Source: an uncultured Anaerolineae bacterium (GTDB taxonomy: Bacteria; Chloroflexota; Anaerolineae; Fen-1058). From it: a stretch of DNA of 64,000 nucleotides. This document shows, piece after piece, positions 1 through 64,000 of this stretch (position 1 is the stretch's first letter; every line of letters begins with the position of its first letter). The stretch is taken from the NCBI GenBank assembly GCA_964353405.1, contig CAYGWJ010000121.1:2421-66420 (forward strand). Reading direction: 5' to 3'. The translations under genes were made by a program, and so were the position numbers. Below the pieces are notes generated by a model, which saw only the letters and a program-made list of their open reading frames with translations, searched no databases and was not told the DNA's origin.

Positions 1-856
1 CTACCATCTCCATCACACTGCGTTGAGCGCCCGGATGCAAATGGGCTTCGGGTTCTTCAAAATAGACATCCAACGCAACAAGTGTTCCTGACTGGAGACC
101 CGCTTCTACGACTGCCCAAAAGGGCCATATTTCCATTTGCCCGGCGGCAATATTGACCGGACGCAAATGCGCCTTCTCTGTTTCAAGCACGATCGTGTCA
201 GGGCCATATTGAATTCGCCCCTTGAAGATAGATTGGATCTGCTGCTTCAGACGTAACAGAGAATCAACGTCAGAAAATTGGTTGACTTGAATTCCCTCCC
301 GCGCGAGCCTTTCCAATGCCTTCCCTAAAGTCTCATAAAACGTAATAATGTAGCCAGGCCATTGCTGTTCAGGACGAGCGCGAGAAACAAAGCGAAGAGC
401 AGAAGAGGGTGTAAGAAAAGAGTAAAGAGTGCGTCCCGCCGGTATGTACACCTGTGTCTTTGGAGAATCGCCACGTTCCTTCCGTTGTGACGTAGTTATC
501 CGCTTCTTCAATGCTCCGCTCAGCCTGACACCCTCTTGGGTCCATCGAATCTCCTGCTTGGATCCTTTGAATAGTTTGGCAGAACTCCAACACAACACGG
601 TACCTGGGTCAGCATACACGGAAGGCGCATTGCCTAACCACCATTCCAAGGCCGATAAAGCAATTGCGGCCGGCGTCTCGACGCTTGTTGGCACACTTAC
701 AAGGAGGTCTTCTATGCCACGCAAGAAATAGAGGGCTTGGGCTGCCAGAGATTTGCCAGTCGCTTGTGGCCCAACAAAAACTGTCAGGTCACTCAACTCG
801 ATGCTTGCCTCATGAACTGGACCGAAGCTACGGATCAGTAGCTGTTCTTTCATCAT
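1..856 (-). CDS. Partial (5' end) ABC/OLD-family AAA ATPase (AAA_15/AAA_21-like); it runs off the left edge and is absent from the ORF track because there is no stop in the window
   Basis: My translation of the minus strand from ATGATG at 856-851 reads MMKEQLLIRSFGPVHEASIELSDLTVFVGPQATGKSLAAQALYFL... It has a Walker A motif (GPQATGKS). The window sequence ends at ...VALDVYFEEPEAHLHPGAQRSVMEMV, which matches the D/E-EPE-x-HLHP signature typical of OLD/Gabija-type ABC ATPases. I saw no stop codon down to position 1. Confidence 0.55.
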   Translation of the reverse strand, partial: MMKEQLLIRSFGPVHEASIELSDLTVFVGPQATGKSLAAQALYFLRGIEDLLVSVPTSVETPAAIALSALEWWLGNAPSVYADPGTVLCWSSAKLFKGSKQEIRWTQEGVRLSGALKKRITTSQRKERGDSPKTQVYIPAGRTLYSFLTPSSALRFVSRARPEQQWPGYIITFYETLGKALERLAREGIQVNQFSDVDSLLRLKQQIQSIFKGRIQYGPDTIVLETEKAHLRPVNIAAGQMEIWPFWAVVEAGLQSGTLVALDVYFEEPEAHLHPGAQRSVMEMV

Positions 857-910
857 GCCCTCATTTCTATACTGGCAGACTGTCAGCGCTGTTGGATTCC
901 AGGGAGCGAA

Positions 911-1708
911 TTAACGCAATCCCAAAATAACTCCAAATCGTCCCGTCTTCTTTTCCACGCGATGAGAGAACCACTCGTCGGTGTAGCAGGCCGTGCAGAT
1001 GCCGCTGTCTTCTATCTCCTGGATGCCGGCCGCGTTCAGTTGTGACTTGACTGCGGCGATGAGGTCAAGGTAAAGTGCGCCATCGAGCTGCGGGACAAGA
1101 ATAGAAGCGCCTGTCGGACAGGCGCCGGCGACGCGCTGCGCCAGGTCAGGCCCAAACTGGTAACACTCGGCGCGAATGGCCGGGCCGATGCCCGCCCACA
1201 CATCCGTCGGACGGCTGCCGAACCCGTCGCGCATCGCGCGCACCGTCGCGCCAAGGATGCCCACCACAATGCCCGGCCAGCCCGCGTGAGCAATCGCCAT
1301 CACACCGCGCCGGGCATCGTGAAAGAGCACCGGCACGCAATCGGCAAAGCGCATCGAAAGAGCCAGCCCGGGCGTGGCCGACACCAGCGCATCCGTCTCT
1401 TGCAGAGCTGCTCCGGAATGCTGCGGCCCAACGAGGGCGACATGACAGCCGTGACTCAACCACGCGCTCACCGTCTGGCCTTGCACCAGGCTCAGCGCAT
1501 TCAACAAACGACGATTGTTCTCCGTCACCGCTTCAAGGCTGTCGCCCGTCGAGCGGCTGAGGTTGAGCGACGCCCACGGCGCAACGCTCACACCGCCCTG
1601 ACGCGTAAAGATTCCATGTGTCACATCGGTCCGCGCCGCTAAATGCTCAAACTGATAGAATGTCAAACCATCAACACAGATTCGCTGCACTCGGGCCTCA
1701 CTCGTCAA
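911..1708 (-). CDS. pgeF: Peptidoglycan editing factor PgeF (YfiH/DUF152 polyphenol-oxidase-like family)
   Basis: 265 aa. It carries the IAHAGWPG motif and a C-terminal GICTACYTDEWFSHR metal-binding signature characteristic of the YfiH family. Confidence 0.8.
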   Translation of the reverse strand: MTSEARVQRICVDGLTFYQFEHLAARTDVTHGIFTRQGGVSVAPWASLNLSRSTGDSLEAVTENNRRLLNALSLVQGQTVSAWLSHGCHVALVGPQHSGAALQETDALVSATPGLALSMRFADCVPVLFHDARRGVMAIAHAGWPGIVVGILGATVRAMRDGFGSRPTDVWAGIGPAIRAECYQFGPDLAQRVAGACPTGASILVPQLDGALYLDLIAAVKSQLNAAGIQEIEDSGICTACYTDEWFSHRVEKKTGRFGVILGLR

Positions 1709-1712
1709 CGGA

Positions 1713-2819
1713 TCAGGCGCCCACGTTCATGTCGCCCAACAGACCGCGCGCCATCGCCTCCTCCCACGTGAGGGTCTGAACGGAATCAGCCAGACCGGTG
1801 CCGGCGGCCAACATTTCCTCGCTGAACAACATGTCAAAATCGGCAGCGGGTTCTGGCCGGGTTACCGCCGGCTCAGGCTGAACGGAAGCCAGCTCGGGCC
1901 GAGGCTGAGGCAGAGTCGGCTGAGCCACGTGGGTCAAGACAACCGGTTCCACGGGCGCCACGGGCGCAACCCGCTGAACGGCTCGGGCGCCGATCTTTTC
2001 AATCTCGGCCACGGTTTTCTTGGCATACATCCACACTGCGCCTTGCTTGACCGACTTGGGCACGACGGCAACCAGGATCATCGTCGGACTGATTTCGGCT
2101 GCGTAAACGGCCACGCGCTGACCTTCCAGGTAGTGAAGCGGGAATGATTTCTCTTCGCCCAAGAGCGAAGCGACCTGCGCCGTCGTCGAGCGGCAATTCA
2201 ACACCAGCGCGCACAGCGACGGCAGGTTGCTGCCGTTCAACATTCCCTTAGACGAGATCACGCAGCCGGTCTCTTCGATGAGCAGCACCGATTCAGCTGT
2301 GGTCTGCGCGCGCAGTTCGGACAGCACCCCGTCCATGCGCTCCAGGTCTTTGGGGGAAAAGCTGAGGGATGGAGCTGAGCCGGCCGGGGCCGAGGTCGCA
2401 GAGAGCGGCGACGCAGCAGCGACGGTCACGGCCTGAATCTGTCTCGACCGCTTGAGCTCGCGCTCGGTCACTTGCAGCACCTGGTTGATGGAGAATGGCT
2501 TTTTGAGGTAATCGGCCACGCCGGCCCGCATGGCCTCGATGACGCTGTCCATGTCGCCAAAGCCGGTGAGCATGATTACGGGCAACAAGGGATTTTTCTC
2601 TTTGACCTTTTTGAGAAGCTGAATGCCACTCATGCCACTCATCTTGAGATCAGTAATGACAAGGTCCATCAGGGCGGTTTCCATGATCTGCATCGCCCGC
2701 TCGCCGCTGGGCGCGGTGCGCACCGCATAACCGGACGTGGTCAGCACATCACGCAGCGCCTTGCAGACCGCTTCCGAATCGTCCACGACCAGAATATTGG
2801 CCAAAGGCTCACCGGCCAT
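1713..2819 (-). CDS. Response regulator receiver protein with an uncharacterised C-terminal domain
   Basis: The N-terminal REC domain reads ILVVDDSEAVCKALRDVL...ITDLKMSGMSG...VIMLTGFGD, with the conserved Asp, Thr and Lys positions. The C-terminal ~240 aa contain no recognisable HTH. Confidence 0.7.
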   Translation of the reverse strand: MAGEPLANILVVDDSEAVCKALRDVLTTSGYAVRTAPSGERAMQIMETALMDLVITDLKMSGMSGIQLLKKVKEKNPLLPVIMLTGFGDMDSVIEAMRAGVADYLKKPFSINQVLQVTERELKRSRQIQAVTVAAASPLSATSAPAGSAPSLSFSPKDLERMDGVLSELRAQTTAESVLLIEETGCVISSKGMLNGSNLPSLCALVLNCRSTTAQVASLLGEEKSFPLHYLEGQRVAVYAAEISPTMILVAVVPKSVKQGAVWMYAKKTVAEIEKIGARAVQRVAPVAPVEPVVLTHVAQPTLPQPRPELASVQPEPAVTRPEPAADFDMLFSEEMLAAGTGLADSVQTLTWEEAMARGLLGDMNVGA

Positions 2820-2863
2820 CGCAACCTCCTAAGGGGTGTAGGATGAATGCAAACTGGCGCGTG

Positions 2864-3190
2864 CTACTCGCTTTCAGTTCCGCCACGGCAGATCGAACAA
2901 CGACACATCTTGCGGAGCAGGTCCCAGGGGTAAAGCCCAAAACTATGGCCGTCTTCCCAAACAAACTGGATAGCATAATTGCCGACATAATTCATGTCGC
3001 GCACTTCGATGCTCGGCATGGTCGTCACCTTGAGCGGGTCAGGCTTGGCGCGGTAAGCATTGCAATCGGCGCACGGGCAGGCCGCGCGCACGTCACCCAG
3101 CGCATACTCGCCGTGGTGTCCGTCAGGCCAGTCAATCACCAGCCGGCCCGCCTCACGTTCAAGCTTGACCGTGGGATAGCGGCGTTTCAT
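2864..3190 (-). CDS. DUF971 family protein (gamma-butyrobetaine hydroxylase-like N-terminal domain)
   Basis: 108 aa. The cysteine and histidine pattern (CPCADC ... CRCSIC) and the EVRDMNYVGNYAIQFVWEDGH region match DUF971. Confidence 0.6.
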   Translation of the reverse strand: MKRRYPTVKLEREAGRLVIDWPDGHHGEYALGDVRAACPCADCNAYRAKPDPLKVTTMPSIEVRDMNYVGNYAIQFVWEDGHSFGLYPWDLLRKMCRCSICRGGTESE

Positions 3191-3308
3191 AAATTCTCCT
3201 TTGGATCGCTGACGACTACATTATGCCCCAAGCTTGGACACAACGCAAATCTCTTCACAGACAACAAGCCGCCCACCCGGAGCGGCTTGACCAACAAGAA
3301 CATCACGG

Positions 3309-4028
3309 TTACTTTTGCGCCGGATGGCGCAGGCGCCCCTCGGCGGGCCCGGGCGGGACCAGCCGCTCGCTGGACTTTTCGCCAATCTCCGCAAAAGCGA
3401 CCTGAAGGTGCGGGAACACCAGCCACGCCGAGGCCCAGCCGAACGCCCCGCCCGTGATGGTGCGAAGCACCCAGGTGCTTTCACGCGGCACGCCGCCGGG
3501 GAACAGGCCCGGCACGATATAACTGACCAGCTGGCTACCGCCGTCCAGCGCCATCGGCAGGATGCCGATAAGGATATAGATCCAAAACGAAATAGGCCTG
3601 GCCCGTGAGCGAACCCATCCGAACGCCAGACCGCTCAGCAGCAATGTGCCATAGATCGCCAGGTCACGCTGGCATAGCGCCACTTTGTAGCCAACCTGCT
3701 CGTTGCCGTTGAACGGGCTGGGCCAGGGATAGAGCGGCAAGTTGTCCTGGCCCACTCGTTCTACCAGCTCCGGGAGCGAGTAGACCGCTTTGTCCCCGAA
3801 CAAAAAGTATGACCGCTGCGGCAGCTCGTGGCACAAGGCGCGATACGTTGAGTAAATGATTTGCGCCGCAAAGGGATGGCCCGCCTTTTCCAGCACCGGA
3901 GCCAGGAACGGCAGGCCGATATACACCGCCAGTGCGGCATTGATAACCGCCAACCAGTGCCTGGACAGCCACACCGAAAGACGATCCGCCGCCGCAGTCA
4001 CGCGGCTCGATCCGTTAATAGGCGGCAA
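3309..4028 (-). CDS. DUF2085 family membrane protein
   Basis: Multi-TM protein with a CHELPQRSYF motif, a variant of the CHQxPERSF motif of DUF2085. Confidence 0.55.
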   Translation of the reverse strand: MPPINGSSRVTAAADRLSVWLSRHWLAVINAALAVYIGLPFLAPVLEKAGHPFAAQIIYSTYRALCHELPQRSYFLFGDKAVYSLPELVERVGQDNLPLYPWPSPFNGNEQVGYKVALCQRDLAIYGTLLLSGLAFGWVRSRARPISFWIYILIGILPMALDGGSQLVSYIVPGLFPGGVPRESTWVLRTITGGAFGWASAWLVFPHLQVAFAEIGEKSSERLVPPGPAEGRLRHPAQK

Positions 4029-4254
4029 GTTGCTCTCCCAACGCGCGCCTCACATCGGCGCGCGTGATGGGCGCGCACAACACCTCGTGCCCATCCACCT
4101 CTATGACCGGGATGCGATAGCGATACTGCTCGAACAGCGCCGCATCAGCCGTGATGTCAGCCGATTGCCACGACACACCCACTTCCAAGAGCCAGCTCTC
4201 CGCCTCTTGGCACAGATGACAGCCCGGCCTGGTGTAAAGTACAATGTGCCTCAC
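4015..4254 (-). CDS. Glutaredoxin-like small redox protein (CxxC thioredoxin fold)
   Basis: The sequence VRHIVLYTRPGCHLCQEAESWLLE...YRIPVIEVDG fits the glutaredoxin/NrdH-like fold. The likely GTG start at 4254 overlaps the ccdA stop (GTGA), suggesting translational coupling. The ORF-track ATG at 4326 lies inside ccdA. Confidence 0.55.
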   Translation of the reverse strand: MRHIVLYTRPGCHLCQEAESWLLEVGVSWQSADITADAALFEQYRYRIPVIEVDGHEVLCAPITRADVRRALGEQLAAY

Positions 4255-5096
4255 AGAGACGCAACCTGGTTGACCGCGCGGCCGCCAAGATAGCCTATGT
4301 ACGCCGGGACGAGCGGCAGGACGCACGGCGAGAGGAACGACAGCAATCCCGCCAGGAACGCGACGAAAAACGTCGGCGTGATGGACGCGCCGCCCGTGGA
4401 CACATCCAGGAACAAGCCTCGACTAAGCGCCCACCGGCTAAAGGCCTGCAGCGAAGGCGCCCATGACGGAATCGTCAGTGTCCAGTTTGCGCCGAACCAT
4501 TCGCCCACTTGCGGCACGACGCGGGGCAGCGCATCCACGAGGAGCAACAGGCCGACGATGATCAGCAGCACCGCTGTGATCGTTTTGACCATGGGCATGT
4601 AGCGGCGCATCCGGCGCAGGAGCGCCGTCGCGCGATCCACTGCCAGACCTGTCAGTAGAAAGGGGATGCCCAGGCCAAGCGAATAGCCAACGAGCAGGAA
4701 CACTCCCCGCCCCACCGTCTGCTCGTTCAGCCCTAGCGTCAAGATCGCGCCGAGCGTCGGGCCAACGCAAGGCGTCCATCCGGCGGAAAAGAACACGCCC
4801 ATCAAGAACGATGAGACATAGCCCAGGTCGCGTCCGCTCGTACCTTGATAGCGCGTGTCATATTCCAGGAACGGGAGGTTGAGCACGCCCGCCGTCGCCA
4901 ATCCAAAGATCACAACGACGACGCCGCCGAGGAGGGCAAGCCAACTGCGCAAGTCGTACAACAGTTGACCGACCGCCGTCACCGCCGCACCCAGTGCGAC
5001 AAACACCGCCGAAAAGCCCAGCACGAACGCGACGGCGTGAGTGAAAGTGGCAAAGCGGGCCGTTGCCGGCGTTCGCGCTTGACCCGAGACCGTCAT
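4251..5096 (-). CDS. ccdA: Cytochrome c biogenesis thiol-disulfide transporter CcdA (DsbD transmembrane-domain family)
   Basis: 281 aa polytopic membrane protein containing ...FSAGWTPCVGPTLGAIL..., typical of CcdA. Confidence 0.8.
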   Translation of the reverse strand: MTVSGQARTPATARFATFTHAVAFVLGFSAVFVALGAAVTAVGQLLYDLRSWLALLGGVVVVIFGLATAGVLNLPFLEYDTRYQGTSGRDLGYVSSFLMGVFFSAGWTPCVGPTLGAILTLGLNEQTVGRGVFLLVGYSLGLGIPFLLTGLAVDRATALLRRMRRYMPMVKTITAVLLIIVGLLLLVDALPRVVPQVGEWFGANWTLTIPSWAPSLQAFSRWALSRGLFLDVSTGGASITPTFFVAFLAGLLSFLSPCVLPLVPAYIGYLGGRAVNQVASL

Positions 5097-5260
5097 CTCT
5101 CGTTATCCTTCTTGACCAGCGACTCGAGCGCCTCCAAGTCCTTCTCCAGGTTGCGCTGGCGCTGGCTCATGGTGAGAATGTAAAGGAACGTGCCTATCCA
5201 GAACACGCCGTAAGCGACCACCAAAAAGATGGCGTTCTTAAAGCCCATCAAGTCTGACAT
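5093..5260 (-). CDS. ccmD: Haem exporter protein CcmD (small single-TM protein)
   Basis: The sequence MSDLMGFKNAIFLVVAYGVFWIGTFLYIL... is a short single-TM protein positioned directly after ccmC. An AGGAGG Shine-Dalgarno lies upstream of the ATG at 5260. Confidence 0.7.
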   Translation of the reverse strand: MSDLMGFKNAIFLVVAYGVFWIGTFLYILTMSQRQRNLEKDLEALESLVKKDNER

Positions 5261-5326
5261 AGATTCCTCCTGACAAGTCACAGGTCGCAGGTCGCAGGTC
5301 ACATCGCCCGCGGCACACTCTACGGT

Positions 5327-6082
5327 CTATGCGACAAGTTCTTGCTGCAACCGCGCGACACGATCCGCCGTGTGTTCCAGTCGGATGCGCTGGCGCAGCA
5401 ACGTGATATAGACGACGGTGAACGCGATGACGCAAAACGTGAGCGTCATGCCCATCTTGGCCGAGCCAAGCCCGGTCTCGAACTGCATCTTGCCCTGTGC
5501 CGCGCTGCTGGCGGCTAACAGCGCCGGGTGAATCGTCCGCAGGAAAAAGACTGAGGCAAACGTCAGTGGGACGGTGACAAAGCTGACGATGCCATACACG
5601 GCCGAAAAACGCGCGCGCCGCTGCGGGTCGTCCATCGCGCCGCGCAACATGAGATAGGCCAGGTACACCAACCAGGTGATCGCCACCGTCGTCAGCCGCG
5701 CATCCCACGTCCACCAGGTGTTCCACACGGGCCGCGCCCATAGGCTGCCTGTCATCGCGCCCATCGTCAGGAACAGCGCACCCAATTCCACGGACGACAT
5801 GCCCACAATGTCCCACTTGCGGTCATTCGTCCGCAGGTACATCACCGAAGCGACCAGCGTGACAAAGAACGCCAAAAAGCCCACCCAGTCCACCGCCACG
5901 TGGAAGTAGAAAATGCGCTGGACTTCTTTCATCGTCAGTTCGGTCGGCGCCCACAGGAACACCAACACGAGCGACGTGACCACCAGCACGGCGCTGGCAA
6001 CGGCCAGTACGGTTCCGGTTGTATCCTTTGCCTGTTTCATGCTCCTCCTTCCTTCGACGTCACTCCTCCACGACGTACTCAA
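5327..6082 (-). CDS. ccmC: Haem exporter protein CcmC
   Basis: Carries the tryptophan-rich WWD motif (VWNTWWTWDARLTT), has 6 TM helices, and lies adjacent to ccmB and ccmA. Confidence 0.85.
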   Translation of the reverse strand: MSTSWRSDVEGRRSMKQAKDTTGTVLAVASAVLVVTSLVLVFLWAPTELTMKEVQRIFYFHVAVDWVGFLAFFVTLVASVMYLRTNDRKWDIVGMSSVELGALFLTMGAMTGSLWARPVWNTWWTWDARLTTVAITWLVYLAYLMLRGAMDDPQRRARFSAVYGIVSFVTVPLTFASVFFLRTIHPALLAASSAAQGKMQFETGLGSAKMGMTLTFCVIAFTVVYITLLRQRIRLEHTADRVARLQQELVA

Positions 6083-6734
6083 ACACCATGAACGACACTG
6101 CCACGAGAATCACGTCAAACACGATCAGCAAATTGAGCCACTGCTGCCACTCGGACACCGGCAGGCCCATCATCGCGCCGGACGTGGCCTTGACGGCGGC
6201 AATCAGTTCCGGCATCGCCACCGGGAACAGCAAAATGGGCAGCATCACCTCCCGAGCGCGCGTGTTGACCGCCATCGAGCTGAGCAGCGTGCCCACACCC
6301 GCAAAACCGAGCGTCCCCAGCACGACGACGAGGATCACCCAAGGCTGAACGAGCGGCACATTGAAAAACACTACAAACAGTGGCAGGACGATCACTTCGA
6401 CGATGAGCATGAACAACGCATTGCCCAACGCCTTGCCGAAAAAGATGGCGCTGCGATCCACCGGCGTCAATAGTAAACCATCCAGGCAGCCCTTGTCCAA
6501 CTCGACCGACAGCGAGCGATTCAGACCCAGCATTCCGGCAAAGACGATCGTCACCCATAGCGCGCCCGGCGTGGCTGTCTCGATAATGTTGCGCTCCGTC
6601 AGCTCCAACGCAAAGTTGAAAACGATGATGACCAGAATGCTGAACACGCCCATCGAGCTGAGCATCTCGCGCGTGCGGAGTTCAGCCGCGATGTCTTTGG
6701 CAATGATGGCGGCGACTTGTCTCAGATACGTCAT
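6060..6734 (-). CDS. ccmB: Haem exporter protein CcmB
   Basis: 224 aa, 6-TM ABC permease-like protein lying between ccmA and ccmC. Confidence 0.8.
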   Translation of the reverse strand: MTYLRQVAAIIAKDIAAELRTREMLSSMGVFSILVIIVFNFALELTERNIIETATPGALWVTIVFAGMLGLNRSLSVELDKGCLDGLLLTPVDRSAIFFGKALGNALFMLIVEVIVLPLFVVFFNVPLVQPWVILVVVLGTLGFAGVGTLLSSMAVNTRAREVMLPILLFPVAMPELIAAVKATSGAMMGLPVSEWQQWLNLLIVFDVILVAVSFMVFEYVVEE

Positions 6735-7426
6735 AGAGTGTGCTGACGATACGCTTGCAGAAACGCCGCGGTGTTCAACTCGCTTCGATTGGCCTCAAAC
6801 ACCACCCGGCCCTTGGCCAGAATCACCACGCGGTCGGCCACGGCCAGGCCACGCTCCAGGTCGTGCGTCGTCATGACGACGGTGCGCCCTTCGGTGCCGA
6901 CGCTGGACATGACCGCTTCCAGCCGTGCGGCGGCATCCTGGTCGAGACCCGTATACGGCTCGTCGAGCAGCATCAGTGACGGACGATGGAGCACAGCCCG
7001 TGCGATGGCGAGCCGTTGCTGCATTCCGCGCGATAAAGTCCGCACCGGGTCGCGGCGGCGCTGCGCCAGCCCGACCATCTCCAGCACCTCCGTGATGCGA
7101 GCGTCGAGGCCGGCCACGTCATACATGCGTCCATAAAAGCGCAAGTTCTCTTCGGCGGAAAGGTCGCCATACAGCAGCGTCTGATGGCTGACCAGGCCGA
7201 TGCTCCGGCGCGCATCCGCCGCGCCCTTGGGCAGCTCGTGCCCGGCGATCTTGACGTGACCCAATGTCGGGCGCGAGAGCGTCGCCAGGATGCGCAACAA
7301 CGTCGTCTTGCCCGCGCCGTTCGGACCGACGAGCGTGACGAACTGCCCCTCCGGCACGGACAGGTTCACACCGCGCAGCGCCGTGGTCGGTCCAAAGGAT
7401 TTGACGAGACTATTGACTTTTATCAC
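6731..7426 (-). CDS. ccmA: Cytochrome c biogenesis ABC transporter ATP-binding protein CcmA
   Basis: Walker A motif GPNGAGKTTLLRIL, ABC signature LSRGMQQRLAIA, and Walker B motif LMLLDEP. Confidence 0.85.
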   Translation of the reverse strand: MIKVNSLVKSFGPTTALRGVNLSVPEGQFVTLVGPNGAGKTTLLRILATLSRPTLGHVKIAGHELPKGAADARRSIGLVSHQTLLYGDLSAEENLRFYGRMYDVAGLDARITEVLEMVGLAQRRRDPVRTLSRGMQQRLAIARAVLHRPSLMLLDEPYTGLDQDAAARLEAVMSSVGTEGRTVVMTTHDLERGLAVADRVVILAKGRVVFEANRSELNTAAFLQAYRQHTL

Positions 7427-7489
7427 CAGCCGGTATCCATCAGACGAATGACCAGGGACAAGGGGCCTATACTCGTCCGTCGTCTTGCG

Positions 7490-9433
7490 TCATTCGGTCA
7501 TCAACTCTTGCAGTTCCGCCTTGAGTGTGGCACGCTGCTGGCGGTATTCCTTGTCCTGGATGCGGCCCGCTTCAAAGTCATCATCCAATTGGGCAATGGC
7601 GTCCAGCAATTCATCTTGTTCTGCTTCCACATCTTGTACTTCTTCTTCGACCCCTTCCGCTTGCCGACGTTGCCTCAACCAGACAAAGGCGACAATCGCC
7701 ACAGCCACCAGCAACAAAGCCGCGGCAACGATGAGAATAGGCGAAGCTGTCTGGCTGGTAGGGGCCGTCGTGCCAGACGCAGAAGCGCTCGGCGCGCCAC
7801 TGAGTTGAAGCGCAAGGCTCGCTCCGGCAGCCAGGTCGCTGCCGACAAAATTGACCATGTTGCCGCCCTGTGTGGGGCGCGTGCCTGACTCGGTCAACTG
7901 CGGGCTGGTCAGCTTGGCGCCACCTTCGGGCACCAAGACGTTGATACTTTTCACCGGATACGCCATGGGCACTTGCAGGTCAAGCTTTTTGGCATCGTAA
8001 GGCAAATCATACGAAACGAGAACCTGCGTCGTGCCGGCGCCGGGCGCAACCGCTTCCGTGTCCGCAAAGCCGTTATCCAGCGACTTGTAGCGTCCACCTA
8101 GTTCGCCATCCATAAAGCGGAGGCCTGTCGCGCCGGCAGGCAGTTGGAAGCGCGCTGAAAGCCCATCCGAGCCGATGTAGGCGCGGTCGCCTGTGTTGGA
8201 CACGACGTACACCACTCCAACGGTCGTGCTGCCCGGCGACACAAAATCAAAGAACATGTGCATCTGTGCGATGCTGATAGTGGCGGCATCCGCCGTCGTC
8301 TCGTAAACCGTGATCGGCGCCGTCAGCGTCAGGCCGCCGTGAGCAAACGACAGCGCCTCACTCGTATAGATCGCCTTCAGGTATTCAGCCTGGAGGCCAT
8401 ACATGATCGGCGTCGAGGCGTCGAGCTTGTCGAACACAAACTGGCCCTTTGCGTCTGCGGCAAGCGTACGCGTGAACATGAGGCTTGAGCCATCGGGCGA
8501 AAGCGCGTACAACGTCACCGGCAAATTGCCTGGCGGCTTGCCGCCCGGCGTGCCATTCACAAACGAACCCATGATAGTCGCTTCGCCTTTGGGCGCGGCG
8601 ATCTTGACCAAGTCCATCGAAAGCGAACGAACGTAATCGGCGGCAGCCTGCCGATCGGCCTGACTCACACCGGCCAAGCCCGGCATCGCACCCTTACCAT
8701 TCGCGATGGCGCGATGTACGGCATCGACGGCATCGAGATCAGACTGCGATTTGCTTACCATCTTGCTCGCATCCGAGATATCCGGCGTGGCCGTGTTGTC
8801 GGACTTGCCCGTCGCGCCGTGGCATGAGGCACATTTGTCCGTGTAAACGGCTTTGCCCCGGTCCAGTTGATCTTGCGGAATGGACAGCGTGTAGAGATAC
8901 GCCACCACATCCCAACGATCCTCCGCCGTGAGACTGGTGAAAGGCGGCATTCCCCTTTGGAGCCGGCCGTTCGAAATCACATTGAACCAATCGGTCGGTT
9001 TGACCGTGCGCACAAAAGCCACATCGGCCAGGTCTGGAAACTTGCCTCCCATGTTTGCGACGATCTGCTGGCTCTGAGGGCCATCGCCCTTGCCCGCTGC
9101 GCCGTGGCAGGCCAGGCAACGCGCTTCATATACGCCCTGCCCTCTTTGCGCGGCAGGCTGCCGTTGAGGGAGTGCCACCGGCACAGGTGCGCCGGCTGTC
9201 GGGATATCCACAGGCGGCAGCGTGCCCACGGGCTGTGCAGCGGCAGAGGTCGGTTGTGCTGCCCGCGTCGCGGCCGCGCCCGGCGGCGGAACGATCGGCG
9301 TGACGGGGCCTTGAGGCAACTCGCCGGCGGTGTTGCAGGACGAGAGAACAAAGAGCGCCACAAGAGCGAATACAACCAGGGTCAAACGCAGATTTTTCAA
9401 CGAGTTGCCTCCACGGTCAACGCTGCGCCGCAC
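7490..9433 (-). CDS. Membrane-anchored dihaem cytochrome c lipoprotein
   Basis: Built from two class-I cytochrome c domains, a ~350-aa beta-rich domain, one TM helix and a cytoplasmic coiled tail. The N-terminus has a lipobox (LSSC). Two CXXCH motifs (CLACHG, CASCHG) are each followed by a Met-containing GMPPF or GAMPGL segment. A TM helix (ILIVAAALLLVAVAIVAFVWL) precedes a tail reading LDDDFEAGRIQDKEYRQQRATL. Confidence 0.7.
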   Translation of the reverse strand: MRRSVDRGGNSLKNLRLTLVVFALVALFVLSSCNTAGELPQGPVTPIVPPPGAAATRAAQPTSAAAQPVGTLPPVDIPTAGAPVPVALPQRQPAAQRGQGVYEARCLACHGAAGKGDGPQSQQIVANMGGKFPDLADVAFVRTVKPTDWFNVISNGRLQRGMPPFTSLTAEDRWDVVAYLYTLSIPQDQLDRGKAVYTDKCASCHGATGKSDNTATPDISDASKMVSKSQSDLDAVDAVHRAIANGKGAMPGLAGVSQADRQAAADYVRSLSMDLVKIAAPKGEATIMGSFVNGTPGGKPPGNLPVTLYALSPDGSSLMFTRTLAADAKGQFVFDKLDASTPIMYGLQAEYLKAIYTSEALSFAHGGLTLTAPITVYETTADAATISIAQMHMFFDFVSPGSTTVGVVYVVSNTGDRAYIGSDGLSARFQLPAGATGLRFMDGELGGRYKSLDNGFADTEAVAPGAGTTQVLVSYDLPYDAKKLDLQVPMAYPVKSINVLVPEGGAKLTSPQLTESGTRPTQGGNMVNFVGSDLAAGASLALQLSGAPSASASGTTAPTSQTASPILIVAAALLLVAVAIVAFVWLRQRRQAEGVEEEVQDVEAEQDELLDAIAQLDDDFEAGRIQDKEYRQQRATLKAELQELMTE

Positions 9434-9933
9434 CTGGCGCAGAATCGGTCAGATGGGTCAATGGGCCGACCACACTTGGGACATTGTGGATTACGGAACG
9501 CGGATTGCGGCGCACCGCTGGCCGATTGACGACGAGCGCGAACAGCGACTTCGATGTCGTCTTCTTTCGGCGCGGACGGCGCAGTCTTGGCCTTGCGCCT
9601 TGCCTGCACGGCCGCTTCGATTTCATCTGCGACCGCCGCTGGCGTTTTGCGGTCATCGCCCAGCGCATCCAACTCTTTCAGAATCTCGACACCGCGCGCC
9701 GCGTACTTTTCCCGCGTCGCACGATAATCCACTTCACGCAGCTTGCCGGTCTGAAAATCAAAGTCCAGGTCACGCAGCGCAGTGAGCACCGTATTGCGTT
9801 CAGCCTGCAGTTTCTCTCGCAAAGATTCTTCCGACACGGCGATCACGCGCGACCTGGCAGTGAACGGCGCGGCGACATAGACCGCCACAATCACCACCAT
9901 CGTCAAACCAATCAATGCTACGACGATTTCCAT
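9397..9933 (-). CDS. Membrane protein with an N-terminal TM, a CcmH-like juxtamembrane motif and a C-terminal zinc ribbon
   Basis: TM helix MEIVVALIGLTMVVIVAVYVAA, then the tail DLDFDFQTGKLREVDYRATREKY, and a zinc ribbon CPKCGRPIDPSDRFCARCG at the C-terminus. It is embedded in the ccm operon. Confidence 0.5.
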   Translation of the reverse strand: MEIVVALIGLTMVVIVAVYVAAPFTARSRVIAVSEESLREKLQAERNTVLTALRDLDFDFQTGKLREVDYRATREKYAARGVEILKELDALGDDRKTPAAVADEIEAAVQARRKAKTAPSAPKEDDIEVAVRARRQSASGAPQSAFRNPQCPKCGRPIDPSDRFCARCGAALTVEATR

Positions 9934-9940
9934 AGAGCCT

Positions 9941-10510
9941 CTACTTTGCCAGCGCCTTGTCCAGTTCGGCCACCAGTTCGGCTTCGCTCATCGGCGCGAT
10001 CTTGAACAATACAATGTTGCCCTGGCGATCCACCAAAAAAGATTCCGGCACGCCCTGGATGTGATACTTGGGCGAAATCTTGGTGCCCAAGTCAGGGCCA
10101 TTCAGGTACGTTACGCCAAACTTTTTGAGATAGTCGAGTGCTGCCGGTTCGGTGTCCACATAGTCAATACCCAGGAACACAACGCCCTTGTCGCGATATT
10201 GCCGCCAGACCTTTTCCAGTGCGGGCTGTTCTTCAGCACACGGCACGCACCAACTGGCCCAAAAGTTGATAAACACCACCTTGCCGCGCAAGACAGACAA
10301 CTTGACCTCCGGCTGGCCCGAACCGCCATCGTAGCCAGGATACACCTTGAGCGTAAAATCGGGCGCGATGCCGGACTTGGGCTGCGAGGCATTCCGCGCG
10401 CGCAGTTGGAGTGCCAGCACAATCACCAGGCCGACGACGCCCAACAACGCAACGGCGCGCCAGATCGAGCTGACTGTCTTTCTAGATGTAATCACGGCTG
10501 TTCCACTCAT
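9941..10510 (-). CDS. ccmG: Thiol:disulfide interchange protein CcmG/ResA/TlpA family (thioredoxin-like)
   Basis: WASWCVPCAEE active site, an N-terminal membrane anchor, and the TlpA-like fold sequence. Confidence 0.8.
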   Translation of the reverse strand: MSGTAVITSRKTVSSIWRAVALLGVVGLVIVLALQLRARNASQPKSGIAPDFTLKVYPGYDGGSGQPEVKLSVLRGKVVFINFWASWCVPCAEEQPALEKVWRQYRDKGVVFLGIDYVDTEPAALDYLKKFGVTYLNGPDLGTKISPKYHIQGVPESFLVDRQGNIVLFKIAPMSEAELVAELDKALAK

Positions 10511-10980
10511 CGCATTTCCTCAAGCTCGCGTTCCAATCGCTGGCGGTATTCATCCGCCGAATCGGGCACGGCCGGCGTTTCTACTTTCACCCTGGAAGGT
10601 TGAGCCGTCATGCGCCGCAAGACGACGACCAGAATCGCCACGCCCGCGATCAGCCCCACGATGGGCAAAATCCACACCAGCCCGGTAAAGCCTCCGCGCG
10701 GAGGCTCTTGCAGCACGCGGTCGCCATAGGTGGCCTGAAAGTAATTGATGATCTGCTGCGGCGTTTCACCGGTCGAGAGTTTTTGCCGGATCAGGTCACG
10801 CCACTGCGAGCACGCCTGCGTCTCGCACACGTCCAGCGGCACGTTCTCGCACACCGGGCAGTTGAGCTTTTTGGCGACCGCGTTCACCTGGTCATCCGTC
10901 ACCTGCCGGCCCTGCGCGGCGGCGATGCCGGCGACGAGCAAACTCGTCAACACGGCTGCCAGCAAAACGAACCCCCACAC
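10507..10980 (-). CDS. ccmH: Cytochrome c-type biogenesis protein CcmH (CycL/NrfF family)
   Basis: Signal peptide, an LNCPVCENVPLDVCETQAC motif corresponding to the CcmH LRCxxC thiol motif, a C-terminal TM helix and a tail reading ADEYRQRLERELEEM. Confidence 0.7.
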   Translation of the reverse strand: MWGFVLLAAVLTSLLVAGIAAAQGRQVTDDQVNAVAKKLNCPVCENVPLDVCETQACSQWRDLIRQKLSTGETPQQIINYFQATYGDRVLQEPPRGGFTGLVWILPIVGLIAGVAILVVVLRRMTAQPSRVKVETPAVPDSADEYRQRLERELEEMR

Positions 10981-11092
10981 TGTTTTGCGTGATGCGTGCC
11001 ATGTGCTGCGTGCTACGTGATGCGCGCTTCTCGTGTGACCTGGGCTCTGCGACTTGCATCCTGCCTCTTGCCTCTTGCATCTTGCTACCTCG

Positions 11093-13216
11093 TTATGCCT
11101 GTGCGGCTTTTAACGCTCTGCGCTCCACACTCAACGCTTTGCGCTCTTCGGCGGCATCCGGCCATGCGGCTACCAGCGTGCCCAGGATAAACACCAGCCC
11201 ACCCAGCCACAGCCAGTTGACCAACGGATTGATGAACACCTTGAACGTCGCCAGCGAACCGTCACTTTCCCAACCGCCCAACAGAACGTACAGGTCTTCT
11301 TTCATCGAGCTGAGCAGCGCGGGCGGCGTCATCCGCTCTCCGTTTGTGTATTGCTCCTGGTAGGGACGCATCGTCGTCAGGAGCTTGCCATTCTGCGAAA
11401 CCTCCACGCGCGCCGAGACAATGATCTTGTCCGCCTGGCCCGAAGGCACCAACTCTAACTGCCGAAACGTGATCTGGTACCCGCCGATGGACAGCGACCG
11501 GCCGACGGACAGCGCCTGTTGCGTCTCTTGCTGATACAGATGCGTCCCAAGGATGCCCACACCCATCAGTACGATGCCGGCATGCACCAGGTAACCTCCA
11601 TAGCGCCGCCGATTGCGCCCGATGAGATTCCACAGCGCAACCGGCCAGCTTTCACCCGTGGACTTGTGCCGCGCGCGCACGCCGCGCGCGTACTCTGCCA
11701 CGATGATCACGCCCGCATAGATCACCAGCGCAAAGCCCAACAAAGCCGCCCAGTTGTGAATGCCCAGCACATAGATGATGACCACGGCCACCAGCGTGGC
11801 CGGGCCGGGGAGGTAAAGCGCGCTCTTGCCCAGCGCCTGAGGCGAAGCCGCTCGCCACGAAATGAGCGGCGCAATCCCCATCAGCAGCACAAGCGGAACG
11901 AGCAATGGACCCACCACGCTCTGATAGTACGGCGCGCCCACCGTGATCTTGTTGTCGGTGAACAACTCGGAGAAAATCGGAAAGTACGTGCCGATGGCAA
12001 CCGCCAGATTGACGATGAGGAACAAGGCATTCTGCGCGATAAAGGCCGCCTCGCGCGAAAGCAGACTATCGAGCTTGTTCTCGCTCTTGAGATCGTCCAG
12101 CCGAGCCAGCAGCAAACCGATCGAGCCGACCAGCATCACGCCCGTGAAGGCGAGGAACGGCACGCCGATGGACGAGCGGGCGAACGAGTGCACCGACGAG
12201 ATGACACCCGTGCGGGTGATGAACGTGCCGAGGATAACCTGCGCGAAGGTGAGAATGATGAGGAACATGTTCCACGTCTTGAACATCCCGCGCTTTTCCT
12301 GGATCATCACCGAATGCAAAAACGCCGTGCCGGAAATCCACGGCATGAGCGCGGCATTTTCGACCGCGTCCCAGCCCCAATAGCCGCCCCAGCCCAACAC
12401 GTCATACGCCCAACGCATTCCCAGCAAAAGACCGATGCCGAGAAACAACCAGGCCATCAATGTCCAGCGGCGCGTGGTGCGAATCCAGGCATCATTCGTC
12501 TTGCCGGTGATGAGCGCCGCCATTGCAAACGAATACGGGATCGTGAATCCGACAAATCCGAGGTACAGGAAGGGCGGGTGCGCGATCATGCCAGGATGAC
12601 GCAAGAGTGGAGCAAGTCCTTGTCCATCCAGAGGCGTATACGGCAGTGAGCCAAGCGGCGCGAACAAAGTCTGTGCGATACCCGAAAAGCCGATGCTGCT
12701 CAAAGTGCTGAACAAGCCGCTGGCGCCCAAGACGGCGCCGACAATGTCGCCCGTTGGCGTTTGCCACAACTTGGCAAAGGGATTCGCAAACAACACGACC
12801 AACGCGATAAAGAACGCTTGCGTGATTTCGGCGACGGCGATGACGTAAGCCATCAGGTCGCGGTTCTTGTCCCACTTGCGCGCCATCACACCCGCGACGA
12901 ACATTGACATCAACCACGACCAGAACAACAGCGATCCATTTTGTCCGCCCCATAAAGCCGTGATCTTTAATATCGCGGGCGTAGAAATACTGGTCACATG
13001 CGCGGTGTACTCGAGGCGGAAATTATTGGTGAGATTAGAGTAGATGATCAACAGTGCGGACAGCGTCAACAATGGAGTGATCACCAGCACTGCGTTGCGT
13101 GCGCTCTTGACCCAATCTTCCCGATGGCTCCGCGCGCCGTGTATCGCCGCCGCGATGGCGTAAACGCTTGCCACCAAAGCCAACAAGAGCGAAATCAATC
13201 CAATGTCGGTTATCAT
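11093..13216 (-). CDS. ccmF: Cytochrome c haem lyase subunit CcmF
   Basis: 707 aa polytopic protein with the WWD motif WGGYWGWDAVENAALMPW and conserved His residues. Confidence 0.9.
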   Translation of the reverse strand: MITDIGLISLLLALVASVYAIAAAIHGARSHREDWVKSARNAVLVITPLLTLSALLIIYSNLTNNFRLEYTAHVTSISTPAILKITALWGGQNGSLLFWSWLMSMFVAGVMARKWDKNRDLMAYVIAVAEITQAFFIALVVLFANPFAKLWQTPTGDIVGAVLGASGLFSTLSSIGFSGIAQTLFAPLGSLPYTPLDGQGLAPLLRHPGMIAHPPFLYLGFVGFTIPYSFAMAALITGKTNDAWIRTTRRWTLMAWLFLGIGLLLGMRWAYDVLGWGGYWGWDAVENAALMPWISGTAFLHSVMIQEKRGMFKTWNMFLIILTFAQVILGTFITRTGVISSVHSFARSSIGVPFLAFTGVMLVGSIGLLLARLDDLKSENKLDSLLSREAAFIAQNALFLIVNLAVAIGTYFPIFSELFTDNKITVGAPYYQSVVGPLLVPLVLLMGIAPLISWRAASPQALGKSALYLPGPATLVAVVIIYVLGIHNWAALLGFALVIYAGVIIVAEYARGVRARHKSTGESWPVALWNLIGRNRRRYGGYLVHAGIVLMGVGILGTHLYQQETQQALSVGRSLSIGGYQITFRQLELVPSGQADKIIVSARVEVSQNGKLLTTMRPYQEQYTNGERMTPPALLSSMKEDLYVLLGGWESDGSLATFKVFINPLVNWLWLGGLVFILGTLVAAWPDAAEERKALSVERRALKAAQA

Positions 13217-13298
13217 TCACAGCCTCCACACAAACAAAAACGTAAAACGCCAAGAGCTGACCCTTGCGTTTTACGCTCCACATCGTACGGTTCTACAC

Positions 13299-13733
13299 TT
13301 ATTTGCTGGCCGGTGTCGGAGTGGGGAGTTGGTCTTCGTAACGAGTAGGACACTTGAGCAGCAAGTTGCTGGCGACAAAGGTCCCATCAGAGTTGAGCTT
13401 GCCCTCGGCAATCGCCTGGGCCTCGTGCTGCAACAGGTCCGGCTTGGGGCCGGTGTAGAGAATCTTGAGCGAGTCCACCTTGACCGTTGAGTTCAGCTCT
13501 TCGTGAGTGTCCACGATATTGAAGGACAGTCTGGAAGCCTGCGGGTTGTAGGCAATCGTGTCGCCCATCACAAAGCCGGATACGCGCAAGCTGCGGCCCG
13601 TCATGGCCTGCCCCTTGTCGCGTACCTCTTTGACTGTGAGGTAATACTGGGCCGAGCTGGAAATACTTGACACAATCAAATAGACTACCGCGGCTGCCAC
13701 CACAATTCCACCGATCCAAAACTTGGCGCGCAT
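13299..13733 (-). CDS. ccmE: Cytochrome c haem chaperone CcmE, Cys variant (CxxxY instead of HxxxY)
   Basis: The likely start is MRAKFW at 13733, preceded by an AGGAGG Shine-Dalgarno. The protein has a single N-terminal TM and an OB-fold sequence. The haem-binding motif reads LLLKCPTRYEDQ. Confidence 0.8.
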   Translation of the reverse strand: MRAKFWIGGIVVAAAVVYLIVSSISSSAQYYLTVKEVRDKGQAMTGRSLRVSGFVMGDTIAYNPQASRLSFNIVDTHEELNSTVKVDSLKILYTGPKPDLLQHEAQAIAEGKLNSDGTFVASNLLLKCPTRYEDQLPTPTPASK

Positions 13734-13862
13734 AAGCCTCCTGCTAATGTGACCCATCACTTGCCGCAAGTTGCGGAAATCACATTGACTATACCACATC
13801 GGCAAACCTGTGTCAAAATGCTATTGTGACGGTTGACATCCCGGCCAATCTGCCTAGTTCAA

Positions 13863-13975
13863 ATGGGGGAACACCCCCATAAACTACGCATAAACATGAT
13901 ATATGTCACATCTTGTCACGTCAAATGTCACTTGGAATAGTGAATTCCGGTGCTATAATGGGGGCATTCCCCCAT
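13863..13975. promoter_or_regulatory. Divergent control region with two palindromes and a sigma70-like promoter driving rightward transcription
   Basis: Palindrome ATGGGGGAACACCCCCAT at 13863-13880 and ATGGGGGCATTCCCCCAT at 13958-13975. The promoter is TTGGAA (13932-13937), a 16-nt spacer, then TATAAT (13954-13959). The second palindrome overlaps the -10 box. Three TGTCAC direct repeats lie at 13904, 13914 and 13926. Confidence 0.5.
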
Positions 13976-14241
13976 AGGCATGGGGGTAAACCACGTACGC
14001 ACACGTAGTTTACTCGGTTAGATTCCCTGCAAACTGGGGAAAGCAACCGGTCTGGTGGACGCGGGTTGCAAATTGATGATAAAGGTGGCAAAACGTATGA
14101 CAAGAGGTTTGCCAGTCGTATGTCATGTTGGCGACTAGCAAACCAAAGGCAAGCCGAGTTTCTACGTTTCGGGGCGAAAGTCGCCCCCCTTTGTCTTCCG
14201 CACCAAACTATTGATTCAACCTGAAAAGGAAGGAAAGAAAA

Positions 14242-16536
14242 ATGAGACGCTATGCACTACCAGTGGGGATCGCCCTGTGCGTCGTCGGCCTGCTCGTCGT
14301 CCTGGCGGCCTGCGCCACGCCCACGCCCCCCCCTCCGCAAATCGTCAAAGAGACGGTCGTCGTCACCAAGGTCGTCGAGCCGACCAAGGCGCCGGCCGTC
14401 GCCGCAACGCTCGACCTGACAGCAAGCAAAAAGTCGCCCACGCTGCCATTCCTGGCTGACTGGCAGAAAGCGGGCCACTCTGATCCCACCGCAGAAGCCT
14501 TCAACCACTGGCCAACGGGTGGCGTGCCCACTGACTGCGCCAAGTGCCATACCTCTGAGGGATACCGCGAATTCGTCACCACCGGCAAGATCGAGAAGCC
14601 GATCCAGAACAGCGGCAGCTTGATCGACTGTGTCGCCTGCCACAACAGCGGCACGATGGATAAGACCAGTGTAAAGTTCCCCTCTGGCGCGACACTCAAG
14701 AACCTTGGCGCCGAAGCCCGCTGTATGGAATGCCACCAGGGCCGCGAGTCCACAGTCAGCGTGAACAACGTCATCTCCAACACCTTCAAGCTCAAGGATG
14801 CGGACGATGACACGGTTGTGAAACCGCTCGTGACAACGGACGCCGCTGGCAAAACCGTCACCACGACCTTCGGCTTCCGCAACATCCACTATTTCGCGGC
14901 TGCAGCCACGCAATATGGCACCCTGGCCAAGGGCGGTTACGAATACAAAGGCCAGTCGTATGACAGCAAGTTCCAACATCCTGAGCCGTATGACACCTGT
15001 GTGGGCTGCCACAACCAGCACACGTTGGAGTTGAAGCTGAAGGAATGCGCCACCTGCCATACTGGCGTCACCAAAGTCGAGGACATCGCCAAGATCCGCA
15101 TGAACGGCTCGCTAATGGACTATGACGGCGACGGCAATGCGAAGGAAGGGATCGCCGAGGAGTTGGCGGGCCTGCAGGAAAAACTGCTCGCCGCCATCCA
15201 GGCGTATGCCAAGGAAGTCGGCAAGGCCGACATCGCCTACAGCTCAACGGCTTACCCGTACTTTTTGGCGGACAAGAATGGCAACGGCAAGGCCGATGCT
15301 GATGAGACGGGAGTGTACACCGCCTGGACCCCGCGTCTGCTGAAGGCTACCTACAACTACCAGGTCGCCAGCAAGGATCCTGGCAAGCTGGCGCACAACG
15401 CCAAGTACGTCATCCAGTTGATGCACGATTCGATCGCGGATCTGAACACCAAGCTGGCCAAGCCGGTGGACATCGCGAAGGCAGTACGCAATGATGCCGG
15501 CCACTTTGATGGCACCGCTATGGCGTTCCGCGATTGGGATGCGGAGGGCGAGGTTCCGGCGGGCTGCGCCAAGTGCCACAGCGCCAAGGGCCTGCCTGAA
15601 TTCCTGGAGAGCGGCGGCACAGTCGCTGTGACGGCCGCCGGCTCGATCGTGACGACCGGCGTCGGCCCACAGGAAACCGCCAACGGTTTCGCCTGCACCA
15701 CCTGCCACAGCGACCTGACCAAGTTCACGGTGCGCCCGGTGGTGAATGTGCCGTTCCCCAGCGGCAAGAGCCTCACCTTCAGCAAGGAGAAGGATGACAA
15801 GGGCGCGCTCAAGCCAGTGGCTGCCAACCTGTGCCTGGAATGCCACCAGGGCCGCCAGTCCACGGCCGCCGTCAATACCAGGATCAAGGGCATTGACGAA
15901 GACAAAGTGGATGCCAAGGCCGCCTTCGCCAATGTGCACTACTTTGCCGCGGGCGCCACGCTCTTCGGCGATGCTGCGCAGGTCGCCTACCAGTATGATG
16001 GCAAAAAGTACGCCGGCCAGAATGCGCATGCGCCTGGCTTCGACACCTGCACCGGCTGCCACAGCACGCACGAACTCGGGGTCAAGATGGACAAGTGCGT
16101 GACCTGCCATGCCGGCGTCAAGACGCCCCAAGACATCCGCATGAACGCCAAGGATTTCGATGGCGACAAGGATGTGAAAGAAGGCATCTCGGCCGAGGTG
16201 ATGGCGCTAGAAGACAAGCTGTACGCGGCGATCATTGACTACAGCAAGACACTCACCAAGACAGCGATCGCCTACAACTCGGGCGCCAATCCGTACTTCT
16301 TCGTTGACACGAATGGCGATGGCAAGGCCGATGCGAAGGAGGCCGTGAGCGCCAATCGCTGGGCGGATTGGACGCCGCGCCTTCTCAAGGCCGCCTACAA
16401 CTACCAGTACGTCCAGAAGGATCCGGGCGCCTTTGCGCACAACCCCAAGTACGCCATCCAGATCCTCTACGATGCGCTGGAGGATCTCGGCAAGAAGGTC
16501 AAGGTGAACATGACGGGCCTGGCGCGGCCAGAGTAA
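14242..16536 (+). CDS. Decahaem c-type cytochrome lipoprotein with internal two-fold duplication
   Basis: Lipobox LAAC. Ten CXXCH motifs: CAKCH, CVACH, CMECH, CVGCH, CATCH, CAKCH, CTTCH, CLECH, CTGCH and CVTCH. The two halves align (...NGNGKADADETGVYTAWTPRLLKATYNYQ... against ...NGDGKADAKEAVSANRWADWTPRLLKAAYNYQ...). Confidence 0.85.
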   Translation: MRRYALPVGIALCVVGLLVVLAACATPTPPPPQIVKETVVVTKVVEPTKAPAVAATLDLTASKKSPTLPFLADWQKAGHSDPTAEAFNHWPTGGVPTDCAKCHTSEGYREFVTTGKIEKPIQNSGSLIDCVACHNSGTMDKTSVKFPSGATLKNLGAEARCMECHQGRESTVSVNNVISNTFKLKDADDDTVVKPLVTTDAAGKTVTTTFGFRNIHYFAAAATQYGTLAKGGYEYKGQSYDSKFQHPEPYDTCVGCHNQHTLELKLKECATCHTGVTKVEDIAKIRMNGSLMDYDGDGNAKEGIAEELAGLQEKLLAAIQAYAKEVGKADIAYSSTAYPYFLADKNGNGKADADETGVYTAWTPRLLKATYNYQVASKDPGKLAHNAKYVIQLMHDSIADLNTKLAKPVDIAKAVRNDAGHFDGTAMAFRDWDAEGEVPAGCAKCHSAKGLPEFLESGGTVAVTAAGSIVTTGVGPQETANGFACTTCHSDLTKFTVRPVVNVPFPSGKSLTFSKEKDDKGALKPVAANLCLECHQGRQSTAAVNTRIKGIDEDKVDAKAAFANVHYFAAGATLFGDAAQVAYQYDGKKYAGQNAHAPGFDTCTGCHSTHELGVKMDKCVTCHAGVKTPQDIRMNAKDFDGDKDVKEGISAEVMALEDKLYAAIIDYSKTLTKTAIAYNSGANPYFFVDTNGDGKADAKEAVSANRWADWTPRLLKAAYNYQYVQKDPGAFAHNPKYAIQILYDALEDLGKKVKVNMTGLARPE

Positions 16537-16848
16537 CTATCTGGAGTCTCGCTAGGGGGTAGACACCCGCTTTCCAGAGACACGGCTGCTCTCGCTCAAG
16601 GACCTCACCGGTAGCCTGGCGGTGGGCGCAACCGAGATGAAGTAAGTTCGTTTTTCGGGTGGTAAGGCAAGACGGGCCGGGGCTTTGTCCGGCCCGTCTT
16701 CCGGCAAGTCAGTCGTAATCGGGCGACAAGGTCGGCGCAGTGTCGCCTACAACATTCATCCCAGTTCGGATCACGCACTCATCTTGGGCCAGAGACTCTT
16801 GTTCTCTCTTTCACTCTGGCGAATCAAACCGAACGTAAGGAGACCAAC

Positions 16849-18000
16849 ATGATGGGACGCACTCGACGTCACATCCCAATCAGTCTGCTCGTCGCACTGA
16901 TGGCATTGGCTATCGCCGCACTCGTGTTCAGCACGGCCTCGGCCAGCGGGGCGAACGGCCCGGTCGCTTTGCCGACCATGCCGCCCACGCCGACGGGCGC
17001 GGATAACCAAAAGTGCCTGGCCTGCCACTCCAATCCGGCCCAGCAGATGAAGGCCGCCAACGGAGAGATCATCTCGCTCTACGTTGATCCAGACGCTCTC
17101 AAGAGCTCGGTGCATGGCGCCAAGAATGTGGCCTGTGTCCAGTGCCATAGCAACCTCTCAGGCTATCCGCACCCGGAGTACAAGCCAGCCGACCGGCGGC
17201 AAGTAACACTTGATCTCTACCAAGCCTGTAAACAATGCCACGGCGACAACTATCAAAAGACGTTGGACAGCGTTCACCAGAAAGCACTCGCTTCGGGCAA
17301 CCGCCTGGGCGCGACCTGCGCCGACTGCCACGGCGCGCACGACGTCCGCCCGCCCGATCAGCCGCGCTGGCGCATCGCTCTGACGTGCAGCAAGTGCCAC
17401 GGTGCGATTTTTAACCAGTACAAGGACAGCGTGCATGGCTCGGCACTGCAACAGGACAACCCCGATGTGCCCAGTTGCGTGGACTGTCACGGCGTGCACA
17501 ACATTCCTGACCCGATGACGCAGGCCTTCCGATTAAAGTCACCCACAGAGATGTGCGGCAAGTGCCACACCGATGCCAAACGCATGAGCAAATACAACAT
17601 CTCCACCGCCGTGCTCAATACCTACGTGGCCGACTTTCATGGCACCACCACCACGCTCTTCAAGAAGCAATCGCCTGACCAGGTTACAAACAAGCCCGTC
17701 TGTTTTGACTGCCACGGCGTGCACGAGATTGCCAACACCAAAGACCCCAAGGGCGGCCTGGCCATCAAGACCAACATGCTCAAAGCCTGCCAAAAATGCC
17801 ACCCGGACGCCACGACCGAAACCTTTGCCGCTTCGTGGACGAGCCATTACGAGCCTTCCCCGACCAGGTACCCGGTCGTCTACTATATTGACCTGTTCTA
17901 CAAGATTCTGATTCCGGCCGTGCTGGGCTTTATGATCTTGATGGTGCTCCTGGATGCTTTCTGGCGCATTCGCAATCGTTTTGCGGGGAAGGAGATCTAG
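16849..18000 (+). CDS. Nonahaem c-type cytochrome with a C-terminal membrane anchor
   Basis: Signal peptide. Nine CXXCH motifs (CLACH, CVQCH, CKQCH, CADCH, CSKCH, CVDCH, CGKCH, CFDCH, CQKCH). C-terminal TM helix ILIPAVLGFMILMVLL. Confidence 0.85.
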   Translation: MMGRTRRHIPISLLVALMALAIAALVFSTASASGANGPVALPTMPPTPTGADNQKCLACHSNPAQQMKAANGEIISLYVDPDALKSSVHGAKNVACVQCHSNLSGYPHPEYKPADRRQVTLDLYQACKQCHGDNYQKTLDSVHQKALASGNRLGATCADCHGAHDVRPPDQPRWRIALTCSKCHGAIFNQYKDSVHGSALQQDNPDVPSCVDCHGVHNIPDPMTQAFRLKSPTEMCGKCHTDAKRMSKYNISTAVLNTYVADFHGTTTTLFKKQSPDQVTNKPVCFDCHGVHEIANTKDPKGGLAIKTNMLKACQKCHPDATTETFAASWTSHYEPSPTRYPVVYYIDLFYKILIPAVLGFMILMVLLDAFWRIRNRFAGKEI

Positions 18001-18001
18001 C

Positions 18002-19525
18002 ATGGCCACCGAATCTCGAAAAATCTCGAGCCAAATCGCTCGTGGACAATATATCCGCTTTGATGTGCTGCAGCGAATAGAGCACATTCTTCTGCTGGTA
18101 TCGTTCACACTGTTGGGCATTACGGGCTTGATCCAGAAATTCGCGGCTTGGCCTGTCTCGGATGCGACCATCCAGTTCTTGGGCGGCATCGAAATGACGC
18201 GCCAGATACACCATATCAACGCCGCCATCATGATCATCCTGTCGGCCTACCACTTTGTGGAGGCGGGCTATCGGGTCTTTGTGCTGCGCGCGCGCATGAG
18301 CATGCTGCCCATGCTGAGCGACTTTACCGAGTGGTGGCAAGACACGACTTACAAGCTTGGGCTGACCAAGGCGCCGGCCAAGTTCGGGCGCTACAACTAT
18401 GGCGAAAAGATGGAATACTGGGCCTTGATCTGGGGCACAGTCGTCATGGGCATCACGGGCTTTATGCTGTGGAATCCCATCACCACGGCCAGGTTGGTTC
18501 CAGGCGAGTGGATTCCGGCCGCCAAAGCCGCGCACGGCGCCGAAGCGATCCTGGCGGTGCTCGCCATCATCATCTGGCACTTTTACAATGTGCACATCAA
18601 GATGTTCAACAAAGCCATGCTCACGGGCAAGCTGGATGAACACCAGATGGCGCACGAGCATGGCCGCGAGCTGGAAGCCATCGCTCGCGGCACGGCCGGC
18701 CGCAAGATTGACGCGCTGGTGCTGCGCCGCCGCCAGGTGATCTACTTTCCCCTCGCCACGGTGCTGGGAGTTGTGATGGCTTTCGGCATCTTTAAATTCC
18801 TCACCCTCGAGAATACTGCACCGATCAAGACCGTGCCGCCTGCGGTCAACGTCGCAGTACTAGTCACGGCAACGCCGCAACCCACGCCGACGCGCGCTCC
18901 GACCGCCGTGCCGACGACCGCTCCGACCCAAGCCCCATCGGCTGGCCAGGCACCGGCAACAGGCGGCGGCACCGCATTTGCAGATGTGCAAGCCATCCTC
19001 AAAGCCAAGTGCGGCGCCTGTCATGGCGATGCGGCGACCGCAGGTTTGAGCGTCAATACCTACGCCTCGCTGATGAAGGGAGGCGCGAGCGGAGCCGTCA
19101 TTGTCGCCAAAGATGCTGAAGGCAGCCCGTTGATCAAGAAGGTCACCGGCGCCCACCCCGGTCAATTCTCAGCGGACGAGCTGGCCGCTATCAAAGCCTG
19201 GATTGCAGCGGGCGCAGCCGAAGGTGGAGCACCCGCTGCTGCGCCCGCTCCGGCAGCCGGCGGCAAAGTGACCTTTGTCAAAGACATCCAGCCCATCTTT
19301 ACCGCCAAGTGCGCGGCCTGTCACGGCGTCATGGGCGGATTGACCTTGACCTCGTTTGAAAGTGTGATGCACGGGGGCACGTCCGGCCCGGCCGTTACAC
19401 CCAAGGACCCCGCCAAGAGTTCCATCATCACGAAACAAATCGCAGGCGGCCACCCCGGCCAACTCACAGCGGAGGAAATCGATTTGGTTCGCAAGTGGAT
19501 TGCGGACGGCGCAGCCGAGCAGTAA
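18002..19525 (+). CDS. Dihaem cytochrome b (FdnI/hydrogenase b-type family) fused to two monohaem cytochrome c (PSCyt-like) domains
   Basis: The N-terminus RFDVLQRIEHILLLVSFTLLGITGL followed by His-bearing helices matches b-type cytochrome PF01292. A PT-rich linker follows. Two repeats, FADVQAILKAKCGACHG... and FVKDIQPIFTAKCAACHG..., each end in ...GAHPGQ. The ATG at 18002 abuts the upstream stop. Confidence 0.8.
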   Translation: MATESRKISSQIARGQYIRFDVLQRIEHILLLVSFTLLGITGLIQKFAAWPVSDATIQFLGGIEMTRQIHHINAAIMIILSAYHFVEAGYRVFVLRARMSMLPMLSDFTEWWQDTTYKLGLTKAPAKFGRYNYGEKMEYWALIWGTVVMGITGFMLWNPITTARLVPGEWIPAAKAAHGAEAILAVLAIIIWHFYNVHIKMFNKAMLTGKLDEHQMAHEHGRELEAIARGTAGRKIDALVLRRRQVIYFPLATVLGVVMAFGIFKFLTLENTAPIKTVPPAVNVAVLVTATPQPTPTRAPTAVPTTAPTQAPSAGQAPATGGGTAFADVQAILKAKCGACHGDAATAGLSVNTYASLMKGGASGAVIVAKDAEGSPLIKKVTGAHPGQFSADELAAIKAWIAAGAAEGGAPAAAPAPAAGGKVTFVKDIQPIFTAKCAACHGVMGGLTLTSFESVMHGGTSGPAVTPKDPAKSSIITKQIAGGHPGQLTAEEIDLVRKWIADGAAEQ

Positions 19526-19649
19526 TTCTTTGTGATGGGTTTCAGCCGATCCCAGGCAACGCAGCCCTACACGACGTTGAGGGGCCGCTAGGACAAAGAC
19601 CGGGGGTTTTGAGGTATGGGCAACTGATTGCCCAACAAAGGAGATACGC

Positions 19650-21731
19650 ATGTCAGATGATCCCAAGTCAAACGTTCCACATTCATCCTCTGAGGCCACC
19701 CCAGTCGCCGGCGCGGTGACAAACAAGCCTCGCTCTTTTGGGTCGAGGTTCTGGTCCAGGGTCAGCACCAACAAATGGCTGATGACCGGCACGATCGTCG
19801 TCACGCTGCTGATCCTGTTTGGGCTTTTCTTGGGCGGGATAGCTGTTTTTGACTGGAGTGAATCCACGGCGTTTTGTTCACTCTGTCACGTGATGAAGCC
19901 CGAGTACACGGCGTATCAAAGCTCGCCGCACTCTCGCGTGGAGTGCGGCACCTGCCACGTCGGCCCAGGCCCCACTGCCGCCGTCAAGGCCAAACTGGCC
20001 AACGTCCGATACCTGTGGGTGGCTCCCACCGGCTGGCATGAAAGGCCCATCCCTTCTCCCATCACCAGCCTACGCCCGGTCGAAGTGGTTTGCGAACAAT
20101 GCCACTGGCCGGAAAAGTTTTATCAGGATCGCCTGGCGACCGTCCCGCACTATGCAGAGGATGAGAACAACCGCCTGACGCAAATCAAGTTGCTCCTCAA
20201 GACTGGCGGCGGAACGCAAAACGCTGGCCAGGGACGCGGCATCCACTGGCACATCGCCAATCCCGTTTACTATATCGCGACCGACAAGCAGCGGCAGGAG
20301 ATAGACTGGGTTCAGGCTACTTTTGGCGGCAAGACAACCGAGTACCTCGCGACAGACAGCAAGCTGACGCCGGAGCAAATCGCCAAAGCCGAAAAGCGCA
20401 AGATGGACTGCGTTGACTGCCACAACCGCGCGACGCACGTCTTCCAGCGGCCAGGCGAGGCGCTCGACGCCGCCCTGGCAGCGGGCACCATCCCTGCCAA
20501 CTTGCCCTTCATCAAGCGCGAAGGGACCCAAGTACTGGAAAAGACCTACACGACCGAAGACCAAGCCGCCCAAGCGATCGCCGCTGTGGAAGACTTTTAT
20601 CGGACACAGTACCCCATGGTCTATAACAACCGCAAGGCGGATGTCCAGAAAGCCGTCGCCGGATTGCAGGCCATTTTTGACAGCACCCAGTTCCCCTTTA
20701 TGCGAGTGACCTGGGAGTCGCATCCGACGAACATCGGCCACAAGGATTTTGCAGGCTGCTTCCGCTGCCACGATGGCAAGCACCTGAGCCGAGACAACCA
20801 GGCCATCCGGCTCGAGTGCAATATCTGCCACAGCATCCCGCAGGTCATCACCCCGGACAAGACCACTGCGGCGCTGCCTCTGACCATCGGCATCGAACCG
20901 GATTCGCACAGAAGCACGACCTGGCTTGCGGAGCATCGTACCCGTTTCGATGCCACCTGCGCCAATTGCCACACAACCGGCAATGCCGGGGGCAATGACA
21001 ACAGTAGTTTTTGCAGCAATAGCGCCTGTCATGGCGCGAACTGGAAATTTGTCGGGCTGAACGCGCCCGGGGTGCGCCAACCGGGTCAACCTGCTCAACC
21101 TGCCCAACCGGCTCAGGGCAAGCCGCCTGCGATTCCGCATGATTTGGCCGGGCGCGACAACTGCCTGACGTGCCACAATCCTGATGGCGGCATCAAGCCC
21201 GCGCCCAAGGATCATGCCGGGCGCACGATTGACACATGCCAGGCATGTCACAAACCGACGACGGCTGCCCGTCCAACCGCAGCACCGACGGCGGCCGCCC
21301 CGACCACTGCGCCTTCAGAGGCGCCGACCAAGACAGCGGCCACGGCAACACCCGCCGCGCCGGCTGGAGGCGGCGCGCCGCCTGCCATTCCGCATGATTT
21401 GGCCGGGCGCGACAACTGCCTGACGTGTCACAATCCCGAGGGCGGCCTCAAGCCCGCACCGAAGGATCACGCCGGGCGCGCGAACGACACGTGCCTGGCG
21501 TGCCACAAGCCGTCAACGACCGCGCCTGCAGCTGCACCCACCAAGGCGGTAACTGCCACACCGGCTGCACCGTCAGGCGGCGAAGCGCCGCCGGCCATTC
21601 CGCATGACCTGGCCGGGCGCGACAACTGCCTGACGTGTCACAATCCCGAGGGCGGCCTCAAGCCCGCGCCCAAGGATCACGCCGGGCGTACGAACGATGC
21701 TTGCCAGGCCTGCCACAAGCAAAAGTCGTGA
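19650..21731 (+). CDS. NapC/NirT-family membrane multihaem cytochrome ending in three paired-CXXCH repeats
   Basis: N-terminal TM, then CSLCHVM, CGTCHVG, CEQCHW and CVDCHN, which match the NapC/NirT/NrfH quinol dehydrogenase fold. Further on are CFRCH, CNICH, CANCH and the variant CSNSACH. The protein ends in a three-fold repeat of PAIPHDLAGRDNCLTCHNPEGGLKPAPKDHAGRTNDxCxACHK separated by Ala/Pro/Thr linkers, about 14 haems in total. Confidence 0.8.
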   Translation: MSDDPKSNVPHSSSEATPVAGAVTNKPRSFGSRFWSRVSTNKWLMTGTIVVTLLILFGLFLGGIAVFDWSESTAFCSLCHVMKPEYTAYQSSPHSRVECGTCHVGPGPTAAVKAKLANVRYLWVAPTGWHERPIPSPITSLRPVEVVCEQCHWPEKFYQDRLATVPHYAEDENNRLTQIKLLLKTGGGTQNAGQGRGIHWHIANPVYYIATDKQRQEIDWVQATFGGKTTEYLATDSKLTPEQIAKAEKRKMDCVDCHNRATHVFQRPGEALDAALAAGTIPANLPFIKREGTQVLEKTYTTEDQAAQAIAAVEDFYRTQYPMVYNNRKADVQKAVAGLQAIFDSTQFPFMRVTWESHPTNIGHKDFAGCFRCHDGKHLSRDNQAIRLECNICHSIPQVITPDKTTAALPLTIGIEPDSHRSTTWLAEHRTRFDATCANCHTTGNAGGNDNSSFCSNSACHGANWKFVGLNAPGVRQPGQPAQPAQPAQGKPPAIPHDLAGRDNCLTCHNPDGGIKPAPKDHAGRTIDTCQACHKPTTAARPTAAPTAAAPTTAPSEAPTKTAATATPAAPAGGGAPPAIPHDLAGRDNCLTCHNPEGGLKPAPKDHAGRANDTCLACHKPSTTAPAAAPTKAVTATPAAPSGGEAPPAIPHDLAGRDNCLTCHNPEGGLKPAPKDHAGRTNDACQACHKQKS
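21118..21731 (+). repeat. Three near-identical tandem DNA repeats (~240 bp unit) encoding paired-CXXCH dihaem modules
   Basis: The run ccgcatgatttggccgggcgcgacaactgcctgacgtg(c/t)cacaatcc... occurs three times, starting at ~21136, ~21379 and ~21598. The repeats generate spurious alternate-frame ORFs. Confidence 0.85.
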
Positions 21732-21745
21732 TCGAACCGCCTTGC

Positions 21746-21763
21746 AACAGCGAATTCGTTGTT
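21746..21763. promoter_or_regulatory. 18-bp palindromic element AACAGCGAATTCGTTGTT, copy 1, upstream of the sensor kinase
   Basis: Imperfect palindrome with an internal GAATTC. It is the reverse complement of copies 2 and 3. Confidence 0.5.
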
Positions 21764-21781
21764 CTGGACGAATTGAATCGA

Positions 21782-23743
21782 ATGAGCACTACCGCCCTGG
21801 GATACATCTACTTTTTCTACGGCCTCGCGTTTTTTGCGATGGGGCTGGCGGTGGTGCTGGAAGCGGGCCGGACCAGCGAGTTGCGGTTCGCGCACTCGAT
21901 GCCGTGGCTGGCGGCCTTTGGCCTGACCCATGGCTTGCACGAGTGGTTTGAAATGTTTGAGGTGATGGGGCAATTGCCCCCTGGCCTGCCGCTGGGAGCA
22001 ATTCACCTCATCCTCCTGGTTGTCTCGTTTGCCTGCCTGGCAGCGTTCGGAATCAGCCTGGGCCGGACCGAGAGCGCGGCGCCGTTGGGCGCCATGTGGC
22101 GAACGCTGGCGCTCATCGGGTTCAGCCTGGGCGGCATGATCGTGTTGCGGCTCTGGCTGCCGCAGTCCGATTGGTGGGGAGCCGCCAGCGTCTGGGCGCG
22201 TTACAGCCTGGGGATCGTCGGCGCCATCGTTACCAGTTGGTCGCTCATTTCTCAAGGGCAAGTCTTTGCCAGGCTGGGCATGGCGCATTTTGGGCGCGAC
22301 CTGATCTGGGCAGCGCTGGCCTTTGCCCTGTATGGCATCGTCGGCCAGATGTTTGTGTCCAAGAGCGCGCTGCCGCCTTCGAACTTTATCAACTCTGATT
22401 TGTTCCTGCGGCTGTTCGGTGCGCCTGTTCAGTTGTTCCGAGGCGCGATCGCGATGGTGCTGGCCGTCACCATCATCCGCGCGCTGCGCGTGTTCGAGAT
22501 CGAACGCACACAGCGACTGCGCGCAGCGGAGCTGACGGCCCAGGAAGCTGAGCGGCGCGTCCAACAGGAAACGGCGCACCTGAACCGCCAATTGCAGGAA
22601 GCGGTCAACGAGCTATCCATCCTGTTTGAAATGTCGCGCATCCTGGCGGCCACGCTGGACTGGCAGGCTGTGCTTCAACAAGCCGTCGTCAAGGTCGTTG
22701 ACCTGCTGCCCGCTCGCGCGGCGATGATCCTGCTGGAAACGGATCCGCCGGGAAGCTGCGCCGCGAGCACAGGCTTTTGCCGCGCAGAGTTGGCTGGCGC
22801 CGCCCAGAGCATAGGTCGGGCCGTCATCACCGCCAACGCCGATAACAACGAATTCGCTGTTCCGCCCGAGATGCGCGTGCTGGCTCCGATGATGGCCGTG
22901 CCTTTGCACCTTTCGGGCAAGCGCGGTCTCATCGGCAGCCTGGTCATTTGCGTGAGCGACGTGCACATCTTTGAACCCAAGCGGTCGCTATTGCTCACGC
23001 TGGGCCGTGAGCTGGCCATCGCCATCGAAAACGCCCGGCTTTACCAGCAAGTCCAAGAGCGCGAGATGGTGCGCGGCGAACTGCTGCGGCGTTCGGTGCA
23101 GGTTCAGGAAGAAGAGCGCAAGCGCATCGCCCGCGAGCTGCACGACGGCATCGGCCAGATCTTTACCGCGCTGGCGCTGGGGCTTTCGGGTGTAGAAGAA
23201 ACCATGCCGCGTGACCCGGCGCTGGCGCGCAAGCAAATCGGCAATCTCAAAGACTTGGCCGTTCGCGCCATCTCTGAGCTGCGTCAACTGGTGGCCGATC
23301 TGCGGCCCGCGCAGTTGGACGACCTGGGCCTGGCGCCCGCGCTCCACTGGCTGACCGACGAGTGGCGCGACCGGCTTCACATGGATGTGCGCGTTCAAAT
23401 TCTAGGCCAGCGCCGTCGCCTGTCGTCGGAAATGGAAACCGTGCTGTTTCGCATCACGCAAGAAGCGTTGACCAACGTCGCCAAGCACGCCAACGCGCAG
23501 CGCACCGCCGTCAAGCTGGCTTTTGGCGATGACCAGGTCGAGCTGGTCATCGAGGATAATGGCATCGGCATGACGCCGGAACAAATGTACCGCCGCCAGG
23601 TTCGCCATCAAGGCTGGGGACTGGCTGGCATCCAGGAACGCGCCGCTCTCGTCGGCGGCACATTCGATATTGACTCGGCGCCGGGGCGAGGCACCCGGTT
23701 GACCGTCCACATCCCACTTGGTGGCGAGGAGGCCGTTGCATGA
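21782..23743 (+). CDS. Polytopic sensor histidine kinase with GAF, HisKA_3 and HATPase_c domains (NarX/LiaS-type)
   Basis: The ATG at 21782 (MSTTALGYIYFFYG) opens a ~7-TM N-terminal sensor domain. A GAF-like region and the HisKA_3 H-box (RIARELHDGIGQ) follow. G-box: DNGIGM...GWGLAGIQERAALVGG. The ORF-track start at 21635 is a repeat artefact. Confidence 0.85.
   Translation: MSTTALGYIYFFYGLAFFAMGLAVVLEAGRTSELRFAHSMPWLAAFGLTHGLHEWFEMFEVMGQLPPGLPLGAIHLILLVVSFACLAAFGISLGRTESAAPLGAMWRTLALIGFSLGGMIVLRLWLPQSDWWGAASVWARYSLGIVGAIVTSWSLISQGQVFARLGMAHFGRDLIWAALAFALYGIVGQMFVSKSALPPSNFINSDLFLRLFGAPVQLFRGAIAMVLAVTIIRALRVFEIERTQRLRAAELTAQEAERRVQQETAHLNRQLQEAVNELSILFEMSRILAATLDWQAVLQQAVVKVVDLLPARAAMILLETDPPGSCAASTGFCRAELAGAAQSIGRAVITANADNNEFAVPPEMRVLAPMMAVPLHLSGKRGLIGSLVICVSDVHIFEPKRSLLLTLGRELAIAIENARLYQQVQEREMVRGELLRRSVQVQEEERKRIARELHDGIGQIFTALALGLSGVEETMPRDPALARKQIGNLKDLAVRAISELRQLVADLRPAQLDDLGLAPALHWLTDEWRDRLHMDVRVQILGQRRRLSSEMETVLFRITQEALTNVAKHANAQRTAVKLAFGDDQVELVIEDNGIGMTPEQMYRRQVRHQGWGLAGIQERAALVGGTFDIDSAPGRGTRLTVHIPLGGEEAVA
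22844..22861. promoter_or_regulatory. 18-bp element AACAACGAATTCGCTGTT, copy 2, inside the kinase coding sequence
   Basis: Exact match to copy 3. It encodes NNEFAV in the GAF region. Confidence 0.35.
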
Positions 23744-24411
23744 CGATCAAGATTGTGCTCGTGGACGATCACGAGATCGTGCGGGCGGGCCTGAGGATGC
23801 TGCTCAGCTCGCACTCGGACATTGAGATCATCGGCGAGGCTGAAAACGGCCAGCAGGCCTTGCAGCTCTGCCAAAAGAACCCGCCCGATGTCGTCATTAT
23901 GGACATCACCATGCCGGGCCTCAGTGGGCTTGAAGTCACGCGCCAGATCAAGCAGCAATGCCCCAACACGGCCGTGCTGGCGCTCACCATCCACGAAGGC
24001 GAGCAATACTTTTTCGAGATGCTCAACGCGGGCGCTTCCGGTTACGTCCCTAAACGCGCCGCGCCCACCGACCTGGTGAATGCCATCCACGCTGTGTATT
24101 CCGGCGAAGTGTACCTGCATCCAAGCGTCGCCAAGGCGCTCGTCAACGATTACATCCAACGTGTTCAGATGGGCTGGGAGCGCGCCAGCTACGACGGACT
24201 GACCGACCGCGAGCAGCAGGTCCTCAAGATGATTGCCGAAGGCATGATGAACAAAGAGATCGCCGAAAAGCTCTCGATCAGCGTGCGGACGGTGGAGCGG
24301 CATCGAGAGAACATTATGGCCAAGCTCAACCTGCACACGCGGGCCGAGCTGGTGCGCTATGCGGTAGACAAGGGACTGATTGACATCAGCAACAAGCCGC
24401 CTTCAGAGTAG
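23740..24411 (+). CDS. NarL/FixJ-family response regulator (REC plus LuxR-type HTH)
   Basis: REC domain sequence IVLVDDHEIVRAGLRMLL...VVIMDITMPGLSG...LALTIHEGEQ. LuxR HTH LTDREQQVLKMIAEGMMNKEIAEKLSISVRTVERHRENIMAKL. The gene overlaps the kinase stop. Confidence 0.9.
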   Translation: MTIKIVLVDDHEIVRAGLRMLLSSHSDIEIIGEAENGQQALQLCQKNPPDVVIMDITMPGLSGLEVTRQIKQQCPNTAVLALTIHEGEQYFFEMLNAGASGYVPKRAAPTDLVNAIHAVYSGEVYLHPSVAKALVNDYIQRVQMGWERASYDGLTDREQQVLKMIAEGMMNKEIAEKLSISVRTVERHRENIMAKLNLHTRAELVRYAVDKGLIDISNKPPSE

Positions 24412-24538
24412 CCCCTGGGAAGTCCCAGGGGTAGCACCGCACAAATCCAGGCGTCCCCACCCCACTCTAGGGATTTTCCCACATAGCGCGTTCGACCCGA
24501 TGTCGGCGGGATGGGTGGAAACACGCATCCCGGCCCCC

Positions 24539-24556
24539 AACAACGAATTCGCTGTT
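24539..24556. promoter_or_regulatory. 18-bp element AACAACGAATTCGCTGTT, copy 3, in the intergenic region between the two response regulators
   Basis: Exact 18/18 match to copy 2. Confidence 0.5.
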
Positions 24557-24602
24557 CAAATCACCCTATCTCTCATCCAAATTGGTATGCCACCACATGC
24601 TG

Positions 24603-24633
24603 AAGTTGGGACGTGTGCCCAATTGACGTGTCA
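24603..24633 (+). promoter_or_regulatory. 31-bp promoter-like element, copy 1, upstream of the second response regulator
   Basis: Sequence AAGTTGGG-N5-TGCCCAATTGACGTGTCA. It contains a TTGAC -35-like hexamer and a TGAC-NN-GTCA palindrome. Confidence 0.45.
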
Positions 24634-24806
24634 GACTCTTGCATGGTAGTCTGGTATCAGAGGAAAGCGGTTCGCCCTTTGATGCTGGACCTCGTCAAAG
24701 GAAACTTTGTAGGGCGGCTTTCCATAGCCGCCGCGCTGGGGGCAGGTATGGACGCGAAGCGTGCCCTACAAGGGGCTCTCCGACAGGGTTCTAGATCGAA
24801 TTTGGT

Positions 24807-25404
24807 ATGATGATCCGAGTCGTTCTGGTGGATGACCAGGAGATTGTGCGCGCCGGGCTGCGCCTGCTGCTCCAATCTCAGACAGACATGGACATCGTAG
24901 GCGAGGCCGGCGATGGCGCCGAGGCGCTCGCACTTTGCCGCCAGGTTTCTCCCCACGTTGTGATCACCACCATCGAACTGCCGGGCCTCAATGGTTTCGA
25001 GCTCGCGCGCAAGCTCAAAGCGCAAAGACCCACAGCACTTTTTCGAGATGATCAGTGCGGGCGCATCCGGCTACCTCCCCAAGCGCACTGCCACCGCTGA
25101 CCTGGTGACCGCCATCCGCACCGTCCATGCGGGTCAAATGTACATACATCCCACGGGTTATCACCAGCGCACCTACGCAAGCCATGAACGCCCCCGCCCC
25201 AACGACCTGGAGCCGCATGAACAGCTCGTCCTCGTCATGATTGCCCAAGGAGCGCAAAACAAGCAAATCGCGCTGCGGCTTGGGGTCAATGTGAGAACCG
25301 TGGCGCGCTATCGAGCGAATATCGAGAACAAGCTCAACCTGCACAGCCGGGCCGACCTGGTGCGCTATGCGGTGGACAAGGGCCTGGTGAGCGCGGCCCC
25401 CTAG
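24807..25404 (+). pseudogene. NarL-family response regulator paralog disrupted by an internal deletion and frameshift
   Basis: ORFs 24807..25100 and 24991..25404 lie in two different frames, and both align to the upstream regulator. The segment equivalent to NTAVLALTIHEGE is missing (about 41 nt; the conserved Thr of the REC domain is lost). The C-terminal LuxR HTH is intact. Confidence 0.55.
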
Positions 25405-25566
25405 AGCGCTGGCGACCAGGCAAAAATGCATCGTCCTGCTCGCACTCCCTCATTGCGCATGGGTTTCCCCCCCCCACACACCCCCTCATTCATTGACGGT
25501 TGCCCCACTTGAATCGTGCGTGACTACCCTCTAGGGTGATCAGAATATTGGGGATATGGGCGCAAC

Positions 25567-25597
25567 AAGTTGGGTGGCCTGCCCAATTGACCTGTCA
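25567..25597 (+). promoter_or_regulatory. 31-bp promoter-like element, copy 2, upstream of the octahaem cytochrome operon
   Basis: AAGTTGGG-N5-TGCCCAATTGACCTGTCA. It is 26/31 identical to copy 1, with identical spacing. Confidence 0.45.
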
Positions 25598-25663
25598 TGG
25601 GGCAATGTGATACCTTTGTGTCAGCAGAACCAGGTGAATGGCCTACACACAAAGGAGAAGAAA

Positions 25664-26446
25664 ATGTCCACTACACGCGTTGTCTTTGCCGTCTTTCTCA
25701 TGACCGTTGTGACGGCGTTCGTGGTGAGTGTGTGCGCGGCAGGAGTGGCGTATGCCGCTGGCCCTGAGCCACAGCAACAACCAGACTGCGCCACTTGCCA
25801 CTCGGAAGTCGCCAAGACGTGGGGAGGGGGCAAACATGCTATCAAAGGTATTGCCTGCACGGCATGTCACCAGCCCGGCCCCAATGCCCACCCTGGCAGC
25901 CCGATAGGTGTTGACAAGTCGGCCGCGTTTTGCAGCACTTGCCATTCCGCCGCGGGCACAGAGTGGCAAACGAGCGGTCATGGCAAGGCCAACGTCGCGT
26001 GCACTTCGTGCCACGACATGCACTCAGCCTCGCTCAAGTTCAAGGCGCCGACTGACCTGTGCGCAAGCTGCCACAAGGAGCGCGAAGACCAAAGCAACAT
26101 GCCGATGGACAGCTCGACCAACGCGTGCATCAACTGCCATATGCACAGCACGGCTTCCGGCACAACCGCCACCAACCCCACTCCCTCCAACCACTCTTTC
26201 GTCATGGGAGCGGACGCCTGCCAGCGCTGCCACAAGGATAATGTCCACACAGCGCATCAAATCATTTCTACGGTTTTGCCCCAGCCTGGCGCCGACAAGC
26301 CCGTCCAACAACTTGTGCCCACCGCAACGCTTGCCGCCGCGAGTGCCGCATCGAACGGCGTCTCGGCCTGGCCCAACATCATGGGCGGCGTGATCGGAGG
26401 GCTTTTGCTTGGCTTTATTTCGGCTGTCGTCGTGGTAAGGAGATAG
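25664..26446 (+). CDS. Octahaem c-type cytochrome with a C-terminal TM anchor (NrfB/QrcA-like electron-transfer subunit)
   Basis: AAGGAG Shine-Dalgarno before the ATG at 25664. Signal peptide. CXXCH motifs: CATCH, CTACH, CSTCH, CTSCH, CASCH, CINCH and CQRCH. C-terminal TM helix IMGGVIGGLLLGFISAVVVV. Confidence 0.8.
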   Translation: MSTTRVVFAVFLMTVVTAFVVSVCAAGVAYAAGPEPQQQPDCATCHSEVAKTWGGGKHAIKGIACTACHQPGPNAHPGSPIGVDKSAAFCSTCHSAAGTEWQTSGHGKANVACTSCHDMHSASLKFKAPTDLCASCHKEREDQSNMPMDSSTNACINCHMHSTASGTTATNPTPSNHSFVMGADACQRCHKDNVHTAHQIISTVLPQPGADKPVQQLVPTATLAAASAASNGVSAWPNIMGGVIGGLLLGFISAVVVVRR

Positions 26447-26448
26447 GA

Positions 26449-27240
26449 ATGAGCGATACGAAACTCTCTCGGCGTGATTTTTTGAAATACGCCGGTCTGG
26501 CCGGAGGCGGTTTGCTCGTCGTCGAATTGTTCGGCACGGGCGCAGTCTCGCCGCTCAATCCATCCAACGCCGTCGCGGGCGACAGGGTCAAAGAAGCGCA
26601 AAGCAAGCACAAGTGGGTTATGGTCATTGACCAGAGCAAGTGCATCGGCTGCAACTATTGCACCTATGCCTGCAAAGCGTTCAACGATATCCCCGGCGAT
26701 GCGCAATGGAACACGGTCAGCGTGGAAGGCTCAACCGACAAAGGCCCGGCTTATCTGCCGCGCCCGTGCCAGCATTGCGAAAACGCGCCGTGCGTGGAGG
26801 CCTGCCCGGTCGGAGCGACGTATCACCGCGCCGATGGGCTGGTCGAGATGGATTACGACAAGTGCATCGGCTGCCGCTACTGTCAAGTGGCCTGCCCATA
26901 TAATGCGCGCGTGTTCAACTGGCAAGACCCGGCCAAGCTCGCCAACTCCTATGTGCCCGAGTGGGGCACGCCGGACATTCCGCGCCGTAAGCGCGGCGTG
27001 GTAGAAAAATGCACTTTTTGCGCGCAGCGCATTGACCGTGGGCTGGCACAGGGATTGACCCCCGGCGTGGACCGCGACGCAACGCCCGCGTGTGTGAATG
27101 TCTGCCCGGTGCGTGCGCGGTTGTTCGGCGACTTTTACGATCCCACAAGCCCCGCGAGCCGCGCGCTGGCTCAGCACCGCAGTTTCCGCCTGCGCGAGGA
27201 TCTGGGCACCAATCCGCGCGTGTACTATCTGCCCGCGTGA
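26449..27240 (+). CDS. TAT-exported 4Fe-4S ferredoxin-type subunit (NrfC/PsrB/DmsB family)
   Basis: Twin-arginine signal SRRDFLKYAGLAGGG. Four Cys clusters: CIGCNYCTYAC, CQHCENAPCVEACP, CIGCRYCQVACP and CTFCAQR...CVNVCP. Confidence 0.85.
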   Translation: MSDTKLSRRDFLKYAGLAGGGLLVVELFGTGAVSPLNPSNAVAGDRVKEAQSKHKWVMVIDQSKCIGCNYCTYACKAFNDIPGDAQWNTVSVEGSTDKGPAYLPRPCQHCENAPCVEACPVGATYHRADGLVEMDYDKCIGCRYCQVACPYNARVFNWQDPAKLANSYVPEWGTPDIPRRKRGVVEKCTFCAQRIDRGLAQGLTPGVDRDATPACVNVCPVRARLFGDFYDPTSPASRALAQHRSFRLREDLGTNPRVYYLPA

Positions 27241-27260
27241 GACATTCGACGCCAAAGGAT

Positions 27261-28520
27261 ATGACGATGACAACCTTTGCACAACATTTTCGGTTCAAGC
27301 TCACACCTTTTAGAATATGGATCATCATCCTCGCTCTGATGTGTGCCTTTGGACTGTACGCCGGGATCCTGGTCTTTATCAACGGTCTGTCCATCACGGG
27401 GATGTCTGATCGCGTGCCGTGGGGATTGTGGATCACGATTGACATTTCCTCTATCGGGCTGGGGGCTGGCGCGTTCCTGCTCTCGGCTGCCGTTTACTTG
27501 CTCGGGCTGAAAAAGTACGAACCCATCGCTCGCGTGGCCGTCTTTGTCGGCCTGCTGGGATACACCAGCGCCCTGCTCACGCTATTGCTCGACATTGGCC
27601 GCCCGGATCGCTTTTGGCATGGTCTGGCGTTCTGGAACACACACTCGCTCCTGTGGGAAATCATCATGTGTATCACGCTTTACCTCACAGTGCTCATGGT
27701 CGAGTTTGCGACGATTGTGGCCGAGCATCGCTTCTTTGCGCGCTGGCCCTGGGTCGGCAAGCTGGCTCATCAAGCGCACAAGCTGATGCCGGTGCTGGCT
27801 GTGGTGGGCATGGGTCTCTCGCTCTTGCACCAGTCCTCGCTGGGCGCGGCCTACGGCATCATCAAAGCGAGACCCGTGTGGTACAAGCCTACCATGCCGC
27901 TGATGTTCATCGCACAGGCCATCGCCACCAGCCCGCTGCTTGTCGTGGCGCTGTCCATCATCGTGAGCCGGCTGCGGGGCCGCGAGTTGGTCCGTCAAGA
28001 ACTGCTGTCGGCCGTCGCCCGGTTCAGCGGCTTTGCGCTGCTCGTGTATGCCTACATGCGCTTTTGGGATTTCCTGGCGATGGACTATTCGTATCTGCCG
28101 GTCCGCGCCGAGTCCATGGAACTGCTGACCAGCGGCCCACTGGCCTACAATTTCTGGACCTTTGAAGTGTTCCTGGGCATGGTGATTCCGCTTGTGATCC
28201 TGTTCGACAACAAACTGCGGCACCAAAAAGCGGCTCTGATCGTGGCCGGCTTTCTGGTAGCGTTCGCCCTCATCGTCAACCGCTGGGATACCAACCTGAT
28301 GGGTTTGCTGGTGCCGTTGGCCTATACCACTGCCGTCCTACCTAAAGCTGAGATCAGCTATTCGCCGACTTGGATAGAATGGGCCACGGCGGGCGGCATA
28401 TTGGGCTACTGGTTGATGGCATTCTCGCTGGGCGTCAAGTATTTGCCCATCTTCAAGCAAGAACCGGGGACCAAGGACGAACACGTTGTTGCTCAGGCGC
28501 CCGCACTGGCGCAAGCTTGA
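27261..28520 (+). CDS. NrfD/PsrC-family polytopic membrane quinol-interacting subunit
   Basis: ATG at 27261 (MTMTTFAQHF). About 10 TM helices, including the conserved NrfD-family region ...LLLDIGRPDRFWHGL... Confidence 0.85.
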   Translation: MTMTTFAQHFRFKLTPFRIWIIILALMCAFGLYAGILVFINGLSITGMSDRVPWGLWITIDISSIGLGAGAFLLSAAVYLLGLKKYEPIARVAVFVGLLGYTSALLTLLLDIGRPDRFWHGLAFWNTHSLLWEIIMCITLYLTVLMVEFATIVAEHRFFARWPWVGKLAHQAHKLMPVLAVVGMGLSLLHQSSLGAAYGIIKARPVWYKPTMPLMFIAQAIATSPLLVVALSIIVSRLRGRELVRQELLSAVARFSGFALLVYAYMRFWDFLAMDYSYLPVRAESMELLTSGPLAYNFWTFEVFLGMVIPLVILFDNKLRHQKAALIVAGFLVAFALIVNRWDTNLMGLLVPLAYTTAVLPKAEISYSPTWIEWATAGGILGYWLMAFSLGVKYLPIFKQEPGTKDEHVVAQAPALAQA

Positions 28521-28665
28521 GCAAAGCGCACATCACCCACTCGAAGCAGGCCCGGCTGACACAAACTGGCAGCTAGAAATGGGGCAGTCACCCAATAGAC
28601 CTGACACACAGTTTGGTGTAAACTGCAATCAAAAGGGTTGGCAAGAGTGGAAAGGAGAATGAAAA

Positions 28666-29040
28666 ATGAACGCGCAAACAATCCAAGATATCTTTATAGT
28701 TGCTGGGATGTTCTTTCTGCGCATTGGTCTGCCGCTTCTCGTCGTCATGGGCCTGGGGTATCTGATTCAACGCTGGCTGGAGCCTAAAGCCGTGCATGAG
28801 CAATTCGAGGGAATTGTACGCAGCACACACGAACGAGCGGCGGCTCCGGTGACGCGACAGTACGCCCTATCGGGCGAGGCGGCCAACAAGTATGCAGTCT
28901 GCACGACCAACCTGCAAACGGATATTCCGTGTTGGCTCGCCCGCCAGATCGCCGGTCAGACATTGCCGGAAGGCTGCGCCACTTGTAAAGTGCGCACGCA
29001 GATCAACGCCGACGCGATGGACGTGAAACGCGCCAGCTAA
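28666..29040 (+). CDS. Hypothetical small membrane-anchored protein with 4 Cys
   Basis: N-terminal TM, then Cys residues in CTTN...PCW...GCATCK. It is the last gene of the NrfD-type operon, immediately before the terminator. Confidence 0.4.
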   Translation: MNAQTIQDIFIVAGMFFLRIGLPLLVVMGLGYLIQRWLEPKAVHEQFEGIVRSTHERAAAPVTRQYALSGEAANKYAVCTTNLQTDIPCWLARQIAGQTLPEGCATCKVRTQINADAMDVKRAS

Positions 29041-29061
29041 CAACACTTTTATTGCCCTCCA

Positions 29062-29093
29062 GGCCCGAAGAGTCACTTTGGGCCTTTTTTTTT
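29062..29093 (+). terminator. Rho-independent terminator
   Basis: Stem GGCCCGAAG / CTTTGGGCC (one G-U pair) with loop AGTCA, followed by nine T residues. Confidence 0.75.
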
Positions 29094-29252
29094 GTCAGTC
29101 ACGCAACCGTAACAGACCTGTTACTCTGGAACTATTGATTTGCGATATACTCTGGCGTATACTTGTTAGAATGACGTCATGTCCCGCCTGAATCAGCGGG
29201 CCGGCCCCAGACCCTTGTCGCTTGCCAGACAGTCAAGATACGGAGGCAGCCG

Positions 29253-30980
29253 ATGGAGCGCGAGTTGCATAGCCTGCTCACGGACGACAACCCGGACGGC
29301 CGCTCATCACTGGAGCGTGCAAGCCAGCGTCAATCGTTGCAGAGAGCTGAAAGCCTCTACCACGCCCTCTTTGACAGCATTCCCGTTGGCCTGTACCGCG
29401 CTGCGCCGGACGGGCGCATCACAGACGCCAACCTGACCCTGGCGCGCATGGTCGGTTATCCCGACCGCGAGTCTTTGCTGTCCAGCCATGCGCTCGACAA
29501 GTACATCTCCTCGGAAGACCTCGAGAGTATGCAGACTCTCCTGGAAAGCCAGGGGACCGTCCGTGAATTCCAAACGCGAATGCAGCTTCCGGATGGAACG
29601 GCGCAGTGGCTGGAGCACAACGTGCAGGCCATTCGGGATGCCAATGGCAGGGTACTGTATTACGATGGGACCGTTGAGGACATTACAGCGCGAAAACGGG
29701 CGGAAGAAGCCCTTCAGCGGCGCAACCGCGACCTGGCCCTGTTCAATCAAATAGGACAGACGCTCACCGCCACGCTGGACCTGCGCCAGGTCATGAAGCA
29801 GGTACTCGTCACAGTCACACAAACTCTCGGCGCGGAGGGCAGTTCAGTTTGGTTGTGGGACGAACAGCGTGAAGGTTATTTGATTTGCCGGGCCGCTTCT
29901 CACCCTGTCCCCAATGAAGCCTTGATCAACATGCGCCTGCAACCCGGCCAGGGTATTGCGGGCTGGGTGGCGCAGAGCGGGCAGAGAGCCAATGTGCCAT
30001 CCGCCCCCAACGATCCGCGCTTTGCCGAAGCCATTGACGCCAAGACCGGCTTTCGCACCCTGTCACTGCTGGCCACACCGCTGCGCGTGCGGGAGACCGT
30101 CATCGGTGTGCTGGAAGTGGTCAACAAGTTGGGCGGCGAGTTTGACGCGAACGACGGCGCGCTGCTCGAAACGCTGGCGACCTGGGCCGCGATTGCCATT
30201 GATAACGCGCAGTTGGTCGAAACACTCCGCCAGCGCACCGTGGAGCTTCAGGAACGCAACGAAGAACTGGACGCCTTTGCCCACACGGTGGCCCACGATC
30301 TCAAGAACCCCTTGGGCCTCATCCTCGGTTATTCGGAGCTTTTGGAGCATGACTTTACCAGCCTGCCGGAGGTAGATCAGCAGCGTTGCCTGCAGACCGT
30401 TCTGCAATGCTCCTTCAAGATACAAAACATCGTGGACGAGCTGCTTTTGCTTTCAGAAGCACGCAAGGCTGAAGCGATACATCACCCGCTGGATATGGCG
30501 AGCATCGTGGCCGAAGCTCGGCGACGCTTGTCGCGCATGACGGAAGAGTATCATGCGGAGATGATCGTCCCGCCCGCTTCGGCATGGCCGGTGGCTATGG
30601 GACACGCCCCGTGGATAGAGCAGGTGTGGGTCAACTATATCAGCAACGCGCTCAAGTATGGCGGGCGTCCTCCGCGCGTGGAGCTGGGCGCGGACCCACC
30701 TTCGGACGGCACGGTGCGCTTCTGGGTGCGCGACAATGGCCCCGGCTTTACCCCAGAGGAGCAGGCCCGCCTGTTCACGCCGTTCACGCGGCTGGCTCAG
30801 ATGAGTGTCGAGGGGCATGGCCTGGGGCTATCCATCGTCCAGCGCATTGTGGACAAGCTCGGCGGGCAAGTGAGCGCGGAGAGCCGGGTCGGCCAGGGCA
30901 GCGTCTTTAGCTTTACCCTGCTCGCCGCACTGCCCTCGTCCGAGGTGCCCGACTGGGTAGTTTTCACCAGTCAGCCGTGA
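29253..30980 (+). CDS. Cytoplasmic PAS-GAF sensor histidine kinase
   Basis: No TM helix. PAS region LFDSIPVGLYRAAPDGRITDAN. GAF region ...GQGIAGWVAQSGQRANV...VIGVLEVVNK. HisKA H-box FAHTVAHDLKNPL. HATPase G-box GHGLGLSIVQRIVDKLGGQV. Confidence 0.85.
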   Translation: MERELHSLLTDDNPDGRSSLERASQRQSLQRAESLYHALFDSIPVGLYRAAPDGRITDANLTLARMVGYPDRESLLSSHALDKYISSEDLESMQTLLESQGTVREFQTRMQLPDGTAQWLEHNVQAIRDANGRVLYYDGTVEDITARKRAEEALQRRNRDLALFNQIGQTLTATLDLRQVMKQVLVTVTQTLGAEGSSVWLWDEQREGYLICRAASHPVPNEALINMRLQPGQGIAGWVAQSGQRANVPSAPNDPRFAEAIDAKTGFRTLSLLATPLRVRETVIGVLEVVNKLGGEFDANDGALLETLATWAAIAIDNAQLVETLRQRTVELQERNEELDAFAHTVAHDLKNPLGLILGYSELLEHDFTSLPEVDQQRCLQTVLQCSFKIQNIVDELLLLSEARKAEAIHHPLDMASIVAEARRRLSRMTEEYHAEMIVPPASAWPVAMGHAPWIEQVWVNYISNALKYGGRPPRVELGADPPSDGTVRFWVRDNGPGFTPEEQARLFTPFTRLAQMSVEGHGLGLSIVQRIVDKLGGQVSAESRVGQGSVFSFTLLAALPSSEVPDWVVFTSQP

Positions 30981-31264
30981 AAAAAAAGTCCGACCCTCAT
31001 CGCCCCGACCTAACACGCCGGGGCGATTTTGCTGGTGATTACCCACATTTTATCGGACTCCCGAACTTGTTCGGGCCACTGCCTCAACAAGTTGAGGACT
31101 CTACGTAGTTGTGGACTCTACGTAGTTGTGGGTAGTCACCAGAATTCTGTTGTTGAATCTGCGCGCGTTTGATGCTATACTATAGCCACGGGTTGGCCGC
31201 GGTCGGCCAAACACGACAGGACCGACCGCGCCATCAGCCAATTGCACGCAGGAGGTGATGCGTT

Positions 31265-32713
31265 ATGGACACCACGAATTTTCTGTCCTCGCTGGCTCAA
31301 CTCTATCCGCCGGAGCGATTGCTGGTCCAGGCCGCGCAGCTTGCGGCTTACGAGTCCGATGCGCTGACGGCGTATCACATCCGGCCCGCTGCCGCCGTCC
31401 TGCCTGAGACGCAAGAACAAGTCATAGAGACCGTCAAGCTGTGCCATCGCTTTGGCGTGCCATTCGTCGCGCGCGGCAGCGGCACGAGTCTCTCCGGTGG
31501 TTCACTGCCCATCAAAGATGGCCTACTCATCGCGCTCAACCGGCTCAATCGCATCGTGCGGATTGACCCAAAGGAGCGCATCGCCGTCGTCGAGCCGGGC
31601 GTGATCAACCTCGACGTGAGCAAAGCGGCGGCTCCCTATGGCTTGTACTATGCGCCCGACCCTTCGAGCCAGGCCATTTGCACGATCGGCGGCAACGTGG
31701 CCTTCAACGCGGGCGGAGCGCACTGCCTCAAATACGGCATGACGAGCAATCACGTGCTGGCGATGAAAGCCGTCTTGCCCGACGGTGAGGTCGTTCAAGT
31801 GGGCAGCGAAAGCATGGAAAGCGTCGGGCCAGATTATGTCGGCCTGCTCGTCGGCTCGGAAGGATTGTTCGGCGTGGCGCTCGAAATCACCTTGAGGCTT
31901 TTGCCCAAACCGGAAAAATTCCGCACAGTGCTGGCCGCGTATCACAGCCTGGAAGCCGCGGGCGAGGCCGTGGCGCGAGTGGTCGCTTCCGGTTTGCTGC
32001 CCGGCGCAATGGAAATTATGGATCGGCTCGCTATTCAGGCAGCCGAGGCGGCGGTTCACGCCCACTATCCGCAAGGCGCGGCGGCGCTCCTCATCGTCGA
32101 GTTAGACGGCGAGGCGCTGCAGGTCGAAGAAGAATTCAAACTCCTCAAGAGCGTCATCGAAGCTTCAGGCGCGTATGAAATTCGAGTCGCCCAGGACGAC
32201 GCCGACCGCCTTCGAATTTGGAAAGGACGCAAGAGCGCGTTCTCGGCCGTAGGGCGGTTGAGTCCCGACTATATCGTGCAGGATGGCGTCGTACCACGCA
32301 GCCGCCTGGGCGCGGCGCTGGCCGAAATCGAGCGAATGAGCGCGGCCTACAACCTCCGCGTGGCGAACGTCTTTCACGCCGGCGACGGCAACTTGCACCC
32401 CCTCATCCTTTACAACGGACGCGAAGCCGGTGCGCTTGAGCGAGCCAAGAAACTAGCCGGCGAGATTTTGCAGTTGTGCATCCAATACGGCGGCTCTATC
32501 ACCGGCGAGCACGGCGTGGGCGTTGAGAAACGCGAGTACCTGCCGCAGATGTTTGGCGAGTTGGACGTGGAGACCATGCGCCGATTGCGACGTGCTATTG
32601 ACCCGCACGAGATTTCGAACCGCGGCAAAATGTTCCCGGACGGCCAAGCGCCTGCGCTCGCCTTTACCGGGCCGCATCCGCTGGAAATCGCCGGTATTAT
32701 TTCACGCGAGTAA
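31265..32713 (+). CDS. glcD: Glycolate oxidase FAD-linked subunit GlcD
   Basis: FAD-binding PCMH-type domain ([15 protein letters not shown]). Adjacent to glcE and glcF. Confidence 0.85.
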
Positions 32714-32718
32714 AGACC

Positions 32719-33795
32719 ATGCAACCCAATACAATCCAAGAACTGCAGGCCATGGTACGCGACGCCGCCGCGCGTCGCGTACTGCCGCGCGGCGGCGGCA
32801 CCAAGCCCGCCCTCTCCACGCCGCCCGATGACGCAACGCCGCTCGACCTGATGGACATCACGGGAGTGGTTGAATATGAGCCGGGCGAATTCACTTTCAC
32901 GGCGCGGGCCGGGACGCGCATCGTGGACGTGAACAAGCTGCTCCAAGAGCACGGGCAATACCTGCCCTTTGACCCGCTCCTCGTCGAGCGGGGCGCGACG
33001 CTGGGTGGGACCGTGGCGGCGGGCATGAGCGGGCCGGGCCGCTATCGCTACGGCGGCGTGCGTGATTTTCTGCTCGGCGTGCGTCACGTAGACGGCGAGG
33101 GTCAGCTCATCCGCAGCGGCGGTAAGGTCGTCAAGAACGCGGCCGGCTTTGACATTCCCAAACTGATGGTCGGCAGCCTGGGCCAACTGGGCGTGCTGGT
33201 CGAGTTGACCTTCAAGGTGTTCCCGGAGCCGGAAGCTTATCGCACACTCGAGCTGGTCTGCCCCAAATTGGAAGACGCACTGCAGGCGCTGTATCGCCTC
33301 AGCGCTTCACAACTCGACCTCATCGCACTTGACCTTGAGCCGACTCTATACCGCTCGACACTCTGGGTCCGCATCGGCGGATTGGCAGACGCCTTGGCTG
33401 CGCGAATAGAGCGCGTGCGCAGCTTGATGGGCGGTGAAATCGTCAACGGCGCCGAGGAAGAAACGCTGTGGCGCAAAGCTCGTGAACTGGAATGGGTGCC
33501 CTCGGGCTGGTCGCTGGTCAAAGTGCCCCTCACCCCGGGCCGCATCGCCGCGCTGGAGCACAGCTTATCCAGCCAGCCCTCACTGCGCCGGTATAGCGGC
33601 GGCGGTCAAGTCGGATGGATTGCCTTGCCGGGATCGTCACAGGTGCTCGATGGCTTGCTGGCTTCGCAAGGTCTATCCGGGCTGACGATCTGGGGGACAC
33701 CCGGTCATTCCCGCCTCGGAGTCCGTGCGGGCGAGCCGCTCGCGCGCCGCGTCAAAGACGCACTCGATCCTGTCAAGCGATTCGTGGAGGTCTAG
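32719..33795 (+). CDS. glcE: Glycolate oxidase FAD-binding subunit GlcE
   Basis: FAD-binding domain ([17 protein letters not shown]). Positioned between glcD and glcF. Confidence 0.8.
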
Positions 33796-33796
33796 C

Positions 33797-35059
33797 GTGC
33801 AGCACACCATTCCACTCGATCAACTGGGCGCGCAGGGACCGGCGATGGCGCACGCCGTCGAGGCGTGCGTGCATTGCGGCTTTTGCCTGCCCGCCTGCCC
33901 CACGTACAAAATCCTGGGCGAAGAAATGGACTCGCCGCGTGGCCGCATCGTGTTGATCAAGTCGGCGCTCGAAGGTCAACTGAACATCGAGGAAACGGCG
34001 CCGTTCATTGATCACTGCCTGGGCTGCCTGGCTTGCGCGCCGGTCTGCCCTTCGGGCGTGCCGTATGGCGAGCTGGTCATGCCCTTCCGGACGTACGCCG
34101 AAAAGCGCCGCCAGCGCAAGCCGATGGACAAACTCCAGCGGACCCTGGTGAACGAGACGCTACCCTATCCGGGCCGCTTCCGTTTGGCGGCGACGATGGG
34201 CAAACTGGCGCAGCCGTTCAGCGGGCTCCTTCCGCAAGAGTTGCGCGGGATGCTGGCAATGTTGCCCGATCATCTGCCGCCCTCACAACCGCTTCCCAGG
34301 CTTTATCCTGCACAAGGCCAACGCCGCGCGCGCGTCGCTCTATTGGCGGGCTGCGTCCAGCAAGTGTTGGCGCCGGAAATCAACTGGGCTACGCTGCGCG
34401 TGCTGGCCCAGAACGGCGTCGAGGTCGTCATCCCGCCAGGTCAGGGCTGCTGCGGCGCGTTGCCGATGCACCAGGGAGAGCAAGAGCGGGGACGCGGGCT
34501 TGCGCTCAAGAATCTGCGTGTGTTTCCAAAGGATGTGGACGCGGTCGTGACCAATGCAGCCGGCTGCGGATCGGGCATCCAAGAGTACGGGCTGCTCTTC
34601 AAAGGTCATCCCGCGCAGAGTGAGGCCGAAGCGTTCGCCCAGCAAGTCAAGGACGTGAGCGTGTTTCTAGCCGAGTTGGGGCTTGAGGGCCCACCGCCGC
34701 TACGTCAACCGCTCAAGCTGGCTTATCACGATGCCTGTCACCTGTCGAACGCACAGGGCATCACGGAGCCTCCGCGCCGATTGCTCAAGAGTATCCCGAA
34801 CTTGACGCTGCTCGAAGTGCCGGAAGGCGACATGTGCTGCGGGTCGGCTGGCGTCTACAACCTGGAACAGCCCGAGATCGCTAACCAGCTCGGCCAGCGC
34901 AAAGCGGAAAACATTTTGCGAACGGGCGGCGAAGGGGTGGCGGCAGGCAACATTGGCTGCCTGGTCCAAATCCGCACACACCTGCAAAGGCTCAACAAGC
35001 CTCTGCCCGTGTATCATACGGTGCAGGTCCTCGACCTGGCTTATGCACAGGCTGTTTGA
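33797..35059 (+). CDS. glcF: Glycolate oxidase iron-sulfur subunit GlcF
   Basis: GTG at 33797 after a GGAGG Shine-Dalgarno. Two Cys-rich ferredoxin-like motifs ([24 protein letters not shown]) plus two CCG domains. Confidence 0.8.
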
Positions 35060-35101
35060 GCAGAACCGCAGAATTGTGCGGGCGACTAGACACAGTCGCT
35101 C

Positions 35102-35866
35102 CTACTTGAGCTCAAAGCCTTGACTCATTAAAACCGCGTGCAAGAAGGTGCGCGTGGGTTGAGAGACGCGCCGGGCCGAGTGCTCCAGCCAGCCATAGTC
35201 CTCCACCTGCTCCGGCTTGCCCGGCACAGGCGCCTGGCGTCCCTCGTAAATGCCGGTCTCGATCATCGCGCGGTCATAATCCCGCAAGGCCTGGTCTTGA
35301 TCGCGGTTGTACGTTTCCCAATGCAACACCGCCTTGGTCGCCAATCGAGGCCGGAGGCGCGGCGCGGCGGCCGGCCAGCCCACCGTCATGCCGGTGACAG
35401 GCAAGACAAGGTGGGGCAGAGCCAAAAGCTCAATCACCGCTCGCGGGTTGTTGCGGATCGAGCCGATGTAGCAGATGCCCAACCCCAACGATTCGGCCGC
35501 CAGCGCCGCAGTCTGCGACGCGATGGCCGTGTCCACCGTGGCGAGCAGGAAATTCTCTACGTACTCGGCCACCTGCTCGTAGCCACGCAACTGGCAGACG
35601 CGATCCAGCCGATTGAGGTCGGCGCACCAGGCCATAAAGACAGGGGCCTCGGCAATGTGCGATTGGTTGCCGCACAACTCGGCCAGCCGCTTGCGCTTCT
35701 CAGCGTCGGTCACGGCGACGACGCTCATCATCTGCAAATTGGACGAGGTCGAGCTGCGCTGCGCCGCCGCGACAAGGGTCTCGACCATTTCAGCTGGAAC
35801 GGGGTCGGGCTTGTAATGCCGGACAGAGCCGTGACGATGAATCAATGCGATGGTAGATGTGCTCAC
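35102..35866 (-). CDS. NADPH-dependent nitroreductase-family oxidoreductase (NfsA-like)
   Basis: N-terminus HRHGSVRHYKPDPVP, characteristic of the NfsA/FRP family. Confidence 0.75.
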   Translation of the reverse strand: MSTSTIALIHRHGSVRHYKPDPVPAEMVETLVAAAQRSSTSSNLQMMSVVAVTDAEKRKRLAELCGNQSHIAEAPVFMAWCADLNRLDRVCQLRGYEQVAEYVENFLLATVDTAIASQTAALAAESLGLGICYIGSIRNNPRAVIELLALPHLVLPVTGMTVGWPAAAPRLRPRLATKAVLHWETYNRDQDQALRDYDRAMIETGIYEGRQAPVPGKPEQVEDYGWLEHSARRVSQPTRTFLHAVLMSQGFELK

Positions 35867-35993
35867 AGGTTCACTCCGTTATCGTGATGTTGTGCGTATG
35901 AATTATATCACTTGGCAGAAAAGACAATTCTGCGCTAAAATCAAGCTGATTTCAACGCCAACTTCCAGGATATACACCGAGGTCAATCCATCT

Positions 35994-37430
35994 ATGTGGA
36001 GAACGTATTTTACTCCGACTTCCCTAGAGACCGCGCTTCAAATCCTCGCCCAGTACCGCGGGCAGGCCCGCATCATTGCCGGAGGCACGGACCTTCTCAT
36101 TGAACTGGAGCGCAAGGTCAGGACACCGCACGTCCTGATTGACATCACACGCATCCCCGGCCTGGACGAGATCACGTCGAGTGACAGGCAGATCCACCTG
36201 GGCCCCCTTGTCACGCATAACCAGGTGGCCGGCTCGGCGCTATGCGTGGAGCAGGCTTATCCCTTGGCGCGCGCATGCTGGGAGGTCGGCGCACCGCAGA
36301 TTCGCAATCGCGGCACGGTGTCGGGCAACCTCATCACCGCCAGCCCCGCCAACGACACCATCACGCCGCTGTGGGCGCTCGGCGCAAGCGTGACACTGAC
36401 CAGCGTCCGGGGCGAGCGCACGTTGAGCTTTCCCGAGTTCTTTAGAGGCGTGCGCAAGACGGCGATGGAGCCGGACGAAATCCTCACCCGCATTGGTCTG
36501 CCAGCGATGAAGCCGACCGAGCGCGGGACATTCATCAAGCTGGCGCTGCGGCGGGCGCAGGCCATCTCGGTCGTCAACGTCGCCGCTGTGGTCGGCCTCG
36601 CCGATGGGCACGTGACCGAAGCACGCATCACGCTGGGCAGCGTTGCGCCGACGATTGTCCACGCCGTTCACGCGGAAAGCTTCTTGGGAGGCAAGCCGCT
36701 CACCGGTGACATTATTGCGGAAGCGGGCCAGTTGGCCGCGTCAGATTCGCGGCCCATTGACGACATTCGCGGCAGCGCCGATTATCGCCGCGAGATGGTG
36801 CGCGTGATGACGATGCGAGCCTTGACTCAACTGCGCGATGGCACACAGCGCAATGGATACCCGCACCAGCCGGTGATGCTCGCGTCAAATCTCGAACACC
36901 TGCACTGCGCGCAGGCGCAAGTGTCTCGAATCTCAAATAGCATGGGAACATTGATTCACGAGGAAACGGGCCACCAGCCGATCGTGACGACCGTCAACGG
37001 GAAACAGTCTACAGTACGCGGCGCGAACGACAAGACGCTCCTGCGGATGCTGCGCGAAGACATTGGCCTGACGGGGACGAAGGAAGGCTGTGCCGAGGGC
37101 GAGTGCGGCGCGTGCACCGTGTTTCTTGACGGCGTCGCGGTCATGTCGTGCATGGTGGCCGCGCCGCGCGCGCATGGCTCCGAGATTGTCACGGTCGAAG
37201 GGCTGGCGCGCGACGGTCAGCTGCACCCGGTGCAGCAAGCGTTTATCGAAGAAGGCGCGGTACAGTGCGGCTATTGCACGCCAGGCTTTTTGATGGCGGG
37301 CGCCAAGCTGCTGGAAGAAAAGCCTTTACCTTCGCGCTGGGAAATTGAGCATGCCATCACGGGCAACCTGTGCCGCTGCACAGGTTATTACAAGATCATT
37401 CGCGCCATCGAAAAGGCAGCGCAAAAATAG
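35994..37430 (+). CDS. Xanthine-dehydrogenase-family fused FAD-binding (CoxM-like) and [2Fe-2S] (CoxS-like) subunit
   Basis: N-terminal FAD_binding_5 domain (IIAGGTDLLIELERKVRTPHVLIDITRIPGL). C-terminal 2Fe-2S motifs GCAEGECGACTV and QCGYCTPGF...NLCRCTGY. Confidence 0.8.
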   Translation: MWRTYFTPTSLETALQILAQYRGQARIIAGGTDLLIELERKVRTPHVLIDITRIPGLDEITSSDRQIHLGPLVTHNQVAGSALCVEQAYPLARACWEVGAPQIRNRGTVSGNLITASPANDTITPLWALGASVTLTSVRGERTLSFPEFFRGVRKTAMEPDEILTRIGLPAMKPTERGTFIKLALRRAQAISVVNVAAVVGLADGHVTEARITLGSVAPTIVHAVHAESFLGGKPLTGDIIAEAGQLAASDSRPIDDIRGSADYRREMVRVMTMRALTQLRDGTQRNGYPHQPVMLASNLEHLHCAQAQVSRISNSMGTLIHEETGHQPIVTTVNGKQSTVRGANDKTLLRMLREDIGLTGTKEGCAEGECGACTVFLDGVAVMSCMVAAPRAHGSEIVTVEGLARDGQLHPVQQAFIEEGAVQCGYCTPGFLMAGAKLLEEKPLPSRWEIEHAITGNLCRCTGYYKIIRAIEKAAQK

Positions 37431-37488
37431 ACACTTGCGCCTGCGCGCAGTGCAGGTGACGGGCTGCGAGTTGAACAAGGAGAATAGC

Positions 37489-37812
37489 ATGGGTTTCAGA
37501 ATCGAGTCCGGCCGACAACGCCACAACAAGAACGCGTCGCAAAAGGCCAGCGGCATCGGCATGATCCTGATCTTTATCGTGCTGGGTGTTTCGGTCGCAC
37601 TGGGCTGGTGGATTCCATTGAACTATGACGTGCGCGGCTATTTGCCCTTCACCGCTGCCTGGAGTACCCTCGCCATCCAGCTCGTCACGGGCGTGGTGGC
37701 ATTCATTCTTCTGCAGTTCATGATCGTGCTGATTCAGGGGATTCTGTTTCCCCCTCAGCCTGAAGATCAATACAACCAAGACGGCTTGTACATCGGGAAG
37801 AGAGAAAAATGA
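37489..37812 (+). CDS. Small two-TM membrane protein between the molybdoenzyme subunits
   Basis: AAGGAG Shine-Dalgarno before the ATG at 37489. Two hydrophobic helices. The stop overlaps the next gene's start (ATGA). Confidence 0.45.
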
Positions 37813-40004
37813 TGACAAACCTGGTAGGCCAATCCCTCACCCGTGTTGACGCCGTAGGCAAAGTCACAGGCGCAACACTCTACCCCGGCGACCTGACGAT
37901 GCCGGGGATGCTTCACATGAAGGTGCTCTTTGCGCGTCGGCCGCATGCTCGCATCAAGCGGCTGGACGTATCGAAGGCCGAGGCCGCGCCGGGCGTGGTG
38001 GCAGTGTTCACCGCCAAGGATGTGCCGGTCAACGAGTTTGGGCTGATCATGTTCGACGCGCCTGTGCTTGCTATGGACACCGTGCGCTGGATCGGCGAAA
38101 AGGTGGCGCTCGTCGTGGCGGAAACTGAAAAGCAGGCCGCTCGCGCGCTCGACCTGATCGAGGTCGAGTACGAGGATTTGCCGGCCGTGACCGATCCCCG
38201 CGAGGCAATGCAGCCAGGCGTACCGCAGCTTCACCCTGAACCAGCGAATAACGTCCTGGTGCATTACCGCATCCGTCAGGGTGATGTGGAGGCTGCCTTT
38301 CAGCATGCCGATGTGATCGTGGAGGGCACGTATCACACACCCTTCCAGGAACACGCCTTCCTACAGCCCGAAGCAGGACTGGCCTACATGGATGAAGAGG
38401 GCCGCGTCACGGTGCAGGTCGCCGGTCAATGGACACACGAAGACCAGGAGCAGATCGCGCACGCGCTCCAGCTCCCGCACGACCAGGTGCGTGTGATCTA
38501 TCCCGCCATCGGCGGCGCATTCGGCGGACGCGAGGATATGACTGTGCAGATCATCCTGGCGCTAGCCGCGTGGCGGCTTGCGCAGCGTGGCGTGAAGCGA
38601 CCGGTCAAGATTGTGTGGAGCCGCGAAGAGTCCATGCTCGGCCATCACAAACGCCACCCGATGTTCTTCAGGACCCGCTGGGGCGCAACGAAAGAAGGCA
38701 AGCTCGTCGCCGCCGAGGTCGAGGCCATCAGCGACGCGGGCGCCTATGCGTATACCAGCACCAAGGTGCTGGGCAACACCACGCTCATGTGCACTGGCGC
38801 GTATGAAATCCCCAACGTCAAGGTGGACACGTACGCGGTTTACACGAACAATATTCCCACCGGGGCATTCCGAGGCTTTGGCGGGCCGCAGGGTCTGTTT
38901 GCCGCCGAAATGCAGATGAACAAGCTGGCAGAAAAGCTGGGGATGGACCCGGTCGAGCTGCGAACAAAGAACCTCGTGCACGAAGGCTCGCTTCTGTCTG
39001 TCGGCACGCCTCTTCCGCGCGGCGTCTCGATGCCGCAAGTGGCCGAAAAGGCCGCGCTGGCGGGCGGCTGGAAGCTCAAAGACGCCAAGTGGCAGCGGCC
39101 ACACGCCCCGTCTTGTATATCAAAGAACAAGCGCTACGGCACCGGCTACGCCTGCGGATTCAAGAACGTAGGCTTTTCCTTTGGCGCGCCGGAGCAATGC
39201 ACAGCCAGGATTGAGCTGCGCGGCACGACTGAAATTGACGAGGCGATTGTGTATCACTCGGGCGCGGACTGCGGCCAAGGCGCGCATACCGTTTTTGCGC
39301 AGATGGCCGCCGAGGCGCTCGAATTGCCCATCGAAAAGATCAGGCTCGTCGTTTCCGACACAGCCTACACAGCCAACTCGGGCAGCGCTTCAGCCAGCCG
39401 CATGACGTTCATGGCGGGCAACTCGATCCTGGGCGCGGTGGAGCTGGCGCTCAAGAAATGGCGGGGCGAAGAACGCCCGGCGATTGGCGTTTACCAATAT
39501 CGCCCGCCCAAGACCACGCCCTATGACCCCGAGACCGGCAAAAGCGAGCCGAACTTTGCCTATGGCTATGTGGCGCAAGTGGCCGAGGTGGAGGTGGACA
39601 TCGAGACGGGTCACGTGCGGCTGCTACGCGTGTGGTGCGCCGACGACGTGGGCACGGCCGTCAATCCACAGTTGGTTCAAGGACAAATCGAAGGCGCAGT
39701 CGTGCAGGCGCAGGGCTATGCCATCCTGGAGAATTTTGTCGTCGGCAAAGACGGCCAGGTGCAAACGCCTCACCTGAGCACCTACCTTATCCCGACCGTG
39801 CTCGACGTGCCGCAAGAGGTGCATTCGCTCATCCTGGAATATCCCGACCCCATCGGCCCGTTCGGCGCGCGTGGCATGGGCGAGATGCCCTTCCTGCCCA
39901 TGGCGCCGGCGATCACGGCTGCCGTCCACGATGCGATCGGCGTGTGGTTCGACGATTTTCCGCTCACGCCGGATCGAGTGCTAAAAGCGCTAAGAGGAGA
40001 ATAA
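37809..40004 (+). CDS. Xanthine-dehydrogenase/aldehyde-oxidoreductase-family molybdopterin-binding large subunit
   Basis: 731 aa with Ald_Xan_dh_C/C2 family signatures ([26 protein letters not shown]). Confidence 0.85.
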
Positions 40005-40007
40005 CCG

Positions 40008-40751
40008 ATGAGCATTCCTGATCTTCCTACCGTTCCAGAAGTGAGCGGACAATCGCGCAGCGGGATCAAGTATCATATCCTGGGCACCGTCCAGCAGACG
40101 CTGGCGGTCGAGTTGCAGCCGGGGCAGGTCATCTATTCCGATACGGGCGCCATGTCGTGGATGACGGCTGCGGTGACGATGAACACCAAATCCGGCGGCG
40201 GGTTGGGCGGCATGCTCAAGCGCGCAGTTTCCGGCGCGACGGCCTTCATCATTGATTTCGAGGCCGCCGGACAGCCCGGACAGGTGGCGTTTACCACCGA
40301 CTTTCCGGGCAAAATCCTGGCGATTGAACTGGACGCGGGGCAGACGGTCATCATGCACAAGCACGCCTTCCTGTGCGCGGAAAAGACCGTTGCGCTGGAC
40401 GTGTTCTTTACACGCAAACTGGGCGCAGGGTTGTTTGGCGGCGAGGGTTTTGTCCTGCAAAAGCTGACCGGGCCGGGCCTGACATTTGCCGAATTGGACG
40501 GCGATGCCGTCGAATATCGGTTGCAGCCCAATCAGGTGATGCGCGTTGAGCCGGGGCACGTGGCGATGTTTGAAAGCAGCGTGGCTTTTGACATCGAGAT
40601 GATCAAAGGCATGGCGAACATTTTGCTGGGGGGCGAGGGGTTGTTCCTCGCCACACTCAAAGGGCCGGGGCGTATCTGGCTGCACTCGATGACCGAGAGC
40701 AAGATGGCACAGCGGCTGATCCAGTACATGCCGGCCAAGTCGAGCGGATAA
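40008..40751 (+). CDS. AIM24/TIGR00266 (DUF124) family protein
   Basis: Gly-rich beta-repeat sequence (GEGFVLQKLTGPG...GEGLFLATLKGPG) typical of AIM24. Confidence 0.65.
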   Translation: MSIPDLPTVPEVSGQSRSGIKYHILGTVQQTLAVELQPGQVIYSDTGAMSWMTAAVTMNTKSGGGLGGMLKRAVSGATAFIIDFEAAGQPGQVAFTTDFPGKILAIELDAGQTVIMHKHAFLCAEKTVALDVFFTRKLGAGLFGGEGFVLQKLTGPGLTFAELDGDAVEYRLQPNQVMRVEPGHVAMFESSVAFDIEMIKGMANILLGGEGLFLATLKGPGRIWLHSMTESKMAQRLIQYMPAKSSG

Positions 40752-40753
40752 AC

Positions 40754-41494
40754 TTGAACGAGTCCCCCGCCTGGTCACGCGGCTCACTGTGGGCAACTGC
40801 ATCGCTGATACTCTTGATTCCGTTGATGTGGTCCTCGCCTTCTCTGGCTCAAACTGCACTGCCGGCAACGCGGGCCGAGGCCAATCCCAAGTTTCTCACT
40901 CTGCCATTCAACGACCCCAGTGTGCGTATCTCGCAGGGCTGGATCTGCCATTGGGGCGCGGGCGAATGCGCCGAGCTATACGGGTCATTGATTCATGGCG
41001 GGATTGACTATGTGAAAAGAACCTGGCCGGGTGATAGCTTTGAGGTGGTGGCCGCCGCAGACGGCCATGCTTACTATCGTCCCAACCATTCCATTCTGGG
41101 CAACACTGTCATCATCGAGCATCAAGTGAACGGCAGAGCTTTGTACACGCTCTATGGTCACTTGCAAAGCAGCGACCTTCCACCCGAACCAGCCTGGACC
41201 CATGTGCAACGCGGTCAAAAGATCGGCATGGCGGGAGATAGCGGCTCGGCGATGGGACGGGGCATCCACTTGCACTTTGCGTTGTGCGTGGGCGATTGGC
41301 GCACCAAGTGCAAAGCGCCCTACCCGGATTGGACAGTAGACCCTTATGATGTTTATAGCACCTGGGGAGGCTATCCACCTGATGGGGCATTAGGCGTCAA
41401 TCACTTTTTCACAACAGATCCGCCTCAGATCCCCTTTTCCCGAGCCATACATACGCGGCAGAGCAATTTATCTCTCGGTTTGGCGATGGACTAG
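40754..41494 (+). CDS. Secreted M23-family metallopeptidase
   Basis: Signal peptide. The HxxxD motif is represented by the His in LIHGGIDY. GMAGDSGSAMGRGIHLHF carries the M23 HxH motif. Confidence 0.7.
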   Translation: MNESPAWSRGSLWATASLILLIPLMWSSPSLAQTALPATRAEANPKFLTLPFNDPSVRISQGWICHWGAGECAELYGSLIHGGIDYVKRTWPGDSFEVVAAADGHAYYRPNHSILGNTVIIEHQVNGRALYTLYGHLQSSDLPPEPAWTHVQRGQKIGMAGDSGSAMGRGIHLHFALCVGDWRTKCKAPYPDWTVDPYDVYSTWGGYPPDGALGVNHFFTTDPPQIPFSRAIHTRQSNLSLGLAMD

Positions 41495-41545
41495 AGAGAA
41501 ACATCGGGCCTCACTCCGATAAGGAGCACCGTAGCAAACCGCCAC

Positions 41546-41929
41546 TCAGCGCAGCGCGCCGTGTTCCTTCGCCAACCGAGCAAAATCATTCTGCGATCCG
41601 GCATCCGGCAGTACAGACTGGGCATTGATCAACTCTTGCCCGGTCGCCTTGAGCGCCATCAGCGCAAAACCTGTCAGCACTTCGGCAGCCTTAAAGTTAC
41701 AGTGACCGTAGCGCAAGATGGGAATACCGCTGTATCGCACAGCCGAGCCGGTGCCCCAAACCTTCATGCGGTAAAGCGTCTCGTGCCAGTAGGGCACAAC
41801 AGGATCACCCGTCGTGTGGAGGGTGACCAGCGGTGAGGTGAGCCGCCCGGTGGTCTGATAGTGCAGCGTGATCTCGTTCAGCGCGCCCTGATCGGCCTGG
41901 AAGTGCGCCACCTTAATGAGATATTCCAC
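41546..41929 (-). CDS. Truncated alpha/beta-hydrolase-fold protein, C-terminal part only (possible gene remnant)
   Basis: Contains the Asp and His regions of the triad (LHTTGDPVVPYW, RYGHCNFK) but has no nucleophile-elbow domain. A paralogous remnant lies at 45282-45443. Confidence 0.4.
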   Translation of the reverse strand: MEYLIKVAHFQADQGALNEITLHYQTTGRLTSPLVTLHTTGDPVVPYWHETLYRMKVWGTGSAVRYSGIPILRYGHCNFKAAEVLTGFALMALKATGQELINAQSVLPDAGSQNDFARLAKEHGALR

Positions 41930-42048
41930 CTCGATGATACTACCACTGTCAAATCACCAGCAGGCCAGTGACAAGGTTTCGGCGCTCTATCGGCGAACGC
42001 GAGTGACGAACCCGCCGCGGGCACCGGAATCGGAACGCGACCCGTGTG

Positions 42049-44961
42049 TCACGGTTCCTGGCGCAACACCATGGGCAGATAGACTTTCAGAGGCGAGACG
42101 GCCACTGGAGCCATCTGCACGTCCGAGTAGCCGCAGCCATCGGTCACCGCCAGCCGCACGGTGAACACTCCCTCGCGAGTGTAGACGTGCGATGCGTTGA
42201 CGGTGAACGCGTGGGCCGTCCCGTCTCCCCAATCCCAATCGTGGCTCAGCGGCGAGCCGTTAGTAGAACTGGTGCTGGTGAACCACACCGTGCGGCCAGT
42301 AGTGGGCGCGCTCGGCCCATAGTCGAAGGCGGCGTTGAACGTGGGCGATAGCACAGTCAAGGTCATGGGCGCACCGACCGAGTTCCGCACGCCCTGGTCG
42401 TTCCGGCGCACGCCATAATCTTGGTTGACGACGTTTGTCCCCGCCGCGCAGGTGAGCGTGCCGTAGAACCAGCCGGAAGTAGTGCCGCCGTTCGGTGCGA
42501 CCGTCCACAAGGGCCACGAGACGATGCCGTTGTTGAACGCACCGTTCCCGCCGCCGTAACTCAGACCGGACGGGAGTGTGTCCGTGACGTAGACGCCGCT
42601 GCCTTCCTCGTTGCCTGCGTTCGTCACCGTCACCGTATAGGTGACGACGGTTCCCGCCGCGCGGTTGCCCGCAACCACCTTGCCAATCTGGAAGATGGAT
42701 GTGGGAACCATGACGGTATAGGTGAAGATGTTGTTGTTATAGAACGGCTCCCTATCGCTGATCGGATTGTCACTGGCAATCCTGACCGTGTTGGTGAACA
42801 GGTCGCCGCGCTTGGCCGTGTCAGTCACGCGAACGGTGACCACGTAATCATTCCAGTCGCCGCTCCCCATCTGCCCATAGTTCCAGGCCAATGTCCTGCC
42901 GTTGTTATAGTTGGGAGTGCGCGGGCACAAATACGTCCCGCTGCCGCACTGGTACAATGTCGAAGTGATAAACTCTAGCCCGACAGGCAACACATCGGTG
43001 ATCCAGACATGGCCCATCGTGGACCAGGCGTCGCTGTCGCGGAAATACAACGTGTAGGTGATCAGTTGTCCCGGCTTGGGCGTCCCGCCAATCAAGTATT
43101 TTTGGATGTTCAGATCCGGCCCGGCGCCGTGGAGATACACCTGGCGATTGTCGTCCGGGTACACGTCGCCAAGCGGCGTTGTGATCTCGACGGTGTTGGT
43201 CAGCATGGCGCCATTGGGCAGGGAGGGCACGCTCAGATCCATGGTCAGGTCGTAAGGTTCGCCTATGTCCAGCCTTCCAAGGGTCACGACAAGTTGGTTA
43301 CCCGACACGTTGCCCGACACGTCGCCCAAGTCTCCACCATAAGAGTCAATCCACCAATCATTCAACGTCATCGAGAGCGGAAAAGTGTCGGTGATCACCA
43401 CGTTGTACTCGGTTGTCGTGCCGATGTTCTGGAAGTGTATATAGTAATGGATACGATCCGGTCCGCCCCACCACTCGTGAGACTTGGTCACGCGCAGGTT
43501 GGGGCCGGCCGGGCGAACTAGGTCGGTCACGCACATGTCGTTATTGTGTGGGTTGGCGTCAAACTCGCGAATAGCGCCTGTAGCGCAGTTGGTGAGGACA
43601 GTGCCAGGCGGTGTGTCGTCATTGATCCGCAGGTAAAGCCTGATGTGGGGTGCGGAGTTAACCCGATCCACATCACCCAGGTCCCATGCCAGTTGATTCC
43701 CGACGGTGCGGCTCGGCGGAAAAGAGGGAATCCGACCACGCGGATATAGGCTCCCCTCGGCCCGGACAAAAGTGACCCCGGCGGGCAGGGTATCGGTGAA
43801 CACCGTGTCGTGCATGAGCGAGTTGCCAGCGTTTCCAATTTGTATCTCATACTCGATCTCGCTGCCTGGCGTCGAGACCACCCGGTTGCCCCACCAGCCC
43901 ACTTCGACATCATAGCGTGGCGGGCTAGCCGAGTTCCAACTTGTCGAGATGTTATTGGTCGTGTTGGTGTCGCCGGTTGTCGTGATTTCAACCGTGTTGC
44001 TAAGCTGGGTGCCATAGGTGACCACATCGCTCAGGCGCAGGTCCAGGTAAATGCGATCATCATAGCGGCCTGGCAGCGCCGGAGCATACAGCACGAATTT
44101 GCCGCCTGTGGTGATAACCGCCGTCCACAGGCTGTAGCCGCTCGACCCCACCTGCCAAGTGACAAAAGTGGTGGAGAGGGGCAATGTATCCGTCAGCCAG
44201 ACGGGGCCGCTGGCAACCTGGCCGCTGTTGCCATAGCTTATGATGTAGCGCAAGAGCTGACCGGGAGAGGGGTCGTAGGGTCGGGTATAAAGGTTAACCA
44301 CGTATGGGTCGGGCGACTGGCCTGCGACGACCGAGACGCTGGCTTCGGCGTGGTTGTCGCCCCAGTTGGTCTCTTGCGATGTGCCAATGTCAACAGCATT
44401 GAGTAGTGTATCGCTGACATTCGCAGTATTGGTCAGCACCAAACGGAACTGATAGTCTGGCGAGTTTGCTCCCAGAGTGCCCAGGTTCCAGGTGATGGTG
44501 CGTCCGCTGACAAAGGCTGGAAAGCCGCTGCTATCGGCGATGTAGGTGGTGCTGAGTGGCAGTGTATCGGTGAGCATGGCCGGGGCTGCATCGTCGCCAT
44601 TGTTGCGGTAGCGGATGCCGAACACGACTGACCCGCCCGGCGCGACCTGACCTTTGCCCTCGCGCCACTTTTCGACATACAGGTTGGGCGCGGCGGTTTT
44701 GAAGGTGTACTGTGTGCTATGGTTGTGGTATTGCTGCGCATACACATTGTCGGCCTGGGTTGAGCCGTAGGTCGTCCCGCGTGCCACGGTCACGGTCGCG
44801 CCGGGCGACACCTGGCCCCAGAGGGCATCGTAGGCTAGGTCCACCACGAACTGACCTATGCTGCTTTGTGCTTGAGCCGGAGCGCGGGCCAGCACAAGTG
44901 TCAGCGCTGCGGCGAGTCCCAGTCCAAGGAACAGGGTGAAGAGAACCTTGAGTGATCTCAT
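42049..44961 (-). CDS. Large secreted DUF11-repeat surface protein with a C-terminal PKD domain
   Basis: Probable start MRSLKVLFTLFLGLGLAAALTLVLA at 44961, after a GGAGGA Shine-Dalgarno. Repeated DUF11-type blocks (LTNTVEITT, LTDTLPLSTT, VTDTLPSGL). PKD signature WDWGDGTAHAF...VYTREGVFTVRLAVTD. Confidence 0.8.
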   Translation of the reverse strand: MRSLKVLFTLFLGLGLAAALTLVLARAPAQAQSSIGQFVVDLAYDALWGQVSPGATVTVARGTTYGSTQADNVYAQQYHNHSTQYTFKTAAPNLYVEKWREGKGQVAPGGSVVFGIRYRNNGDDAAPAMLTDTLPLSTTYIADSSGFPAFVSGRTITWNLGTLGANSPDYQFRLVLTNTANVSDTLLNAVDIGTSQETNWGDNHAEASVSVVAGQSPDPYVVNLYTRPYDPSPGQLLRYIISYGNSGQVASGPVWLTDTLPLSTTFVTWQVGSSGYSLWTAVITTGGKFVLYAPALPGRYDDRIYLDLRLSDVVTYGTQLSNTVEITTTGDTNTTNNISTSWNSASPPRYDVEVGWWGNRVVSTPGSEIEYEIQIGNAGNSLMHDTVFTDTLPAGVTFVRAEGSLYPRGRIPSFPPSRTVGNQLAWDLGDVDRVNSAPHIRLYLRINDDTPPGTVLTNCATGAIREFDANPHNNDMCVTDLVRPAGPNLRVTKSHEWWGGPDRIHYYIHFQNIGTTTEYNVVITDTFPLSMTLNDWWIDSYGGDLGDVSGNVSGNQLVVTLGRLDIGEPYDLTMDLSVPSLPNGAMLTNTVEITTPLGDVYPDDNRQVYLHGAGPDLNIQKYLIGGTPKPGQLITYTLYFRDSDAWSTMGHVWITDVLPVGLEFITSTLYQCGSGTYLCPRTPNYNNGRTLAWNYGQMGSGDWNDYVVTVRVTDTAKRGDLFTNTVRIASDNPISDREPFYNNNIFTYTVMVPTSIFQIGKVVAGNRAAGTVVTYTVTVTNAGNEEGSGVYVTDTLPSGLSYGGGNGAFNNGIVSWPLWTVAPNGGTTSGWFYGTLTCAAGTNVVNQDYGVRRNDQGVRNSVGAPMTLTVLSPTFNAAFDYGPSAPTTGRTVWFTSTSSTNGSPLSHDWDWGDGTAHAFTVNASHVYTREGVFTVRLAVTDGCGYSDVQMAPVAVSPLKVYLPMVLRQEP

Positions 44962-45281
44962 AGCACTCCTCCTAATGTCTGACACTCGAGAGGCAAATGA
45001 GAAGACGCTGCGGCGAGCTGATTCAGGCCAACAAAGTGAGACTGAAAGGGAAGTGGAAGAAAGACAAGATAAACCTGGGGAAAGTGCATGGCCTGCCACA
45101 CCGGGCGCACAGCAACGCGTGTGACCCAACTCGCAAAATTAGAGAATGGGTTTCCTGGTCACCAATCCTTCTAGAAGGATGCGCCTCTCTACTCTCATTA
45201 TATACCCGATGTCAAGTGTCTTTTTGGCCACTTTGACGGCTTGCAACCGGCTTACAGGGCTTTTTTCCTAACGCAATTCTA

Positions 45282-45443
45282 ACCATGAACAGGGAACAGA
45301 AGTGAACCGTACAATAGTACAAAACCTGTCAATACTTCGCTGGCCTTAAAGCTACAGTGGCCTTGGCTCGAGATCGGAAGACGACCGCCGGAATGGAGGT
45401 GCCAGCGGGCCAAGTCAGTTGATGTTTCCACTTTTCCGGTGTA
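45282..45443 (-). pseudogene. Decayed paralogous remnant of the alpha/beta-hydrolase C-terminal fragment
   Basis: Minus-strand translation ...ARWHLHSGGRLPISSQGHCSFKASEVLTGF aligns to ...AVRYSGIPILRYGHCNFKAAEVLTGF of 41546..41929. About 75% nucleotide identity over ~100 bp, with in-frame stops on both sides. Confidence 0.45.
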
Positions 45444-45578
45444 TCATTTCGCTCGTCGTACACTCTGTTGGTCCGCACATGACCGCGAGCACGTCTTGAG
45501 GGCACACTGCTCTCAGTTTTGACTTACACAACGGCGCGAGTGCCCATAGGCCGTTTAATCAGATGACAATGGAGGTAA

Positions 45579-46310
45579 TTGATGGCAACGACGAATGACC
45601 GCGATACCAACCACAGCCGAAAGATCGTGGTGCAAGAGAACGGCCCCTACGTGGTTCACGGTGGGATCCCTTTGGTGCGCAAGACCCAGGTCGTCTCTGA
45701 ACATGGCGAGCCACTGACGTGGAAAAGAGAAGAGACGCTTGAAACGGGGGAAGCCTACGACCTCTGTCGTTGCGGGCAGTCCAGCGAAAAACCATTCTGC
45801 GATATGACGCATTTAGACGTTGACTTTGACGGGACGGAAACGGCCGATACCCGTGTGACGGCAGAACGCCAGGTGACCTATGCGGGCGGCGCCAAGATCG
45901 TCGTCAAGCGCGATCATTCCCTCTGCACAGAATCGGGTTTTTGCGCGAATCGGATCACCAACATCGAAAAGATGGTTTCCGAGACCGGGGACACCCAAGT
46001 GCGGGCACAGGTCATGGCGATGATCGAACGCTGCCCGTCTGGCTCCTATGTATATGCCCTCGAAGAAAGCGGGCCGGACATTGAGCCTAACCTGCCTCAG
46101 CAGATTGCGGTGACAACCGAGATCACATCAGATGGCCCCATCGCCGGCCCGCTGTGGGTGACTGGGAATATCCCGATCGAGAGGGCCGATGGGCAGCCTT
46201 TTGAGACGCGCAATCGGGTTACGTTGTGCTGTTGCGGGCGCTCAAAAATCAAACCCCTATGCGATGGCGCACATCGGGCCATGGGCACCACCAAGACGGG
46301 CAGCCGGTAG
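45579..46310 (+). CDS. Two-domain CDGSH iron-sulfur protein
   Basis: CRCGQSSEKPFCDMTH is a CDGSH variant, and CCCGRSKIKPLCDGAH is canonical. Confidence 0.75.
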   Translation: MMATTNDRDTNHSRKIVVQENGPYVVHGGIPLVRKTQVVSEHGEPLTWKREETLETGEAYDLCRCGQSSEKPFCDMTHLDVDFDGTETADTRVTAERQVTYAGGAKIVVKRDHSLCTESGFCANRITNIEKMVSETGDTQVRAQVMAMIERCPSGSYVYALEESGPDIEPNLPQQIAVTTEITSDGPIAGPLWVTGNIPIERADGQPFETRNRVTLCCCGRSKIKPLCDGAHRAMGTTKTGSR

Positions 46311-46326
46311 GCCCGGTGCTGTCTAC

Positions 46327-49059
46327 TCACCCAGTTGTCTTTTTGCGTCTGGCGAGCCAGAGAGCAAGAGCGCACCCTGTCAACGTCACCACGCTGATCC
46401 CCAAGCCGACCCAGGGTGATGCTGGCGCAAACTCGAACTCGACTCGATGTCGCCCGGCCGGGACCGGCACGGCGCGAAAAAGAATGTCCGCCCGCGCAAT
46501 TTCGACCGGCTGGCCGTCCACCGTCGCGCGCCAGCCTGGATACCAGGCGTCCGTCAACACCAGCCAGCCCGCGCCTGCTCCATTCGTTTCGACTACGACA
46601 CGCTCGGGCTCATAGGTGACAATTCTAGTCTCGTAGGGCACGCTCCGCGTGGCAGCTTGCCCTACATTCGACTGCGAACCCTTCAACACCGCCGTCTGCG
46701 CAAGATCGAAGGACGTGGCACGCATCGCCGCGAGTGCCGTCGCATCATCCGGAGCGCTCACCGTTTGCGCCACCATAAAGGCGCGCGGCAGTGCGTCCAG
46801 GTTCTCGTAGATTTTGACATCGCCAGAGTGAACAAGCCGGAAACGCCCGCGCCCGGAGATGACGAGCGATTGAAAGCCGCCCGTCCGCTCGTCAATCAGC
46901 GAAGCGCCGCGCATGACGATTTGGCCGCTTGTCATCAGCGGCCTCACAGTGACGGACGTGACCACGCGCGGTTCGCCGAACTGCAGGCGCGTCACATAAT
47001 CATTGAATTCGGGATGGTCACGCACGAAATGCCCCCCTACCCGCGCAGCCTTGTGCTGCACTGCGTTCGTATAAACTCCCTCGGCGGTGTCAACGCCCGC
47101 GCGCAGGGTGAATGTCTGCGTGAGGCCATCCGCAAAACCGACCGCCACCTCGGCCGCCGGCGTGCCATCCGGCAGACTGCCTCCCCCCTGCAAGTAGGAC
47201 ACCACGCCCAGCGCCGTCGCTTCAAAGCGCGGGACGAACACGACACTCGCTTCGCCTAGAGGCGTGGTGAATTGCAAATCATAAAACACATCGTCAAGCC
47301 ATGCGTCGAGCGTCTTGTCGGTGATGACGTAGCGAACGTTCATCAATGACAGCCACCGGGCATCCGGCACATCGCGCAGATTCTCGCGCAAGCGTCCATC
47401 GGGCGAAACCTTGTCTGACGGAACAAACAACGCTTCGAGTGTCACGTAATTTCGCAGCGGCAGCACGCCGCCATCGTAACCGTCGGCGGCAGACAAGCGA
47501 TAATAGAGCGAGAGGTTCGGCCCGATGATTTCCTTTTGCTTGGTCGCAACCAACAGATCGTAAAACGCATCCTTCGGAAGTTGATCGGCAAAGATGCTCC
47601 CGAGCTCGGCCTTGTCGCCCGGGTCAAATTCGATGGGTGAAATCGAAAGAAAGCGCGAGGGCGGCTGATCGGCGCTGGCAGCCAGGAGATGCGCCACGGA
47701 AGGCCGCAGGCTCGTCAAGGCGTCCGGCGCGGTGGGATGGTTGTACCCCAGTGGGCGGCTGGCAAGGAACAATTCGGCAACGAGCAGGAAAAACATCAAA
47801 GACCCAATCTCAAACCCCCTAAAGAGGGAGATTCTCGAATGACAGCGCAACCAATTCGAGATTTGATCCACGCCGATGCCGGCCAGCATCGCCGCGCCAA
47901 AGGCATACAGGACCAGCCAGCGAGCCGGAACGCGAAAGAGATTGAACCCCGGCGCGAGCTTGATGAGCAATGAATACAGTGGGTTGTACCCGCCGAGCGC
48001 GAGCACCAGTCCAAGCAATGCCAGAATGCTCATCGCTCGACAAAAGACAAGGGACGACGGACTGACATGGGGCGTTTGTCCCCCAAAGCGATCCTGCGTT
48101 ACTCTCCAGGAGACCCATATTCCAACCGAGCTAAACGCGAGCCCGGTCACGCCAATGTATGCTACGTATTCGCTCAAGATCGTTTGGCGAAAGTTGGGTA
48201 ACAATGCCGGAAGGAGCAGCGCCGGACTGAGCGAAAACGATACCGCCTCGCGCCAGGTGAGGCCGCCCGCTCGCATGGACTGGCGAGCCAGCTCCAGCGT
48301 CGGCACAAGCTGCGCTGCCGCCAGCAAAGCGCCTAGCATCACCGCGCCGAGCCACACACCCAGCCGTTGCGCAAGGTGGCGTGCATTCCCTCGCCGAGCC
48401 GCTGCATTTTCAATGGCAGGCCACAACGCATAGACGCCCAACCCCACGAGCGAGATGAACACCGATTGCGAATGGCCGGCGAGCAACTGAATCGTCACGA
48501 CGGCTGCCAACGCAAATGCCCATTGCCAGCGTCCGAGCGCCAGATCGAAAAACGTGAACAGAAACGGCAGCCACGACAGCGCCTGGAACTGGTTCACGTG
48601 CTCGACCTGTGCGCTCAGGTAGCCTCCCAATGCAAACGTCACCGCGCCCAGCCATGCCGCCCAGCGGCCAAGCCCCAGGCTGCGCCGCGCAAAAATGTAT
48701 GCCCCGGCCCCGGCCAGCCACACGTGCAAAATGATCGTGAGGTTAATCGCGCGCGTTGTGGACAGCCACGCCAGCGCTAGGTTGAGCGGATACAAGACAC
48801 CGGTCTGGCTGTTGGCAAAGAACGGCACGCCCATGAACAGGTAAGGGTTCCACAGCGGGAGACGACCCTGGCGAATAGCAGCGGCGGCATAATTCCAGTT
48901 GGGGTAGAAATACAGGAACACGTCGCCGCGCGCGAGGATGAGATTGGTAAAGGTTAGCTTCCAGTAGAATACAAAACAAACAGTCAGCAACCCAAGATAG
49001 GGCACAACGCTGACCGACAGGGGAGCAAGCCTCTGAACTGCGCGAGATAGCTTTGCCAA
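46327..49059 (-). CDS. YfhO-family polytopic membrane glycosyltransferase-like protein
   Basis: 910 aa, more than 12 TM helices, with a large C-terminal extracytoplasmic domain. The N-terminal region resembles YfhO (PF09586). Confidence 0.7.
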   Translation of the reverse strand: MAKLSRAVQRLAPLSVSVVPYLGLLTVCFVFYWKLTFTNLILARGDVFLYFYPNWNYAAAAIRQGRLPLWNPYLFMGVPFFANSQTGVLYPLNLALAWLSTTRAINLTIILHVWLAGAGAYIFARRSLGLGRWAAWLGAVTFALGGYLSAQVEHVNQFQALSWLPFLFTFFDLALGRWQWAFALAAVVTIQLLAGHSQSVFISLVGLGVYALWPAIENAAARRGNARHLAQRLGVWLGAVMLGALLAAAQLVPTLELARQSMRAGGLTWREAVSFSLSPALLLPALLPNFRQTILSEYVAYIGVTGLAFSSVGIWVSWRVTQDRFGGQTPHVSPSSLVFCRAMSILALLGLVLALGGYNPLYSLLIKLAPGFNLFRVPARWLVLYAFGAAMLAGIGVDQISNWLRCHSRISLFRGFEIGSLMFFLLVAELFLASRPLGYNHPTAPDALTSLRPSVAHLLAASADQPPSRFLSISPIEFDPGDKAELGSIFADQLPKDAFYDLLVATKQKEIIGPNLSLYYRLSAADGYDGGVLPLRNYVTLEALFVPSDKVSPDGRLRENLRDVPDARWLSLMNVRYVITDKTLDAWLDDVFYDLQFTTPLGEASVVFVPRFEATALGVVSYLQGGGSLPDGTPAAEVAVGFADGLTQTFTLRAGVDTAEGVYTNAVQHKAARVGGHFVRDHPEFNDYVTRLQFGEPRVVTSVTVRPLMTSGQIVMRGASLIDERTGGFQSLVISGRGRFRLVHSGDVKIYENLDALPRAFMVAQTVSAPDDATALAAMRATSFDLAQTAVLKGSQSNVGQAATRSVPYETRIVTYEPERVVVETNGAGAGWLVLTDAWYPGWRATVDGQPVEIARADILFRAVPVPAGRHRVEFEFAPASPWVGLGISVVTLTGCALALWLARRKKTTG

Positions 49060-49063
49060 GAAA

Positions 49064-50578
49064 TCAGCCCTCGCTGCTTACAATGCGATACACAGTGAAC
49101 GTCGGCTGGCCGCGACGGTCTTGCGTGGTCAGCACAGGCGACAACGCAGCCCCCTCGGCGGCAAGGGCACGCTGGATGCGCGTGGTGGATTCGCTGGCCG
49201 GGAAGACGATAAAGCGCGGCGAGGTCCGTCCAAAGACGTGCACGTCCTCCGCCAGGGCCTGCGGCGTAGCAAAGTAGGCCACATAGACCCGGGCATCCCA
49301 CAGGTAATAGCGCAGCGTCCAGCCCAGCCAGTGATCGTACACGACCGTGCCATACGGAAAGCCGTGCAGGTAATCAGCCACGTCGTCAATGCCATCGTGC
49401 GGCCCGTGGTCGCCGCCGACGGGAAGCTGGCTTTGCGCAGCCTGCACTGCCGGGAAAACCATCAGGGCAAGGACAAGCGCTACAGCCACACAGGCAGCCG
49501 CGCGCGGCGAACGCACCCACACCGCCAGCCCACTGACGAACAAACCCGCTAACCTTCCCACCAGCAAGCACATGACTGGCACAAGCCCAAAGATGTAACG
49601 ATCCCACACCGGGAATGCCAGCAGCCAGTGCAAAAACAAGTAGCCCAACGCGAATGCTATCAAGACCAAATCGAGCGCAGCCGCCCAGGTCCGTGCTGCA
49701 AGCGTCAAGTCGTAGATCAACAGCAACGGCAGGCCCATTGCCAGCACGGCGAGCAGCGGCCACCCGAAAAAGTGCGGCAGAAAACTCGCCCAGCCCATCA
49801 GGCGCGGCATCGCCTCGCCGGCATAGATGGTGCGGATGCCGCCATAGTTGATCGTCTGCTGAATCCAGAACGGCGTGCCGCCGCGCACTCGATCCCACGC
49901 GACAACACCGACGAGCGGAACCGTCAGCCCGAGCACGAATTTAACCGCCACGGCCCACAGACACTGGGATTCTTGAAAGGTTTTTGTCTGTGTATCTTGG
50001 CGAGAAAGATCAGCGATTATTCCGCAGGTCAAGACCAGCGGCAAAAAGATGAGCGCCTGAATTTTGGTCGCCGCCGCCAGCCCCAGAAACATGCCCGCCC
50101 AACCTGGCCGCCTGCGCGTCACGGCGACCAGCGACGCCAACGCGAACATTACCATCAGCGGGTCGAGGAACGCCGTCGGCGAGAATAGAATCGCCATCGG
50201 CGAAAGCGACGTCGCCATCGCGGCAAGACCAGACCTGACAGGCTTGAGAGGCCTGTCAGGTCTCAATTGCCACATCAACGCCACACTGAGCACGCCCGCC
50301 ATCAAACCGATCAGCCGGGCGGCGACCTCGGTATGCCCCAAAATAAAGAACGCCACTGCCATCAGGTAAAACAGCAGCGGCGGTTTATCCGGCGCGGCCC
50401 AAGCCAGCAGCCTGTCGCGCCCGTAGGCAATCGCCAGCGCCCACGACGCATACAGCGCCTCGTCGGAGTGAAAGCGATTCGCCCACAGCGGCCCCAGCCG
50501 CAGGCCAAACGCCACCCAGCACAACAGAAGGGGCATTATCCAGGACAGCCGGTGTTTTCTGCCCTGTGCGTCCTGCAT
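49064..50578 (-). CDS. GT39/GT83 ArnT/PMT-family membrane glycosyltransferase
   Basis: 504 aa polytopic protein. The N-terminal ...RFHSDEALYA... matches the DE motif region of ArnT/PMT-type enzymes. Confidence 0.7.
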   Translation of the reverse strand: MQDAQGRKHRLSWIMPLLLCWVAFGLRLGPLWANRFHSDEALYASWALAIAYGRDRLLAWAAPDKPPLLFYLMAVAFFILGHTEVAARLIGLMAGVLSVALMWQLRPDRPLKPVRSGLAAMATSLSPMAILFSPTAFLDPLMVMFALASLVAVTRRRPGWAGMFLGLAAATKIQALIFLPLVLTCGIIADLSRQDTQTKTFQESQCLWAVAVKFVLGLTVPLVGVVAWDRVRGGTPFWIQQTINYGGIRTIYAGEAMPRLMGWASFLPHFFGWPLLAVLAMGLPLLLIYDLTLAARTWAAALDLVLIAFALGYLFLHWLLAFPVWDRYIFGLVPVMCLLVGRLAGLFVSGLAVWVRSPRAAACVAVALVLALMVFPAVQAAQSQLPVGGDHGPHDGIDDVADYLHGFPYGTVVYDHWLGWTLRYYLWDARVYVAYFATPQALAEDVHVFGRTSPRFIVFPASESTTRIQRALAAEGAALSPVLTTQDRRGQPTFTVYRIVSSEG

Positions 50579-50597
50579 CTTGCCTCTTGCTTCTTGC

Positions 50598-51278
50598 TCA
50601 ATCTACACAGCGATACTTGAGCAGCGTCCACAGCACCACGAACCCATCGTGCCAGGAGATCTTTTTGCCTTCGTAAAACTCGCGGCCATAATACGAAATG
50701 GGCACCTCAAAGATGCGATTGCCACGCTTGAGCACCTTGGCCGTGATCTCAGGGTCAATTCCCCAACGGTCCGATTTGATGTTCAGGCCTTTAGCTATGT
50801 CGGCACATAGCACCTTGTAGCCGGTCTCCATGTCGCTCAAGGTGGTATCGAACAGGATGTTGGTGACAAGCGTGAGAAATTGATTGCCAAGCCAGTGTGT
50901 GAACAGCATATCCTTGCGCGGGCCGATAAAGCGCGATCCATAGACGACTTTGACACGGCCCTCCACGATAGGGCGAATCAGAGTCGGGTAATCACGAGGA
51001 TCGTACTCAAGGTCGGCGTCTTGAATGATGACAATATCGCCCGTAAAGCGCTCCAGACCGCTCCGTACTGCCGCGCCTTTGCCTCGATTGCGGTCGTGCA
51101 AGACGAGCGTCACATCGCCTTTTTGCTCTTCTTCCTTCAAAATCTCGCGCGTGCCGTCGGTCGAAAAATCATCCACCACGATGATCTCGTTCACCAGGTT
51201 CACCGAACGCACCTGCGCCAGAATCTGGCGGGTGGTCTCCTTCTCGTTGAATACCGGCATGATGATGGACAGTCTCAC
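50598..51278 (-). CDS. GT2 polyprenyl-phosphate sugar transferase (Dpm1/GtrB/ArnC-like)
   Basis: LSIIMPVFNEKETT...VVDDFSTDGT...IQDADLEYDP, giving the DxD motif and GT-A fold signatures. Confidence 0.85.
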   Translation of the reverse strand: MRLSIIMPVFNEKETTRQILAQVRSVNLVNEIIVVDDFSTDGTREILKEEEQKGDVTLVLHDRNRGKGAAVRSGLERFTGDIVIIQDADLEYDPRDYPTLIRPIVEGRVKVVYGSRFIGPRKDMLFTHWLGNQFLTLVTNILFDTTLSDMETGYKVLCADIAKGLNIKSDRWGIDPEITAKVLKRGNRIFEVPISYYGREFYEGKKISWHDGFVVLWTLLKYRCVD

Positions 51279-51364
51279 GCTGTAAGCCTCCAGGCTTTAG
51301 CCGGATTATACAAGTCAACCCATCAACTAGCAAACCCGGTCACTTTCTGTTACAATGGCCCGCG

Positions 51365-52156
51365 ATGGAACTTGGCGAAGCACTGGGCATCCAACCGGGC
51401 GATATGGCCGCGTTCGTCGGCGCGGGTGGCAAGACCACGTCCATCTGGCGCATTCAAGGCGAGCTCGCCACACAAGGCTTGCGCTCTATCCTGACGACGA
51501 CGACCAAGATCATGGAGCCGGTCATGCCACCTGACGGCGCGTTGATGCTAACAGCCCGGCCCGACGCCGGCCGCGTAGGCGCTCTACTTGACCGCGCGCC
51601 GCGCCTGGCATTGGCCTCGCGCCGGTTGGACGAGCCGTATCCTTGCCACGCCGACCACCCCGTTCCATCGCGTCCGTACAAAGTGGATGGCCTGCCAACC
51701 GAGACGCTGAACGAGCTTGTCAGGCAATGGCCGGGCGTTACCTGGCTGGTCGAAGCCGATGGCGCCAAGGGCTGCGGCCTCAAGCTGCCCGCCGCTCACG
51801 AGCCTGTCATTCCAGGTTGCGCGACCATCGTCGTGGTCATGGCGCACCTCGATGTGCTAGGCTGTCCTCTCGATGAGACGACCGTGCATCGAGTGACTGA
51901 TGCAACGCGTGCACTGGGCGTGCCCGTCGGAACGCCGCTCGCGCCTGCGATGTTTGCCCGCGTGCTGACGGATGATACGCTGGGATTCAAGGGCATTCCC
52001 CACCGAGCGCGCGCCGTCGCATTGCTCACACAGCGAGGCCCAACACTACATGCGGATGCCCTCGCGCTGGCCGAGGCGCTTGGCGCGCGCTACAGTCGTG
52101 TCGTCATCGCCGCGTTGCGCGCGGACAAGCCAGTCTTGCAGGTCAGGATACAATGA
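51365..52156 (+). CDS. yqeC: Putative selenium-dependent molybdenum hydroxylase accessory protein YqeC
   Basis: N-terminus AFVGAGGKTTSIWRI plus the WLVEADGAKG pattern of the YqeC (TIGR03172) family. Confidence 0.65.
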   Translation: MELGEALGIQPGDMAAFVGAGGKTTSIWRIQGELATQGLRSILTTTTKIMEPVMPPDGALMLTARPDAGRVGALLDRAPRLALASRRLDEPYPCHADHPVPSRPYKVDGLPTETLNELVRQWPGVTWLVEADGAKGCGLKLPAAHEPVIPGCATIVVVMAHLDVLGCPLDETTVHRVTDATRALGVPVGTPLAPAMFARVLTDDTLGFKGIPHRARAVALLTQRGPTLHADALALAEALGARYSRVVIAALRADKPVLQVRIQ

Positions 52157-53553
52157 GCGAGCAACCGGTCGCCGCGATGATCCTGGCCGCTGGCGCATCC
52201 GAGCGGTATGGCCAGCCCAAGGCCCTGCTTGACTGGAACGGCCAGCCGCTCATTGCGCACATCGCGCGAGCGGTGCTGGCCTCACCCGCGCGGCCTGTTG
52301 TCGTCGTGCTGGGCGCGCACGCGGAAGAGATTCGCCCGGCGCTGAATGGCTTGCCGGTTCACATCGTCGTCAATCCAAACTGGCGCGATGGCATGAGCGC
52401 GTCCATTCGCGCAGGACTGGCTGCGCTGCCCAACGGAGCTCGCGCTGTGTTGTTCGTCATGGGCGATCAACCGGGCATCACGCCTGACCTGGTCGAGTCG
52501 CTCATCGCCCAGTTCCGCGAGACGGGCGCGCTCATCGTCGAGCCGCGCTTCCGCGACCAGCCCGGCACGCCGACGCTGTTCGCTTGCCAGATGTTCCCAG
52601 AATTGATGCAACTCACGGGCGACCGGGGCGGACGTCCGCTCATCAACAAATATTCTGACCGCGTGGCCGTTGTTCAAGTGGGCGACCTCGCCACGCTGAA
52701 AGATATTGACACTCCTGAGGATTACAAAGAACAAATGTCAAATTTCAAATCCCAAAAAGAAGAGTTGAACAAGATTCGCGCCGTCGTGAGCGATATGGAT
52801 GGCGTGCTGTGGCGCGGCGACAAGCCGATGCCGGGGCTGATCGAGTTCTTTGCGTTCCTGCGCGAGCGGGACATTCACTTTATCCTGGCAACGAACAATG
52901 CCACGCGCACCGCCAGGCAATACGCCGACAAGCTCGCCAGTCACGGCGTGACGGTATCAGAGGCCGAGATTCTGCCGTCGTGCGATGTGGTTTCAGATTA
53001 TCTCGTCACGATCGCCAAGCCGGGCGCGCGTGTGTTCGTCGTGGGCGAAGCCGCCTTGGCCGATAGCCTTGCGGCGCGCGGCTTTGTCATCAGCCAAGAC
53101 GAAGCCGAGTTTGTTGTGGCCGGGCTGGATCGCCAGGTCACCTACGCCAAGGTTGCGCACGCCACGCGCCTGATTCGCAACGGCGCACAATTCATCGGTA
53201 CCAATCCCGACAAGACCTGGCCAAGCGAGACCGGCGTGACGCCCGGCGCGGGTGCAGTTCTGGCCTTTATAGAAGCCGCCACCGATGTCAAGCCCTTCAT
53301 CGTCGCCAAGCCGGAGCCGGTGATGTTCCAGCAGGCGCTCGCGCGGTTGGGCACTCGGCCCGAAGAAACAGTCATGATCGGCGACCGGCTAGAGACCGAC
53401 ATCGAGGGCGGCCATCGCGCCGGGCTCAAGACCCTCCTGGTGCTTTCGGGCATCAGCACTGAGGGGGACGTCGAACAGACTGGCATCCGCCCGGATTGGA
53501 CCTTCCGCGACATTGGTGAATTGACGCTGGTGTGGCGAAAGCTAGTTGGATGA
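52153..53553 (+). CDS. Fusion of molybdenum cofactor cytidylyltransferase MocA (N-terminal) and a HAD-IIA NagD-like phosphatase (C-terminal)
   Basis: N-terminal MobA-like nucleotidyltransferase region (AMILAAGASERYGQPKALLDW...VMGDQPGITPD). C-terminal HAD motifs (VVSDMDGVLWRG, ...GDRLETDIEGG...). Confidence 0.75.
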   Translation: MSEQPVAAMILAAGASERYGQPKALLDWNGQPLIAHIARAVLASPARPVVVVLGAHAEEIRPALNGLPVHIVVNPNWRDGMSASIRAGLAALPNGARAVLFVMGDQPGITPDLVESLIAQFRETGALIVEPRFRDQPGTPTLFACQMFPELMQLTGDRGGRPLINKYSDRVAVVQVGDLATLKDIDTPEDYKEQMSNFKSQKEELNKIRAVVSDMDGVLWRGDKPMPGLIEFFAFLRERDIHFILATNNATRTARQYADKLASHGVTVSEAEILPSCDVVSDYLVTIAKPGARVFVVGEAALADSLAARGFVISQDEAEFVVAGLDRQVTYAKVAHATRLIRNGAQFIGTNPDKTWPSETGVTPGAGAVLAFIEAATDVKPFIVAKPEPVMFQQALARLGTRPEETVMIGDRLETDIEGGHRAGLKTLLVLSGISTEGDVEQTGIRPDWTFRDIGELTLVWRKLVG

Positions 53554-54626
53554 ACAAGCCCGCAGCTTTACTTGATTTGAGCTTGGACGAACTGCAGAAC
53601 CTGTTTCAATCCTGGGGCGAGCCGCCTTATCGCGCCAAACAAGTCTGGAGCAGGCTCTACCAAAAGCTGGCCGCGTCCTATGATGAGATGACAGAGCTTT
53701 CCAGAGCGCTGCGCGAAAAGCTGGCGCAAGAGACCGTCATCGGTCGGCTCACGCCGCGCGCCGAGCAGCGCTCGTCGGACGGGCAGACGCGCAAGCTTCT
53801 CTTTGTCCTGCCCGATGGCGCGCAGGTCGAGTCAGTGCTGATGAGTTACGAGCGCCGACGCACGACGTGCATCTCCACTCAAGCGGGTTGTGCGATGAAC
53901 TGCTCGTTTTGCGCCACAGGCCAGGGCGGCTTTCAACGCAACCTCACCTCTGGTGAGATCATCGAGCAGGTTCTCTTTTTCGCCCGCGAGCTTGCCATCT
54001 CCAATCCCCAATCTCCCATCTCCAATATCGTATTCATGGGTATGGGCGAGCCGTTCGCCAATTACGATCAGGTCGTGGCCGCCGTCCGCCGACTCAACGA
54101 CCCGCAAGGGTTCAACTTGGGCGCGCGGCGGATGACCGTGTCCACCGTGGGACTGGTGCAGGGTATCCGAAAGCTGGCGAGCGAAGACATCCAGATCAAC
54201 CTGGCCGTGTCGCTCCATGCGGCAACCGACGAGTTGCGCAATCAACTGGTGCCCATCAACAAGCGGTACCCACTGAGTGAAATCATGTCCGCCGTGCGCG
54301 AGTATATCGAACGGACACATCGTCGCGTGAGTTTTGAGTGGGCCCTCATCGAAGGAGTGAACGACACGCCGGAACAGGCCCACGCGCTGGCACAACTGAT
54401 CAAGGGAATGCTGTGTCACGTCAACCTGATTCCGCTCAACCCGACGAGCGGCTACCCCGGCGCGGCTTCGACGCGTGAGCGCATCGCGGCGTTTCGTTCC
54501 ATTCTAGAGTCGGCCAACATTCCCAACACGCTCCGCCTGCGGCGCGGGATAGATATTCAAGCGGGTTGCGGACAACTTCGGCAAAGGGTCAACTCACCAA
54601 TGAGAAACGGGTCAGTTAGCAAATGA
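53550..54626 (+). CDS. rlmN: 23S rRNA / tRNA m2A methyltransferase RlmN (radical SAM)
   Basis: CAMNCSFCATGQ radical-SAM cluster motif and conserved N- and C-terminal RlmN regions. The ATG at 53550 overlaps the upstream stop (ATGA); an in-frame ATG at 53532 is an alternative start. Confidence 0.85.
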   Translation: MNKPAALLDLSLDELQNLFQSWGEPPYRAKQVWSRLYQKLAASYDEMTELSRALREKLAQETVIGRLTPRAEQRSSDGQTRKLLFVLPDGAQVESVLMSYERRRTTCISTQAGCAMNCSFCATGQGGFQRNLTSGEIIEQVLFFARELAISNPQSPISNIVFMGMGEPFANYDQVVAAVRRLNDPQGFNLGARRMTVSTVGLVQGIRKLASEDIQINLAVSLHAATDELRNQLVPINKRYPLSEIMSAVREYIERTHRRVSFEWALIEGVNDTPEQAHALAQLIKGMLCHVNLIPLNPTSGYPGAASTRERIAAFRSILESANIPNTLRLRRGIDIQAGCGQLRQRVNSPMRNGSVSK

Positions 54627-54762
54627 TCTGGCTCACGTCGCCTTCGAGGTGAAAACGCCCAAAATACGGACGAAAAGAGGCCGATTTCACCTCTGAGGCC
54701 ATATGATCTAATGATCTAAAGAGTGGAATGGTATTTCCATAACAATACGCTAATTTTATATC

Positions 54763-54792
54763 TTGACAAATGATACTATATTTGGTACTATA
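54763..54792 (+). promoter_or_regulatory. Sigma70-like promoter for hicA, with flanking 8-bp direct repeats
   Basis: TTGACA (54763-54768), an 18-nt spacer, then TACTAT (54787-54792). TACTATAT occurs twice (54774-54781 and 54787-54794). Confidence 0.5.
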
Positions 54793-54815
54793 TATCATGA
54801 AGATGGCAGCATACA

Positions 54816-55070
54816 ATGAGCAAAAAAGAGAAGCTAGTCCAAAAAATCAGGAACAACCCTAAAATAGTCTCATTTGAGGATTTGGACAGCGTCCTTACTT
54901 GGTATGGTTTTGTCAAGCGTTCATCCAGCTCGGGAACCAGCCATGTTTACTACACATTGGGTGTCTATCAAATATCGGTTCCCTACAGACGCCCGCATGT
55001 CAAAGCGACCTATGTCAGACAAGTGTTGGACATCCTTGACCAGATTGATGAAGAACAAGAGTTGCTCTAG
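54816..55070 (+). CDS. hicA: HicA-family type II toxin (mRNA interferase, YcfA-like)
   Basis: 84 aa. ...GFVKRSSSSGTSHVYYTL...VPYRRPHVKATYVRQVLDIL matches the HicA GSH motif and C-terminal pattern. It lies directly upstream of a HicB homolog in a low-GC island. Confidence 0.6.
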   Translation: MSKKEKLVQKIRNNPKIVSFEDLDSVLTWYGFVKRSSSSGTSHVYYTLGVYQISVPYRRPHVKATYVRQVLDILDQIDEEQELL

Positions 55071-55110
55071 TCTGGTGGACTTGTTCGGCATACGCTGCTC
55101 GTAAAGGTGT

Positions 55111-55977
55111 TTGAAGATGATCGAACGAAAAGATCTCTATTATTATCTCTCTTTGCCTTACACGATTCAATTGATTCGGGAAGACGAAGAAACATGGTTT
55201 GCCCGTGTGGTCGAATTACCAGGTTGCATGACAGAGGGGGATTCGGCACAAGAAGCGGCCGAGATGATTCTCGATGCAATGACAGGCTGGATCGAAATCT
55301 CTTTGGAGGATGGGCGCGCCATTCCCGAACCCCGTCCTACTGAAGACTACAGCGGCAAATTTCTAGTGCGTCTGCCGCGCTCTTTGCATCGGGAATTGGT
55401 GCAGGCGGCTGAACGCGAGAGAGTCAGCCTGAATTCATTTGTTAACGCGTCTTTGGGACGAGCAGTGGGGCAGCCACCGACTCGCAAGCCAGAGAAAACA
55501 TCAGTCGGTGATGCCAGGCCGGCATGGCCGCGGTTGAGCGAGGCGGCGCGCAAAGCGATGTTGGATGCTGGCTGCGAGGTCGAAGCGCAAGAGATCAACG
55601 AACAACTCTTTGCAAACTGGGTAGAGCGAAATATTGAAGATGTGCAAGCGACTCTGGCGAGTGGGCATTTTCAAGATGCTGCCGCGCGCCTGGAACGACA
55701 TCTGATCGAGTTACAGACCGCGGGCGAGGCCAGCCCGCTGATGGGCGTGTTTTGCCGACTGCTATCCCTATTGCGTACTCAAGTTGAACAAAACGCGCAG
55801 TTGCGCATCAGTTTGGTGAACCAGGTTCTGAATCAAGATCAAATCATGGCGCGTGCTTATGCCCAGGTATCAACCACCTTGCCGGTGCAAGAGCCAAGAG
55901 AAGTAACATACTCGGCTTTTGGACACGAGTGGGCACAATCCATGGAAGACTCGCTCAAGAAATGGGGAGCGCGATAA
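55111..55977 (+). CDS. hicB: HicB-family antitoxin with a ~170-aa C-terminal extension
   Basis: N-terminal HicB/UPF0150 fold (YTIQLIREDEETWFARVVELPGCMTEGDSAQEAAEM). RHH motif GKFLVRLPRSLHRELVQAAERERVSLNSFV. The 170-aa tail has no recognisable domain. Confidence 0.65.
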   Translation: MKMIERKDLYYYLSLPYTIQLIREDEETWFARVVELPGCMTEGDSAQEAAEMILDAMTGWIEISLEDGRAIPEPRPTEDYSGKFLVRLPRSLHRELVQAAERERVSLNSFVNASLGRAVGQPPTRKPEKTSVGDARPAWPRLSEAARKAMLDAGCEVEAQEINEQLFANWVERNIEDVQATLASGHFQDAAARLERHLIELQTAGEASPLMGVFCRLLSLLRTQVEQNAQLRISLVNQVLNQDQIMARAYAQVSTTLPVQEPREVTYSAFGHEWAQSMEDSLKKWGAR

Positions 55978-57512
55978 TGGCCGATACACCCATTCCAGTT
56001 TCGGAAAGCTTGAAGCGCGTCAATGCGGCCCTCGCGTTGCGCGAGATTCCGGATTATCCTGCGGCGTTGGCGCAACTGGCGCTTTCGCTTCAGGCTGATC
56101 CCCGCAATGCCGTGGCGCAGTTGCTTTTGGGTCTGACCTATCAGGATTTGGGTCATCCCCAACTGGCTCAGGCCTGTTTTGCCCAGGCGCTTGAGCTAGA
56201 GCCTGACTCGGCTCAAATCCGGCAAGCGTATGGCCTGTTCCTAATTCGCCATGCAGAATACCAGGAGGCGATGGCGTTAACCACTTTCCTCTTTGAGCAT
56301 GACAAGCACGAATCGGCACTGATACAGAGATTCGCCTCCGCGTTTTGGGAGGCCGATCAAGTGGATGATGCTATTGATCTCTTGTGGCAAGGTCGTGAAC
56401 AATGGCCGCAAGATGCCGAAATCGCCAGGCGTCTCGCGCACTTTTTGGCAGAAGTTGAAAAAGTTGACGAAGCAATTGCAGTCTTGGAAAACATTGCGGA
56501 ATTATCGCCCAATGTTGATGGCTTGTTTGACTTGGCTTCCCTGTATGCGCAGAAAAAAGATTATGCCTCGGCCGTCAAGCCACTCCGGCGGGCAGGGCAA
56601 CTAGAACCAAACAATGTGCGACCTTGGTTGGAATTATCTGAGTGCTATTTCAATCTGGATGATTATGAGCAAGCGATTGCTGCAGCCGATCAAGCACTTC
56701 AGCGTGATCCCAACAACTTTGCTGGCTGGATGAGCAAGTGGGGAATACTAGCCTCGCTGTCCCAAGCTGATAAGAGTTACCTTGCGAGTCTGGATGAATC
56801 GCTAGAGAATGGAATCCACGCTCTAATGTCTGTTGCTGACAGGCAAAAAGCATTGTATCGGTACAGTCTGTATCGCTGGCTTGATTTTCGTGATCGCAAT
56901 GTCAACAGTTCTGCCGCTGATTTGGCTGCCGGAGCATGGATGACGCGACACTTTAAAGATTTTGACAATTTGGGGTTCTTTCCAACTTGTGAAGAGAACT
57001 GGCAACGGGCGAAAGACCTGCTCACATTGGTCAAGCAACATGGATTAGGCGATCCGGCAATTGCCGACGCCAATTTGGGGTACATCTATCTCCGCCAGCA
57101 AGAGTATGAACTGGCCCTGGAAGCATTGCGCGCTGCAATCCAGGAGGCTCACCAGGACTCGATGGCGCTCCTCCATGAAGCCGCGTGGATCAATGGCGAT
57201 TTTTCAAGGACTAAAGTCGAGCGGTTTCCACATCGCTTGACACCAATTCGGCTAGTTGCGCTGTCGAATCTGGCAACGGCCTACTGGCTCAGTGGTAAGC
57301 CTGAAGCGGCGTTTGAGACGATTCAAGAAGCGATTTCAAGTGTGCCCCAAGATAACATCGGTTATCGTGTTTCCGGTTGCTTGCGCCTAGCGCAGGGCGA
57401 GGTCGAACTAGCCCGCTCAGAGTGGGAAAAGGCATTCAACTTGGCTGAAGACGAACAAGAGGCCGCACTGATTGAAGGCTGGTTAGCCACCTTGCCGCCT
57501 GTCCAGAAATAA
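55977..57512 (+). CDS. TPR-repeat protein
   Basis: Multiple TPR-like helical repeats (AxxxYxxALELEP...). The ATG at 55977 overlaps the hicB stop (TAATG); the ORF-track start at 55929 is the alternative. GC content is lower than the window average. Confidence 0.65.
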   Translation: MADTPIPVSESLKRVNAALALREIPDYPAALAQLALSLQADPRNAVAQLLLGLTYQDLGHPQLAQACFAQALELEPDSAQIRQAYGLFLIRHAEYQEAMALTTFLFEHDKHESALIQRFASAFWEADQVDDAIDLLWQGREQWPQDAEIARRLAHFLAEVEKVDEAIAVLENIAELSPNVDGLFDLASLYAQKKDYASAVKPLRRAGQLEPNNVRPWLELSECYFNLDDYEQAIAAADQALQRDPNNFAGWMSKWGILASLSQADKSYLASLDESLENGIHALMSVADRQKALYRYSLYRWLDFRDRNVNSSAADLAAGAWMTRHFKDFDNLGFFPTCEENWQRAKDLLTLVKQHGLGDPAIADANLGYIYLRQQEYELALEALRAAIQEAHQDSMALLHEAAWINGDFSRTKVERFPHRLTPIRLVALSNLATAYWLSGKPEAAFETIQEAISSVPQDNIGYRVSGCLRLAQGEVELARSEWEKAFNLAEDEQEAALIEGWLATLPPVQK

Positions 57513-57671
57513 GAACAAGCTGAACTTGCGCCGTTTTTGTGTATGTAGTAACGGCGCTTTTGTTTGTGGGAGAACGGTTGTACTTCACCGAATACCTGCA
57601 CGAGTCTCCTAATCACAGAGTAACTGATTGACTGATTGCTGATACCAGTGTATTATCTAGCCGGTCAGAAC

Positions 57672-57705
57672 AAAAAAGCGCCAGCCCTCGGTCAAGAGCT
57701 GGCGC
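57672..57705 (-). terminator. Rho-independent terminator of rpmB
   Basis: On the minus strand, stem GCGCCAGC / GCTGGCGC with a 12-nt loop, followed by TTTTTT. Confidence 0.7.
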
Positions 57706-57723
57706 GCGGACGCAAAAACCGGA

Positions 57724-57909
57724 TTATTTACTGACTTTGGTCAGCGTCTTGAGGCAAGACGTGCAAACGTAAACCTGGCGCGGCTGGCCCTCAACGTAGA
57801 GGGTGTGCTTTTGGATATTCGGCTTGAACATCCGATTGGTCGCGCGTTTGGAATGGCTCACGTTATGCCCAAAAGAGGGGCCTTTGCCGCAAATTTCACA
57901 CTTGGCCAT
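57724..57909 (-). CDS. rpmB: 50S ribosomal protein L28
   Basis: [34 protein letters not shown]... Confidence 0.9.
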
Positions 57910-57992
57910 TGCTGTTCACCTTCCTTTGATTTCATTAGAGCGGCAAGATGATACCACGAGAGCCGATTTGATGCAAACCGTACGAGGTTCCC

Positions 57993-58349
57993 ATGTCTGA
58001 AGAAACCCAACTGGGCAAAATCGAAATCTCGCCCACGGCGATTGCCACACTCGCCGCGCAGGCTGTCCTGCAATCCTACGGCGTGGTGGGCATGGCGCCC
58101 AAGCATCTAGGCGACGAACTGATGACGGCGCTGGGCGACGCGGCCCATCGCGGAGTACAGGTTCGAGTGGATGGCGACCATATTCAGATTGACCTGTACG
58201 TCGTCGTCGAGTACGGCACGCGCATCTCGTCGGTGGCCCACAGCATCATGAACGTCGTCAGGTACAACGTCGAGCGGGCGCTGGGAGTGCAAGTCGCGCA
58301 AGTGAACGTCCACGTGCAAGGTTTGCGCGTGAGCAATCCCGATGTTTAG
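57993..58349 (+). CDS. Asp23/Gls24-family stress protein
   Basis: 118 aa with the Asp23-family sequence pattern (GKIEISPTAIATLAAQAVLQSYGVVGM). Confidence 0.8.
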   Translation: MSEETQLGKIEISPTAIATLAAQAVLQSYGVVGMAPKHLGDELMTALGDAAHRGVQVRVDGDHIQIDLYVVVEYGTRISSVAHSIMNVVRYNVERALGVQVAQVNVHVQGLRVSNPDV

Positions 58350-58357
58350 GAGACCTG

Positions 58358-60067
58358 GTGACTGACACACAAGTACGCGACCCATCCTTGAGCACGCCCG
58401 GCCCGGGCCGGCTGCTGACCGTCAACGGCCAGGGGTTGAAGGAACTGGTTAAAGCCAGCCTGGCCTGGCTCAAGAGCAACCAACAAGCCATAAACGCCCT
58501 CAACGTGTTCCCCGTGCCCGACGGCGATACGGGCACCAACATGCTGCTGACGATGGAATCGGCTTGGGCCGAAGTAAATAGGACGCCGACCGACCGTGTG
58601 GGTCAGGTGGCGCATGCCCTCGCTCACGGCTCGCTGATGGGCGCGCGCGGCAATTCGGGAGTGATTCTTTCGCAGCTCTGGCGCGGATTCGCCCGCAGCC
58701 TCGACGACAAGGAAATCCTCACCGCCGCCGACCTGGCACCAGCGCTGCTGGAAGGCTCGCAGACAGCTTACAAAGGCGTCATCAAACCGGTGGAAGGCAC
58801 CATTCTCACTGTTGCGCGTGAAGTAGCCGAAGTGTGCGCCGAGGCCACGCGCGACGGCCCTGACCGCGACGACCTGGCGATCATCCTGGAACACATGGTG
58901 GTGCGCGGGCGCGAGTCAGTGGCGCGCACGCCCACTCTACTCCCCGTCCTCAAACAAGCCGGGGTCGTGGACAGCGGCGGGCAAGGCTACCTCGTCATCC
59001 TCGAAGGGATGCTACGTTACCTGTGCGGCGAGTCGGTGACGGTCGAAGCGATTGTCACCGCTGCGCCAGTCGCCGAGGTCAGCGAAGCCGAGATTGACTC
59101 GGGCGATGTGGCACTCGGTTACGCCTATGACGTGCAGTGCCTCGTCGTGGGCGAGAACCTGGACGTGGACCGGATGCGGGCTGACATCAGCGCGATGGGA
59201 CGCTCGGCCCTTATCGTGGGTGACGCCCAGACAGTGAAGGTGCATGTCCACGTGCCGGACTATATGGCCGTGTTCAGCTATGTTCATCAATGGGGCCGCG
59301 TGCGCGAGGCTTCGACCGAAGACATGGCCGCGCAGTATCAGGAATACGTTGCGACCCGGTCGCAGCGCGACGCGAACGCAGAGCGCATCTTTCACATCCA
59401 GCCCGATCAGGTCGCTACGGTGGCCGTGGCGCCCGGCGAAGGATTGGCGCGCGTGTTCGCAAGTCTGGGCGTCGGCGCAATTGTCCCTGGCGGGCAGACG
59501 ATGAACCCCAGCACGGAACAGTTCTTGAGGGTCATCGAGCAATTGCCCACCGACAAGGTTTTGATTCTGCCGAACAACGGCAATGTGGTGTTGGCCGCCC
59601 AACAGGCAGCCGAACTCGCAACAGCCGGCAAGCATGTCGTCGTCTTGCCGACCAAGACCGTGCCACAGGGCATTGCCGCGCAGTTGGCTTTTAACGCGCA
59701 AGCCACACTGGAAGCTAACGCAGCGACTATGGAACATGCAGCACGTCACATCCAGACCGGCGAAGTCACGACCGCCACGCGCGATGTGGAAATGAACGGC
59801 GTCCAGGTAAAGCAGGGCCGTTTCATCGGGTTGCTGAACGACGTGCTGTCAGCCTCCGGCGACACAGTCCAAGACGTCGTGTGGGCACTGCTCGAACAGA
59901 TGGGGACAGCCGATCGCGAAATTGTCACGCTATACTATGGCAACGGCGTTCAGCGTGCCGAGGCCGAGTCGCTGGCCCAGGCCATCCGGGAGCGGTATTC
60001 CTCGCAGGAAATTGAAGTCGTTGAAGGTGGGCAACCGCATTACTATTACATTTTGAGTGCAGAATAG
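58358..60067 (+). CDS. fakA: DAK2-domain fatty acid kinase FakA (YloV family)
   Basis: Dak2 motif DGDTGTNML and a C-terminal DegV-interaction domain. Sits in the conserved rpmB-Asp23-YloV neighbourhood. Confidence 0.85.
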   Translation: MTDTQVRDPSLSTPGPGRLLTVNGQGLKELVKASLAWLKSNQQAINALNVFPVPDGDTGTNMLLTMESAWAEVNRTPTDRVGQVAHALAHGSLMGARGNSGVILSQLWRGFARSLDDKEILTAADLAPALLEGSQTAYKGVIKPVEGTILTVAREVAEVCAEATRDGPDRDDLAIILEHMVVRGRESVARTPTLLPVLKQAGVVDSGGQGYLVILEGMLRYLCGESVTVEAIVTAAPVAEVSEAEIDSGDVALGYAYDVQCLVVGENLDVDRMRADISAMGRSALIVGDAQTVKVHVHVPDYMAVFSYVHQWGRVREASTEDMAAQYQEYVATRSQRDANAERIFHIQPDQVATVAVAPGEGLARVFASLGVGAIVPGGQTMNPSTEQFLRVIEQLPTDKVLILPNNGNVVLAAQQAAELATAGKHVVVLPTKTVPQGIAAQLAFNAQATLEANAATMEHAARHIQTGEVTTATRDVEMNGVQVKQGRFIGLLNDVLSASGDTVQDVVWALLEQMGTADREIVTLYYGNGVQRAEAESLAQAIRERYSSQEIEVVEGGQPHYYYILSAE

Positions 60068-60129
60068 CAAATCGCATAGCGCCTGATGAAACACGCATGC
60101 AAAGCGCGCAACACACTTGAGGGAAACTT

Positions 60130-61008
60130 ATGTCCAAAGTCCGTGTCGTCACTGATAGCACAGCGCATTTTGACGATCCAACCACACCGCAAAGGCTCGG
60201 CGTCACCGTCGTGCCGCTCGCCATCCAGTTCGGGCGGCAATACTATCGGGAAGGGATTGACCTGACACCTGACGAGTTCTTTGGTCGAATGGCGACCAGC
60301 TCTCAGCCACCCACGCTTCATGCGCCCGCCGCCGACGATTTTCGAGCGGTGTATGGCAACGTCCTGAAAAGCACCGACCAGATCCTTTCGCTGCACATTT
60401 CGAGCAAGCTCAGCCAGACGTGCGCACGCGCCAGAATCGCTGCCGAAGATTACCTGGGCCGCTGCCAGATTGTCATCCTCGATTCGTGGACGACGTCGGT
60501 CGGGCTGGGCTTTTTGGTGGAAGCCGCCGCGCAAGCCGCCAGCGAGGGCAAATCGCTGGGCGACATTGTCCGCATCGTGCGCGGGATGGTGCCGCACATC
60601 TATGCCGTGTTCTTTGTGGACACGCTCGATTACCTGGAGCACAGCGGATTGATCGGCAAGTCGCAATCCATCCTCGGCACCATGCTGGGCATCAAGCCAT
60701 TTCTCGCCATCGAGGAAGGCGAGATCATCCCCATCGAAAAAGTCCGCACTCGCGACAAGGCGATTGACAAGCTCACCGAGTTCGCGTCCGAGTTTTCCAG
60801 TATCGCCCGCGGCGTGATTCTGCAAAGCGGCACGCAAGACACGCCTACCGAAGACACGCAGCTTTTGCTGGAGGAGTTGGAGCTTGCCTGCCCCGGCCTG
60901 CACTTTCCGGTGATGCGCTACGGCCCGGCGCTGGCCTGTCAGTTGGGGCCGGACAGCGTGGGCATTTTTGTCTACGAAGGTCTGCCAGCCGGGGAGCTAG
61001 TCTTCTAG
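60130..61008 (+). CDS. DegV-family fatty-acid-binding protein (FakB), copy 1
   Basis: MSKVRVVTDSTAHFDD..., DegV fold. Confidence 0.85.
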   Translation: MSKVRVVTDSTAHFDDPTTPQRLGVTVVPLAIQFGRQYYREGIDLTPDEFFGRMATSSQPPTLHAPAADDFRAVYGNVLKSTDQILSLHISSKLSQTCARARIAAEDYLGRCQIVILDSWTTSVGLGFLVEAAAQAASEGKSLGDIVRIVRGMVPHIYAVFFVDTLDYLEHSGLIGKSQSILGTMLGIKPFLAIEEGEIIPIEKVRTRDKAIDKLTEFASEFSSIARGVILQSGTQDTPTEDTQLLLEELELACPGLHFPVMRYGPALACQLGPDSVGIFVYEGLPAGELVF

Positions 61009-61075
61009 TCTCGTGGTTGAATGGCCGAACAGTTCCCTGGTCGAACTACCTGACTACCTGACAAGTAGATAGATT

Positions 61076-61906
61076 ATGGTCAAAATTGTCACCGACAGCA
61101 CCGCTGACGTCCCACGCGACCTGGCTGCCGACATTATGGTGGTGCCGTGCTTTATCCAGTTCGGCACGACCAGCTTTCTCGACGGCGTGGACATCACGCG
61201 CGAGCAGTTCTATGCCCGGCTGGCGGTCAGCGAAGGGCTACCCAGGACGGCGTCGCCCAGCGCGGGCATGTTTGAGCAAGTGTATGGCAGCGTAGCGGGT
61301 GACCGCGACGAAGTAATCTCGCTGCACGTGGCCTCAGCGCTTTCGGGCGTGTGCAACGCTGCACGCGTGGGCGCGCAGGCAGTGGACGCGGAGCGCATTA
61401 CCATCTTTGACTCGGAAAGCGTCACGATGGGACTCGGCTGGCTGTGCTTGGCCGCTGCCCGATTTGCGCGAGTGGGCATGAGCCGTGCGCAGATCATCGC
61501 GCTGCTTGACCAGATGAAGACTCGGGTGCATGTGCTCGCCGCTCCAGACACACTGGAATTCTTGCGGCGCAGTGGGCGAGTCGGCTGGGCGAGTGCGATG
61601 GTGGGGCAGCTCTTGCACATCAAGCCCGTGGTTGGCCTAACCCGGGGCATCGTCCGCTCCATTGACCGTGTGCGCACCCGCAGCCACTCGATGCGGCGAC
61701 TCGTCGAGCTGGCGACCGAGCTGGGCAAGCTCGAATCGCTGGCGGTGTTACACACCACGGCGCAGGAAGCTGCCGCAGAACTGGCGCGCCAGGTGGCTCA
61801 CCTGGCCCCGCAACCGATTCCGGTGGTCGAAGTGACGCCCGTCATTGGGACGCACGTCGGGCCAAACGGCCTGGGGCTGGCGGCTGTCGTCGCGCCGGGA
61901 AAGTAG
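61076..61906 (+). CDS. DegV-family fatty-acid-binding protein (FakB), copy 2
   Basis: MVKIVTDSTADVPRD..., DegV fold; a paralog of copy 1. Confidence 0.85.
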   Translation: MVKIVTDSTADVPRDLAADIMVVPCFIQFGTTSFLDGVDITREQFYARLAVSEGLPRTASPSAGMFEQVYGSVAGDRDEVISLHVASALSGVCNAARVGAQAVDAERITIFDSESVTMGLGWLCLAAARFARVGMSRAQIIALLDQMKTRVHVLAAPDTLEFLRRSGRVGWASAMVGQLLHIKPVVGLTRGIVRSIDRVRTRSHSMRRLVELATELGKLESLAVLHTTAQEAAAELARQVAHLAPQPIPVVEVTPVIGTHVGPNGLGLAAVVAPGK

Positions 61907-64000
61907 ATGACACAACCTTTTATGCCTATTCCATCTTTCGATAAACTTGTCAAGATTCTAAAACTTGAAATGGAAGGCGGCTTTCGTGACAAGGCCGTGA
62001 TCGGCGGCCTCGGCAAATTCGCGGGCTTTTGGGAAAAGGAAGCCACCCGCGAAGCGCCCGCCGAGCAGGTGGCGCAAATCGTCGCGGCGCTGCGTGGCTA
62101 CGGCACATTGCCAGATCGCCCCGCGCGCGTGCAGGCCATCGAGCGCATCAAGACACTGATGTCAACGCCTATTTCGGCCGCGCCTGTGCCCGTTGCCCCG
62201 CCCAAGCCCACGCCACCTCCGCCCGTCCTACCAGCAATGCCAGGGGTCAAACCCGGGACTGCCTTACCACCGGTAAAAGCTGCCCCAGGGACAGGTCAGC
62301 CTGACGTGGAGCGTGTCGCACCTCCCGTGGACAAGCCGCCCCTGGCTGCGCCCCCCGCACCTTCTCGAGCAGCGCTCAGTCAAGGCCCGGTCATCCCGGC
62401 CATTGTGCCGCGTGCCGCGGCTCAAGCGGAGCGATTGGGTTTGAATGCGCCCGTCACGGTGATGGCGGGCATCAGCACCGCCTATGCCGAAAAATTCGGC
62501 AAGCTCGGCGTCAAAACCATTCGCGATTTGCTATTCCTGCTTCCGCGTCGGTACGACGATTATCGCAACCTCAAGCCCATCAACCGGCTCGAATACGGCG
62601 AAGAAGTTACCATTATCGCCTCGGTCTGGGACGCGGGCACGCGCCGGTCGCGTGGCGGCGCGCCGATCTTTACGGCCACGCTCAGTGACGGATCGGGCCT
62701 GGTGCAATGTACTTGGTTCAACCAGCCCTACCTGGCTGACAAGATCAGGCCCAAGACGCAAATCGTTGTCAGCGGCAAGGTGGACGAATACCTGGGCCGC
62801 CTCACGTTCCAATCGCCCGAGTGGGAGCCGCTCGAGCGCGAACAGTTGCACACTGCCCGGCTGGTTCCGATTTATCCGCTGACGGAGGGTCTTACGGGCA
62901 AGTGGCTGCGCCGACTGATAAAGCGCACGGTGGATTACTGGGCGCCTCGCGCGCTCCGTGAGGAGCACCTGCCCCAATCCATTCGCCAATCTGCCGGACT
63001 GATGGACATCTCATCAGCGCTGTCGCACATTCACTTTCCCGACGATTGGAGCGATTTGGAGCGCGCTCGCCAACGGCTTGCCTTTGACGAATTGTTCATC
63101 ATCCAGATCGGCGTGCTGCGCCAGAGGCAAGAATGGCGCTCGCAACCGGGCCGCGCGCTCGACTTTGATCCGGCCGCAGTGGACAGCTTTATCCATTCAC
63201 TCCCCTACCCGCTCACCGCCGCGCAAAAGCGCACGCTCGATCAAATCATCGCCGACCTCAAGTCGGGCGTGCCGATGAATCGCCTGTTGCAAGGCGACGT
63301 AGGCTCGGGCAAGACCGTCGTCGCCGCCGCTGCGATGATGGCAGTCGTCGCTTCGGGTGCGCAGGCTGCGTTGATGGCCCCGACCGAAATCCTGGCCGAG
63401 CAGCATTTCAAGACGCTCACCAGGTTGTTCGCCGCGCTCCGCGTGCCTCGGCCTCCCAGGGTTGAACTCTTGACAGGCAGCACCTCGGACAAGGAAGCCA
63501 TCCATGCGCGGCTTGCTTCGGGCGAGGTGAACATTGTCGTCGGCACGCACGCTCTCATTCAGCCCAACGTCACCTTCCGCGATCTGGCTTTCCTGGTGAT
63601 TGACGAGCAGCATCGCTTTGGCGTGGAGCAGCGCGCGGCGCTTCGACAAAAGGGACAATCTGGAACTCATCCGCACGTGCTGGTGATGTCGGCCACGCCC
63701 ATCCCGCGCACACTCGCGCTCACACTCTACGGCGACCTCGATCTTTCGATCATGGACGAGATGCCGCCGGGCCGCCAAAAGATCGAGACGCGCTGGCTGT
63801 TCCCCACCGAGCGCGAGCGTGCGTATGCCTTTATCCGCGCGCAGGTGGAAAAGGGTCACCAGGCCTTTATCATCTGCCCGCTCGTGCAAGAATCAGATAA
63901 GGTGGAAGCCAAGGCCGCCGTGGAAGAATACGAGCGGCTGCAAAAATACGTCTTTCCTGCCTACAAGCTGGGCCTGCTGCATGGGCGGATGAAGAGCGAC
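61907..64000 (+). CDS. recG: ATP-dependent DNA helicase RecG (partial; runs off the right edge, absent from the ORF track)
   Basis: ATG at 61907 overlaps the upstream stop (TAGATG). The frame is open to the end of the window. Wedge domain ...TWFNQPYLADKI.... Helicase motif I LQGDVGSGKTVVAAAAM. The sequence ends at ...LHGRMKSD. Confidence 0.85.
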   Translation, partial: MTQPFMPIPSFDKLVKILKLEMEGGFRDKAVIGGLGKFAGFWEKEATREAPAEQVAQIVAALRGYGTLPDRPARVQAIERIKTLMSTPISAAPVPVAPPKPTPPPPVLPAMPGVKPGTALPPVKAAPGTGQPDVERVAPPVDKPPLAAPPAPSRAALSQGPVIPAIVPRAAAQAERLGLNAPVTVMAGISTAYAEKFGKLGVKTIRDLLFLLPRRYDDYRNLKPINRLEYGEEVTIIASVWDAGTRRSRGGAPIFTATLSDGSGLVQCTWFNQPYLADKIRPKTQIVVSGKVDEYLGRLTFQSPEWEPLEREQLHTARLVPIYPLTEGLTGKWLRRLIKRTVDYWAPRALREEHLPQSIRQSAGLMDISSALSHIHFPDDWSDLERARQRLAFDELFIIQIGVLRQRQEWRSQPGRALDFDPAAVDSFIHSLPYPLTAAQKRTLDQIIADLKSGVPMNRLLQGDVGSGKTVVAAAAMMAVVASGAQAALMAPTEILAEQHFKTLTRLFAALRVPRPPRVELLTGSTSDKEAIHARLASGEVNIVVGTHALIQPNVTFRDLAFLVIDEQHRFGVEQRAALRQKGQSGTHPHVLVMSATPIPRTLALTLYGDLDLSIMDEMPPGRQKIETRWLFPTERERAYAFIRAQVEKGHQAFIICPLVQESDKVEAKAAVEEYERLQKYVFPAYKLGLLHGRMKSD

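Follow-up and report, generated by a model that had tools for sequence, protein, structure and literature searches.

The three open reading frames hicA, an extended hicB and tpr form one operon at positions 54816-57512 of the window, i.e. of the whole 64 000-nucleotide stretch of DNA analysed from an uncultured Anaerolineae bacterium. They are co-directional and intact, and they are intact in relatives as well. The island is flanked by rlmN and rpmB, and both flanks are as given in the first-pass annotation. Features are listed in Table 1.

Table 1. Positions and properties of the cassette, its signals and its flanking genes
Feature	Position	Strand	Properties
rlmN	53532-54626		flanks cassette
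Long hairpin directly after rlmN stop	54629-54710	+	inverted repeat I1; RNA fold -28.8 kcal/mol, z = -3.7
Operon promoter (predicted)	54763-54791	+	-35 TTGACA 54763-54768, 17-nt spacer, TG-extended -10 TACTAT 54786-54791
Putative HicB (RHH) operator	54771-54793	+	direct repeat family D2, covers spacer and -10
hicA	54816-55070	+	84 aa, divergent HicA-family toxin, putative mRNA interferase
HicB core	55111-55476	+	residues 1-~70, HicA-neutralising HicB fold; ~84-120, ribbon-helix-helix (RHH) DNA-binding domain
Extended hicB (hicB-ext)	55117-55977	+	286 aa from ATG 55117
HicB C-domain	55525-55878	+	residues ~139-256, conserved, helical
tpr	55977-57512	+	511 aa, all-alpha TPR protein, cytoplasmic
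Terminator-like hairpin, operon end	57528-57566	+	RNA fold -18.6 kcal/mol, z = -2.7
rpmB	57724-57909	-	flanks cassette

The cassette has a GC content of 51.8%. Elsewhere in the window, 556 segments of the same length average 60.4 +/- 1.7%, with a minimum of 55.6%; the cassette lies below all of these and thus outside the normal variance. The low-GC island described at first reading is therefore real, but the 62-65% ascribed to the window as a whole is too high, as the measured average is 59.9%. The A/T-rich codon usage attributed to the three genes is also seen, with third-position GC values of 54% (hicA), 55% (hicB) and 53% (tpr) versus 72-75% for rlmN, asp23, fakA, degV and mobA-HAD. The intergenic region 54627-54815 upstream of hicA, likewise called AT-rich, has 39% GC.

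In more distant relatives, the gene order rlmN-(rpe)-rpmB-asp23-fakA is found without the cassette, and given these empty sites the cassette is an insertion. Relatives whose proteins are 78-85% identical have kept it at this site, and the same three genes are found again in unrelated neighbourhoods. The neighbourhoods of HicAB-type cassettes are ordinary ones and not defence islands. The two edges of the island display no direct or inverted repeats of at least 9 nt; in the window, neither a tRNA nor a mobility gene adjoins the cassette. Composition, empty sites in relatives and recurrence in unrelated neighbourhoods all support the proposal, made in the first-pass annotation, that the island was probably acquired horizontally.

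Regulatory signals, HicA and the extended HicB

The predicted promoter is the top promoter-like site in a scan of positions 54500-58000, matching at 10 of 12 positions. Its sequence does not vary among the close relatives L001, L002 and L090 and can still be recognised in distant family members. A near-consensus promoter had been reported here with an 18-nt spacer; the promoter stands, with a spacer one nucleotide shorter. The duplicated boxes reported ahead of hicA, TG[A/G]TACTATAT, are present at 54771 and 54783, and the direct repeats of the operator are TGATACTATAT and TGGTACTATAT, 12 nt apart. Of 74 family loci, 29 have the pattern TAYYRT-N6-TAYTAY in this position upstream of hicA; elsewhere it occurs 11 times, in 1.45 Mb. 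Among close relatives, the operator repeats are invariant and the spacer around them varies. This phylogenetic footprint supports the earlier suggestion that the boxes are a HicB operator, and we infer that HicB binds these tandem repeats.

Two hairpins bracket the operon. The upstream one is lacking in L001, where the spacer between rlmN and hicA is shorter. It may terminate rlmN or insulate the insertion on its left side, and it may or may not be part of the cassette. The hairpin at the operon end consists of GCGCCGTT, a 14-nt loop and AACGGCGC, followed by TTTTGTTTG; with a loop longer than 8 nt, it was overlooked by a simple scan.

The identity of HicA was reached via a family alignment, after direct library scans of the 84-aa reading frame had given nothing useful. 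By itself the window HicA has no match in Pfam (even at E = 10), NCBIfam or PADLOC, and a phmmer search of the PDB was also of no use. It is similar by phmmer, however, to reading frames upstream of 74 hicB loci (E down to 1e-34), and 45 of the 48 aligned homologues match PF07927 (best E = 2.4e-12). The family profile matches PDB entry 1WHZ (TTHA1913) at E = 8.4e-5. The window protein has the motif G40-T-S-H43, and its N terminus is extended by ∼18 residues that are specific to the clade. H43 is invariant in all 48 sequences, where it lies within G-[TS]-S-H, and it aligns with the histidine of 1WHZ. Toxicity of the Burkholderia pseudomallei HicA requires Gly22 and His24 (PMC3969222). About 74 of 86 loci have hicA upstream of hicB. 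These data support assignment of the reading frame to the HicA family as a putative toxin; the first-pass identification thus holds at the family level, with the catalytic-type histidine in place. Since the window copy alone fails at every library threshold, it could be an attenuated toxin.

The longest hicB reading frame begins at TTG 55111 and encodes 288 aa, and residue numbers here follow that frame. The start is most likely ATG 55117, which gives the same length as in the database copy P0001. Pfam matches of the extended HicB are to HicB_lk_antitox (PF15919; residues 17-80, 6.8e-9) and HicB (PF05534; residues 70-113, 1e-12), and in the PDB the HicB entries 6U0I and 6HPB are matched, at ∼5e-4. 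Class 4 HicAB systems (see below) with solved structures include those of Escherichia coli (6HPB) and B. pseudomallei (6G26). HicB structures are also the top Foldseek matches of the model. In the AF2 model, the core, whose N-terminal HicB fold is of the partial RNase H-like kind, shows strands at residues 19-43, a helix at 46-67 and helices at 90-102 and 107-120 (pLDDT 91-98); the two RHH helices come after the FLVRLP strand segment.

The protein does not end after the DNA-binding domain and continues for ∼165 residues past it. The C-domain in this region has an invariant WPxLS motif and a DExLFAxW motif, and then a helical bundle (helices 164-183, 187-207 and 209-256). Residues 164-256 are modelled with a pLDDT of ∼90 and residues 123-163 with low confidence. 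The sole Pfam match of the C-terminal 175 residues, to ZYG-11, is spurious. No PADLOC model is matched by either HicA or the extended HicB of the window. An uncharacterised C-terminal domain had been noted at first reading and proves to be a conserved family; the RHH, which had been placed within the N-terminal fold, instead follows that fold.

Over its N-terminal 122 residues, the window HicB is 60-69% identical to short HicB proteins (120-200 aa), which have no extension and no TPR gene. In a neighbour-joining tree of HicB N-domains, a rough one without support values in which L001 is oddly placed, long forms are scattered among short ones. This hints that the extension may have been gained or lost repeatedly. 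Only short HicBs, and not the extended form, were found in 2.9 million viral contigs.

The TPR protein and its co-occurrence with the C-domain

In TAATG (55975-55979), the hicB stop codon overlaps the start ATG of tpr, as had been reported. The length of 527 aa given earlier corresponds to an upstream GTG start and is too long; orthologues have 512 aa. The protein has about eight N-terminal TPRs (residues 10-284), a flexible linker (310-329) and a C-terminal TPR array (342-504), and on reading of the sequence no N-terminal hydrophobic segment is visible. It matches many Pfam TPR families and has an AF2 pLDDT of 85.6. Foldseek returns generic TPR superhelices (e.g. OGT, designed CTPRs) and nothing specific. 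Matches to PDC-M71B, MamA, PilW and similar proteins represent repeat-level similarity far below family cut-offs, and these memberships were rejected. With PDC-M71B, for example, residues 190-247 align out of register on model positions 126-183 (E = 5e-10). There is no full-length match to PDC-M71B that would indicate membership in the PADLOC PDC-M71 system, and its partner PDC-M71A is not matched by HicA or the extended HicB.

The co-occurrence check proposed in the first-pass annotation reveals that the C-domain and the TPR protein occur together. A TPR orthologue is directly downstream in 14 of the 18 Chloroflexota hicAB loci that have the C-domain, versus none of the 58 that do not (Fisher p = 4.5e-12, with kinship among loci ignored). 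Three of the four C-domain loci with no adjoining TPR gene have truncated C-domains; L016 has a full-length C-domain HicB and no adjoining TPR gene. The order toxin-antitoxin-TPR and the gene overlaps are kept in 14 independent loci, and start-stop overlap of hicB and tpr is found in the window, L001, L006 and L088.

The two partners also appear to diverge together. Among 11 modules, pairwise identities of the C-domain and the TPR protein correlate best, with r = 0.90, or 0.84 when the closest pair is removed. The corresponding values are 0.78 and 0.65 for the HicB N-domain versus TPR, and 0.62 and 0.37 for HicA versus TPR. The C-domain and the TPR protein are the fastest evolving parts, with a mean identity of 31% versus 60% for the HicB core in the same modules. 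These co-occurrence and mirror-tree statistics rest on 11-18 loci, with shared ancestry ignored.

The same C-domain is found fused to XRE/HigA-like antitoxins of 504-549 aa. Every one has a 112-aa HigB-like reading frame ahead of it and, behind it, a TPR protein that is a full-length orthologue of the window-type partner. The TPR proteins of the HigBA type match the profile of HicAB partners end to end with 514-516 bits, versus 74-116 bits for unrelated TPR reading frames. The HTH of the HigA-type fusions is N-terminal, about 350 residues from the C-domain. PglX, PglZ and DUF499 (BREX) genes are carried by the HigBA-type loci, and the link to defence is based on three of them (L087-L089). Two further products of the C-domain search, P0181 and P0196, appear to be gene-calling chimeras or repeats and were left out. 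As judged by these matches, the C-domain and the TPR protein are a portable accessory pair common to HicB and HigA-like antitoxins, two unrelated families. The first-pass annotation had guessed at a three-component toxin-antitoxin or defence-like module; the joint occurrence of the pair and its presence on HigBA modules beside BREX genes support that guess.

The HigA-type carriers resemble gene B of PD-Lambda-2 and RmrA of Rosmerta, which are antitoxins or regulators (XRE-HTH plus ImmA/IrrE-like, COG2856-type) from defence systems; the window proteins do not share this likeness. P0183 and P0187 match PD-Lambda-2_B (E = 1.5e-9 and 1.1e-8), and P0187 also matches RmrA (PADLOC). However, PD-Lambda-2_B and RmrA proteins do not have the C-domain, and no TPR partner appears in the PADLOC models of their systems.

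Related systems and possible modes of action

Tripartite toxin-antitoxin systems are known mainly through SecB-type chaperones, the third component there being a phage sensor. Among two-gene systems, the closest likeness is to class 4 hicAB, in which hicA comes first and HicB carries its RHH C-terminally (Gerdes, bioRxiv 10.1101/2023.12.08.570793). Shared properties are the hicA-hicB order, an N-terminal fold followed by RHH, autorepression-type promoter repeats and the Gly/His motif of HicA. Unlike in class 4, the window HicB has roughly double the usual length owing to a conserved helical C-domain that follows its RHH, the window HicA carries an additional conserved segment at its N terminus and stays below the Pfam thresholds, and the unit includes a third, translationally coupled TPR gene. 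The 14 hicAB classes surveyed by Gerdes include none with a third gene or with a TPR partner (bioRxiv 10.1101/2023.12.08.570793). No description of a TPR protein as third component of a toxin-antitoxin system was found in open-access papers and bioRxiv, and the tail-plus-TPR pair looks like an undescribed plug-in third component.

Toxin-antitoxin-chaperone (TAC) systems consist of HigBA, MqsRA, HicAB or CmdTA together with a SecB-like chaperone that recognises the ChAD extension of the antitoxin (PMC5105189; bioRxiv 10.1101/2024.02.24.581848). ChAD/SecB pairs are graftable modules on HigA, MqsA and HicB antitoxins (PMC5105189), and a TAC chaperone detects a phage protein competing with ChAD (bioRxiv 10.1101/2024.02.24.581848). 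The present cassettes resemble TAC in the order toxin, antitoxin, accessory protein, in a C-terminal extension of the antitoxin that is absent from two-gene relatives, in a Trp-containing motif at the start of that extension, and in the presence of the pair on more than one antitoxin family, with some members in defence contexts. They differ in that the accessory protein is a TPR solenoid of 510-610 aa (all-alpha, with only TPR-family matches) and not SecB. The extension has ∼120-150 residues, is conserved across HicB and HigA carriers and is mostly predicted to be a folded helical bundle, whereas the ChAD of TAC has ∼30-45 residues and is variable, aggregation-prone and unfolded. A strict chaperone-addiction mechanism is not implied, given the length, conservation and largely folded state of the C-domain.

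With these comparisons in mind, we regard it as moderately probable that positions 54763-57566 are a horizontally acquired, self-contained operon for a tripartite, TAC-like type II toxin-antitoxin system in which the C-domain docks the TPR protein. HicA would act as a divergent RNase toxin, neutralised by the N-terminal HicB fold, and the RHH would repress the operon at the two TACTATAT repeats that overlap the -10. The ∼120-residue helical C-domain would dock the TPR protein made by the coupled third gene, and the two would play the part of ChAD and the SecB-like chaperone. The bound TPR protein would keep the antitoxin stable and active. Were it titrated away or altered, most plausibly because its groove binds a protein derived from phage or stress, the antitoxin would fail, and freed HicA would cleave RNA and stop growth. 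The data show the gene content, the family assignments, the anomalous composition, the insertion, the conserved operator and the co-occurrence and portability of the C-domain/TPR pair; what we infer is that the TPR protein binds the C-domain, which way control runs, what the trigger is and that this HicA copy is toxic.

The TPR protein might instead act on transcription and not on antitoxin stability, as a co-repressor or anti-repressor that changes RHH occupancy of the tandem operator. It could then be ligand- or peptide-sensing, as are RNPP-type TPR receptors, and the third gene would tune an ordinary hicAB. We think this unlikely: with an HTH so distant from the C-domain in the HigA-type fusions, a common geometry for control of DNA binding is not obvious. 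Transcriptional control and the stability/sensor model are not mutually exclusive. There is less to be said for an adaptor that takes HicB to a protease, or HicA-HicB to a site in the cell, such as the ribosome or RNA degradosome, and so promotes toxin activation. TPR proteins do serve as protease co-factors, LbcA-CtpA is among the Foldseek matches of the TPR model, and the C-domain/TPR pair evolves fast. Nevertheless, an activator of one's own toxin would come at a cost if constitutively co-expressed and translationally coupled, TAC systems are a precedent for the opposite (PMC5105189), and no protease gene linked to the cassette was found in HicAB- or HigBA-type neighbourhoods; we give this adaptor role little credence.

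Equally improbable, in our estimation, is decay or domestication of the cassette to a remnant, with HicA inactive and the extended HicB and TPR protein serving as a regulator unrelated to toxin control. The failure of the window HicA in Pfam, NCBIfam and PADLOC is in keeping with such decay, as is retention at the same site in relatives at the identities given above. However, His43 and the G-x-x-H motif are invariant, the reading frames are intact here and in relatives, the position of hicA ahead of hicB is widely kept, and the truncated variants L028, L058 and L015 found elsewhere look unlike the window copy. TPR proteins are abundant and generic, and structure searches return generic TPR matches only, so that tpr might be an unrelated passenger behind hicB and the HicB extension only an oligomerisation tail. 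This is disfavoured, and we consider it very improbable, in view of the skewed co-occurrence, the start-stop overlap, the full-length orthology of TPR partners across HicAB- and HigBA-type cassettes and the correlated divergence of C-domain and TPR protein.

The tripartite reading can be carried further, to a proposal that is more tentative and that we hold to be possible and no better. Type II systems may have, in the C-domain and TPR protein, a second class of plug-in sensor that does not depend on SecB and in which the solenoid groove holds the docking domain and a phage protein competes it off. HicAB and HigBA would thereby become triggerable abortive-infection modules, some of them in BREX loci, and the fast co-evolution of C-domain and TPR protein would reflect an arms race.

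If the tripartite reading is correct, a sensor or stabiliser has been added to a toxin-antitoxin core more than once in evolution, and a docking domain plus TPR solenoid would be a transferable module for building conditional toxin switches. To our knowledge, there is almost no experimental work on toxin-antitoxin systems in Chloroflexota, and the cassette would provide a first functional handle on their biology in this phylum.

Location and composition of the cassette

Three co-directional open reading frames, here termed the hicA, extended hicB and tpr cassette, lie between rlmN and rpmB (see table). The mean GC content of the window is 59.9%. The cassette has 51.8% GC, compared with 60.4 ± 1.7% (minimum 55.6%) in 556 same-size windows elsewhere, and thus lies approximately five standard deviations below them. 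GC3 is 53–55% in the three cassette genes versus 72–75% in the flanking housekeeping genes, and the upstream spacer is 39% GC. These departures together indicate that the compositional anomaly, first described as a low-GC island, is real. Related cassettes have a GC content below that of their own flanks in 13 of 14 other loci. Further patches of lowered GC (50–55%) are present at 1-1000, 13001-14000, 45001-45500 and 50501-51000 in a window otherwise at about 60%.

Features of the hicA/hicB/tpr region (window positions) and of the HicB AF2 model (residues)
Feature	Position	Strand	Description
rlmN	53532-54626	+	
Long hairpin	54629-54710		-28.8 kcal/mol, z = -3.7; directly after rlmN stop, before hicA promoter
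Promoter-like site	54763-54791		TTGACA-17-TACTAT, TG extension
hicA ORF	54816-55070	+	84 aa
Extended hicB ORF	55111-55977	+	288 aa; ATG 55117 likeliest start (286 aa)
tpr ORF	ATG at 55977	+	511 aa; start overlaps hicB stop as TAATG
Hairpin with U-run	57528-57566		3′ of tpr
Promoter-like site	57628-57656	+	TTGACT-17-TATTAT (10/12 positions)
rpmB intrinsic terminator	57678-57705	-	12-bp stem, 8 GC pairs, then T-run
rpmB	57724-57909	-	
HicB RHH	residues 90-102, 107-120		helices
HicB linker	residues 123-137		disordered
HicB low-confidence segment	residues 138-163		invariant Trp (WPxLS) at start
HicB helical bundle	residues 164-183, 187-207, 209-256		confident helices

Relatives of the insertion site were obtained by a metagenome scan with the window RlmN as query, which gave 80 loci. 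A close relative (L090, RlmN 84% identity) has hicA-hicB after rlmN, and L001 (78–85% protein identity) carries the whole cassette at the same rlmN site. Among distant relatives (53–62% RlmN identity), L105, L119, L123, L135, L137 and L141 display the order rlmN, rpe (∼0.8 kb), rpmB(-), asp23, fakA, and in L102 and L144 the rlmN–rpmB distance is only about 100–190 nt; none of these loci has hicAB or tpr between rlmN and rpmB. The slot that holds rpe in the first six is occupied in the window (54627-57723) by the cassette, with no rpe at that position. Cassettes with these three genes also occur in quite unlike settings: those of L003–L005 have a beta-lactamase-like gene on one side and a D-Ala-D-Ala carboxypeptidase gene on the other, and that of L006 adjoins DUF559 and lysW. 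The empty sites in distant relatives, the varied neighbourhoods and the foreign composition support the earlier proposal that the cassette was acquired horizontally into a conserved housekeeping neighbourhood. Flanking repeats, a tRNA and a mobility gene were searched for at the cassette and none was found. Before rlmN, a YqeC-like gene and a MobA-like nucleotidyltransferase/HAD phosphatase fusion (466 aa) overlap end to end (51365-53553); the MobA-HAD/rlmN adjacency is kept in most related loci.

Toxin, antitoxin and putative operator

Searched alone, the 84-aa open reading frame matches nothing in PDB, PADLOC, NCBIfam or Pfam, the last with a cut-off as loose as E = 10. Of 86 related loci, 74 have a homologue of it, the small open reading frame immediately before hicB, and 45 of 48 aligned homologues match Pfam HicA_toxin (best E = 2.4e-12). 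A profile of the family finds PDB 1WHZ, a Thermus HicA-family protein (E = 8.4e-5). The first-pass annotation had named loss of the catalytic His as evidence against a HicA; in the alignment of 48, His43, within the motif G-[T/S]-S-H, is invariant, and the identity of the toxin therefore stands. The corresponding residues of B. pseudomallei HicA, Gly22 and His24, are needed for toxicity (PMC3969222). Judged by sequence, the open reading frame appears to encode a divergent HicA with a conserved additional N-terminal segment of ∼18 residues.

The antitoxin matches HicB_lk_antitox at residues 17–80 and the Pfam HicB (RHH) model at residues 70–113, and its best sequence and Foldseek matches are PDB HicB structures. 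In the AF2 model (overall pLDDT 80) the HicB fold comes first. Extended HicBs (280–300 aa) form a sizeable family essentially restricted to Chloroflexota (Anaerolineae, Caldilineae, Ardenticatenia, Thermoflexia), and a scan of 2.9 million viral contigs found none. The predicted RHH-containing HicB with a C-terminal domain is thus confirmed by Pfam, PDB, Foldseek and AF2, and the extension belongs to a conserved family. A short Chloroflexota-type hicB, 55% identical to the window HicB core, is present in a contig labelled as a Nanoarchaeota MAG (L086, JAHIMK010000097.1); it is probably a binning contaminant and not an archaeal copy.

The top promoter-like site in the region precedes hicA. Two copies of the direct repeat TG[A/G]TACTATAT, 12 nt apart, span its spacer and -10. 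In close relatives this layout is unchanged, although the remaining intergenic spacer has diverged. Of 74 family loci, 29 have a relaxed form of the tandem motif in the corresponding place before hicA, and it is found 11 times in 1.45 Mb of other sequence. There is thus good comparative evidence, in keeping with the initial suggestion, that the repeats are an operator, for which the HicB RHH is the simplest candidate ligand.

The operon ends in a hairpin with a U-run. The rpmB terminator is strong and faces that of tpr, so each of the convergent units is shielded from the other. The tpr–rpmB spacer also has a promoter-like site directed into the rpmB 3′ end, i.e. antisense to rpmB. The long hairpin that follows rlmN has no U-run and is missing from the shorter spacer of L001.

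The C-terminal domain and its TPR partner

The TPR protein is modelled as all-alpha (AF2 pLDDT 85.6): a flexible linker joins an N-terminal array of approximately eight TPRs to a second such array, and the model matches only generic TPR solenoids. Its tie to the helical C-terminal domain of HicB (C-domain) was assessed across 185,579 species-representative genomes and the metagenome contigs, from which the evaluable hicAB loci were taken after removal of redundancy. An orthologous TPR gene lies immediately downstream of 14 of 18 HicBs with the C-domain and of 0 of 58 HicBs without it (Fisher p = 4.5e-12, loci counted without phylogeny correction). The C-domain is truncated in three of the four loci that lack the downstream TPR gene, and the hicB-tpr start–stop overlap is found repeatedly across loci. 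The TPR protein is counted as part of the system because of this distribution, which supports the proposed three-component module; that the TPR gene is a passenger is strongly disfavoured.

Pairwise divergence of the C-domain and the TPR protein is correlated (r = 0.90, or 0.84 minus the closest pair), the best of all part pairs, which is suggestive only, as the 11 cassettes are a small and non-independent sample. The two parts change at roughly double the rate of the HicB core (31% versus 60% mean identity). Decayed cassettes suggest joint loss of the two accessory parts: the TPR protein is shortened to 347–349 aa in L028 and L058, and in L008, L015 and L035 HicB is 167–252 aa with a truncated C-domain, and the TPR gene is absent.

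When 1.84 billion representative proteins were searched with the last 163 residues of the window HicB, only 29 clusters were recovered, mostly extended HicBs. Three others (P0183, P0185, P0187; 504–549 aa), encoded at loci L087–L089, carry the C-domain behind an XRE-type HTH and an ImmA/IrrE peptidase-like middle region with a degenerate HExxH motif. One is labelled 'addiction module HigA family antidote' by JGI. Of these carriers, P0183 and P0187 match PADLOC PD-Lambda-2_B (best E = 1.5e-9), and P0187 also matches RmrA. In all three contigs a 112-aa HigB-like open reading frame overlaps the start side of the carrier gene (a weak but consistent match: Pfam E = 0.009, top six PDB profile matches all HigB), and a 605–609-aa TPR protein follows. 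A TPR profile built solely from HicAB-type partners aligns with these proteins end to end (positions 4–605 of 610) at 514–516 bits; unrelated TPR open reading frames score 74–116 bits. The same C-domain and an orthologous TPR protein are therefore found on HicAB and HigBA modules, and by sequence they appear to be a two-part accessory unit joined to two different toxin–antitoxin cores.

The HigBA-type cassettes adjoin BREX genes (PglX-type methyltransferase, DUF499, PglZ), and the link to defence comes from these three sister loci, not from the window cassette. In L089 (1926-11051; GCA_040960995.1, JBFONA010001349.1) the cassette is flanked by PglX fragments, a 354-aa N-terminal-type gene on one side and on the other a 644-aa gene that matches the C-terminal two-thirds of PglX (PADLOC E = 2.6e-113), followed by PglZ. 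Either the cassette has interrupted the gene of a BREX methyltransferase, or PglX naturally consists of two halves with a cassette between them.

Possible mode of action

No tripartite or TPR-linked class is among the 14 HicA contexts in Gerdes' survey (bioRxiv 10.1101/2023.12.08.570793), and no description of a TPR third component of toxin–antitoxin systems was found in the open-access text searched. Models for HicA or extended HicB of the window type are absent from PADLOC 2.0. What is said here of function is what we infer. In class 4 hicAB operons, HicB both inhibits the RNase and acts as repressor of its own promoter (bioRxiv 10.1101/2023.12.08.570793); by analogy, the HicA/HicB core should act like these. 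As less likely alternatives to the TAC-like reading set out below, the window HicA copy may be attenuated, the C-domain/TPR pair may modulate operator binding, or the TPR protein may be a protease adaptor or a localisation adaptor.

For the added parts, the nearest known counterpart is the toxin–antitoxin–chaperone (TAC) system, in which the antitoxin has a C-terminal extension missing from two-gene relatives and a dedicated third protein recognises it; the extension and its partner occur as a module on HigA, MqsA and HicB antitoxins (PMC5105189). At least one such partner also binds a phage protein, which competes with the extension and thereby sets off the toxin (bioRxiv 10.1101/2024.02.24.581848). 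Two defining features do not hold here: the TAC accessory is SecB-like, whereas that of the window cassette is a TPR protein, and the TAC extension is a short unfolded ChAD, which the HicB extension is not. We propose that the cassette works like a TAC rather than being one, ChAD being replaced by a folded domain for docking and SecB by a TPR solenoid.
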